Source of the DNA: Oikopleura dioica
Taxonomy: Eukaryota; Animalia; Chordata
Length of the DNA stretch: 64,000 bases
Direction: 5' to 3'
NCBI GenBank assembly: GCA_907165135.1
Contig: OU015566.1
Location: 12,338,001-12,402,000, forward strand
Part shown: piece after piece, positions 1 through 64,000 of the stretch
Layout: the number at the start of each line of letters is the position of its first letter
How positions within the stretch are numbered: position 1 is the stretch's first letter
Position numbers and translations under genes: made by a program
The notes under the pieces: model-generated
Databases searched by the model: none
Told to the model about the DNA's origin: nothing
Seen by the model: the letters and a program-made list of their open reading frames with translations, nothing else

Positions 1-3000
1 TCCAGAGGTCTTCATTGGATCAACATCAGCTGCACCTCCACCAAGTAAGTTGCCAATCGGACGGGTAGGAGCTTCTACTTCGGGGAAGAAGTCTTCTTTG
101 AGCACAACTTTTGCGACAACTTCTGTAGATGAAGTTAGAGAGCCAGATTGTCCATTGTCGTCGCATGAAACAAGGCAGTAGCTGTCTTTTGGAGTTGTTT
201 TTACTGCAGGAGGCTTTTGGCAGCGAGCAATTACGCGAAGTCGATCAGAGCTTGTTCCGCGGCAGAGTTCCCCGAATGTACTACATGCATCTTCAAATGA
301 TACAAATCCCTTTGAGTCTTTCTTGAGAAGCTTCCATATCCTGCTGCAGATTTCATCACCTAAACATTCAAACTAAGAGAATGTGGTCAAAGGGTCCACT
401 CATGCTACTGATAAGATTTTGCCCTTCCGCGCCATTTTGGCGGTTGTTTGTATTTCTGATAACAATTGTGTTCGGGCTCAATTCATTCTGATTGTAACAA
501 ATTTACATGAAGATGTCTTTTTTAAAGCTTTTTACGAAAAAGAAAAATGAAATTTCAAAGAGACTTGATGAGTTCAACTCGATGGTAGCCGATGAAAAAT
601 ACGAAAAAGAAGACATGATTGCTTCTGCTCAAAATGAAATAAAAAAACACAAGGCGAAGATGAGCAACGATAATAAAGACGCAGCAATCATCGCCAGAGA
701 TATCAAAGACATCACTAATGAAATTGAGTTCTTTGAGGAAAAAATCGCTGAAGGAAAGCAAGCAAAAGCCTCCGCGGAAATAGCTCTCAACGCGAAAACC
801 ATTCAAATTGCCGAAAATGATCGAATCCTTGAGGAATTAGAAGCGAATCTCCAAAAACGAAAGGAAGAAAAGGTAAAGCTTGATGACGATATGATTGAAC
901 GATTGAAAAATCTGGAGGTGAAACAAAAAGAAAATGATGATGTCCCGGAATGCCCCGTATGTTTCAATGCTTACAATGATGGGGAGAACCAGCTCGCCTC
1001 GGCACGATGCGGCCATATGTTCTGCAATGCTTGCATTCGAAAATTAGTGCAGGATGGGAAAAACTGCTCGATGTGCGACAAGAAAATTGAAGCTTGCGAT
1101 GTTCGACGACATTTTATGTTCACATAAATTTTATCCATTGCAATTTCGTCGTTAGGAATAAAATCAATAAATCAAAAACATACCGACCAATCCTTTACCA
1201 AATGGCAAAAGTTCTTTGCCAAGGCTCATCCATAGAGGTCGATCGATGCGAAATTGTGCTTCAGCAGGTTTTTCAGGATCAAACAAGCAGTCTCTTATTT
1301 CTTCGTCATGATATCTTCTACTCATAGCTTCTTCCCGAATAAGCCTGTAAAGCGCTTCGATTTCTTCATATGCAAGCTACAGAAATTAAGTAAAGCATTC
1401 AAATTCAAAGAGGTACCTTCGTAGTGACTCTTCTGCAAGCAGATCTCATCGTGTTATTCTCAAGATCTCTGATAACTCGAAGTCGCTGATCCATTCTTAG
1501 TTTCTCAATCGAATCTGCAGAAATTAGCGAGTAGTGTTGGTAAGCATGTCGGATGAGTTGCGATATCTCCTGGCCAGTTCCAGCTCTTGAATTGAGGACA
1601 TCTTTTGGTGCAGTCTGGTGGCTTTTCGGGGCTGCTTCTCGTGAGAAAACAGACTCAAGATATCCAGAAAGCAGGAGCATGATTTCTCCTTCATCTCTGC
1701 AATCCAAAAGCTAAGAGCGTTACGAAAGTGTATTAGAATAGAAATGTACCTTCTGTTCGTTTTCGCGAAGTATAGCAAGTGCTACTCTGAATATGACAAC
1801 TGCACCATCAAGAAAGAAAGCATCGACAATCATTGTCGCTGCGTGAAAGGGCATTGAAGACAAGAAAATTGTAAGGAACCATGGAAGCGTCAAAGTGTCT
1901 ACTACAGATAATTCTGCCAGACGACCGTGAATTTTTGGTAAGTGCTAAAAATCTTACAAACTTTGACTCTCAAAATAGAACCGACCTGTTTGACAAGTCC
2001 GACAAAAACCCCTTGATCCACAATTGCTCCAACAACTCTTTTATTGTAGTAATCGGGTAAGAGTCGTTCGCAAATCGCGACCAAAAGCCAGAATGCTTGC
2101 TCCTCGTTACAATACAGTAAAAGTACTGCAGTGACGATATTCATCGCCTGGCAGTATCCTATTGAAGGATTTCGGAGAGCATATGCGTTAAGAACGCGTC
2201 GCAGAGCGGAAATGCCCTTGTCTTCCTGAAACGCAGGATGTTCTGGAAGAGCTCTGTGAAGGTCTCGTTCGATTTCATCGGCAGCAATTGAATTGGATTC
2301 GTTGCAAGAGTTCACGTACTCCGCGTACTTCCCAGGGGCGGCTCTAAGTTGATGAAGAGCGCCTGAAAATGTTAACCAAAGCTCTCCACGAAAACAGGTC
2401 GGGATTCCTTTGATAACGAGCTCCTGCAGCTTCGAAGTTCTGTACATAGCTACACCTCGCCCAAACTCTTGAAAGTGAAGCTCCCACAGTTTCATCTTTA
2501 CATCATTAGCAGCCGCTCTAGACGCGTTCTCCAACTCGACTTCCCGGTAATCAATGTCAGCCGCTTTTCTACCAGCTGGTTCTGTCGAGTATTGCTCCGC
2601 CAGCGGAGAACAGACAGTAACAGGAGATGATGCGGATGGCATTGGAGTGCGTATTTGCGTCCAAAAATTTCTGATGATTTTCAGGACATCGTCGCGATCG
2701 GGAATGCTTCCGAAAAAGAAGTTTTGCTTCGCTTTATTTTCGTTATTGATCAACGGCTCCGAAACGGAGATAGAGATACCCGACTTGACAGCGTTAGACG
2801 AGTCCATCCCTTCGACATGGGTTACGAAACGAAGAGGGATGACGAGCGTCAATGAATTGGGAAGAGAAGATTTGAAACAAACAAAGTTCTTGAAGACAAA
2901 AAGCCCGCCCGATTCAGCCCTATTTCGCTCGAACGCACAGTGCAGAACGCAGTCGGTCTTTCCATCAAGTATTTCGGCGGAGGGGAGGCGAAAGAAAAAT

Positions 3001-3871
3001 CGAATTTTGTCGGTTCGCTGGCGCTTATCGAGGCGGCTCTTAAGGCTCTCGGTCTTGGCTTTGATCTGTCGCCCGCTGTCGAGATCGGTGCGCTGCGGGT
3101 CGCCGTCCATTAGGTTTCTGCAAGCGATGTCGGCAAGCTGTTGCATCGTTTTGTAGGGTTCTTCGCTCACGAAGTGGAAGGAGAAATTGTCGTTTTTCGC
3201 ACGAACCTAGGATCGTCCAATTAATTTACCAAATGGTCACTAAATCGATTTACCTTGACAACATACGATAAGAAGCCAGACTTGAGTTCCAGTTTTTCCA
3301 CATCAATCCATCTACACACCACTTTCAGCTCACTTCCAAAAACATACGAATAAAAAGACAAATGATTCACCGACAAGTAAATCTGCCCAGGTCTGTTGCT
3401 ATAAGTACACATGAAGAAATTGACGAGCCGTTCTGAATCGGGATAACTGAAAGTTTGGCGGAATTTTATCGACGCTTCTTTGAGTTTCTTCGGCTCTTGG
3501 GATGATCGTTCTTTTTCCGCCCTAGAGGCGAGTGAGTTGATTTTGGCCAGAACGAAGGTTGTTCGATCTTCTTGGTCGTCCATTTCTGCGAGCATCGGGA
3601 CGCATTCCTTCTCAAGATAATCCCAACGCGAGCGTATTTCACCCTCATCCCATCCAGCCGCAATTTGATATCTAGAATCGAGCTCATCAACAACATAAAG
3701 TATTCTCCAGGGCAGGATGTTCGTCATAAACGAGTCCATCGACTTGAGAAGAGCTCCGGGAAGCCCGATATCTCCGCCATGGCCACGTCGTTTTTCTAAA
3801 AAGAACCATTCGTTGCACTGCTCGGTCGTCCAAAGCGCTGAGGGCGAGACCAGCTCGGGTTTAATCCACAT
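1..3871 (-). CDS. TBC1D9: TBC1 domain family member 8/9-like Rab-GAP (GRAM-GRAM-TBC-EF region), multi-exon, 3' end runs off the window start
   Basis: N-terminus MWIKPELVSPSALW resembles TBC1D8/9. TBC catalytic motifs IERDLHR and GYCQAMN lie in ORF 1902-3170. The frame was followed by hand through GT-AG introns, including 360-1183, to position 1. Confidence 0.9.
507..1127 (+). CDS. Intronless coiled-coil + C3HC4 RING finger protein, nested antisense in TBC1D9 intron 360-1183
   Basis: 206-aa ORF with heptad-rich N-terminus and CPVC...CGHMFCNAC...CSMC RING-HC pattern. Confidence 0.8.
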   Translation: MKMSFLKLFTKKKNEISKRLDEFNSMVADEKYEKEDMIASAQNEIKKHKAKMSNDNKDAAIIARDIKDITNEIEFFEEKIAEGKQAKASAEIALNAKTIQIAENDRILEELEANLQKRKEEKVKLDDDMIERLKNLEVKQKENDDVPECPVCFNAYNDGENQLASARCGHMFCNACIRKLVQDGKNCSMCDKKIEACDVRRHFMFT

Positions 3872-4091
3872 TCATCAGATTTCTGAAAGAATTTTTTGAA
3901 GACTAGATCTGTTTTAGGTTTGTGTAGATATCTCAATATACAATAAATCGAGTAGGAATAAATCTAAGACGGAATCGCGCTTCAGGCGGGTTCTGATATC
4001 GCCAAAGGCGTAGGCACTGATAGGTAAATGAAGGAATTGCACTTTGTTACAGAAAATTAAGGAGAAAATCTAGATGAAACTACTGCAGAAT

Positions 4092-5786
4092 CTAGTAAAC
4101 TAACCCAGCGACATAATATCTTATAAATAGAGCAAGAGCACAACCGAGAACTTGCTGAAAGAGTAAGATCTTTGTCAAACTTGCTTCAGACACGGAACCA
4201 ACTAACTTTAATGTCAGATTAAGGTTCGTCAAGTTGTTGAGCTCAATTTCATCATCTTCAAGTTCCTTGGTCCAAATGGTTCCAGTGAGTTTTCCAGCTG
4301 TGATCCATAGTTTTCCAATTATGTTCAATTTTGACCATTTTACTCTTGTCGTTGACATTTCTCGTAAGCCAGTTTCTGAGTTAAAACGAGGAAGACGATG
4401 GCGAGGGCAGGGAATGATGTGGAACAGCTGGGGCAGGCCGTAGACGAAATTGAAGATCTGAAAGATTTATTCCGTATTGTTGTTCGAAGCTCAGTTTTAC
4501 CTGAGGGATGAAAAACAAGAGGCCGGTTTTGGAAAATCTTCCGATAATCGAAGTTGTGGCCAGAGTACATCCAGCCCAGTAACAAAAAGTATCGCCGACG
4601 AAAACCTCTGCTGGATACCAGTTCTTAAAATAAAAATTGTCACCTGTAAAGATATCGAAATACTACCCTTCTAACGAGCCCAAAAACGCACCCGACGAAT
4701 GGGACCATGAGTGAAAGTGATCGGTAGTGGCAGGCCAGGTGCTCTAATATTAATATGATGTTACTAGAGAAACATGGACTGCCAAACCTTCTGACAATTT
4801 GCCATTATAAAGCTCTATCAAATTGTAGCAAATGAAACCCAAGCCGATGATAAAACTCTGACCAGCTAAAATAGAAGTTGAAAATTAAATGGTAAACATA
4901 GCTTGTTCTAACCCTCGAGGCCATTGACGCCAGACAGGATGTTGATTGCATTCAGACAGAAAATGATCAGGGCAAGAAGATAGCAGTAGTAAAGCGGACC
5001 AAGTTGGAGGATCCCTTCTTTAGAAAGGAGGTTGAAATCGAAGATGGTTAGTTCGAAGCCGCGAAGAAATTTGGGCAAGAGAACTGAAGTCTCCCCGTTG
5101 ACGATGAAGTAAACCGTGAGAAGTGGCACAGTAGAAACAGCTAAAAAGAGACCATAAGTTTCGATAAGACCCGGGTGAGTGATTTTTTAAACGCTTTTTA
5201 TTGGTACTATAGCGTCGCATGTATCTCCTGACCGGTGTTTGAGAAAAGGGATCGACCCTGATTTCGGTTGCCTGTTGGGTCGAAGTGCCGACCAAAGAGA
5301 CGTCGAACTAAAAACTGGTGGTCGGTGCCTACCGCCCTCTGCCAACCTGTCATTCGATACAGATTAATCTCCGCAAAATTAAAATGAAGCGAAACAAACC
5401 TGGAGCCCACAGCTTATGTCTCCATCGAAGATTTAGGACGTCGTCCACGAAGCCAAGGAAAGCAGCAGAAGTTATCGTCAACAAAGCTCCGAGAAAAAGC
5501 ACCAGATCTACGTTTGAGTCCAAGAATGGAATTTGAATCACTGAATATCAATAATATTTACTCTCTGAAGATCATCAGTACCGGCTAAGACGAGAAAAAC
5601 AACGGCAGAAATGAGTCCCAGTGATTCAGGAACAAGAGGTCGGTCAGCGCGGCCCATATCGTTGCCCTTCAATCCCGCATCAATAAAGGATTGCTTCGCG
5701 CTTGAAATCGCGCGTTCAGATATTTTCCATCCGAGAAGAAAAATCACCGGATAAAGCAAACACCCCGAGCAGATATCGACATCCAT
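4092..5786 (-). CDS. DPAGT1: UDP-GlcNAc:dolichyl-phosphate GlcNAc-1-phosphotransferase, multi-exon
   Basis: [51 protein letters not shown] and C-terminal [11 protein letters not shown] match the GPT/DPAGT1 family. The ATG is preceded by TTTCAG. Confidence 0.92.
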
Positions 5787-5853
5787 TTCTGAAACGAAAA
5801 GTTGAGAACTGTGGAATCAACAAGGAATTAAGTAGATTTGAAAAGGAAGTATA

Positions 5854-6196
5854 CAATTAGCCTGGGTCTCAGACCCAGGATTCGTTTCAAAAGTGACGCC
5901 TGGGTCTCAGACCCAGGTTACCCCCTCAGAAGTGACGCCTGGGTCCAATACCCAGGATTCATTTAAAAATTGGCATTTTGGGCAGACTTCGTCGATTGAT
6001 TCTCTGAAAACTCTCAGATCTATTTGCCCCTTACCACGGGGCTTCGCCCCTTAGGTCCTAAAATGCCGGGGTCTAGTCTAGGGTTACTTAGGGTTACCTT
6101 CAGTTAGGGTTAGGGTTAGGGTTAGGGTTAGGGTTAGGGTTAGGGTTAGAAATGAACTTTTGAAATGAATCCTGGGTCTGAGACCCAGGCTAATTG
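5854..6196. mobile_element. Non-autonomous TIR element (MITE-like) with hairpin-containing TIRs and internal telomeric repeats
   Basis: 41-bp inverted repeats at 5854-5894 and 6156-6196 with 1 mismatch. No ORF. Internal repeats of CCTGGGTC..ACCCAGG. Confidence 0.75.
6104..6149 (+). repeat. Interstitial telomeric repeat (TTAGGG)7 + TTAG
   Basis: Seven perfect TTAGGG units, preceded by degenerate TAGGGTTAC units at 6079-6098. Confidence 0.95.
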
Positions 6197-6227
6197 CATC
6201 CTTCCTTTGAAAAAGTGGCAGGAAGAA

Positions 6228-8207
6228 TTAGAGCTTGGACAGATCCATGGTCATGTAGTCATCTTCAGATTCGCTATCCGAGGCTGGCTTCTTGTTTGAT
6301 GAATTTTCTGGAGAAACGACGGCTTCTTCCTCTTCATCAAACCATGCGTCGGTCAAGTCGTTGTCTTTTACTGAATCGCGAACATCGAGAGAGTCATAAT
6401 CTGAAGATGAATGTCAATTTCAAAAGGAGATGCAATTTTTACCGAATTCAGGGTCTTTTCCGTCGACAAAGCGTTCCTTCATAAGATTCAAAAACTCCTC
6501 TTGTCTTTCTTCTGGACTTAGATCTTCGTTTATCAGGTCCGCTACAGGTTCTTCCTGCTCTTCGTCCTTGTCTTCATCATTTTCTTCTTCCTCCTCTTCG
6601 TCTTCTTCTTCCTCGTAGTCCGGATCACTTGGGTCTTTCATCTTGTTGCCTTAACAATATTCTAGAGCATCTTTCTAGTTTTTTATAATTACTATGGTTT
6701 TTTCTACTTGAGATCAGTTTATAATTATGCCATGGAACCAAGAGCTCGATTTGAGAACGCTTGAGTCTCATCCGCCATTTTTAGAAGACGAAAAAAATGT
6801 TTTCGATCAAATCAATTTTGAGCTTAACTTATCCGCCATTTTTGGAATGGGGACTGCATCCGTTTAATACAGAATGATACCGATGACGAACAATTTAGTG
6901 AGGAATCATGGCTGGCTTGGATTTCTCAATATTCTGATGGTTTGTCTTTTATCATTCTAGACCACTTTTCGGTGATAATTATTGTTGGTTTTAAAATACA
7001 GTTAGTTTTGATTGCATGTCGGCCCGTCCCGGACTTGACGTTAGAACCGATGTCGGTCCCCCGCCCGTCCTCGAGGAAGAGAAAAAGATCTTCGATCAAA
7101 TTCTTTTCGAGAAAAATATCGCAGCCATGTTTGGCATTGGAACCGCGTATTTAACATACAAAGCGCATCCAGTTACGCGCAGAATAGTAAAAAATCATGG
7201 ATGGATTGGGTTTCTCAATGTTTTAACGGTCACAATCGAAAAAGTCTCGTTCAAGGAACATATTGTATTTAGGTTGGAGGAATAATCGGTGTCGGAAGTT
7301 GGCTAGCAAGTGGAAGACGAAGCCAAATCTACGAAAATTTACCAGGAAAGGCTCGAGAACACTAGAAAAACATTTTTCTCTAATCCGACGAAGCAGCCTA
7401 ATTAGACGGGTACTTCCGCAAAATCAAAGTCGAGAACATGCCCGATTCAATCGAAGAAAAGAAAAAGTACTTCGACCAATTTCCCCATGAATTGCGACAA
7501 CGAGAACGGGTCATTGGCATCTTCCGACTTCAAACACCGATGCCGACGGTTTCACAACAAGCCGAGAACCAAGGACGCCCTTATGTCACATACGCTCAGC
7601 TCCGCGCTAAAGCGAAAGAAAGCGACAAACTTATTGCAGAACAAAACGATAAGCTGATCAACAAATAAATTCGCAGAAGAAAACTTACTGTGAAAGGGCT
7701 TGTCGATTTTTCGCTCGCCAGTGTCGGGGTCTTTTTCTTGCATCCAGCATCGCATCAGAACGTCTGAGAATTTCATTTCTTTTGGTCGTCCGACGGCATC
7801 TTTTCCCACAACTTGGTCATATAATCCTGGATCTCTTTCTTTCGCTAGAAAAACTATTAAGTAGCAGTTAAAGTTAGAAAGAACCTTTTGCTAACTCAAA
7901 ATAACCATTTTTCTCCAGCTCGAGCATTGCCGCATATCTTCAAGTATTCAGTAACTTTGACAGGACATTTTACTAGACATTCAACATTTCTCGGCATTTA
8001 CCTCTTGTTCCTGGTTTCTCGATGCTTCATCTTTTCGACAATAGCTTCGCAATCATCAATGGCGAAGGGATTTAGATGATTGAGATCGGCGACTTTTAGA
8101 TGATGCCAGAACTGACGGATGATCTCTTCATCTGACAGGTTCTTGATGGCGTCTAAGGATATTCCTCTTGTATGGCAAATCCGACGGAATATGCGCTCTT
8201 GTTCCAT
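6228..8207 (-). CDS. CCDC97: Coiled-coil domain-containing protein 97 (DUF2052), multi-exon
   Basis: ETRNKRYAAMLELEKNGYF...RDPGLYDQVVG, acidic tract, ERQEEFLNLMKERFVDGKDPEFDYDSLD and DAWFDEEE. Long intron 6650-7688 has GT-AG ends in phase 1. Confidence 0.8.
6727..6960 (+). pseudogene. Degenerate tandem copy of exon 1 of the downstream nested gene, with in-frame TAA at 6865-6867
   Basis: Translates to ...ELDLRTLESHPPFLEDEKNVFDQINFELNLSAIFGMGTASV*YRMIPMTNNLVRNHGWLGFLNILMV, colinear with the 7016 exon. Confidence 0.7.
7016..7668 (+). CDS. OCIA-domain (Asrij/OCIAD)-like small membrane protein, about 3 exons, nested antisense in the CCDC97 intron
   Basis: EEEKKIFDQ followed by two hydrophobic segments; C-terminal YVTYAQLRAK resembles OCIAD1 ITYEELRNK. 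The second intron is inferred GA-AG (7346-7405). Family assignment is tentative. Confidence 0.55.
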
Positions 8208-8574
8208 TCTACATTGAATTAGATAAATTTAGAGTGAGTAGAAGAAGTTATAAATTATCTAACTGAAGATAGGAAGGAACTGATTAATTAAACTTTTAAA
8301 AAAGTCGTTGTCCGTAATAATAAATCTCAATATTCGTAACGATACAGATATTGGAGAGCGAACTACAGGTTGAGCACAAAAGAGAGAAGTGTAATTTCAA
8401 AGTGCAAAAACGAAACATACAGAAAATAATAAATTGAATAAGAATGAATGTACTACAGCTAGCAAGTAAGGCACAAGATGATGAATTTCAGGGTTAGTTT
8501 GTGAGTTGGAGCAATACAGAAAATACGAGCTCTTGTATTAAAACTTTGATTGTTTCGATAGATAGTTTCAATTT

Positions 8575-10666
8575 TTAAATATTCAACATTTCCCATAAAA
8601 TTTGCTGGCTGTCTGATCCAGTGCAAGTTCTCACTCTGAACGAGCCCAGATCAGATCCATCAAGGCAGAGGTGAGGAAAGTCTTCTAGCTTGATATTCGT
8701 ACCGACATAATTCCATCTTTGATGAGAATTGGCTTCTCTAACTTCTGCGTTGCTCACGCAATCAGCGAGGATGACCTTTGCGCCGTCGGTTGGTGTCGTG
8801 TCGGGGGTGCCAAAGCATTTATTCACGTACTTTCCGTCTTTCATTTGGACTGGCTGTTGGAAAAGACCAGTGAACTTCTTCAAGACGAGTTGTTGCTTGT
8901 CCATGTCTTGATAGCTCGGATTGTTCAAGCCTTGGTTGCAGTTTGCTGCTCCTAGCTGACCATAAACGCCCGATTTATTGGATTTTGTTGGGAAGACGTT
9001 GAGACAGTGTTCTCCTCGTTTAGCATGACCCCAAGCAACGGAGTTGCGTTCAGGAACATATTGACGAGGATAGACGTTTTCCAGGTACCATTTGAAGCCC
9101 TTACATTGCAGCTTTTCCTACAAAAGAGTTTACCGAAATCCCTGAAATAAAATATTACCTTAAAATGTTCCCTAACAGACAGATCTCCTGGCTCAATACT
9201 CTTAGCATTTGGTCTTGTTCCATAGTAGAAATCGGTGTATTCATCCATCCACGTATGAACGAATCTATTGTTGTTCTTGACAAAGACATTGTTTGAACCC
9301 TTCTTTCCAAAATCGTATGGATGTTCGTCTCTGAAAACGTGGCCGACTCTTGAGCAGGGAAGAATTTCCATTTCTCCGCCGCATTGCCACACTCGAAAAG
9401 AGAATTCGATGTTTTCTCCGCCCCAGATGTCCATTTGATCATCGTATTCTCCCAACTCGTGGAACCACGCTTTTGAGATTGAAAACAATCCGCCAGCGAT
9501 TGTTGGGCTCCGGAGTCCTATAAAGCAACATTATAAGAGAGTTAATTCAACCACCAACCTCTCGTGTGATCCATGGTGCTTGTCCCTCTCTGAGTCAGCC
9601 AATCCCATCTGAAAACCATCGCCCAAGAAACTCCACCGGTCAAAAACGCATCAGCACCAATGTATTTGAAGGTATCTTTGTTGATGACGTCGATGATAGG
9701 AGCAACGACAATTTTGGGGTTTTGTTGGATTCGCTGCATCAAAGGTTGGATCCAGTTTCTGTTCACTTCGACGTGACTATCGAGGAAAGTCAGAGTATCA
9801 CCAGTAGCGACCATAGCAGCGCGGATACGAGCTCGAATGAGGCCTTGCCGTTCGCGGTTGACGATCAACTTGACTTTCTCGATCTTGATCAGTTCCATTC
9901 CAACGTTTGGATCGCTAGAAACGACTCTTATTTTTGAAATGATGGTCAAGTTTACCTAGAAGCATCATCGACGAGAACAATTTCTTTCAAAATATTAGCT
10001 GGTGTTCTTCGAATGACGGAAACGATAGTTCGCAAAAGCGTCGATCTCAATTCGTTATGAAAGGTGATAATAATTGAGGTCGTTGGAAGCCCTTCAGAAG
10101 GATATTCTTGAGACGGACAAGATCCTAGGCGAGTGTCTGGGATATTTCGATCCATCGGAATGTCGTCGGAAACGAGCTGGTTAAACGCTGCGGTTTTATA
10201 GGCGTCCTTTTTGTTCGTGACTCGGCCGGCATTGATGTATTTGCGGATATTGAAATCATTCCAAGACACTTTCTCGTGTGAATCGTAGACGTCTTCGTTG
10301 TCCACAATTCTAGCTTTTTTATACAGCTTTATTTGGTTAATCCGGATTCTTACTACTCTATTATTGAAAATCGGTTTAAACCAATTCCTCGAATGATTCT
10401 TCTTCGACTTCATTTCGAGCAACAAAGTCTGTGGGTACAAATTCAGGCACTTCGTATTTGACTCTGACGATCTTCTGATTCTTTGCAAGGAAAAAATCGA
10501 AAACTTCAAGTGGACAGAAAAGCAGAATTCCAAGAACAAGAGCGGACACAATTCCAATAAGTTGAGGAGTCGAGAAACTGGAAGATTTTTTGGATCCTTT
10601 GGAGATTTTCGAAGCGACGGATTGAGAAGAAGGTTTAGTGACATTTCTTTTACGAACACCGGACAT
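8575..10666 (-). CDS. Polypeptide N-acetylgalactosaminyltransferase (GALNT family), multi-exon
   Basis: Type II TM anchor, FHNE, LVDDAS, FLDSH (DxH), WGGEN, PCSRVGHVFR and a C-terminal ricin-B lectin domain. Confidence 0.95.
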
Positions 10667-10904
10667 TTTCAGAAAGCGATCTCGATAATCTGATCTAAAA
10701 ATATTTCGAATAATAAACTCGCTGTCAATTTTTTCTGCTGTAAATATAAATAGTCGATGAATTTCGAGATGGTCTATCGATTCTTTGGCTAACAGTCTTT
10801 TATTTAATAGGTTTATGATGTTAAGAACGCATTTTACACATTTTTTGTTTATCATTTTATTTAGTTGTTAATAAATAACAATAACTATAAATTATTGCTA
10901 TAAA

Positions 10905-11159
10905 TTATTCATTATTTTTCGTAAGAGACAAAGAGGCAAACTGATCAGCAAGAGAAAGCTTCTTCAACTTCAACGGCTTCATACATCTCGGACGATCCTT
11001 CGCCACTTCCCCGCTAATGAGCAGCTTTCTCAGCGATGCAAATCTGTTCCCCTCCACAACAATATCATCATCTTCAATCGCCATTGGCATTTTTCTGTAA
11101 AAGAAGGCAAAGTCCATCGCAAGTTTGAGTCCGTCTTCCGATACGATTAAATTCTTCAT
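10905..11159 (-). CDS. Hypothetical small protein (possibly last exon of a short gene)
   Basis: 84-aa ORF in operon-like position between MDH1 and GALNT; the frame extends a few codons upstream. No recognisable family. Confidence 0.3.
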   Translation of the reverse strand: MKNLIVSEDGLKLAMDFAFFYRKMPMAIEDDDIVVEGNRFASLRKLLISGEVAKDRPRCMKPLKLKKLSLADQFASLSLTKNNE

Positions 11160-11660
11160 TTCATGTTTTGAGGGCTTGTCGAAAAATCCGGAGATAATTT
11201 CGTCGAATTCATACTTTTTCTCGGTTTATCAAGCACTCATTTAGCGAAAACAGCTTCATCCAAATTGAAGATGATAGAAACCTGTAACTGTAAGTATCCC
11301 CTGTTAATTTTCTTAATTTTCAGGGTTCCCGCTGCGATAACCCTTCTAGGCATGCATCTACATCTGAAATTCCACGATAAACGACTATTAATCACTGCAA
11401 ATCAACTGTATATGGCTGAATAAGGCTAGATAGATAAGTTGAATGTATAAGTTGCACAAATCTCTGAGTCTGAGCGAAGTAAATACATGTAAAACGTTTG
11501 GTTTTTTTAGATTGAAGATTTTTTTAATCAGAACGAAACACAATTGTTTTTTAAACACATAGACTGGCACAGGTATCATTTTTAGACAACAAAACAGTGA
11601 ACTTGGAGGACGATGATTTGATACGATCGCGTAACTTTAAATTAGAGGCCGTTTCTCTTT

Positions 11661-13220
<1,560 letters not shown>

Positions 13221-13299
13221 TTATCAGTAGGGTCTAAATGAAAACTTTTTGTAAGTGACGATTGGGAATGAACAAATAAATAACATGTAGCGGGCGCGT

Positions 13300-14522
13300 T
13301 TAGTAGACGAAGATCTGATCGTCGGTGAATCCAAGCTCTTTCAAGTTTGGAAGACAGGCGAATTTGACCATTGGAGGGGGGCCACAGATGAGGATCATTG
13401 TGTCATCCCCAGGGATGGGAAGAGAGGTTGCACACATGTCTGAAAATTATATAAGAAGACAGTATAAAGATCATGTAAGCTCCAAACTCAAATTTGCTAG
13501 GCCCGAACGTTTTCGTTATATTTTATCACTGATAGTATCAGGTACTACCGGCAAGAGACCTAAATCAGGTTACCTTTGTTAATGAAACCAGTCTGGTACT
13601 CCCATCCTTCTTTCGGCCGGTCGACGGTGTACATAAAGTTGAATCGATCGGGATAGTCAGTCTTCACTTGTTCGATTTCTTCCCTCAGCAAAATATCTTC
13701 TTCGGTTTGGTTGGCGAACAAAAGTGAGAGTTTTGTCGATTCTGACGATTTGAAAACGTCCCTATCGAAAAAATAATCTATCTAGAAACTTTTGTGAATA
13801 GTAACTCGCCTGACAATCTGCATCATCGGCGTAATTCCGGATCCGCCAGCGATCATTCCAATATGTTTGATTCCGCTCTTTCTTGTGTTCTCATCTTTAG
13901 CAGTAGCTCCTCGGATCAAGAACTTTCCATTTCGCTGGTAAATGATTCTTCCTTTCGGGCCTGACACGGAAATTTTATCTCCAAGTTGCATTTTGTTCAA
14001 ATACTGGGTCATTTTGCCGCCTTCAGGAAATCGTTCGTTTGGAAGATAAACCTAGAAAATCGCGGTTTTTGAGCATCGATGAAATCAGCAAGTTCTACCT
14101 TTATCAAAAGATCGACGAATCCCAGATCATCATCGGACGAAATCGGTGTGTAGGAACGAATAACAAGCTTTCCATCAATCTTGGCCTTTAGGTTGATGTG
14201 TTGGCCAACGGGCAGTCCCAAGCGATGACCTTCTTTCAATCCAAAGCGGAAAATTTTTGTATCGTGAGAGATTTCCGTCACCTAAACAAATCGGTAACCC
14301 TTTCTGTTTCTTTTTGCCCTTGAAATGTACCTTGATAAGAGGCAGCTCGACAGAATCGTTCGGGTTGACAGAAAGAGTCCTTGGAGTGGTCCTATGGTAT
14401 CCTTTCTTATTCGAAGCATATTTCACCGCCAAATAGACGGCTCCGAAAATGCCGAAAACTCCGGCGAGCATCGGTCCCGGCCCAGAGAGAAAGGACAGTC
14501 CAGTTCCTTTTTTCTCTAGCAT
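13300..14522 (-). CDS. CYB5R: NADH-cytochrome b5 reductase with N-terminal membrane anchor, multi-exon
   Basis: [39 protein letters not shown]. Confidence 0.95.
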
Positions 14523-15237
14523 TTTTTCTAAAAATGAATGAGTTAGATTGACCATTTGGCGCTAGAATCGGACTTAAGAGAACTTTCAACTGGATAATTT
14601 CTCTTTTCTCGCATGAAAATCATTCTTTCTTCTAACTCTACGAAAATCTCTTAATAAAAAGTAGTCATTTTTACGAGTTCGAGGGGACTAAATAAATCGA
14701 GTCGGAGGGACACCAAAATGTTCCGTTGCTGGAGCGAAGAAAAGTGCGGCGCCACGATTGGCTCCGCGGATCTTTCTTTTTCTTTTCATTGCGTCAATTT
14801 TGCGAAAATATGCCTCGAGAGAAAGTTCGCGGCGCTTTCACACTAGAAAGTTTTTTACATTAATTATTTTTTCAACAATTTTATTCATTAGAAATAGATT
14901 TCCGTTAAAGTGACAGTAGAAATAATTTTATACCAACTAACAGCTCACTGGCCTTGGTATACAGGCGTAAATCATTTCATAGATAATTTTATCTTCGATG
15001 CAGTGAGAAATTAATCTTCTTAAAATTATCTTTAAACTTCCTGAGAATACTTCAGTATCAACTTCAATTCACTGTGAATTTCATTGTGTCATTTAATATC
15101 TTAGAAAATCCAGCCTAGCAAACTTTTATACTTCTTTGCCAGGCAAAGTTTGTCTAGCTATGCCGCCCTCTAGTTGTCCCACTTCTTCCCCTCGAATCTC
15201 CCGTCAGGCAAATTTGGTAACCCAAATCTTCTTCAGA

Positions 15238-18145
15238 ATGAAATTGTTTGGTTTGGGCCTAATCGGCCTCCTTAACTCCCCGCTTGGCGTAACTGCCGAT
15301 GCCAACGAAGATCTCGAAGCCCAGCGAAAACAAGTTCTGAAAGAAAATCTGAAGAAAATGAAAGAAACTCACACGAAGGAAGAACTCAAAGAAATCGAAA
15401 CCGAGCATCTGAAAAAAGCGCACAAGGAGCAACTCAACAAAATGGCGGCCAACGGGGCTAAACATGCTTTTGACCATCTTTCGCATTTGAGCGAAAAAGA
15501 CAAAATGAAAGTTCTTGCGGCTCAAGCTGGCCAAGGATGTCCAGTTGCCAGGGCAGAATTGACGAGAATGGTCGAGGCGAAAAAAGAAAAGGAAGCGGCG
15601 AGAGCTGCAGTCTTGAAAATGAGCTCGAAAGAGCTGAAAGAAAAGGCGGCTGAAGGATGCCCTTACGCCAAGAAACGTCTAATCGGTAATAGAAAAAAAA
15701 CTTTTTCTCTCTACAAACCCCTTTAGAATTGAAGAAAAAAGTCGCCGAAAAGAAGCTCGAAGAAGCAAAAGCCGCCGTCGGAGACCTAACAGCTGATCAA
15801 CTGAAAATCCGCGCTGCAGAAGGATGCCCTCACGCTGCCCGAATGCTCGTTGAATTCGAAAACATGCGAAAGCGCAACGAACCACCACCAATTAGCGCTA
15901 GAATTCTTCCAGAAAACGACGATGAAGAGTTCTCCATTGAGGAGTTGAAGCAAATGGCTTCGATGGGAAATGGCTTGGCGGCGGAAAAGCTGCGAGAACT
16001 CGATCCTTCTTTCTTTGAACCAAATGTGGAAGAGCTGAAGAAACGGGCCGAAGCGGGTTGCCCAGTCGCTAGAGCTCAATTGGCTTCGTTGGAGGAGGGA
16101 AAGAAGGATTCTTCCGCAGAAAATGAAAAGCCAAATGTCGAAGCGCTCAAAGCCAGGGCTGCTCAAGGCTGTCCACATGCCAAAGCAGAGCTTGAAAGAC
16201 TCCAAAAAGCAGAAGAAGCGGAAAAACCTTACGTCGAAGCCCTAAAAGCCCGTGCCGCCCAAGGTTGTCCGCATGCAAAAGCCCAACTTGAAAAGTTAAA
16301 GCTTGAAGAAGAAAAAAAGCCAAATGTAGAAGCTATGAAAGCTCGAGCTGCTCAAGGCTGTCCTCATGCCAAAGCTGAGTTAGAAAAGCTCACGAAAAAT
16401 AATGAAGAGGAAAAACCTAATATTGAAGCCCTAAAAGCCAGAGCCGCCCAAGGATGCCCCCATGCAAAAGCCCAGCTTGAAAAGCTTGAGAAAGAAGAGG
16501 GTGGCGAAGGATGCGGCTGCGATAAAGTAATCGAGGCGGGATGGAATAATCGATAAATGAATTTATTTAGGCGGACAGAAAACATTTGAAAAAACAGGAC
16601 GACGAGGAGGTCGAAATCGAAGTGGATAACTCTGAAGATCCGGCGGTTAGAGAAGAGTTTGAATTTCCAGATGATATTACTTACCCAAGGTAAATTATAA
16701 TTCTCTGCGGATAGGGATCATAATAGAGCTAGTTTGATTTGAAATACTGTTTTTCTCTGTCTTGAAATCTTACAATCTTTACTGCATAATGCTTTATTTT
16801 TGATCCCCTCAATTGGACGAGAGGGGTTATTCTATTTGAATTCGAATAAATAACAGTTTGGGGGGTCCTCGGTGAGCATATCATTGATATGACATCAAAA
16901 AAGCAGTTTCGGAGAATCTTGTTTGAGAATCTTCATTTTAAAAATTTATTTGATAAATCCATCTCAAATGGACGATGGTAAGCATCGAAAAATTTATCGC
17001 AGAAAGTCTCCCAGGAAGAAATTGAAATATTACAATCAGTATACTGATTGTTATCGTGATAAAGCCCAGAACAAACCAAAAAAGGATCGATCTAAAAATC
17101 CACTTTTCAGGCACCAGCGATACAATCAGGAAGCCCGAATTCCGGCTGGAACCTTCACGATGGGCGACAATGAAGAGTTAATGCCTGGCGATGGTGAAGC
17201 TCCGGAACGACAAGTTACGATCTCGTCAGATTTCTTTATTGGTAAATCTACAGACCTGGGGCCAATCGTTTTGACGGATTTATATTCTAGATAAATATGA
17301 GGTAACGAACAGCGAGTTTTATCGTTTTGCTCACGAGACCGGCTATGTTACGGAAGCGGAAAAGTTCGGCGATTCATTTTGCTTCATCAATTTCATCCCT
17401 GAGAAGACAAAAGAAAAGATCGAGCTAGAAGTGAAAGAAACTCCTTGGTGGTTGCCTGTCCAAGGCGCAAGCTGGCTCCACCCAGTTGGCCCGGAAAAGG
17501 ATCTTACGGGCATTTGGGATCATCCTGCTGTTCATATTAGCTGGAATGACGCTGTTGAATACTGCAAGTGGGCTGGTAAACGACTCCCGACAGAGGCAGA
17601 ATGGGAATATGCTTCGCGAGGCGGCTTGGAAGGTCGACTCTTTTCATGGGGAAACAAGGACAAACCAAAGGGAATGCATTACATGAACATCTGGCAAGGA
17701 GAATTCCCCACTGAAAATACAGAGGAAGATGGCCACAGTTCTACAGGTAAATTAGCTCTTTTACTTATCAAAACAAATTGACAACTCTTTGTTTAGCACC
17801 TGTGGATTACTACCCCTCCCAGAATAAATACGGCTTGTTTAATATGCTCGGAAATGTTTGGGAATGGACGGCAGATAATTGGTCCAACAGACACTCGGGA
17901 GAAGCTGTTTCAGATCCACAAGGTAAGCCTTTTCTTCAGTTATTTATAAACAGCAATTATTACTAGGCCCACCATCCGGAACAGATCGTGTGAAGAAAGG
18001 AGGCTCCTTCCTCTGCACAACTCAATACTGCTATCGTTACAGAAACGCCGCTCGCCATCACAATACGCCCGATTCTTCCGCTCAAAATTTAGGGTTCAGA
18101 TGCGCTAGAACCGCGAATTCGAAATCAGTCCACGACGAACTGTAA
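15238..18145 (+). CDS. SUMF1: Formylglycine-generating enzyme (SUMF1) with a large N-terminal Gly-Cys-Pro repeat extension; 7 exons, 752 aa
   Basis: Exons 15238-15685, 15727-16526, 16571-16689, 17111-17241, 17291-17746, 17797-17922 and 17967-18145, all GT-AG, total 2259 nt in one open frame. Motifs: [58 protein letters not shown], terminal HDEL. Confidence 0.88.
15520..16500 (+). repeat. Coding repeat array: 8 x [L-K-x-R/K-A-A-x-G-C-P-H/V/Y-A-x-x-x-L] plus 2 Cys-less degenerate units
   Basis: Read directly in ORFs 15136-15726 and 15729-16556. The last four units are near-identical with a 31-32 aa period. Confidence 0.9.
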
Positions 18146-18424
18146 TTTATATTGATGCCAAAAGTGATTCACCGCTGCTCTTTTTCTTGCTAATTTTAAG
18201 ATTCTTTCAAAGCCAATATTTTTTATCAAACAAATATTCGTGCAATATTTGAAGAAAACACTGATAGTTCCTATCTTCCTAAGTTCTTATGAAAATACTC
18301 GTTCAAATCAATTCATCTTCTTTACTTCTGTACTATTTATCTATCTATCTTTCATGAATTCAGAATTGCTCAAATTTCATTCTCTCGATTCTATCTTTTT
18401 CTATTCGCTTTTAGAAATGAAAAT

Positions 18425-20541
18425 ATGCCCCTCGTAAGGAGATCGATACAGCCTCAAGACCTCTGTCGGAAGAAACTTCCAGAACATGTCGAATCGGAGC
18501 TTGAAATGGTCACAAATAACGCCCTCTGTGGCGTTATTTCTCAACTTTCAGGTAGTCTTCCTTGATTTCAGTTAATTTCCAACACCTCCTTCAAGATCTC
18601 TCCCGACACGCAGAGAATTTATTCCAAGAACTCAGCTTGGAAGCGACGAATTTTACTGATAGAGCACGGGAACTGGAAGAAAGAGTTGTAGATCTCAGCC
18701 AGCGACTTTCAATAGACAGAAACAACAACGCCGAATTAGAATTGAGAAATAGGGAAATTCAGTTTGACCGGTACATCATGGCGAGAGATACGATTCCACA
18801 ATCGCTAAAAGAAGTGTATGATCGCGCAGATGCTCCACCAGCACTAGAAAAGCTTCAGGTAAGAAATAACTGATGATTTTTTGTAAATTTTTGCAGAAAT
18901 ACCGAGACGACGGGAAAAACTGCCTGAAAATGTACACGAACCCGGACTACTTCTACCTCATTTGGCGTGAAAAGATTCAAGCCGAAAATGAAGCCGATCG
19001 AAAGAGAAAACGCGACGAACGCGAGCGCAAAAAGCAGCAACTCAAGGTAACTCTTCAGTCAACTCGTGGTACTTGAGCTTCAGCTTGTCAAAACTTTCTT
19101 TTCGGCCAATCAATTGATGGAATCTGATCGAGAATTCATTAAATATTTTTAGATTCAGAAAGCCAAGCAACCGGAGAATCCAAAACCAGCGTCGAGGCCT
19201 TACTTGTAAGAAAAGTATTCTTTAAAAACACGCTCATTTAAAATTTAAGCGATAAAAATCAAGAAAAGGGCCGAGGAAAGGAGTTCCAAAAGTCCATCAG
19301 GATCCCAGCCGACTCAACGACGTACAGAAGAGACTCGCAGCCAATTAATCCGACTTCGAATTATATGGATACACTCCCTAGGAACGGATTTCTCGCTTTC
19401 AAGATTACTGTTGATTCTACTTCAGAAGTAAGTTCAGGAGAAAATCCTCGTTCAGAAAGAAAAACTCAAATGCCAAGAAACCCCAGTCAACAACAAACCT
19501 TTCTCATCAAAGTTCAATGTCCCACGAAATGTCAAAAATGTCGATTCGCTCAACCGCCTCAGCATCTCAGATTCGCCAGCACCAACAGTCGTCTTTCCCT
19601 CAGCCTCCACCGGCTCACATTCCTCCTCCTCCAAGTAGCGGATCTTTTCCGCCACCGCCTTCAGGATCTGCATGGCCACAGCCGCCCGCTGGCTTTCCCC
19701 CTTCGCCGGCTCCGTCGCAGCTTCCTAGCTATCAGAAACCAGGAGGCATGCCTCCGGGAATGACACACTTGCCTCCTAGTAATGTGCCTCCAACTCCTCC
19801 AGCTGCTGGTGGGCCGCCACCACCACCGCCGCCTCCTGGCATTGCACCTCCTCCGGGTCCTTCGTCTGGTCCTCCTCCACCTCCTGGTCCCGCTCCCCCG
19901 CCTGCACCAGCCCCAGCTCCGGCAAAATCAGCGGTATTGACAATTCAATTGAATCCTTTCCAGAAAATCCTTTTCAGATCGTTTCACCACCAAGTGGAGC
20001 AATCCAAAAGAGCGTGGATAACCGATCGGATCTTCTTGCACAAATTCAAAAGGGCCGAGAATTGCGGGTAGCTTTCAAGCATCTTAAACAAATCTTTTAA
20101 AAATAATTAAGCGAGTGCAACGCGAAGAGAAAGCACCTCCACCAAGTTCAACAGCTGGCGGAGGCATGATGACGGCGATGATGTCGATTGATGAGATCTT
20201 GCGAACGCGTAGAAACGTCATAGAGAGCAGCTCAGGTTAGTTTATTATCGAATCGAAGCTCGTACAAAGCTTTAGCGAGTAAATTTTATGATGACTGCGA
20301 AGTCGATGATGGTGACATTGAAGAGTTCTCCTTTTTTGAGAGCGACTTTGATAGTGATGACTTAGAAGACGAGTCATTTATTATCGATTTATAGGTTGAC
20401 TAGGATTCACTAACAAGAAAACCTAAAACCATGCGAGATTCACGAAGAAGACTAAAAATGAAGACTAAATTCGATGAATTTCAATTAACTTCTATTTTAG
20501 GCGAATCTGGCAGCGAGTCCGACTCTGAATGGGACGACTGA
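18425..20541 (+). CDS. WASF: WAVE/SCAR (Wiskott-Aldrich family verprolin homologue), multi-exon
   Basis: WHD start MPLVRRSIQPQDLCR...ELEMVTNNALCGVI, YTNPDYFYLIWREK, basic region, polyproline tract, WH2 (LLAQIQKGRELR) and acidic tail ending EWDD. Confidence 0.93.
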
Positions 20542-21314
20542 ATGGAAATACAATCAGCCCAATTGCCAACGTCCCGAATCTCTAACCAGTAAATAAATCA
20601 GTATACAAACTGTATGTTTCAACTTGTATCACAACACTTTACTATTCCCCTTACCAAAGACCAACTAACAATGAACAACTTAATTCCTGTTTATATTTAA
20701 TCCCTTATCCAAGTTACGGTTACTGTTATATATGGCTTATATATAATTTAAATACTTCTGTAAGATATATTGAGTAATAAGCGTAACCTGTGACAAAATG
20801 CGTGTAATAATTCTTTCACTTCACTAAAAATTCTTCAAATAATTCGTGATGACTTTGATTCTTCTGCAATACAATCGTACTTAACAGTACAAGCAAAACT
20901 AAACATATAAGAGAAACATTTGTCTTGTTTTTCTATTTAATAGTAGAGAGTAATTTACTCTTTTTTTTTTGTTTCCTTTAACTGATGCAGTAATATGCAG
21001 GAGATTGAAAAATAATCGGATAAATCACCAACGTTTCAAAATGACATTGAAGAGGGAAATGAATCATCCAGCCAGTCAGTGAACTCCACAGAATAGCAAG
21101 CAAAGAAGACCTTCACAGAAAGGTACGTATATTTTATAGAATGAAGGATAAAAGATGTTACTCAGAAGCAGTTTTCAAGAATCTCTCTAAATTTTTTAAT
21201 TTCAAAAATTCACTGCACAAATTTTTTATGAAATAAAAATGTCTTCAAATGCTTGATTTTACAGTTTGCTCTGGAATGAACTGGATGGTGTAAGCAGTAG
21301 GAAAAAGATACCAC

Positions 21315-22338
21315 TTGTTCTTCTCCATGTTTCCGAACTCTTCGTTCACTAATTTGCATTTTATCAGACTGATTTTGTCGGTTGAGAGACAAGAGTTTGA
21401 AGGGAATTCGAGTGCTGGATGGGAGGAGGTTGTTTTTGAAAATAGAAAAGGAAAAGTTTTTCGTGATGGCAAAGAAAAAGAAAAATGGGCGATTACTGCA
21501 TTCCAAAAAACGATTCTGGACCAGGATTCTTCGCGAATTCGCCAAAAAGCGAAGCGAAGCGAGGCAAAGCGAAATAGAAACTTGAAAAACCGAAAAATCG
21601 CACGATCTGAATTGAAAGAAGAAGCCGGAGAATGGATTCTGCACAGATCTTTAAAATCGATTTCTGAAGGAGGAGAAGCGATTGTTTTGGAAGAAAAGTT
21701 TGGAGAATTGAACGTCGCCGGGTGCAGGCTTTTGACTCGGCGTTGTTTACTAAAAATGATGAAGAGTTGAAGTTTAAGATTCATCTTTCCAATGGTAAGA
21801 ATAATTGTTTTATTTTCGATTTTTTCATTTTTAGATTATGGAACCGCCGAAAATAGAGAAGAAGATGACGTTCCCGTGATCCCCCGGCATTCAAATATCA
21901 TCAAGAATCATTGCAACATCGAAGTCTACTCGAGCAAAGACAACAAAAATGAATGATCGTGGATCACGATCATGGAAAAGTGCGACGGTAATCTCCGAAG
22001 CCGACTTAAAAAAGAAGATCTCAACTTGGAAGCACGAAAGAGTGAAAGCGAAAGAGTGAAAGAGTGAAAGCATGAAAGAGCACGGAGTGAAAGACGGACT
22101 TGCTTATTTGGAGCGCGTCGGAATCGGGCATAAAGACAAGAAGCCCGAAAATGTTCTCCTCAAAGATGGAAAACCATGGATCGATTACGGAACGTTGGAA
22201 CTACGTTCCGATTACGGAACGTTGGAACGTTGGAACGAAGAAGCTACCGCGAAATGGGCTACGCGCGGAGAGGAAGCAAATATAAAAACAGATTCTATTT
22301 ATGTAAGTTTTAAATTCGATTATTTTGAATTAATTTAG
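21315..22338 (+). pseudogene. Degenerate protein kinase (fragmented)
   Basis: ISEGGEAIV (Gly loop), MEKCDGNL (hinge), GLAYL..HKDKKPENVLL (catalytic loop variant) and WIDYG (DFG-like), interrupted by stops, frameshifts and micro-duplications. Confidence 0.6.
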
Positions 22339-22546
22339 ATGCTGGTTCTGCTGCTTTTTCGGGAACTTTCGGGAAAAAGGATTCACAAAAAAGTCTTCTT
22401 TACAATCCCATCGGATTCGAAAAGAAGGATTCGAAATGATCCCTGGTTGAAAACGCTTCTAGAAATATCCCTGGTTGGGTCTTTAAAAAACGCTTCTGGC
22501 CGATTCACAGTCTCTAGAAATATCCCTGGTTGGGTCTTTAAAAAAC

Positions 22547-25500
22547 ATGTCTCAGTCTCTAGAAACACATCGGGTTAATAAAAAAAGAAAGCCTGTGGCC
22601 ATGTCTCAGTCTCTAGAAACACATCGGGTTAATAAAAAAAGAAAGCCTGTGGCCATGTCTCAGTCTCTAGAAACACATCGGGTTAATAAAAAAAGAAAGC
22701 CTGTGGCCATGTCTCAGTCTCTAGAAACACATCGGGTTAATAAAAAAAGAAAGCCTGTGGCCATGTCTCAGTCTCTAGAAACACATCGGGTTAATAAAAA
22801 GAAAGCCTGTGGCCATGTCTCAGTCTCTAGAAACACATCGGGTTAATAAAAAAAGAAAGCCTGTGGCCATGTCTCAGTCTCTAGAAACACATCGGGTTAA
22901 TAAAAAAAGAAAGCCTGTGGCCATGTCTCAGTCTCTAGAAACACATCGGGTTAATAAAAAAAGAAAGCCTGTGGCCATGTCTCAGTCTCTAGAAACACAT
23001 CGGGTTAATAAAAAAAGAAAGCCTGTGGCCATGTCTCAGTCTCTAGAAACACATCGGGTTAATAAAAAAAGAAAGCCTGTGGCCATGTCTCAGTCTCTAG
23101 AAACACATCGGGTTAATAAAAAAAGAAAGCCTGTGGCCATGTCTCAGTCTCTAGAAACACATCGGGTTAATAAAAAAAGTACGCCTGTGGCCATGTCTCA
23201 GTCTCTAGAAACACATCGGGTTAATAAAAAAAGAAAGCCTGTGGCCATGTCTCAGTCTCTAGAAACACATCGGGTTAATAAAAAAGAACGCCTGTGGCCA
23301 TGTCTCAGTCTCTAGAAACACATCGGGTTAATAAAAAGAAAGCCTGTGGCCATGTCTCAGTCTCTAGAAACACATCGGGTTAATAAAAAAAAAGAAACAA
23401 TCGCCTGTGGCCATGTCTCAGTCTCTAGAAACACATCGGGTTAATAAAAAAGTACGCCTGTGGCCATGTCTCAGTCTCTAGAAACACATCGGGTTAATAA
23501 AAAGTACGCCTGTGGCCATGTCTCAGTCTCTAGAAACACATCGGGTTAATAAAAAAAGAACGCCTGTGGCCATGTCTCAGTCTCTAGAAACACATCGGGT
23601 TAATAAAAAAAGTACGCCTGTGGCCATGTCTCAGTCTCTAGAAACACATCGGGTTAATAAAAAAAGTACGCCTGTGGCCATGTCTCAGTCTCTAGAAACA
23701 CATCGGGTTAATAAAAAAAGTACGCCTGTGGCCATGTCTCAGTCTCTAGAAACACATCGGGTTAATAAAAAAAGTACGCCTGTGGCCATGTCTCAGTCTC
23801 TAGAAACACATCGGGTTAATAAAAAAAGAAAGCCTGTGGCCATGTCTCAGTCTCTAGAAACACATCGGGTTAATAAAAAAAGTACGCCTGTGGCCATGTC
23901 TCAGTCTCTAGAAACACATCGGGTTAATAAAAAAAGTACGCCTGTGGCCATGTCTCAGTCTCTAGAAACACATCGGGTTAATAAAAAAAGTACGCCTGTG
24001 GCCATGTCTCAGTCTCTAGAAACACATCGGGTTAATAAAAAAAGTACGCCTGTGGCCATGTCTCAGTCTCTAGAAACACATCGGGTTAATAAAAAGTACG
24101 CCTGTGGCCATGTCTCAGTCTCTAGAAACACATCGGGTTAATAAAAAGTACGCCTGTGGCCATGTCTCAGTCTCTAGAAACACATCGGGTTAATAAAAAA
24201 AGTACGCCTGTGGCCATGTCTCAGTCTCTAGAAACACATCGGGTTAATAAAAAAAGTACGCCTGTGGCCATGTCTCAGTCTCTAGAAACACATCGGGTTA
24301 ATAAAAAAAGTACGCCTGTGGCCATGTCTCAGTCTCTAGAAACACATCGGGTTAATAAAAAAAGTACGCCTGTGGCCATGTCTCAGTCTCTAGAAACACA
24401 TCGGGTTAATAAAAAAAGTACGCCTGTGGCCATGTCTCAGTCTCTAGAAACACATCGGGTTAATAAAAAAAGTACGCCTGTGGCCATGTCTCAGTCTCTA
24501 GAAACACATCGGGTTAATAAAAAAAGTACGCCTGTGGCCATGTCTCAGTCTCTAGAAACACATCGGGTTAATAAAAAAAGTACGCCTGTGGCCATGTCTC
24601 AGTCTCTAGAAACACATCGGGTTAATAAAAAGTACGCCTGTGGCCATGTCTCAGTCTCTAGAAACACATCGGGTTAAAAAGTACGCCTGTGGCCATGTCT
24701 CAGTCTCTAGAAACACATCGGGTTAATAAAAAGTACGCCTGTGGCCATGTCTCAGTCTCTAGAAACACATCGGGTTAATAAAAAGTACGCCTGTGGCCAT
24801 GTCTCAGTCTCTAGAAACACATCGGGTTAATAAAAAGTACGCCTGTGGCCATGTCTCAGTCTCTAGAAACACATCGGGTTAATAAAAAGTACGCCTGTGG
24901 CCATGTCTCAGTCTCTAGAAACACATCGGGTTAATAAAAAGTACGCCTGTGGCCATGTCTCAGTCTCTAGAAACACATCGGGTTAATAAAAAGTACGCCT
25001 GTGGCCATGTCTCAGTCTCTAGAAACACATCGGGTTAATAAAAAGTACGCCTGTGGCCATGTCTCAGTCTCTAGAAACACATCGGGTTAATAAAAAACGC
25101 CTGTGGCCATGTCTCAGTCTCTGTCGGGTTAATAAAAAAAGTACGCCTGTGGCCATGTCTCAGTCTCTAGAAACACATCGGGTTAATAAAAAAAGTACGC
25201 CTGTGGCCATGTCTCAGTCTCTAGAAACACATCGGGTTAATAAAAAAAGTACGCCTGTGGCCATGTCTCAGTCTCTAGAAACACATCGGGTTAATAAAAA
25301 AAGTACGCCTGTGGCCATGTCTCAGTCTCTAGAAACACATCGGGTTAATAAAAAGTCTCAGTCTCTAGAAACACATCGGGTTAATAAAAAGTACGCCATG
25401 TCTCAGTCTCTAGAAACACATCGGGTTAATAAAAAGTACGCCTGTGGCCATGTCTCAGTCTCTAGAAACACATCAGTCGCCATGTCTCAGTCTCTAGAAA

Positions 25501-25770
25501 CACATCGGGTTAAAAAAAGTACGCCTGTGGCCATGTCTGTCTCTAGAAACACATGTTAGTGTCTCAGTCTCTAGAAACACATCGGGTTAATAAAAAAAGT
25601 ACGCCTGTGGCCATGTCTCAGTCTCTAGAAACACATCGGGTTAATAAAAAAAGTACGCCTGTGGCCATGTCTCAGTCTCTAGAAACACATCGGGTTAATA
25701 AAAAAAGTACGCCTGTGGCCATGTCTCAGTCTCTAGAAACACATCGGGTTAATAAAAAAAGTACGCCTGT
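22547..25770. repeat. Tandem minisatellite, ~54-bp unit, about 60 copies
   Basis: Unit ATGTCTCAGTCTCTAGAAACACATCGGGTTAATAAAAAAAG(AAAG/TACG)CCTGTGGCC with variable A-run length; no unique spacers. Confidence 0.97.
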
Positions 25771-26171
25771 GAATAGCCGCTCAAGCTTCAAAGCGACAGA
25801 GTCTCCCTCCTTAATAAAGGTTTTCCTACTCTGCCTGTCCCCATCCCCGCCCACACCCGTTTTTAGAAAAACTCCAGAAGATTTACTAAATCACAGCTTT
25901 ACGGTTTCGCCAATTTAGCGAAATCAAGAAGAGAAATCTGGAAATGAAAATCTGGAAATGAAAAAAGAAAGCTCATAGTTGAGAATCTGATCAAGATGAA
26001 TTTTTAGATTATAATTATTTTATTAAAACAGTAAAAGTTCCTGTTAAATGCCATTCCTGCAAAAACAACGAATTTGAAAACAAGATGCCAACTCAAAGAC
26101 GAGGAAAGCACCCGGGGTAGAAGCTCATTTTATCTTTATTTCTTATCCCATGCAAAAGTACTTTAAAATTT

Positions 26172-28302
26172 TCAAAATAGTACAGAAGATCTCAGGTAGG
26201 TAAAAAGTAAAAGGAAGGAAAATAGGACTACACTTTTTCTACAGTGAAGCAACTGTCGTATTCTGCAGCTGATGAGGTATCCATGCCGTCGATTAAATTA
26301 CGTAGAAAGTTAATTTCTCGCCGGCTTATAAGAAGTAACTATTAGATGGAAACGATTAAGAGCAGACCTGTTATCAAGTAAGAGCCGAGGGTCGTCCGAC
26401 ATTGGACGAAAAAGATTCGGAGCCATGACCATCGCCAAATTCGCCGAATCCATTCTCGTCTTTTGATTTACCTTCAAACTAGTTAGTAAGCAGTTTTCTA
26501 TTCAAAAACAGACCTCTTCTTTTGCGAAAACTTGCAGAAATCTTATCAGATGAGTAAGACAAGATTTTGTCACATCTGAAAGCTTAGAAATGATCTTCAA
26601 TGACTCCTCCTTGTCTTCCGAAGTGTCGAGGATCTCCTCCGTAAGTTCCATCGGAAAGATAGGCTCAGCCATTTCCCGTAGCCATAGTTTTAAAAGTGAG
26701 CAAGCCACATGAGCATCGTCAGAATTCCGCACATGATAGTCTTCCACATCAACTCGAAGAGCATTCACTCGGTCGATTTCTCCAGGTAAACGAAATATGC
26801 CCTCTGCTGAAAGTCCTCCAAGGCGAATTATTTCTGAAGTGAGTTCTCGTTGAATCCACGGAATTTCTAGCTCTGGGAATGAGTCTTTTTGTGTGGCGAG
26901 TATTTCTTCGAGGGTAGTGCCGAACATGCTTTTTTGATAAATATGCCGCTATAAATTGAATTTTAGCATGCTAAAAATATTTGGTGAAATACCTTTGCCA
27001 ACAAGATCTCCGGCTCGCCTGGGTCGATCAAACCTCTTCTGTTGCCCTTTTCGACGACCTTCTTTAATCTTGATAAACAGCCTATAATTTAGCTAAAGAT
27101 CTCATTCATTTAACTTTTCATACTTTGATAAATAGGTTTATGAGTACGTTCATGAAGACTGAGCCACTCTCTTATTAACTTTTGAACGTTCTCGTTTGAC
27201 GGAGCGAAGAAGTAAAGGCAGATTGCTGATAGCTCAAGAAGTTTTGGAAGACATTCATCAGCAGGATTATCTCGGCTCTAATTGAAAGGAGGAAGTGAAT
27301 AGTTTGACAAGCAATTAACCTGTTTGATAATGATCGGATAAATCTCGTTCGCGAGTTCTGAGTGATTCCAGCCAAGAGAAATCAAGCTCACAAGATCATC
27401 AGCTTTCTCTCCATCCAAATAATTATTCACAAGCCTAAAGCACTCTCCAAACTCCTTCATCAACACCTTCGATGATCCATTTGTAAGCGGTCTTTTCAGA
27501 GGCTTCTTCTGAAAAGTCAGCAATTCAGAAACCGCCATTGGCTTTTTCATGAAGCCTCGATTTAATTGAAATGCGCCAGCGCATGTCTCGCCAAAAGTTG
27601 ACTTTGGTCCTTTCGCTGACGATGTTGAGAGGCTTCTTCGAATGTTTTTCGATGCAGGAGATTTTGTTGGAGTCGCGACGGATTTAGACTTTTCTCGAGA
27701 AATTAATCTTGAGTTGTTCAAAGCTGATTTTTCTGGCGACGATTCTGGCGAAGATTCTGCTCCAACACCGGGAGTTCTTCTTGGTGTTGTACTTCCACTT
27801 TTTGCAATTGTACTTTGAGAAGTGTGATCTTCATTTTCTGCTTCTTCCTCGTTCATTTCCTCTATTAAATCTTCTCTGGAGCTCATCGAGTGTCCTGCGC
27901 TCGAGGTATTCAAAAGCTGACGAGTGCTTGTATTATTCGACGCTGTTGAAGCCGCGTCGTTATTTGTGCTCGTTGTGCTCTTGGCATTGGAGATTTCGGA
28001 ATCCTGGCGAGCTCTTCGTTGACGCTGCTGGAATCTAGCGAGAGGGATGATATCCGCGTCAAGGGGCCTGTGCCAAACTGTCGTCATTTTGAACGCGTTG
28101 TAATAATAGAACCGGCTGAAAGAAAAGATAAGAAATTGATTGAAAACAAGGAAGAGTACCCAGTTGAATGATCAAAGAGCTCCCACCATTGAGACAAGTT
28201 CGCCTGTTTTATCGGCTCTCCAATGGGGGCTTCCCACTGGCACTGACCCGTACCGAGGTTGGCGAACATTCGCTCGCCGCGCTCATATATTTCCACCCAC
28301 AT
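26172..28302 (-). CDS. ARHGAP39: Rho GTPase-activating protein 39 (WW-WW, MyTH4, RhoGAP), multi-exon; 3' end approximate
   Basis: WVEIYE...FANLGTGQCQWEAP and QWWELFD (WW), ELANEIYPIIIKQ (MyTH4), GIFRLPGE and ACSLLKLWLREM (RhoGAP), MDSANLAMVMAPN. Confidence 0.88.
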
Positions 28303-28417
28303 AATGTGTGGCGGAAGGTACTTTCCTCGCCAATCTTTTCAAATAACCGATCTCTAAAAACTGTAGATGTTTTCCGGGTTTTCTAAGTTCACGGTGGTGT
28401 GGCAGTCAAAAAGAGAG

Positions 28418-29374
28418 CTATCGAACATCTCGCCGTTGGAGAATGATCGTGTTCAGTTGGTGATAAATGTTCTTTATTGCTTCTGAAATGTCCTTCGTGA
28501 TCTTTTCTAGCTAACAAAGGGCTCAATTTTATCATAATTTTTTGGAATGATACAAGGACGTTAGTTTCAAATACATTGATGAGCCCTAAAATAATCCATG
28601 TGCAGTCGTGATTCCACTTCAAAAAACACCATCTCTCCCGTCTTCGGCATTCCAGTAGCCACAATCGTCGGTATTCTTGCTGTTTCCTCCGAGTACGCTA
28701 AAAAACAATAGGCAGCTGTTCACTCTTTCATGCTTTACCTAAATCCAAGAGCGAATAGGCAACATTATCTTTGATAGCGACGCCGCATGAGACAGCACAG
28801 CAAACGTCCCGAATGGGAATGCCGGCATCGATCAAGGCCAAAGTCGCTGCATTCACACACACGGCGTAATCGCCTCCATCAGCTTGAAGGACCTCAACAA
28901 AGATGGAAATGGCAGAGCGAGGATAAAGAGTAGTCAGAATTGTAGCCTCAAATGTCTTCTTCAGTGAGAGCGAAATTTCTTGCGCTTTCTTGTCACCTGG
29001 AAAAGTTTTATAGAAAGACCAATATTTTCAACCTTACCTCTCGCTCTTCTCTTTCTTTCCGCCGAAGCAAAAGCCGCTCTTGAATACTCAACATCAACAA
29101 TACATCTCTCCTGGCTAACAGCTCCCCTTTGGCTGGCCATCGGCTCCCGCGGCCCAAAAACCGCCGCTAAGACTTTCGTATTTCCCTAATAAGCCCAATT
29201 AACTCCAAATTCAGTCCCTCGAGAACAATAAATTACATGATTCGACAAATTTACCTGTTGTAAAATAGCTGATCCATCGGCGTGATCAAAAACGCCCAGG
29301 CGACCTTGAATCTTTCGAAATTCTGCTGCTCGTCGTCCGTCGAAACGGAATCCTTCGTCTGATAAAAGCTCCAT
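28418..29374 (-). CDS. EXOSC4: Exosome complex component RRP41, multi-exon
   Basis: MELLSDEGFRFDGRR...GVFDHADGSA, VLQADGG, ESRLHMD. Confidence 0.92.
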
Positions 29375-29486
29375 TCTGAAAAAGTCAACCTTCAGCATTC
29401 ATCATTCAGAGTCGATGTGAGTCGCGCTTATTTTATAGACGTATGGAAATGAGTTTGTTAATTTAAAGTCTGAGCGCACTTTCTCT

Positions 29487-31523
29487 TCACTCCGCAAGTT
29501 CCCAATCGCCTCCATCATCTTCGGTTTCCAACACTTTAAGATTCTTCTGCTTTCGTATCCTTTTTCGATCAACTATTGCCATTTTTGTCATTCGGTTTTT
29601 GTACTGAAAGTATTGAAAACTTTTTCATATTTTTTCATTACCTTTTTCACGGCTAAGGGATTTTTCTTCGGAACCTTCGTCTGTAACTCTTCTCTCTCAA
29701 CCTTCTGTGTTTTCACTCGCTTTTTATCATTCAAATCTGCTTTCGCCAGGTTTAAGACTGATTGCGGTAATTCTGCACCAGATTGAACCATTACTCCTCT
29801 CAGAATTCTTATTCGATCTCTGAGAAAGGTGGTTAATTCAAATCAGACAGTCAATTAAAGGATTTACCTGTCCGCATCTGAGAAGAAGGTAATTGCATGG
29901 CCCGTGCGATTATATCTTCCGCATCTTTTTAAAAGGATCAAAAGATAAAAACATTCTCTTAGAAACTAGTTGAATCAGACCCTCTCCTTCCAACTCTGTG
30001 AACATAATCAGTAACTGAGTTGGGGCAGTCATAATTAATAACGGTCGAAGTCATTGGCAAGTCCAGACCCCGAGAAGCGACATCTGTGGTAATCAGGAGC
30101 CATACTTTGCCCACGCGCGTCGCCTGGATCACTTTCTGACGATCGGCATTCGATTTTGCGGCGCAGAGTGACATTGCATTAATCCCATCGTACAGAAGTT
30201 CTCCCATGATTCGCTAAATATCGGATAAGAAATCGAAGAAGACATCTTCTTTCAGTTAAAATTTTGCTCATGAATGCTCGGGGGAGTTCTCAATTATAAG
30301 CCTTTCTAGATTTTATAAATTAATAAGTCGACAGGAAACTGTACAAGGACCGAAAAATATGAATAACTGTTAGAGAACACAAATTTACGGTTTCTGAAAA
30401 TCTTCCAAATACAGAAAAATCTTACCTGGCATCGCTCCTTCGTCTCAGTAAACAGAATCGCAGGCGGCCTAAAGCCGTCCTTGATAAACTCCCGCAGCGC
30501 TAATAGCTTGCCCCGCTCGTTGCCACAATAGATGACTTTCTGCGAAACATTTTGATTCACAGCATTTCCCGATTTTCCAATGGCTACTGTAACTCCTTGA
30601 TTGTTGAAGTTGGAATGTCCGAATTTCTCGACGGCGCCAGACATTGTTGCGCTAAACAGACCGACTTGGTGGTTGTCAGCGCACTTTTACTGGGTCTTTA
30701 GCTGTCTTCCTATGAATATAAATCGCTGGGGACTAGAATAAGACCCATTCCTGTGATCTTAGTATGTTAACTTGTGCCGAAAAGCTCTTTGGATCGTCAG
30801 GGTTGAGTTTATTCGTGATTTCCAACATTTTATCGCACTCGTCAAGAACGATCATTTGACACTTCGACAGATCGAGTTCTTTGCTATCCAACATATTAAT
30901 GATTCGATTCGGCGTTCCACAGAGAATATGACAGCTTTGAATGTTTCTATCGCTCTGACTTGTGTCTGATATTTTCGGCCAGAGGCCTCGTGCAAGAGCT
31001 CGTCCAACGCCGCCGATTTGCTCGGCCAACTCGCGCGAGGGCGATAAGACGATGGTGAAAAGAGTGTCCTTGATATTCTTGCGCCCGATCTTCAAAAGCT
31101 TCTCAATAACAGGGATCATGAACGCGCCTGTCTTTCCACTTCCAGTTGCCGCGGTGCAAACACAGTTCTTTCCAGCTCGTAAGATAGGAATTGCCGCCAT
31201 TTGAATTCTCGTCGGATTTTCCCAACGTAGAACTTCTTTCAGATTGTTTTTAATCGCCTTGTTGACACCGTTGAAATCTGATAGCAGAGGGTAAGTCGAA
31301 TCATCTTCAGCATTCATATTTGTCACAAAAATGCCTTTCTTAGGGTCATCTTCTTTTATGTTTTCTTCGAGCTTTGGTGCTTTCTAGGAGAATTTTGAAG
31401 AATTGGAAATCCGACTTATTGTACCTTTGGAATGATGCCTAAATTTTCAGCATCCTCTCTGTACTTTTTTCGATCGAATTTTGCCCCTCTCGTTAGCTTT
31501 TTAAATATCGAATCATAATCCAT
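29487..31523 (-). CDS. DDX52: DEAD-box RNA helicase 52 (ROK1), multi-exon
   Basis: N-terminal [54 protein letters not shown]. Confidence 0.92.
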
Positions 31524-31898
31524 TCTCTTATCTCTGAGAAAATGATGATAAACGGATTTTCTGTTTTAGTGAATTAAAGAAAGTATGGTGTAAATCAATG
31601 GAGAAAACCTTGGAAATCGGAGAGCGTATTGATAAAGAGAAAATAGGAAGGAAGAAATATGAAAGAGAACTTTATAAGCGTGGGTTATACACAGCGTAAT
31701 GACGATTTGATAGAACGCGCAAAATTCTGGTCCAAAATTTTGAAACTCAGGAGAGGAAAATTCTTTGAAAGGCAGTGACGCAAATTTTAAAGAAACAAGG
31801 AGCTCGTGCGTATAATACAGTCATGTGTTCAAAAAGAAAAATGCGCTACATTATATTCTACATCTGAAAATAAGTATTGATAAGTATCAGTGTTTGTG

Positions 31899-33239
31899 TC
31901 AGACTCTGAGGATTTCTAGGAAACCGGAGGTTGATGAGTTGTAGGTAATTGCAATCCAGTCGTTGTAAAGCGCTCCCCACTGGACGGAGTTGATTTCTCC
32001 ACCGGCGGAGTAGGCCAGGATAGGGTCTTCTAGTAATTTAAGAGCTTTGATAATATGCAGAATTCATTACCTATTGCACGAGGCATTTGTTGAATATCCC
32101 AAATTAGGGCTTGCTTATCATCTCCGACAGTACAAACATGATGGGCCGAGTGAGGCGCCCATGAAACCCCATTCACTAATAATTACCATTTTTGATGTAA
32201 ATTGAAGCAAACTTACCTGCAGCTCGATGATTTGCAAGACGAGCAACAGGAATACAGGGCACTCTCTTGTCCAAAATAATGATTTCAGAAACGTCCATGC
32301 CCAGCGCAGCAATGTAATTTGCATCGATTCCATTCCACGCTAGGCGGAGCAATGGACGCATTGGGTTCGATTCGTAGATGATAGTTGAATGCTCCAGGTG
32401 TCGTAGGTCGAAAATGCGCACTGAAAAGTATACTCTTCCTTGACTGCACTTCAATTTTGACTCGCACCTGATCCGTCTCCACCAACAGAAGCAAATCCAT
32501 TCTGACTTGATCTGTCAAAAGCAATGTCGTATACTTCCTGTTCATGAGCTATCAGTTGCGTCCTTACTCTTCCTGTTTGAGTACTTCTATGACCAGAAGT
32601 CGAAGCAAGAGCTTGGCCAGTTTCTACTTCCCAAATAGTGCAAGTTGTGTCTATCGATGATGTTCCAATTAGACGAGGGTTGATTGGAGACCAATCGAAG
32701 GATGTCAATGGAGCGCAGAAATCACGGTCGTTGTTGTTGTTGAGAAGATGAGTCTGCTCCCAGTGACGAGGATTCGGATTCGTCTCGTTGTAATTTGCGC
32801 GAAATATCCTTATCCGTGAGCTGACAATCCGAAAATTAGACGTACCTGAGATAATCGCCCGAAGTAGCGATTAAATCCGGCCTGCCGGAGTCCGTAGTCG
32901 CGTTAGGAGGACACCACATGATCTTTGTACAAGGATAAGGATGATCTATCGTCGATTCCTCTTCAAACTCTGTCCTGGAAAATCAAAATCAAACGAAAGC
33001 AATTAGAATGGGCGTACCGAACATTTGGATCAAGATTTAGAATTTTAACTTTGTTTGAGTACTCCTCGATAAAAGAACCAACGGCGAGACGAAATGCTCC
33101 GTCTTCAGTAGGTCGCTGACACCAGCCCATGGAAAATAACGGCCACGGAGATTCATAACTTAAAAATCCAAATTCAACAAAATTTAGGTGGCCTTTTTTA
33201 CCAATAAATTTCTCTTCGATTTCTCACTCGTCGCGCCAT
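31899..33239 (-). CDS. DCAF7: DDB1- and CUL4-associated factor 7 (WDR68/HAN11), multi-exon
   Basis: [54 protein letters not shown]-terminal LEILRV. Confidence 0.95.
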
Positions 33240-33379
33240 TTTCAAATTGTCCGATTTTTTCTTAACAAAAGTAAACTTTATCAAATAAACTTTCTGCTTA
33301 TTGCACGACATATATTCAGAGAAGACAGGTTGACAAGTTTGAAATATGCGAAATTTTGAAACGACTAGAATGGATTTCA

Positions 33380-34772
33380 TTATAAATTGCCTAATTGGCT
33401 CATCAGATCTTCTAGTGAAACATCGGAAGTTTGAACTGCAGGGCTCTCTTTTGAAGATTCTTCTGTCACAGCTTTTTGAGTTGATGGAGCTTGGGATGGA
33501 GTGGGAATCGGATCTTCTTCGTCTTCCTCGCACATTTCGATCTCGAAGGGATTGTCGATGACGACTTCTTCTTCTACTTCCTCGACTTTGGGCTTATAGA
33601 TGATCAGTTCTTTCTCGTTGGTTTCGACCTTTTTCTGCATTTTTTTGCAAAAAGAATCGTTACAAGATGGATTTGGCTTCATCGGGTACTTCGGGAAGTG
33701 ATCTACAAAGAAATCATCTACTGAAATGACACATTTTCTAACCTCTTAGGGCGTTGTATCCGAGATAAGGGCTGACTTCTCCGAAATCGAGGAGAAACTT
33801 GAGCGTGTTCTGAACCAGAAAACCAGCTACGATTCCCATCGTCGTCGGCAAACTAGCAGCGCATACACCTTCTCGCTTCAAGGTTTTCTCATCAGTTCCT
33901 TCTGCCATGATTAGCGGTGGAGCACAACCAAAGCAAGCAGTTTCTCCTGGAGAAATGAACTGAAAATGGTTTGAAAATGTCGTAGAATTTGAAATTAATC
34001 GTACCTGGATATGGCCAGAAACAGCATTCTCTGAAACGCCCGATTCAATCCACGTCTGGCCGAGCTCGTTACAAGCTTGATTGATGCTCATTCTCGCCTC
34101 GAAGTTGTCAACGCAGCTCAGTACTAAATCGACTCTTCCACCAGTCAACGATCCGTTCGTCATTTGCCCCAAGAAATGGTCAAAGTTCTCGACCAAAGTG
34201 ATGTTGTAATTGTGCGTTTCAATGACGACATCGGGATTGATGTTTTCAAGCGTTTGAGCAGCCGCTGCAACTTTTGATTGACCGGATTGATGGGGCTGGA
34301 AGAAGAGGCGGTTCATGTTTGCCATTTCGACTTTGTCGTAGTCGAAGAGGATCAGTTTTCCAATGCCACAACGCGTGAGCATTTCCGCTGTGACAAAAAA
34401 GGGGTTTCATACGCATTCGAATCCTTTTCCAGAAATTATAAATGAAACACCAATCTGAGCCAACTCCGCCAACACCTACGACAATGACAGTCTTCTTTCG
34501 AATGTCCTCGTAGTTTTTCACAATGCCCATCCGCTGAAGCGCCATCAGACGAGAATAAGGATTAGAATCTTTCACTTCGGACGAGAGTTTTTCGATCTGC
34601 AATTATTTTTTATCATTTATTCTTTTTCGAGAAAAAATTACGAATCAAGTTAATATAGAGGTAGAAAAACCTTGGATCTCGCTGGAGCATTTTCTCCCAC
34701 TCTTGCGATCTGTTCTTTCAATTCCTTTACTTGCTTTTGCAGACTTTCAATAAGTTCCTTATCGCTACTCAT
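33380..34772 (-). CDS. UBA5: UFM1-activating enzyme UBA5, multi-exon
   Basis: [69 protein letters not shown]. Confidence 0.97.
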
Positions 34773-34944
34773 TCTTGAAGAAATTTCGATGAAGAATGCG
34801 GATTGATTTATTGAAGAAAGTATTTCCTGCAAATCAAAGAGACAATTTGTTTTTTGATAGATTTTTGTGAAGATAAATGGCAGTTGATAAATGAACTTCG
34901 GAGAAATTAAAAAAAAAAACTAAATGGCAGCTAAATTGAGTCTT

Positions 34945-35578
34945 TCTACTGACTGCAGAAATCGCTTTCGTCGATGACCAGGCCAGGATCGCTTCCAACC
35001 GACTCTTGAGTCTTCTAAAAAAGCGATCAAAATAAGCTCAAACAGGAGAGACTTACATTTCTTGCTTCAAGTTCGGCTTTATTCGTTTCTTCTGAGACTA
35101 CAATAGTCTCTTTCGGCGTTTTGACGGGCTCATTTTTGGGATAAAGAGTCTCTTTGACGACATAAGAGACGTTCTTTTCATTTCCGACTGTCTCTACTGC
35201 AGTTGGAACAGATGTTTCTTGCTTCTTTTCTTCAACAGGAGTAGCAGCGAGGGTCTTTTCTTCCATCGTCTCGTCATCTTGCTCGATTTCTGTCTCCTCG
35301 TCTGGATCCGTGTAAAAACTAGTTACCAGAAATTCGTCTTCTTCGTGTTCCTCGACCTTCTGTTTCTTGGAAATTGGCTCGTATAATTCTTGAGCTTTGA
35401 AATCAGGGAAATGGGGGATAATGTCTGATCTTATCTTCGGCTGTTCTTTAGCAAAGGCGGACATATGCTTCTTTTTCATAGCTCGACTTTTTTCATCATC
35501 CGAGAACTCATCTTCCGACCATTCTTCCCCATTCTCAGCCCATTCTTCAGCGACGTTTTCAACACGATCTGTTTCCAT
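34945..35578 (-). CDS. Hypothetical acidic, low-complexity protein; 3' end approximate
   Basis: About 175-codon open exon starting at an ATG directly after TTTCAG, ending at a GTAAG donor, followed by a short terminal exon. Confidence 0.55.
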
Positions 35579-35763
35579 CTGAAATTTAAGAATTGAAATC
35601 AAAGTGGATGAAATTTTAGGCATTTTTAGTGTTGAAGGCACGCAGGAAATAAGAAGGTAACTCAGGTGGCATTAGAAGATAAATAAACAAGAAAAAATAG
35701 GTAAAAAGTCGGTTGAAGTTTTTCACAATTATTTGAAGGTAAATTGGTGGATTTCGATTTTTC

Positions 35764-37633
35764 TCAGGCCTTGCCCCTGAAATGTGATAATGAAAAGATG
35801 AACCGAAAAGAAATTACACTCACGTTCGTTTTTGACGAGCAAGATCGACATTTCTAGTGATCAACTGGCCGCAAATGTGTCGTGGTCCGGGACAGCTAAA
35901 TTGATAGCCAAGTTTTTTGATGGACGTATTCTCTTCGAGCACGTTTTTCAGCGTTTCTTCGAACTTTCCTGCAAGTTTTTGGCGCTGATTGGCGAACCGG
36001 ATTTCGGAAAGAGTTGTATTTGCCCTGCAAAAAACAATAAGTGTTCTGAAGTTCAAAATGCCTAAACATTTGTAAACTGCAACTTACGAAAGAGCTTCGA
36101 CAATAGCTAGCATTCCCTCGGTCGTGATGAAGTTTGTTTCAATGTTGAGGCTCGAAAGGGTCGAATTTTGGCAGAGGACTGCTGCCAGAGCTTGAGCGAC
36201 GACATCAGTGGACTTGGTGTTGGCGATCGAGAAGGATTTTACGCTCGTGTTCGACTTTTAATCGGATAAGAATTGAAAATCTTGATAAAGCCGCTTGTGA
36301 AGGCTTATTTTTATATTAAATCGAAGCCGCCATCGGCTTCTTTGTTTTCAGTGAACATAAAAATAGAAATTGTTATCCAAGTCCTTGAGTGCTTCGCAAA
36401 ATTCAACGATGGTGTCTATTTGTATATTATAAACATTGTTGAGATTGAGTTCAGTGAGCGAGCTGTCATTTTTTTTGACTTGCTCGAGAGCAGCTTCAAC
36501 ATCTATCGCGTTTGGTTCGTCATCGAGCGACGCCAAGGGAAGTTTGCACAAAGTGTTGTCCTTCCAACTCTCCGTACAGACCATTTGATCGCCCGCCCCT
36601 TGCGCGTCATAGTACTGCTGGTTGTTCAGCATCTTGTAGAGCCCTTGAACAGGGGTTTCCCATCTCTTTCTCTCTATTTTCATAAAAAAATGAGCAATTT
36701 TTAATAGAAATATAGCTAGTCTAGAAGAAAGTAGATTTATCTAGAATTCACAAGCTTTTTTGGTGCACTTTTGATTGAAAGTAAAAGGATGCAAGACTCT
36801 AAATTAAAAGCGTATATTATCGGGCGTTTTTGTGAAAGCGAAGACGCAGTGTGTGTAGAAAAGTGGCCGATCAGACGCCTAACTTTGCCCGAGCGTCAAA
36901 TCAGAAGATGCCCACGAAATTTCAGCATGGATTTATTTCCTTGACAGAAATTTGGAAATGTATTGTATTTGAAAGAATTTTGAATAGCCTGAGTTGTGGA
37001 AACCCCGTGTGCCTAATACAGCTGCAAGGTCAGTGAGCTCCAAGTCAGTGGCATTTTCAAGTGCCTGCTTCACTTCTGGCTCCAAGTTGTCTTCAGCTGT
37101 CGCGCCGTCCTCGAGCGCGTACGGATTGTCTGACACGATCTTTTCCTTTTGCTTGAAGACTTTTCCTTTCTTCGTTCCTGAATCCTCCGTGAAATATTAT
37201 TTATACAATTCTTTTCTTACCCGGAACAAATGGAACCTCTTCCTCCTTATCGGGAATTTCCAGCGCGGTTTCCTCCAACGAGTTCATCAATTTCTCCCGA
37301 TCAAGTGGGCCAGTTGGCTCTTTCTTGGTATGATCTCGTTGACGATGTCCGACAGGGAGCATCGTGTTGTCCGGATCCATATCAGCGATGTCGCAAAGAA
37401 GATTTTGCAGGTCATCCTCGGCCATTTCAGCTAAGATCTTCGACTCATCGATTCCCAGGATCTTTTGCCTGAAGAAAAGATATATTTTTTATTTGAATAT
37501 ATATTCTCCACCGCGTCATAAACTACATGTTATGAAGAAAGTCCCTAATTATCTGATGACTCGGATCAACTAACCTTTCTGCTTCCTTTTTAGCTTCGAG
37601 GGCATCTTTATTCTCAATTTCAGCATCCGCCAT
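35764..37633 (-). CDS. TMOD: Tropomodulin, multi-exon
   Basis: [43 protein letters not shown] region, [21 protein letters not shown]. Confidence 0.93.
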
Positions 37634-38734
37634 CTTTTTTCTTTCCTTGTTACTGTATCTGCTCTCTATAAAAATATAGCTTGAGTTAGAGAAGTCGTGG
37701 GAAAGTTTGACAAGAGTGCTAGGTTGAAATGCGAGAGGCGAAAAGCCATGTTAATTTTTCGAAGATGAAGCAGAAAGTAAAGATTTAGGTTGAAAACAGT
37801 TTTTTTTGACTAATGGAAGATTAGGTAGACGTACTTTGATGAGTTTTTATCGTAAATGGTTGTTTTTGAAGAAGCTCAAAATGATACAGGTTAATGAAGA
37901 GTGGGAGACAAGAGTTTTATAAGTTACATGTAAGATACTATCAAGTTATGGAGTCAGGGATATCTGCAAATATATTTCGGATACGTAGAGTTGTATTTAC
38001 ACAAGACAGTAGTTTTTTTTCTTTGGAAGGGTAAAATTCAGAAGACAGTTTTTGATGGACAGCTCAATAGAAAATTCAAAAATTTTACTTTGTCTAGAAT
38101 CAAGTCACTAGATCATTGGAGAATTTATGCGTTATGCAAGTTGAAGATGAATATTTAAAAGAAGAAACAAAAAAAGGAGCTCAAGAAAACGAATCGTAAG
38201 TCGGCTCTGCTCCCATCATCGCCGGCGAGGTGGATGGTGAACTTTTCCAGGGATCGACAATTGACCAAATGACGTTTTATTTTTCTACCTTATGATAATT
38301 AATCTGCTTCATCCTCCACGTCATCCCGATTTGCTCATGAGAATATTTTGTTCCTGGTTCGATTTCTATGAGGTCTCATGAAATTAAGGGGCTTTCGAAA
38401 TTATTTTTGGATAGAACTGTAACTCAAGCGCAGCCTAGTCGATCGTCCCGCCTCGCGAGTGACGAAGGTTGAAACAGAAGATTCTGCTGAGATTGCTGAG
38501 CCGGATTCAACTAGTTTTTTATTCATATTCTGACTAAGGCGTGATAATTTTTCTACGAAGCATCTGACTTTTAGATCAACTGGCAACCTACTGAAAGATC
38601 TTGCCTGATAGAATTACAGTCACATTGAGCTAGAGCACTAGATTTTCCGACGAACTCGAACTTTAAGACTTTCAGACCTTGTGCCTTCATTTACAGAATT
38701 ATAGAATATACTGAAATAATTTTCTGGTTTATTT

Positions 38735-38776
38735 GTGAGCTACCGGTTTCGGATATTAATCCTTCATCAGGCTAAC
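38735..38776 (-). ncRNA. Minimal type I hammerhead ribozyme in the 3' pLTR
   Basis: Reverse complement reads GTTAGC-CTGATGA-A-GGAT-TAAT-ATCC-GAAA-CCG-GTA-GCTCAC: conserved core, stem II, palindromic short stem III. Confidence 0.8.
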
Positions 38777-38924
38777 AAGTACAATAAACATATATTCCGT
38801 TGAAAAGTAAGTTACCGTGAGGCGAGCGAAAGCACGACTGAGGTGAAAGCGAGAAAACAACAAAGATCATATCGTAACAGAAATGGCAAAAGGGGCGCCA
38901 AGAATGGATTGATGTATGCCCCTT

Positions 38925-41426
38925 TTACAGAAAATTGACACTTTTACTCTTGATTTGACGGTTTAAGATTGGATCTGTGAGTTTAATATGGAAAGCTTCT
39001 GAAGTTTTTCGTTCATGATAGTTATCAAGACAAGTTTCAGTTATGGAAATAAGATCAGATTGAAAAGCAAATTCACATAGAAGTGTAGCAAGAGAAGTGT
39101 TTTTTCGTTTGAATTTAGTCAAAGTGCTTGGATCACTTTTAAAGTTGTTAAATCTGTCCATAAATTTCTTACAACTTAACGAGTGTGACCTAACAGGCAA
39201 ATTAGCTGAGGGTAGATCGAAATGCTCGTGGAATCTTTTCTCTAAAGGTCTCATAGTTTCTCCATGATATCTAGTGCCACAGAAGCATTTGTACTCGTAG
39301 ACTACACAAGATTTCTTTCGGAAAGGGATTTCTCTTTTCAACTTAGGGTAAATAACTGATTCTAACCGAACTGTTTTCCAGGCCATGACTACTCGAAATG
39401 ACGGTGTCACTTCTTTAATAATCTTTTGGATCTTTTTGCCGATTGAGTCACACCTGGTTTCTGTAAACGTAGCTTTGAAATAATGGGTCACCTCGGATTC
39501 TTTTGATTGAGATGGCTTAGTAAAGTTATTACTTCGCATGAATCTAATCTTCTCATTAACCAAATTCCTCGGGTATCCATTATCTATAAACTTTGTTTTA
39601 GTGCGCTCAAGGCCTTCGTCTAGAGCCTCGGTGCTAGTGCAAGCGTTATTGACCCGATTTATTTCTCCTGTCAGAAGTGCGATTTTTTGTGATCTTGGTG
39701 AAATATTTTCAGTAAAGTGGGGAACGCAATTTGAATTCGATGGTTTGACATAATGATAAAGATCGAGTTTATTGTTGACATATCTTATTTCACAGTCCAA
39801 AAATGGAAGCTTGTTGTCTTTCATTTTTTCGATTGTAAATGAGATATTGTCGTGTAGAAGGTTAACTTTCGAGAAGATTTCATCGACTTTATCCTTTCTA
39901 CCCGTTAGTATCATATCATCAACGTAACGTCTCATGAATCGGACCTCCCCTTTTCTAATAAGCTCATCAAAAAATTCCCTTTCTATTTTGTTCATAAAGA
40001 TATTACTCAGAACGGGGGAGAGTGAGCTTCCCATGCTGCATCCCGAACGTTGGACATAAAATGATTTTTTAGTGCTGAAGGCAGTAAATTTAATTAACAC
40101 AGCATGTAAAAGTTGAGAAAATTTCTCTTTATTTGGAAACTCTAGTTTAGAACCATCTTTAAGGGTTTCTTCCTCAAAGTAAAGTTTTGGATTTTGGTAA
40201 AGTTTCTCAATAATATAGCTATGTATTTCTTTTACTGGAAGATTTGTGAACATGGAGGACACGTCCAGACTAAAAATCATTTCATGTTCAAGGTCGATTT
40301 TATCTTTATGGAGTAAAAAGTGATTTTTGAATTCAAGAGTATTTTTAATAGAATATTTTACCTCTCGATTTTCTAATTTCTTCAACACTTTAAGGATATA
40401 CAGCTCACTGTTTTTTGTGAGTGATGATTGTGAGCCTATTATCGGTCTCAGGGGGTTCCCATCTTTGTGGAGTTTTATGGTGCCGTAGGCCCTCTTTATA
40501 TTATGATGGGGCTGAAGTTGGTATTTTGTATTGTCCGAGATTTCAGTTGAATATGATTTTAAGATCTCGTTAAACTCACGCTGGTGAAGTTTAAGGGGAT
40601 CTTTACCTAATCTTCGAAATTTATTATTACTGAATTCCTTATCCAATTTACGAAAATATTCATCAGTATTCATAATACAAATGTCACGTGATTTATCGAC
40701 TTTCAGAAGGATTATGTGGGGATTTTGGTTAAGAAATTTATTTAACTCTTTACTTTTATTATTTGGAGTAAAGCATTTTTCAAGTTGAAAGAAGGTTTGT
40801 CCCAATTCGACTTTGGTCCTGAATATTCTAAGAGGCTCGACGCCTTTCGATTTAGCATGTTTTTCCCAGCTCGAGAAAAGTTGCTCAAAAGATATTAACA
40901 GTTTATTTATATTAGGGGATCCTCCCACTGATTGGCTAAGTCCAAATTTCAAAATGTCAAAAATATTTTCAGGAATTTGTACGTCAGAGAAATTATGGAT
41001 TTTGACAGTAGGTCTATTGTCAGGAGATTTATGATAGTATTTGAGTAAGTTATTTAGTTTTTGGTATCTCTTGTTATCATCTTGTTTTTGTTCTTTTTCA
41101 ATAGAGACTTGGATTTGACGAAGAATAGATTTACGCTCGTGATCTGAGTGAAAGAAATATTCGTATTGAAATTGTTGATTAAAATCATGTTCGAGAGCGG
41201 AAAGATGATTTTCGGTTTTCAAAATATCAGCTTCGACTCTTTCGAGTCTTTTCTGTAGAATTTCTGCTCGATTCCATTTTACCGTTTGAATCAGTTTCGG
41301 GTGAAGTTTTGTGTACGATGGAGGAACTCTGTGTTTCAAGCAATTGGATAAGAACTCGATGTGCTTTGCAGCCCGATGTTTCTTTCTTTGCAACCGTTGA
41401 AGGAATGTCGGAAGATTTCTCTCCAT
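38925..41426 (-). CDS. Penelope-like polyprotein: reverse transcriptase + GIY-YIG endonuclease (833 aa, intact)
   Basis: KLHKDGNPLRPII, SLDVSSMFTN, GCSMGSSLSP, RYVDD, LPFLD, VVYEYKCFCGTRYHGET, FHEH. Confidence 0.95.
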   Translation of the reverse strand: MERNLPTFLQRLQRKKHRAAKHIEFLSNCLKHRVPPSYTKLHPKLIQTVKWNRAEILQKRLERVEADILKTENHLSALEHDFNQQFQYEYFFHSDHERKSILRQIQVSIEKEQKQDDNKRYQKLNNLLKYYHKSPDNRPTVKIHNFSDVQIPENIFDILKFGLSQSVGGSPNINKLLISFEQLFSSWEKHAKSKGVEPLRIFRTKVELGQTFFQLEKCFTPNNKSKELNKFLNQNPHIILLKVDKSRDICIMNTDEYFRKLDKEFSNNKFRRLGKDPLKLHQREFNEILKSYSTEISDNTKYQLQPHHNIKRAYGTIKLHKDGNPLRPIIGSQSSLTKNSELYILKVLKKLENREVKYSIKNTLEFKNHFLLHKDKIDLEHEMIFSLDVSSMFTNLPVKEIHSYIIEKLYQNPKLYFEEETLKDGSKLEFPNKEKFSQLLHAVLIKFTAFSTKKSFYVQRSGCSMGSSLSPVLSNIFMNKIEREFFDELIRKGEVRFMRRYVDDMILTGRKDKVDEIFSKVNLLHDNISFTIEKMKDNKLPFLDCEIRYVNNKLDLYHYVKPSNSNCVPHFTENISPRSQKIALLTGEINRVNNACTSTEALDEGLERTKTKFIDNGYPRNLVNEKIRFMRSNNFTKPSQSKESEVTHYFKATFTETRCDSIGKKIQKIIKEVTPSFRVVMAWKTVRLESVIYPKLKREIPFRKKSCVVYEYKCFCGTRYHGETMRPLEKRFHEHFDLPSANLPVRSHSLSCKKFMDRFNNFKSDPSTLTKFKRKNTSLATLLCEFAFQSDLISITETCLDNYHERKTSEAFHIKLTDPILNRQIKSKSVNFL

Positions 41427-41498
41427 TTGTTTAGTCAGTGGTCGGTTACCATCATAGAATTATTCTCTAGTTGACCGTTGGCATTTTCTGGTTTATTT

Positions 41499-41540
41499 GT
41501 GAGCTACCGGTTTCGGATATTAATCCTTCATCAGGCTAAC
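41499..41540 (-). ncRNA. Minimal type I hammerhead ribozyme in the 5' pLTR
   Basis: Identical to the copy at 38735-38776. Confidence 0.8.
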
Positions 41541-41788
41541 AAGTACAATAAACATATATTCCGTTGAAAAGTAAGTTACCGTGAGGCGAGCGAAAGCACG
41601 ACTGAGGTGAAAGCGAGAAAACAACAAAGATCATATCGTAACAGAAATGGCAAAAGGGGCGCCAAGAATGGATTTTTGCCATTTCTGTTACGATATGATC
41701 TTTGTTGTTTTCTCGCTTTCACCTCAGTCGTGCTTTCGCTCGCCTCACGGTAACTTACTTTTCAACGGAATATATGTTTATTGTACTT

Positions 41789-41830
41789 GTTAGCCTGATG
41801 AAGGATTAATATCCGAAACCGGTAGCTCAC
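41789..41830 (+). ncRNA. Minimal type I hammerhead ribozyme in the inverted pLTR
   Basis: CTGATGA at 41795-41801, GGAT/ATCC stem II, GAAA at 41815-41818, GTA cleavage triplet, AGC/GCT stem I. Confidence 0.8.
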
Positions 41831-42334
41831 AAATAAACCAGAAAATGCCAACGGTCAACTAGAGAATAATACTGAAATAAAATTGATTGACTAAAACAAA
41901 CAGAACAGAATACAAAACCGGCGTCTTTTCTTCCGGCGTGAGAATTTATTTACCCAATTTGTGACTACTTTCTGACTCCTTCCTCTTGTCCAGGGGTGAC
42001 TGACTTTCTTCTTCCTTGGCGCCTGACCCTGATTCCCTAATCACTCGTTTCCTTTTGAACTAATCACGCCGCAACTTAACAACTTCCCTAATTTTATGTA
42101 AAACATCACTTGCGTCGTTTTCGCGCTAATTGATAATCATAATTATTGCTCTTCCATACACGTCATTTTATTTTGTCGTTTATGTTTTATTTGTCGTCAT
42201 GTTATTGGTTTTGTGTGGCCGGAAAGAGGCCGTGGCATAAGAAAAAAAAATATAATGCAACTGTAACTTTTCGAAAGACTGTAGCATTTGGTTCATAGGT
42301 TTCGAATTTTTTTTTTGAAATGTTTGTCTGTTAT

Positions 42335-46842
<4,508 letters not shown>

Positions 46843-47145
46843 GTTCCCGATTTCAATGTTTTCTCCCGAATAAGCTGAAGAAGGAGCCGCTCCTCAATTT
46901 TTGATTCTCGTTAGTCTCCTTTCTCCGCTTTCTCTTTCTTCTGAAAAACAGATTTGATTAAAGATTGAGCTTATTAGCTAATGAAACGCGAACAAAACTG
47001 GCAGTTGTAGTCTTCGGTTCGTCAAAATCAGAACGAAAAGAAAAACTATACAAATTTAAATATATAAACATGCAATAATAATGAAGGGTTCTCCTTGTTG
47101 TCTTCATTTTAAAGATCGCTCCTTTTATGCATTTTCTCTATCGTT

Positions 47146-49638
47146 CTAGCGCAGCCAAAGTTTCAGTCGAAAAGCGTCTACTCCATTCAAATAATACTGG
47201 AACAAGCGCTCGTCACGCACAAATCCAAGCCGCTCGTAAAGCCGGAGTGCACCCAAATTCGTAATTTCCGTTTCTAGCACGACCTCGTCGCACCCTTCCG
47301 CATCCATGGCTTCTATCGCCCTTCTGAAGAAACTTTTTAGAGGATGCTTTCTAGTCAGAACCGCTTTAACCACCGTTTGTTATATACTCTCTGCATGGTA
47401 CACACACTCGGTGGAGCTCTAGGTCTTGATGAAGAGCGATCTCTATATCATCTATCAAGAGTGAGAATTAGCCACAAATGAGTATAGCGCAATTGTAATT
47501 AAAAACACAGATGTTGAGTTTAAAGATTATTAGCTAATCATTGTGTCATCTAATTTTTGGGAAGGAGCTTGTTGATACTCTTGAGATATTCCCTTTTTAA
47601 ATGACAAGGCACACAATGAAAGAAAGAGCCGAGTCAAGTTCAGTTTCAGGAGGAACTGTCACTGCCAGGAATTAATAGGAAAAGGGTCTACCCTCGGGGT
47701 AGCCGATCTTTTCAGTGCACCGATTAAAATGTGTCTAGCCGGGTTCGGAAAATGATTGAAGAGTTTATTGATAAGTGTTTCTTTCCAAAGATATCCTTAG
47801 CAATAATCAAATATAGATTGAATTTAGAATCATAAATTTATGTTTGAAATAGTTTTTTTTAATTACCCCGTTTATAACCCCAATTTGGAATGCTTGACAT
47901 GAATGTAGAAGAGACACAAACCTTGTTGAAACGTCTCTCCCGGACAATCAAGCCTCTTTTAGGTATTCATCTCTAAGTTCCGCTAAGTGCCTTTCTTTTC
48001 AACATTTTCGGGTCCGATCACTGCGTTATTGAAAGAAGCGACGGGGCAATATTTGGTATGGTGGTGCAGCGCGCCTCTATCGCGCCCGCTGAGGTCGCAA
48101 AAAATCAAAAACCCGCATAAATTTTTTGATAAAGAAAAAACTTTCCAAATTAAAATTATCGGCGAATGAGTTAAATATTCTACTTTTTGTTTTACGACTT
48201 CCGCTGATGGTGATCATTTTGAGACCGTAAAATTGAATAAAAGTCTGTGCTTTGGTTATTTTTAGAAGTTCAACAAACCTGACTAGTTCTTTTCCGATGC
48301 CGCGTTTTCGGTAGCGCTTGTCTACAGCCAGCATTGCTTTGAGTTGGATCGAAAAAGTAAACGCTTCTTTTGTGTCAATCATATCATATCATTCATTATG
48401 AATGATTCATATGTAAGTCAACTCTCTGAAAAAAGATCCATCTATCTTACTTATCAAAATGTACCCAAAACGTCGCTACTAAGATAGGGCAGGCATTTCG
48501 CGTGGTTTGTTTGTTAGATAAAGCCGAGCGTAAACAAGTTACCCCGAATCGTATAAATATCAAATCCAGTACCTATGTATCCTCTTCTGATAATGTTCTT
48601 GTGGCGATCGAGTTTGCAGACGATTGCGCCGATTACGCTATTGTCGTTGGAGTCGCGTGCCAGGAAGCAGAGTTGGGGCCGAACATTGGGATCGAGATTT
48701 ATTTAAAACATAGGGAGCTTTTGGGGTTGGGATAGTGCTAGAATTCGGGCGAAAGTTTTGGTCAGGTATTACGTCTATTTCTTTGGCAGGTTTAGAACAA
48801 AGTTAAGGGTTTGCCGCAGATGTGGGGTGTATTCAGATTAAAATCCCAAAGAAAATCTTGACGAGTCATTTTTACTCCGACACTTCAACTGTCAAGCACT
48901 GCCAGTACTCGTCATCATTGACCTTAATTTTTCGATCGACGATAATTTCACGACCCGTTAATTTGTCAATCTTTGTCACATTTCTTCCCACACTCTAATT
49001 GTCATAAATTTCCCTTGTTTTTACAGGCGCAATAAAGCGATTAAAAAGTCATTTTTTGGACCCGAAGAAGGCTGAGTTCAAATTCATGGATATTAGTGTA
49101 AAATGAATTCACGTACATTTGGGTTCTTTTGATGTAATAATCTCGATCCCTTGTCAGTTGTGAATAAAGTATCGATAAGTGTAGATGTTATATGGCTCGG
49201 AGAAGTCGACTTGAACCACGTCCATGATATCTCTAATCGGGGCATCTTTAAAATGAGATGGCTGAGCAATTATCGGTTTACAGATTTCCAGGCGGCCCAC
49301 GGCCTTCTTCCTTTTTAAGCCAATTTGATACTGTATTGATTTATTGATTCCGGGGCTGAGATCTCGCACCGTTGTTCAATTACACTGTTAGCTACAGTAA
49401 TGACTTGAAAGTTCCAAATTATATTTTTATGATGGCATGCTTAAAATTTTACGTAAATAGATTCAAACTCTTGCGATAACGATGTTCAATTACCCTTAAA
49501 ATGCGCATTTGAAAGCGTAAGCGCCTATATTTTACATTCAAAATATATGCCCGTTTCCCTCATTTCCGTTTCGTCTTTGTACGGTGCATATTTGACTTCT
49601 TGCTTGTTTTCTGGCGGCGGAAGAACAAGGCCAGACAT
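47146..49638 (-). CDS. NAA30: N-alpha-acetyltransferase 30 (NatC catalytic subunit), multi-exon
   Basis: [65 protein letters not shown]. Confidence 0.95.
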
Positions 49639-49765
49639 TCTCTGAAAAGGTCAAATTTCATCGTTTTTGAATTTTCGGAATGTCGAAGCAGTTTCTTTAT
49701 CAGTTCAGAAGTTGAAGGAAAGGCTGATTGAAGTACAATTTTCTAAAAGGGCAGAGAGGCTCAAT

Positions 49766-51856
49766 TTACATAGGAGCTCGAATTTCTAAGTCTTCTTCAA
49801 TTTTCATGATTTTACTCATCAAAACGAGCTCTGCGAAAAGACCATCTGTGATGAGGATCACCGCTCCCGCGACAACAGCTAGAATTTGTATTTCGATTAG
49901 CTTTGGAAAGATTCTTTTACCGAGAGTAGCAGCAAAGTAAAAATTCGCATTTGCTGAACCAAGAACGATCCATAAATGCCACATGACTGGACAGAGCGCT
50001 AGGGAGACAACAAGGACGAGAATTCCAAAGAGTCGTCTTTTGCCGGTCGCGAAAAGTGGTAAAACTTGAAGCAATAGAGCAAAATCACTTATATATGGCT
50101 CCAGACTTCAGCTGATAAATCAAAGCTATCAAATTGTCAATGAGCCATTCCTGAGGGTCGCATATGGAGTAATTATTGAAAGTAAAGGAATCAGGTACTT
50201 GAAAACGACAGGTGTTTCGTATCGTGCGCAAAGGGGTAGTACGTAGCAGAAGGCATTTACCTGAAATTATTCTAAAAAGAAAAAAAAAAACGTCTTTTTA
50301 CCTGAAGAATTTGAACGAAGAAATCTCGGAAATGGTCAAAAAGCTCGATCAACATGTACCAGGAGCAGTTCAAGCCTGGCTCATAGATCGTTAAATTGAA
50401 GATGACATTCCAATTGGAGAACATTTCTGATCCGACTGTAAACCAAACGAGGCTGCTCCAGAAAACGACGAGAAACAAATATTTCGCTTTTGCATGCAAT
50501 CCTTGTTTGAGCATCAGAATTGGTACGATGAGTTGCAGTGGATACAACCGATCAGCAGAGGAAAGAACAAGGAGTAAAGATCCGATGACATCTTTATGAT
50601 TGATCGAGCAATGCCAGAGACATGTCAGAACTAAAACATGCAATTGAATAAATACCCATCAGATATGCAGAAATATGTAAGTGTTATTAGTGTGCGATGG
50701 AGAAGAAAATTATTTGTTGTTATGAATGATCGAATCTAGATCGGAAGAGACCGATTAAAGCTTGAGTTCATAATTTCAATAGAGTTCGTTACGCTGGAAG
50801 GAAGTTTTCTACTTATTTATCATGTCGCTTGGTACTGGACGTGTCAATTTGAGGGAAATTAACACTCCCTCAACCAAGTAGTTAGCCTATCATTTTAGTC
50901 CAATTAGCACTTTCCTCAGCTTTTCTTTTCTCCTTCTATCTTTTCAAATTTCTCCATTCTTACTCATATTTTACATGAAAACTTACGAGCATTGGAAATG
51001 ATCCCAGCACTGCATCCACCAGCTGAAAGAATCGACAAAGGGTTCAGATAGCACCACGCGAGACTAATAAAACAGTTAGGAATCAGCCTACTGACAGCGC
51101 AGATGACTGTTAAAGAGTTGTAGCGGAAAGGGAAGGACTTAAAAAAGCTGTCAGGAATATATCGAAAGCTTTCAGCATGACGTCTCTATAATTCAATCAT
51201 CATATGAGGCTGCGAAATCTCTCTATAACTCAGGACAAGTGCAAAGTTAGCGCCCGAGGAGGTGATTTATTTTGGGTTAAAATCGCTTTGAGCGAAGTCG
51301 ACCTAACGAGTGTCTGTCAATCTCACGCGCCTCAGGGCGTACTACACTAAAGGGAGCCAGTATTAGCTCCTCACTTACAAACAACCTAGAGAAATGAGAG
51401 ATCGAATAAAATGACAATCAGAATGTTTATCAGTCACTAGATAAGCCTGAGCTTTGACCGCTATGAAGAATGGAATAAATTTACTCACATGATAATCCTC
51501 TTTTCTTCATCATTCCGTGAATCCTTCTCAATTTTATTCGATAAAACAAAGCAGGTTACAAAATCCACGATCGCGAGAAATACAACCCAGCTAAGATCAT
51601 TCTGAAAATTAATCATGAAGAACTGATTCCATCATTTATCAAGTTCTACCTGGAAAATATACTTGATTGACTTGGCGATAAACGACTGATTAGCTGAATA
51701 TCTTTCCTCAGAAATCTGTGCGTAGCTCTGCGAAGGAGAATTTAATTCCGGCCGATCTTGAATATCAAGGGAAAGAGTTGCGATTCGGAGGACAAGGCCG
51801 AGGGAGAAAATTCCGAGGGTTTGGAGAGAAGTACTCTTCCTTGATTCCGATTTCAT
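49766..51856 (-). CDS. PIGU: GPI transamidase subunit PIG-U, multi-exon
   Basis: N-terminal TM plus RPELNSP, EPGLNCSWYMLIELFDHFRDFF, WHLWIVLGSANANFYFAATL. Confidence 0.85.
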
Positions 51857-52037
51857 TTTTGATTCTTTTTCTGAAGATTTTCATTTCAAGGATGATGTTC
51901 GAGGCAGCAAGATGTTTTAAAAGATGTGCGTTCATTGCCTCAGATGATCAAGTTTATGTAAACCGCAGCTTAGCTCAAGTGAGGGTTTATTTATTAGATT
52001 CACGTAAGGATCACATAATATTTTTTCATAGACTCGG

Positions 52038-54277
52038 TTACAATTGAATAAATTGATCTTTTATAGACAGGGCAAAGGCCGAGGAACTTTTCGGGAAGCA
52101 GTTTTCTTTTGAACCTTGATTTTCGGCTTTGAAATTTGGAAGCTGTTGTGTGAAAGAAGTAAATTGTTTGAGGGAGAATGAAAGCTCTTGGAAGGGTTTG
52201 AACGGAATTGCATTGTGGAAACTTTTGATCACGTGGTTTTCTTCGTTGAGAAGTTCGCAGGAGAACGTTTCGCCGAGGCACAGGTCGACGGACGAGGAAG
52301 AATTAGAGATGAATTTTACCTCGACATCGTTTGAGGACTATAAAAGGACAGTGAAAAAAGTGTTGAACTAATATTTTCTTACTGTAATTTTTGCAGAAAT
52401 TCCAGCTCGATAACGAGTCTTCGTAATTTTGGAATAAATTCTGTTGGCCACTGGAATGATATCAGCTATGCTACCAGCTGGAGAGTCCTTCTCAAGGAAA
52501 ATGAGCCAAAATCGACCAGATACATTTCCAGAGAACATCGCAACATCCTTGTGCCAAATTATATCGACTGAGTTGGTAACATCTTTCCACATAACCGGCT
52601 CATTTCCTATAGAATTCTGATTAAACATATATTTGAACAATTTAATTGTGTGTTCTATGTTGAGAATATGTGTAATTACCCTCTGTAATTGAGCATAGGA
52701 CACGTGTGTGATATTCATCAAGATTTCCGATTTCAGGCGGTTTAGGCAGATTGTAAATTACAGTTCTGTGGAATCTCCTTCTTCTTGGCTCGAGCGTCAG
52801 GACTGGCGACGTCAGAACTCCTGCTGGGCACGCCTCTGCGGGCACCGGAAAAGACTGTATCTTTCGAAAGGGCTGACCTCTTTTGAATGGTGAAAAGACT
52901 TAATTTTGTGGAAAGCGAATCTTAATTAGCCATCAAGAATTTGAATAAAAACATAAGACAGAAGCGCATATAGAATTTGAATATTCTACTTTATCGACAG
53001 ATGTTCATAATGCCTAAGGAAAAAGTGTCAAGCCCGTCACATAACTGTTGTAGGTTTTGTCAGTGCTCCTTCTGGAAAAGTGACGCGCAAGCGTTCGTCG
53101 ATTGCTGAGAGGGTACCGCCTTAATTTGAGTTTTTACTGACTCTAGTAGAATTCCAAGGCAGGTGAAATTCTTTGAACTCATTTCCTGCTGGTGTAACAT
53201 TGAGCGCAACCACTTGAGGTCGCGTATGGATAAATAGAAATTGTGGAAGTTTCTGGAGCCGCAATCGTTTGAAGTCACAGCTTTCCAGTAACGAAGAATC
53301 TTCCTTTTCAAAGCCGTCGATATCGAGCTCTTGTTCCTCTAGCGGATACCATTTAGAATCCATTGATGATCGGAGAACAACCATTTCTGTGTTGCTTCGA
53401 TGCTCTCCAAGAACGGGAATGTCTATGAAGTGTCAATGGGTGTCAACAAAATATGATTTAAAATATGATTTTATCGAGTATACTGAATAAATTTGCTGGT
53501 ATGATATTTATCTTGGCGCCATAAAAGTCATATGAAAACCGTAATAGAAGAGAGGAATTTCATCTCTCCCATCATGTCCCATGTTCGATAAATATTTAAT
53601 TTTAGCAAATGAACATTATTTGTTTCGATAATCTTACCTAATACGACATTGACTTTGAAGAGAGTCGGGCTCAATTCAATAACCGGCGTTGCGGCCGCCT
53701 CGCAATCGAATAATTTCGGCTGAAAATAATTTCTTATTTCATTATCGCATTTTCGGCTGTTAGCGAGAGTTCTGGAGGAAATCGCATTATACCTGGTTCT
53801 TAGCGTTGGATGATCTGGCGAAGATCCGCGTTGGCTTTTCCACGGCATTAGGCGGGACAATCAAACTTGATCCTGGTCGAAAAATGTTAATCAGAATATC
53901 GAAGCGATATTTTTATTCGTGAAAATGCTGAAAAGCAGGGTGGCGGGAAGATGCGACTTGGAGGAGCTCCAAAAATTCAGCGTGTTGCTTTTGTTGCTTA
54001 GAAATTTTTAAACTGATCGATTGAAAACTAACATTGGATGCAACTGTAAAGAAATGTCTTCATTTCAAAATGTTTTACTGTAATTAAGCATCCTAAATCG
54101 ATACGACTTGACGCCCCAAGATCGATTGCTTTAACAACCTAGGCGAACATCTGTGTGAATACCTTCTATTAATTTAAATAAACTTTTCGACCACTACCGA
54201 AAGCCAGGAATTCTCTTGGATCTTAGGGTTCCTCCTCGGGCATCGACGAGGAAACACGCTAGAAATTCTTCTTCCAT
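52038..54277 (-). CDS. Stand-alone ZU5-ZU5-UPA (ankyrin spectrin-binding-like) protein, multi-exon
   Basis: FLACFLVDARGG, LIVPP...PTRI, MVVLRS, TFPEGALTKP, SPVLTLEPRRRRFHR, WKDVT, NVSGRFWL, then a UPA-like segment, colinear with the ankyrin ZZU module. Exon joins are approximate. Confidence 0.75.
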
Positions 54278-55049
54278 TCGTTGCGTGTTTTAAATAGTTC
54301 TCTTTCTGATGCGATGTATTTCTATCTCTGTATCTTTCTTTTTGTTTCTTATCGTTATTTAATTATTCTTGCTTCCCAGCTCATTCTTATTCACAAAGAG
54401 GCCTCTCGTTGATGCAAGAAATGATTGAGAAAAAATAACAACGAGAAACGAGCTACAAGCTTTTGACAACCAAGCTTTTTGGAGGCGCTCTTGGAGGGAG
54501 GTAACTCGGGCGCGCGCTCACGCCTTGGGCAAAAGAAAGAAAACTGACCAGCCTTGTGGCGCAAAACTCTGTCGTTTTCACGCCGTTTGTAAAGCGCGAC
54601 AGAGTGTCCAGGGTTAGATTCAGATTAATTATAGATCAGGATGGCATAAGGGAGCGGGCTTGTTTTATACTAAAGGAAGATTAAGGTACTCCCGATGAAT
54701 AATTTAGGACAGAAGGTTTAAAAGTAAATGGTAGTGACAACAAAACCGATTACATTCTCCATCAGGTTTGGAGGAAAAAAATACCCTTATATAGACAACC
54801 TAGGGCCTTATATAGATAATTTCCCATAAGATTAAGGGTCTAAATTTAATGCAAGCCTTGAGGAATACGAATGAATCAAAGATAACTTAAATTAGCAGTA
54901 TTTTGACAGGAGGGTGGTATCATTTATTACCGGCTACTGGATTTCCCGGTGGAATGCTCGAACAGAAACAGAGAAAATTCTTATGTACAAGGAGGTTCAA
55001 ACAGATACACATTTGAGGCGAGTACTGATGTCTTTTTTCAACGAGAAAG

Positions 55050-56674
55050 CTAAAACTGGTGATTGAGACGACGGCGTTTCATTTCTTCCGTTCTTTCCGC
55101 CAATTTGCGCTTCAAATCTTGAGTATGCTCGTTTGTAATCACGCCGCCGGAGGACTGCGCTTTTTCGAACATTTCTTTCATCATTTGGCGCATGAATGCA
55201 ACTCTATAAAGATGACTGTAAAGACTTTTTGCGAGGAGAAAATTAAATTTACTGGGGCATAAAACTCGGTTGAAAAAGTTCATGTGCATTTAAAATTGTG
55301 AGATAGAAAGATAGGCCTTTAGTACTCCCCAAAGGGCCAATTAGACTTTGTCCGCTGGTGCAATAAGGATTTTGCCCATTTTGACACTGTCACTTACCCA
55401 TGAGCGACTTCCATCTGGCCGTTGTGATCCAATTTGTCAAGAAAATTATTTATCTGATCATCCGCTTCTTTCTCCTCTTCTTTGTGCGCTTCTATGCCTT
55501 TTTGCTCGTAAGCAGCAACACTGTCTAAAATGAACAGTAAAACGAATAGCTCCTTTTCGATTTATATACATGAGATAGAATAGAAATAGTTCTGTAATAG
55601 TACCATCAAAGTCGATGAGAAATTCGACTTTGGCATCAGTCAGCAGCTTCATACAATCAACGCATTTGCAGATCTTGAGGCGGAAATCCTCGACGAAAAA
55701 GCTGCCAGACGTTGATTTCGGCTCGTTCTTGGGCTTAGTACAGTCGCCAGAAACTTAATTGCTACTGTTAGACGTTGATTGACAGACACAGATGTCATTA
55801 TTCGATCCTTTCAGACAAGGTGAAACATAATCGACTGTAAAGCGTCCTCTCTGTACCTGATTCTTTATCTGCATTGCTGATACTATAGCAGCGTAGAAAG
55901 GAGAGTTCAGGCTTGGCCAAGCACCGAGGGCAAATCATCTCGTCATTATCATCATTATCCAGCTCTTCTTTGGTGAGTTTCAAGCAGCTACTGTGCCACC
56001 AATCCTCGCAAACGATGCACTGGATCATCTCGTCGTCTTTCAGCTCTTCTGGGCAATCTGGATCGGGATAAGGGCGGAGGCATTCGCAGTATTTTCCTGA
56101 TCGATGATATTTTTGCACTTGAAGGGGCTCTTACCATCGAAATTGTGGTCGTATCTGTTTTTCTCGTTTGTGTGATTCTTGCTCTCATCGAATTTACATT
56201 TCCGGTGATATTTCCCGGTCCCACAGTCACAACGAAAATCGCGCTTTGTGTACAGTTCCACCAGCTCGCAATCGTCGTGGCAATTGTAGGAACACGCTGT
56301 TTTTAGGGTAAAAATCTGCTTTGACAAAAACGATCTACAGTAACACTACTGGTCTTTCTATAAGAAAGCAATTTTAACCGTTTCCTAGACACATAGCAGC
56401 TGGCTGGCCATCCTTGGCACAAGTCAAACAAGCATAAAGTGCCTGTCTCTTACAGTAGCCTTGAGGAAACGAGCAATTATCTGCATCAGAAGCGCCCAAA
56501 ACTGATATTTGCTCCTTTTGATCGGCTTCTATTTCTTCGATTGTCTGTAATTGTTCCTCTATAAAAGATAGACTGAATATTCGGGCCACGAAAAGTACCT
56601 GTATTTCCATTTTCTTTTTGTAGGTCTTCCATGATCTTCTCAACTACTCGTGCTTCTGCGCTTCTTTCATTCAT
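55050..56674 (-). CDS. UBR7: E3 ubiquitin ligase UBR7 (UBR box + PHD), multi-exon
   Basis: VLGASDADNCSFPQGYCKRQALYACLTC, LVELYTKRDFRCDCG, YCECLRPYPDP, MIQCIVCEDWWH. Confidence 0.95.
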
Positions 56675-56801
56675 ACTCTGGTCGTTCTAGAGATTCGTTT
56701 TTAAACAGTAGACTTGTTAAATGTTTAGCCGTTAATTTGTTAAAGTTAAAAAGTACAGAAGGGAAAACGAATCGAAATGGCAGAGAAAATATATTTTCAA
56801 G

Positions 56802-58435
56802 TTAAAAAATATTTTGCTGCCTCCAATCGACTTCATCTTCGGAGCCGGAGGACATTTCTTCATCTTCCACTGCTTCGAGCTTCTTTTGGCGGAGTTCTTC
56901 GCGCTTTTTGCGCAGTTCTTTCACCCGATCGGCAAGGTCTTTGGTCTTAGAGAACATGGCGATTTGTTGATCGACTTCATCTGAAACGAAAGTGTAAAAT
57001 CCGAAACAGAGCCGATTTTAAGGTTCTATGGGAATCAGGCTGGATCGTTCTTTGCCGGATAAAAACCGTGAAAATGAAGCGTTTATAAAGAGAAACTTGA
57101 AATCCTCCTCAAAGTTAAAATTAAACTCGATTTCGTTCAGCTTATGTCCATTAGAAAAGGATCAAGAAAAGATTAATGAAAAACGGTATAAAATGAAACT
57201 CGAATTTAAAATAGTTATTGCTTTAACTCAGGAGGTACGCTTGAGTTTATAAAATAAATATCATATGATAAATATATTATGAAATGTGTAAATAGAGATC
57301 ATATGCTATTTGAAAGCAGCTTGTTCTCACCAATATCTTTTGAAAAGTTGAAACTTTCATCCTCTTCTTCCAACATCTGATTCGACTTGACTGTTTCTTC
57401 ATTTATCGCCATGGTGAACTCGTTCCATTCTCTGCAAAAATAATCCTATAAATTCTATCATGAAAATTCACCTTTTTGCTTTATCCGCCGGCGTTTCAAC
57501 CCCTCGAATAGTCGCATCTTTCGTCTTGTCGTCGTAGAATCCTTGCGGTAGATTTTTCGCGATTCCGACGCCCTTTACTTTTGCTCCGTCCTTGAAATAG
57601 CTGATTGTTTATTGCTCGGGCAAAGGTGTTAGTACCTGAGTTTGGATGAGAAGACGCTTGTTTATCCTTTCCTTTTCTTCTTGCTCTTCTGAGACTGAAA
57701 ATAGGGTTGTTAGAAATTTGGTTCGATTGTGAATGGTCCCGATTTTATCGGAAAAATCGATGAAGAGATAGGATTTTGAGATTTAACTGATAGAAATAGG
57801 ATAAAAGGGGCGCTAAAACGTCAACAAATATAAATGCCCGATCTTTGAAAATTTCTATTCAGAAAATGAAGCGCTAGAGTCACTAACAACTCCTCGTAAA
57901 TTCGAATTCAATAAGTTACCTTCCATTGGTTCTTCCTGAACTTTTTCAACCTCTTTTGGCTTGACAAATAAATCCTTGTTCGCTATTCTGTCTTCTTCCT
58001 TGTCAAAAAAGCTCGCAGTCAATCCTGAAGATGTCTTTCCCGATGCTGCTTTTGGAAGTTTCTTCACTGTAGTGCGCATTTGGTCTGCGTTGAGTTTGAT
58101 TTTTGAAGCGATGCTGTTGCTGGCAGTAGTTGATGCTTTCTTCGATGACTTTAGCTCGCCGCTTTGCAGGAGCTTGATTTTTTTAAGCGCTGAGATTTTG
58201 GTTGATATATTTTAAAATCTTTTGATTGCTTAGTAAGGTCTACAAAAAATGAATTCGACCACGAAATCTGTCTTTTAGACGCTGAAAGCTGAGATGGAAA
58301 AAAATTAGTTCAACCAGTAACTATCAAATCTTCAGTAGTAGAACTCGCAGCTGGCCTTTTCGCCTTTGCTGATTTTGCCTTCAACTTCGACATCATTTTC
58401 TGCATGTCTGCTGCTGTGACCTTCTTTTTCGACAT
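56802..58435 (-). CDS. ZNF830: Zinc finger protein 830 (CCDC16)-like, multi-exon
   Basis: NLPQGFYDD...IRGVETPADK, EWNEFTMAINEE, C-terminal DEVDWRQQNIF. Confidence 0.8.
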
Positions 58436-58645
58436 TATTGTTTCAGACAAGCAAAAACACCTCTAAGCAATGGTCCTTTATTTATTCGTTTTCATGAGCA
58501 GTGAGAGTTTTTTACAAAGAAATGAGTGAAAAAAGTACAGTAATGAATGTGATTTACTGAAAGTAGTAGTGTAAGGCGGAAAGAGTTGAAGTTTTTATTT
58601 TTTTTAACATTATTAATCAATTTGATGAACATTCTAGCGTTAATT

Positions 58646-59532
58646 CTATTCGTCGGTCATTCTCCAAATACTATTATTTTTCGGGACTTTCATTTCCCAG
58701 AGACTTTCCCGACGAGAAGTTGCAACTGGCGCTGGTTCTGAAGAGAAAGATGAAAAAGGGATGATGGGAAAAGATGCACCTGAAAAAGCTCCATCGGAGT
58801 TTTGATATTTGATGACTGTTTTTTGATATTCTGAAGCGGGTTGGGTGGAATCAGAGTAAATCTCCATTTGGTCGATTTCCGAATCGGTATCTTGTCGACT
58901 TCTGCGCTCTTTTTTCCTCCCTTTCGACGGAGCATCTGAACGGGGTGTAAGTTTCGTCTAATCAAACCATTTCACGCCAAAAAGATTTCAAAAAAGTACA
59001 AAGAGCCCCTTTTGATGATTTCAAGGTCTAGGCAATTTCTTAGGCTGAGTCGATCTCAATCAGATAAAGATAGTAGCTGAAGCTAAAAATTCTATCGAAG
59101 TTTCCAAAAAGTCAAGCCTGTTCTCAAATTTCAAAGTTTTAACCTGGCTAAAATGCAGCTCATTGCAGAAACAACTTTTGGTTCATTTTGTAAAATGTCA
59201 AATAATAAATGATTAGTATCTGATCGCGAACTAATCTTACCAGAGCTAGTAGCATAATCAATAATTTCCGTAGTCAGTCGATCAGCTAAGAGGTCAATTT
59301 CTTTATCCTCATCGTTTCGTCGTTTTCTCTCCGGAAAGCCCATTTGCGGCCCTTTCAGTCGCTTGTGCGGTCGTTGCTCGAATTTGGAAAAGAAACTGCT
59401 TCTGTTTTGATTTGGACTGTTAGAGCCATGATTAGCGGCTAGTTGCTCGGCTGGTGAGCTACTGGCACTTCCGAAGTCGTTTTTGACGTCTCTAATGATT
59501 TCCCGAGCGAGTCTATCTGCAAACGATTCCAT
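58646..59532 (-). CDS. Hypothetical protein with two AKAP-like amphipathic helices; downstream exon structure uncertain
   Basis: 133-aa first exon with FADRLAREIIRDV and LADRLTTEIIDYA; further open segments to 58646. Confidence 0.45.
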
Positions 59533-59701
59533 CCGTCTTAATCATTAAAATTGCAAACAACGAAGAGGAATTTCCATAAGAAAATATATGCTCTGTCAAT
59601 TATATAAATATAGGAATGAAACAAAACTGGTGAGATGATAGTGTCGGAAGAATAAATGGCAGGCTCGTGATTATATAAAAAAGGGGATGATCTTTCGATG
59701 C

Positions 59702-62700
59702 TTATTCGAAGAGCTGGGCGAGGCGAGGTGAATTTGGGATCTTTTCTCGGGCGAGTTCGGCAACTCGCTCTGGGTCGAGCTTTTTCAGGTTCTTCAGAGC
59801 GTCCTGAAAAAGAAATAGAGAGGAAGGAGGGGCGGGACTTACGTAGACAGCGCTCTTGACATCTGGGTTCTCGTCTTCAAAGTGCAGGATCAGGATTTTC
59901 GCGCCATGCTCAGTATGCGCTCCATAGAGAGTTTTGTCATAGTTTCCATGGAACTTCTGGTCCAGCATTGAGTAGATTCGCTGGGCGCACTAGAAACAAC
60001 CCTTTAGAGGACACGAATAAGGAGATAAAAGCTTACCCTGGTGGCAAGAATACGGAAATCATTGTGCGGGTCGTCCAATCGTTCGAGGAATTTGTACAGG
60101 ACCTTGTGAAGGAAATCCGTTTCCAAGTACTGCCCGCTGATCTCGTGCAGCAAGTTCGAAACCAGAAACAAGCCATGCTTCCTAAGAAATTCTCTGTCAA
60201 AACTGAAGAAGGCAGAAAAACAAACCTGATGCAAACTTCATCGTCCTCAACGACAGAGTGGATGGTGGCCTCGTGACCGTTGTACCACATGACTTGATCC
60301 ATCTCCGATTCTAATGGAAGTAGAGAGCAGAGGATCGAAACTGACGCAAGTTTGACAGCTGACTCGATGCGGCCGACGCGATAAGTGAGGTTCTTTGAGA
60401 CGAGGGCTTTTTGACAGTTGATCATTTTGAGTACTTTCTAAAGTTTTTCATAACGAGAAATGGCTCGAACCGTTCGAAATCAACCTCACAGCAGGATCTG
60501 GAGTTGGTTCGATCTCAATCGATCCCTAGGAGCATAAAATGCGGGCTTGGAAAAATTTATCAACAAAATAATATGAAATCATCGAACACTGTAGCGAGAT
60601 AACACACGCCGTAGGCATTTTTTAGGTAAAAATATGATTACAATGAAAACTTTTTGAAATAAAATCTATGAACTGTTCCTATGAGTGTCTTTCTTGCCTG
60701 TTCCGGAAGCGATTCGGGGTCCGACTGAAAGAGACGGAAGAGCACCTCGACGGTCTTGAGCCGGATGCGCTGATTCTCAAGTCTGGTGTCGAGTAAATCT
60801 TCAAAAATCATTCTCGATCCGTCGAAAATCGCGTCGATTTTGTGAAAACGCGCGAACTGTAGAAAGCAAATCCAGGTCCAAAACTCGTTGGAGTGTTGGT
60901 TCCACGATTTGAGGCTGCCCTTGATACAGAGGTTAAACAACGAGGAGGCTTACTTACAATTTGGGGCGTTGAGTTCAAGTTATTCTCGAGGAAGAACTAA
61001 TGTTTCCTTTCTAAGCACGCTTAGTTGAAAAACAAGACAAAAGGGTTCTAGAGAGAAATTTGCAAAATGTCAATTTAAAACAGCGCGGCCAAGAGTATCT
61101 GACGCATAGATTTGGCGAGAGTTGTCAAGGTTGACGCAATGTTACATCAGCAATTTACTTTTTATCTGCTATCTTTTTTTTAATTTTCTGAGGTAAAGAA
61201 GACATAACATTATGTTTTAATCAAAATCAAATCTGCTAATTTCCAGGAATTCCGATTTTCAGGAATTCATTTTCTCGGATAAAAATCGGTTTAAACGGGC
61301 TCATTTATATCGAAAATATTTCTTACTTGATTTGCTTGAATAAATTTAACTCCAACTTGTCCAATAACGTCGTCCAACGGAGCACCAAAGTTTTTGATAC
61401 TTGCCGGCTCGTAATCCGTCTCTTTGTCGTTCAATGCCTGTATTTCGGGTTGCTCCGGAAAATTAACTCTTTGCGGCTAGTCTTTAGTCTAATAAACAAT
61501 TTGTTTATTGATCTGATTCAAAACGTGGCGACCCCTGCCTGGCAGTAGATCTCGGAGCAGACAACGTTGAAAACATTTATGTTTTGTCTTTTGGATAAAT
61601 GCTCGAGCGTGCGGCGGACAGTCTCGATTTGCCGCTTATCTCGGACCATGTGAGGCATTGCTAAAAATAGGGGTGTTTCAGAAGGCTCCTTTTCTTCAAC
61701 AAAACCTTTAAAAATCGCCTTTGCGAGTTTGTTCTGGAGCTCTGTCTCGTTCCAGACGTTTTTCGCAAAGTTTTCCAAGATCGAAAGCGTTCCAAAGGCA
61801 AATCCCTGCACTCCAGGAAGCACAACCTTGAGCACAAGCTCTGGAGTCGCCAGAATCGTCAGCCAGTTGGCAATTTGGTCGCCGTTTTCACGGACTTGAG
61901 GGTCTCTATCGTTACACGCGCGATTGATCACTTCGACTATCTTTGGCACATGCTGGTGAATATTTCTTTCGCAATGGGAAATGACGAGGCCGTAAATTCG
62001 AGTTGCCATGATGCGATTCTCCAGGCTCAGATTATCTTAATTAAAGACGTAAATCAAGCGCAAATCTTTCAAAAATCAAAGTATGAAGGGGCAAAATCCT
62101 CCATACTTGAGCGCTGGCTTCAAGGAAGAGTACCTGTGGCATCATTCGCGAGCCCATTCATCATCCCCATTAAATTCCTCCCACAGAGCTCCCGACAGCC
62201 CAGCCTGCTTCTGGGCACGCCCTCAGGCCAGGCCTGCGGCGGCGCGACGGGATAGTCCATCTCTTCTTTCAAATCAGTCTCGTTCTCATTCTCAAAAACT
62301 GCGCCAATTTCGTTCCATTCAAACTTCGACTTTTCCGCGATCGCTCGGTCTTCATCGTCGAACATGCCAAAAAGGATCGGAATCAAGAGGTTGAAAAAGG
62401 AGTACCGATCGCGATACGTCTTCAAATAGTCGACCACTTCGATCAGCAAAGCCATTCTGACTGTAGCATTTGTATCGAAGGTTCGTTGAACGAGAATGCT
62501 CATGTTCTTTCGCAAATGCTCGGGAGCGGCGATTTTTAACAACTGCCAAGTGCTAGTGACTGTGCTTGCACGAACTTTGGACTGCTGATGATTACTGGAG
62601 GAGAACAAAGCTGGAAGCATGAATTCAGCGTATTGATGGAAGTTGTAAGGATAAGTGGCGATCATGTGGCGAAGAATTTCGTTGGCGACAAGGCGAGCAG

Positions 62701-63350
62701 TGACGAAAGGATCTGCCAGGGTTCGAGAAAGAATGAGCGAGATTTCAGGCATGTAGCCAGGGATCACTTCTGGGTGGTTTTTGATCACTAAAATTTAGTG
62801 GTTGGGTTTGAAAAGTTGCGGACAAATTACCTCGAAATATAAGCCTCAGCTGCTCAAGACGCAACTCTTCGCAATCTTCCACGATTCTCTCAGTGCCAAG
62901 TCTCGATTCAAGCGTCGGAATCAACCCAGCAAGGAGATTAGGATTGTTGAGTACATCAATGAGCACTTCAATATTTTTCGTGGCGTCGGTTCTGATCGAT
63001 TCGGAATCATCAGCGAAAAGTCGACAGGTGAGCTTCACGATTTGAGGAAGGACTTTCACGTCGCTGAGGACTTCGTAAGGTTCGGAATTGATCACTTTTG
63101 TAAGAATACGAGATCCTTCTTTTCTCTGCGCCCGGGTGGCATTTCTATTGGACTAATGGACCGATTAGGGATGGAAAAAGATGACTGTTTGTACCTGAAT
63201 CTGCTCTGCTTTTCTCAAATTTCCTTCAACTTCGTAGAGATCGTCTTTACTTGCTCCAGAGGGGGCGTTTTCCGGCTCACTTTCTTTCAGAACAGTCACT
63301 TCTTCCTTCTGCTTTTCTATTTCTTCTGTTATCTCTTGAAAGGTAACCAT
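59702..63350 (-). CDS. DNAAF5: Dynein axonemal assembly factor 5 (HEATR2), multi-exon
   Basis: EDCEELRL, LSRTLADPF, HQQSKVR, YRDRYSFFNLLIP, ENENETDLKEEMDYP, RSRLGCREL. Confidence 0.88.
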
Positions 63351-63558
63351 TTTCGCCCTTTTTCCGATTCCCAAGGGACAAAAGGGCTTTCCAATTCTTC
63401 TTCCAGCAGCAAACGCGCGCTGATTGGACGGACTGGAGAGGACCGCGATTCGCCGAGCAACGCGGTTGAAATCAATAATTTGGCGACTTTTTCGCTGCCT
63501 GGTGAGCTTTTTCTAAAGAAAATAAAAGAAGAAAGGAGTAACTAGAGAAACGAAGATC

Positions 63559-64000
63559 ATGGCGTGGCTGAGCTTTATGCTAGTGACGATTCTATGGGGA
63601 CTGGTCGGAATAGGAGCTCCTATGATGGTGCCTTCAAGTCCTCAAAAGGTAAAACGCAATTCCTAGAATTTTGTGACGCTATAATTTGAGATCTTGCAAT
63701 TTTTTCTTTGATATTTGGGCCTAGAACTGTATCTTCGTAAATATAGAGATCAAATTAGTTGGAATTTTCGGCGAAAAATGACAATTTTGTAATTCTACGG
63801 TCAAATTTCGAGATTGAAAGGAGCGTATTTTTCTTATTTCAGAACTGATAATTATGACAATTTTGAGAAGTTATAGTTTCTTGTATCATCTTGTATTCCA
63901 AAATAACTATTTGATTTCAGTTCCTGATCCAGACGATGTTAATCATGACCGCTGCGTGTTGCTGGTTGCACTGGCTGATCGCCTGGATGTCACAATTGAA
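63559..64000 (+). CDS. ATP6V0E: V-ATPase V0 subunit e, partial (runs off the window end)
   Basis: Exon 63559-63648 (MAWLSFMLVTILWGLVGIGAPMMVPSSPQK) and exon from 63921 (FLIQTMLIMTAACCWLHWLIAWMSQL). Confidence 0.85.

Follow-up and report, generated by a model that had tools for sequence, protein, structure and literature searches.

In the 64,000-nucleotide stretch of Oikopleura dioica DNA analyzed here (hereafter the window), positions 15238–18145 hold a gene of seven exons on the forward strand: 15238–15685, 15727–16526, 16571–16689, 17111–17241, 17291–17746, 17797–17922, and 17967–18145. Every intron has GT..AG borders, introns 1–6 measure 41, 44, 421, 49, 50, and 44 nt, and the joined exons add up to 2259 nt, that is, 752 codons and a stop codon. 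The 752-aa protein consists, in order, of a leader, eight Gly-Cys-Pro (GCP) repeats together with two degenerate ones, a CGC motif, an acidic linker, the core of a formylglycine-generating enzyme (FGE, SUMF1), and a C-terminal HDEL. An earlier reading of the same DNA, made from the letters alone (the sequence-only reading), had joined seven GT–AG exons into a single 752-aa frame, and both the splice borders and the in-frame join agree with it; the translated exons likewise confirmed its order of eight Cys-bearing and two degenerate repeats followed by GCGC, FGE, and HDEL.

A probable trans-splice acceptor (ttcttcAG, with the ATG after 1 nt) lies at 15235–15237 of the forward strand, as suggested by relatives, in which the cDNA L013 has the spliced leader 4 nt ahead of the ATG and three transcripts (P0003, P0175, and P0184) open with the translated leader. 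The first 20 residues (15238–15297) form a predicted ER signal peptide, as read by eye. It is kept in P0017, P0176, and L014; the last two carry an extra CPAC (CxxC) at the predicted mature N-terminus. At the other end, the HDEL ER-retrieval signal and the stop codon occupy 18131–18145. Comparison of the window with the relative L006 gave a dN of 0.17 and a ratio of approximately 0.07 with dS saturated, which indicates that the gene is under constraint.

The FGE/SUMF1 catalytic core is encoded by exons 4–7 (17111–18109, forward strand), which are separated by introns at 17242–17290, 17747–17796, and 17923–17966. Pfam PF03781 covers these exons from profile position 4 to 255 (best exon E-value, 2.2e-37), the core is approximately 60% identical to human SUMF1, and exon 5 matched human SUMF1 structures at 2.6e-65. 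Alignment to the structures 5ssy and 1y1e placed the Cu(I)-binding catalytic Cys pair at C710 and C715 (18014–18031), which correspond to human C336 and C341; both active-site Cys are thus kept, and the catalytic segment aligns to human GGSYMCHRSYCYRYR. Judged by its sequence, the protein is an ER-resident formylglycine-generating enzyme. It shares with animal FGE/SUMF1 (1Y1E, 2AIJ, and 5SSY) the PF03781 core, both catalytic Cys, the ER leader, and a lumenal extension in which CGC is followed by H(Q)RY..EA. However, it is twice as long and bears eight GCP hairpins in the extension, it ends in HDEL (HDEL or KDEL in relatives) in place of ERp44-dependent retention, and the RYSR furin site is replaced by RYNQ. 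Cys equivalent to human C218 and C346, which are partners in the two structural disulfides, are missing here as they are in an ascidian, and there is a new Cys530.

Residues 411–414 read GCGC, and the CGC motif (aa 412–414; 16512–16520, forward strand) aligns with Cys50/Cys52 of the human FGE extension (PMC7279497). The sequence-only reading had matched GCGC to the N-terminal CGC of animal SUMF1, a proposal upheld by the contexts of the motif in lynx (SCGCGTPQR), the relative L012 (DCGCGAADRK), and an ascidian (SCCGGADRK). The protein therefore carries the N-terminal extension with a Cys pair that is found in eukaryotic FGE, the ADRK context being shared by relatives and the ascidian and CGCG by mammals. 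The idea that the GCP repeats were born from this motif was considered and rejected: its CGCG(A/T)xxR(K/P) context is common to the repeat-less vertebrates and the ascidian. Intron 2 (44 nt; 16527–16570), compared with its counterparts in L006 and L014, is unusually conserved, with 43/44 positions identical in L006 despite saturated synonymous sites and about 39/44 in L014. No significant RNA fold was detected in this intron, and no Rfam match in the whole window. Exon 3 (16571–16689) encodes the acidic linker, which is predicted to be disordered in the model of a relative.

The junction between the repeat and enzyme parts, 16689/17111, is where the locus might be divided into two genes. In such an arrangement, a secreted repeat protein would end at the TAA at 16691–16693 and an FGE cistron would be trans-spliced at 17111, or, in a weaker version, polyadenylation in intron 3 would yield a repeat-only isoform. 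Read-through of the exon 3 donor does meet an immediate stop, intron 3 (16690–17110) is long (421 nt) and contains AATAAA at 16845, and the junction is spanned by sequences of relatives, not by reads of the window lineage. The RNA runs (X4–X6, bulk; X1, single-cell) came from a diverged strain carrying the same species label; each bulk run gave 40–68 reads that were 90–95% alike and mapped to exon 6 or to the gene that follows, and the exon 5/6 splice was present among the reads of this strain. However, that stop is merely the AG|GTAA donor read in phase 2, and the two closest relatives, L006 and L014, have a counterpart of intron 3 of only 41 and 42 nt, respectively, pointing to a lineage-specific expansion in the window (no further copy of intron 3 was found anywhere in the window). 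In marine metagenome contigs (L001/P0013 and L012), one uninterrupted open reading frame leads from the repeats through CGC and the linker into the beginning of the FGE core, and in L009 CGC and a repeat share a single frame with two thirds of the core. A metatranscriptome cDNA (L013) unites both parts: the 40-nt Oikopleura spliced leader, 4 nt upstream of the ATG, is followed by the leader peptide, two GCP repeats, CGC, and FGE, and two introns have been spliced out. In a cistron starting from 17111, translation would set out from the Met of TFTMG, and the product would lack a signal peptide and yet end in HDEL; a scan of 16690–17160, covering intron 3 and exon 4, for an ATG with a leader found none, and the sole signal peptide is encoded in exon 1 and HDEL in the last exon. 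The start, targeting signal, and separate mRNA expected of a downstream cistron in an operon are thus lacking, mainly on the evidence of relatives. Two genes are extremely improbable, and the single gene that the sequence-only reading had preferred is strongly supported, because the relatives show continuous frames (L001, L009, and L012), introns of 41–42 nt (L006 and L014), and the spliced-leader cDNA L013; this support comes from relatives rather than from the window genome's own RNA.

The tripeptide GCP occurs eight times in the protein (Cys101, 141, 183, 261, 298, 330, 361, and 393) versus about 0.01 occurrences expected from composition. All units are encoded on the forward strand. The Cys-less degenerate repeat 1 (aa 69–81; 15442–15480), kept in relatives as MASRGAKH or MASQGVKH, is followed by repeat 1 (GCPVAR; 15496–15588), repeat 2 (GCPYAK; 15616–15685), which stops at the exon 1 donor, and repeat 3 (GCPHAAR; 15783–15875). 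After the second Cys-less degenerate repeat (aa 226–238; 15954–15992) come repeat 4 (GCPVAR; 16017–16109) and repeats 5–8, four near-identical units in tandem (16128–16505), in which TRF detected a 96-nt period with 3.9 copies over 16118–16486. This tandem block is shorter by one copy in L006. Both Cys-less units are kept in relatives, and the counterpart of the second still has GCP in the L009 lineage.

Each repeat unit is roughly 32 aa long and forms a helix, a Gly-Cys-Pro turn, and a second helix. In an alignment of 35 repeats that were gathered by the GCP pattern, so that G, C, and P are invariant partly by construction, the residue before Cys is Gly in 35/35 and the one before that is Gln in 29/35. 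Two residues after Cys, 25 of the 35 have His and 10 a hydrophobic residue (M, V, Y, or L), so that His or Met is found in 30/35; a basic residue stands at +4 in 27/35. Exceptions to GCP seen beyond the alignment are GCQ (L006 unit 3), GCA (P0007), and the two Cys-less units. Expanded arrays have uniformly His (the window, L006, L014, L001–3, and L012) or uniformly Met (L007 and L009) after Cys-Pro, and V, Y, L, Q, and R also occur at this position elsewhere. We also compared the repeat C-P-x-A-K/R with the sulfatase C-x-P-x-R and set aside a pseudo-substrate role, which could be entertained only remotely: Pro falls at a different position in the two motifs, and the repeat unit is helical.

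Structure prediction, which the sequence-only reading had called for as a check on the repeats, returned helical hairpins. In the AlphaFold models, Cys directly precedes the second helix and Pro is its first helical residue in 6/6 repeats, which suggests that the Cys of each repeat takes the N-cap position of that helix. The CGC motif and the linker are disordered in these models. The hairpins are predicted to have no fixed packing and to form no rigid domain, because pTM was only 0.36 and 0.25. Searches of the repeat against Pfam, a PDB-sequence profile, the PDB with Foldseek, and the ESM Atlas yielded no significant family or solved structure. The Sel1 (PF08238) and TPR profiles did not match even at E-values of 1 to 10, the best Foldseek match to a Sel1-like repeat was not significant (E-value, 0.36; TM, 0.13), and the ESM Atlas neighbors scored 0.66–0.78. 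Known monothiol and CxxC active sites of thioredoxin-fold oxidoreductases of the ER and periplasm include CPHC in DsbA, CPYC in glutaredoxin, and CRFS in ERp44. The GCP units resemble these in placing a Cys at a helix N-terminus followed by Pro-His or Pro-Tyr, much like CPHC or CPYC turned into CxxA, but they are hairpins of approximately 30 aa without the thioredoxin fold or a second Cys; the models are purely helical, no Trx Pfam match was obtained, and the second position of CxxC/CxxS is Ala. The repeat is a previously undescribed family of very small helical hairpins that share a constant Cys-Pro cap.

A profile search gave 29 matches, all of them fragments of GCP-repeat FGE genes; each fragment that could be placed lay within an FGE gene, and PF03781 was the sole Pfam domain seen. 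In relatives, GCP repeats also occupy the stretch between CGC and the FGE core, and C-terminal GCP tails terminating in KDEL or HDEL follow the core in L002, L003, L012, and P0179. Two fragments, P0011 (...HDEL) and P0020 (...KDEL), suggested stand-alone ER proteins made of GCP repeats, a suggestion that was rejected on the evidence of L002, L012, and P0179, in which such sequences are FGE C-terminal tails. No GCP repeats were found in the SUMF1 of an ascidian. The GCP-repeat FGE extends beyond the genome of the window and characterizes the lineage of Oikopleura-like appendicularians as a whole. The sequence-only reading did not recognize this architecture; it indeed has no Pfam or PDB match, but it is shared by related appendicularians rather than being peculiar to this genome.

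Human FGE can activate sulfatases in cells only if C50 and C52 of its N-terminal extension are present (PMC7279497). The active-site Cys of FGE form a disulfide when oxidized and must be reduced before Cu(I) binding, and the physiological reductant is still to be identified (PMC12123546). In HO-2, two Cys-Pro motifs form a reversible disulfide with a potential of about −200 mV (PMC2742820). We propose that the array serves as a local thiol relay or reservoir that extends the role of the CGC-bearing extension, a reading that is quite possible, if short of probable. The CPAC (CxxC) of L014 and P0176 noted above also speaks for such thiol chemistry. The N-terminal extension is enlarged by eight hairpins upstream of CGC and the disordered acidic linker. 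Each hairpin would present a single Cys, placed at the second helix as its N-cap, with Pro next and then in most cases His or Met. A thiol in this position would be expected to be reactive and to have a low pKa. Because relatives place them before CGC, after CGC, or on the C-terminal tail, the hairpins may work as tethered modules for which precise geometry is unimportant. The array would keep the active-site Cys pair reduced or return it to that state, making Cu(I) binding possible in the oxidizing ER, and would supply two electrons per turnover through inter-repeat or mixed disulfides, which glutathione or PDI-type enzymes could recycle. ER retention would be left to HDEL, apart from the role of the array.

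Some observations count against a relay. Each repeat has a single Cys, so that two electrons could be relayed only by repeats working in pairs or with a thiol from elsewhere; the total of Cys is odd in some relatives (2+3); and the prevalence of His or Met after Cys-Pro noted above would more typically be seen with Cu ligands than with redox tuning.

The main rival is that the array acquires or buffers Cu(I): Cys and the His or Met two residues on, alone or between neighboring hairpins, would bind Cu(I), pass it to the bis-cysteine active site, and raise the local copper supply in the ER. FGE requires Cu(I) held by two thiolates (PMC12123546), and the frequency of His or Met at this position and the uniformity of the expanded arrays in one or the other speak for such a device; the variable copy number and free position of the repeats are as a buffer would show. 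The invariant metal-site motifs CPH and CPC of copper P1B-ATPases are likewise copper ligand sets (PMC5552934), although the likeness extends to three residues only, and the pump motifs lie in a transmembrane helix, whereas the GCP motif lies in soluble lumenal hairpins. However, V, Y, L, Q, and R are tolerated at the same position, FGE already binds Cu(I) at about 1e-17 M (PMC12123546) and needs a single ion, and the Pfam and PDB searches matched no known copper-binding fold or motif. We consider a Cu(I) device rather unlikely.

A docking or assembly scaffold is improbable in our judgment. TPR/Sel1-like hairpins would bind a nascent sulfatase, PDI, or an ERp44-type partner, or drive disulfide-linked oligomers or thiol retention, with Cys serving for mixed-disulfide tethering only. 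Such a role is in line with the binding of ERp44 by the Cys of the human extension (PMC7279497), with weak sequence matches to long bacterial NACHT-TPR proteins, and with Sel1-like or TPR proteins being the top, if weak, structural and feature matches; the GCP units share with them a two-helix unit of roughly 32 aa and the A..AxxG-x-x-x-A...L pattern. None of these matches was significant, however (Foldseek E-values above 0.3, neither Pfam profile detected, and the Atlas scores given above), and the GCP units differ from Sel1-like and TPR repeats in their much shorter first helix, in the replacement of the Asp/Asn cap by Cys-Pro, and in lacking a predicted superhelix, no solenoid packing being predicted at a pTM of 0.36. 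Moreover, HDEL or KDEL is already there, making thiol retention unneeded, and the fact that almost every unit strictly retains its Cys argues for a chemical role, beyond shape.

A reading in which the Cys-Pro units would serve as heme regulatory motifs, tuning FGE by sensing or binding heme within the ER lumen, is very improbable. The Cys-Pro core that defines such motifs, often followed by a hydrophobic residue or His, is present in 8/8 window units, but the basic residue that should precede this core and the hydrophobic one that should come behind it (PMC2742820) were not found as a pattern in the 35-repeat alignment, an invariant Gln/Glu-Gly replaces the usual basic residue, and the motif lies at a helix cap, not in a loose segment. 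The Cys-Pro motifs of HO-2 also recur within a flexible region of their enzyme, but even they work as a disulfide switch (PMC2742820), and the GCP units differ from them in their flanks (Gln-Gly before, His/Met after) and in their lumenal, helix-cap location. Nothing in the GCP units points to heme. We know of no tie between FGE chemistry and heme. Of the roles that the sequence-only reading had suggested for the array (copper buffering, redox relay, or heme sensing), thiol or Cu chemistry is favored over heme. That the GCP array is a built-in supply of electrons, Cu(I), or both, in the form of tethered reactive thiolates, allowing FGE to turn over in the oxidizing ER without a separate partner, is possible, though we hold it with considerable reserve.

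All sulfatases require FGE, the loss of which leads to multiple sulfatase deficiency; the enzyme is also used for producing aldehyde-tagged proteins and is an unusual mononuclear Cu(I) oxidase. While the enzyme family is known, the GCP hairpin array attached to it is new. Open questions on FGE concern its cellular reductant (PMC12123546) and the in vivo need for the Cys-bearing N-terminal extension. A lineage that multiplies a Cys module at the extension and on the C-terminal tail, with retention provided by HDEL or KDEL, is a natural experiment in which retention is separable from chemistry, and simple constructs with and without the repeats, or with Cys replaced by Ser, would suit it. If the array is indeed a built-in supply, this natural fusion would offer a direct handle on the reductant and the copper route of FGE in all animals.

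The formylglycine-generating enzyme (FGE, SUMF1) gene lies on the plus strand (15238–18145) and consists of seven exons (15238–15685, 15727–16526, 16571–16689, 17111–17241, 17291–17746, 17797–17922, and 17967–18145) separated by introns of 41, 44, 421, 49, 50, and 44 nt, all with GT..AG ends. When the region 14800–18600 was read, the joined exons amounted to 2259 nt (752 codons plus a stop). The predicted protein opens with a hydrophobic leader, which is followed by a helical region rich in Lys, Glu, and Ala that contains eight Gly-Cys-Pro (GCP) units (cysteines at residues 101, 141, 183, 261, 298, 330, 361, and 393) and two Cys-less units, then by GCGC (residues 411–414), an acidic linker corresponding to exon 3, the FGE core (exons 4–7), and HDEL at the end of the last exon. 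The last four GCP units form a 96-nt tandem array (TRF). Pfam PF03781 spans exons 4–7, and exons 1–3 gave no Pfam match. Exon 5 matched human SUMF1 structures at 2.6e-65, and both catalytic cysteines are intact, with a 15-residue segment aligned with human GGSYMCHRSYCYRYR. Exon joining, TRF, Pfam, and the SUMF1 structures bear out the sequence-only reading of a single 752-aa frame in all its parts, from leader to HDEL. The upstream neighbor (14012–14561, minus strand), whose N-terminal region is cytochrome-b5 reductase-like by eye, is transcribed divergently, and therefore the FGE gene heads its own transcription unit. Elsewhere in the window, a long run of open frames (22487–25915, plus strand) with the repeated peptide KHIGLIK..PVAMSQSLETHRVNKK... 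appears to be a tandem-repeat gene or a satellite-like array.

If intron 3 (16690–17110) is left unspliced, the exon 3 frame meets TAA at 16691–16693. Reads of RNA runs under the same species label, which are 90–95% alike to the window with differences at third codon positions, cover exon 6 and the next gene only, and the exon 5/6 splice was seen in that diverged relative. Runs X4–X6 differ from the window at approximately 5–10% of positions, mostly third codon positions (17688–17995 and 18150–18900), and deeply diverged lineages (cryptic species) seem to share this one species label.

Exon 2 was searched against 1.84 billion representative proteins, and the contigs of the matches were then examined. 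The search returned approximately 20 short ORF fragments of marine metagenomic or metatranscriptomic origin, along with weak matches to unrelated repeat proteins. In contig L001, a leader exon precedes one ORF encoding two GCP units, GCGCDKADRK, a linker, and TYPDKRYNQEILIPKG, followed by a 44-nt intron inside IPxG/TFTMG and then FGE. L012 has this layout within one exon and adds three GCP units at the C-terminus and KDEL, while in L009 five GCP units are followed by a single ORF for DCGCGAADRK, a sixth unit, a linker, and two thirds of the FGE core. L002, L003, and L004 encode two GCP units, the CGC motif of the animal SUMF1 N-terminal extension, and FGE; L004 stops within the core, L002 and L003 have three additional C-terminal units, and L002 ends with KDEL. 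The end of an FGE core, two GCP units, and HDEL share one ORF in P0179. The closest relatives, L006 (approximately 75% nucleotide identity over exons 2–3) and L014 (73% protein identity over exon 2), share the exon layout of the window, with an intron 3 of 41 and 42 nt, respectively. The metatranscriptome contig L013 starts with a template-switch tag, a complete 40-nt spliced leader identical to that given for Oikopleura dioica (PMC6883708), AGTT, and ATG; a leader peptide, two GCP units, CGC, and FGE follow, and two introns of the L002 gene are spliced out. Transcripts P0003, P0175, and P0184 start with the translated leader THPIFESDFDCLT, and in P0177 exons 1 and 2 of the L001 lineage are seen spliced together. 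Mini-introns, relatives with a spliced leader, and the strong divergence of the runs under the same label are in keeping with an Oikopleura-type appendicularian. A hypothetical cistron from 17111 would start at the Met of TFTMG without a leader, although the last exon ends with HDEL, and no ATG with a signal peptide was found in intron 3 of the window. The continuous ORFs (L001, L009, and L012), the short intron 3 of L006 and L014, and the L013 cDNA support, through relatives, the earlier proposal of one gene; separate genes for a repeat protein and FGE are highly improbable. A repeat-only isoform might also arise via polyadenylation at AATAAA (16845).

Intron 3, which is unique in the window, is 421 nt long versus 41–42 nt in the two closest relatives and holds this AATAAA and a 13-nt palindrome (17029–17054); it may represent inserted sequence or provide an alternative 3' end. 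Intron 2 (16527–16570, 44 nt) is identical at 43 of 44 positions in L006 and approximately 39 of 44 in L014, whereas conservation is absent from introns 1 and 3 and flanking synonymous sites are saturated. If it were retained, the frame would close with ...GCGCDK-VI(E/D)AG(W/Y)NNR-stop, and the product would be a repeat-only protein that lacks both FGE and HDEL. At this position, other lineages have no intron. No significant RNA fold was found for intron 2 (z 0.09), and the window contains no further copies of it.

The GCP unit was characterized with 35 non-identical units from eight loci, which were picked by the GCP pattern, so that G-C-P invariance is partly built in. Their consensus is [KD]P.[IV]E.LK.RAAQGCP[HM]AKA.L..[LM]. 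Counted from Cys, L or M at −8, A at −4, and L at +7 occur in all 35 units, A at +3 in 34, and K or R at +4 in 27, while +2 is H (25), M (5), V (3), Y (1), or L (1). A fragment alignment (A1) independent of this collection also has nearly invariant G, C, P, and A, and orthologous units kept across the window, L006, and L014 lend independent support. Departures are GCQ (L006 unit 3), GCA (P0007), and two Cys-less units. Between the window and L006, dN is 0.17 against saturated synonymous sites (pS approximately 0.73), which indicates strong purifying selection. Copy number is eight in the window, nine in L014 (which also has CPAC at the N-terminus), six or more in L009, and two N-terminal plus three C-terminal in L002, L003, and L012. 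CPAC, a CxxC motif, directly follows the predicted signal-peptide cleavage site in L014 (336–914) and P0176, where exon 1 also holds one more GCP unit; neither feature is present in the window.

A repeat profile searched against a 5.8-billion-protein collection matched 29 proteins, all fragments of such FGE genes and with FGE as their sole Pfam domain, and ascidian SUMF1 (Phallusia, P0079) has the extension SCCGGADRK without GCP repeats. Hence, the module is an addition to FGE in appendicularians. Two secreted-looking, bacterial-looking proteins of the representative library (P0022 and P0028, 372–382 aa; no Pfam family) have repeats such as EKGCEASKAQLTALKKAAGTECSQELLTKV and resemble the GCP unit in a shared pattern, GC..(S/A)KAQL..L (E approximately 1e-5 to 1e-4), which may reflect convergence or distant relationship.

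The structure prediction that had been proposed, an AlphaFold model of exon 2 (pLDDT 84, pTM 0.36), gave confident hairpins in which a turn of three residues joins a helix of 9 residues to one of 15–29 residues, with no fixed overall arrangement; in six of six units, Cys directly precedes and caps the second helix, which starts with Pro. Locally, the two-repeat module of a relative folded in the same way, with CGC and the acidic linker disordered (pLDDT 60, pTM 0.25). In a Foldseek comparison with the PDB, no match fell below E 0.3 and Sel1-like repeat proteins ranked first, and an Atlas feature search gave only weak neighbors (scores 0.65–0.78), with unnamed or putative ankyrin-repeat clusters first and Sel1/TPR clusters lower. 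Against PDB sequences, the profile returned a single row, a chance-level GCPxA in the MyT1 zinc finger (E 0.94). We interpret the unit as a TPR/Sel1-like hairpin with Cys-Pro in place of the usual Asp/Asn helix cap, outside the Sel1 and TPR families proper. The architecture had been described as unrecognized, and the repeat indeed matches no family library, while the enzyme itself is a clear FGE.

In the core, each of the two structural disulfides known from human FGE has lost one partner (C218 to S and C346 to N), the other halves (C591 and C739) are kept, and Cys530 is new (exons 5 and 7; residues 530, 591, 720, and 739). The equivalent losses are seen in Phallusia and are absent from FGE of frog, lynx, and copepod, which suggests a rearranged disulfide pattern in tunicate FGE. 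The mammalian furin context HRYSR|EA is HQRYNQEA in the window (17111–17135) and DKRYNQEI or ARRYNEEV in relatives; with the site thus altered, the N-terminal extension probably stays attached rather than being clipped off.

FGE holds Cu(I) by two active-site thiolates, which form a disulfide under oxidizing conditions and must be reduced before copper binding, and each turnover takes two electrons from an external reductant whose identity in vivo has yet to be established (PMC12123546). In human FGE, both cellular activity and ERp44-based retrieval depend on the N-terminal extension with C50 and C52 (PMC7279497). The window protein and its relatives instead have HDEL or KDEL for retrieval; nevertheless, CGC is kept, and flexibly tethered single-cysteine modules flank the core at either end. 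In the simplest interpretation, the modules amplify what the extension does chemically. Heme sensing by the array is very unlikely, and a scaffold or partner-binding role is improbable. The main rival, capture and handover of Cu(I), is unlikely but fits the His/Met preference at +2 and the CPH/CPC motifs of copper pumps; V, Y, L, Q, and R variants at +2 speak against it. We tentatively favor a local pool of reactive thiols, which would reduce the active-site pair, recycle the enzyme, and itself be regenerated by glutathione or enzymes of the PDI type. A thiol pool is in keeping with HO-2, in which two Cys-Pro motifs form a reversible disulfide (near −200 mV), and with CPAC at the mature N-terminus of some relatives. 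A literature search found no paper linking Oikopleura with SUMF1 or FGE. The enzyme is a known one; the novelty lies in the accessory GCP module and in the freedom with which it is placed around the core.
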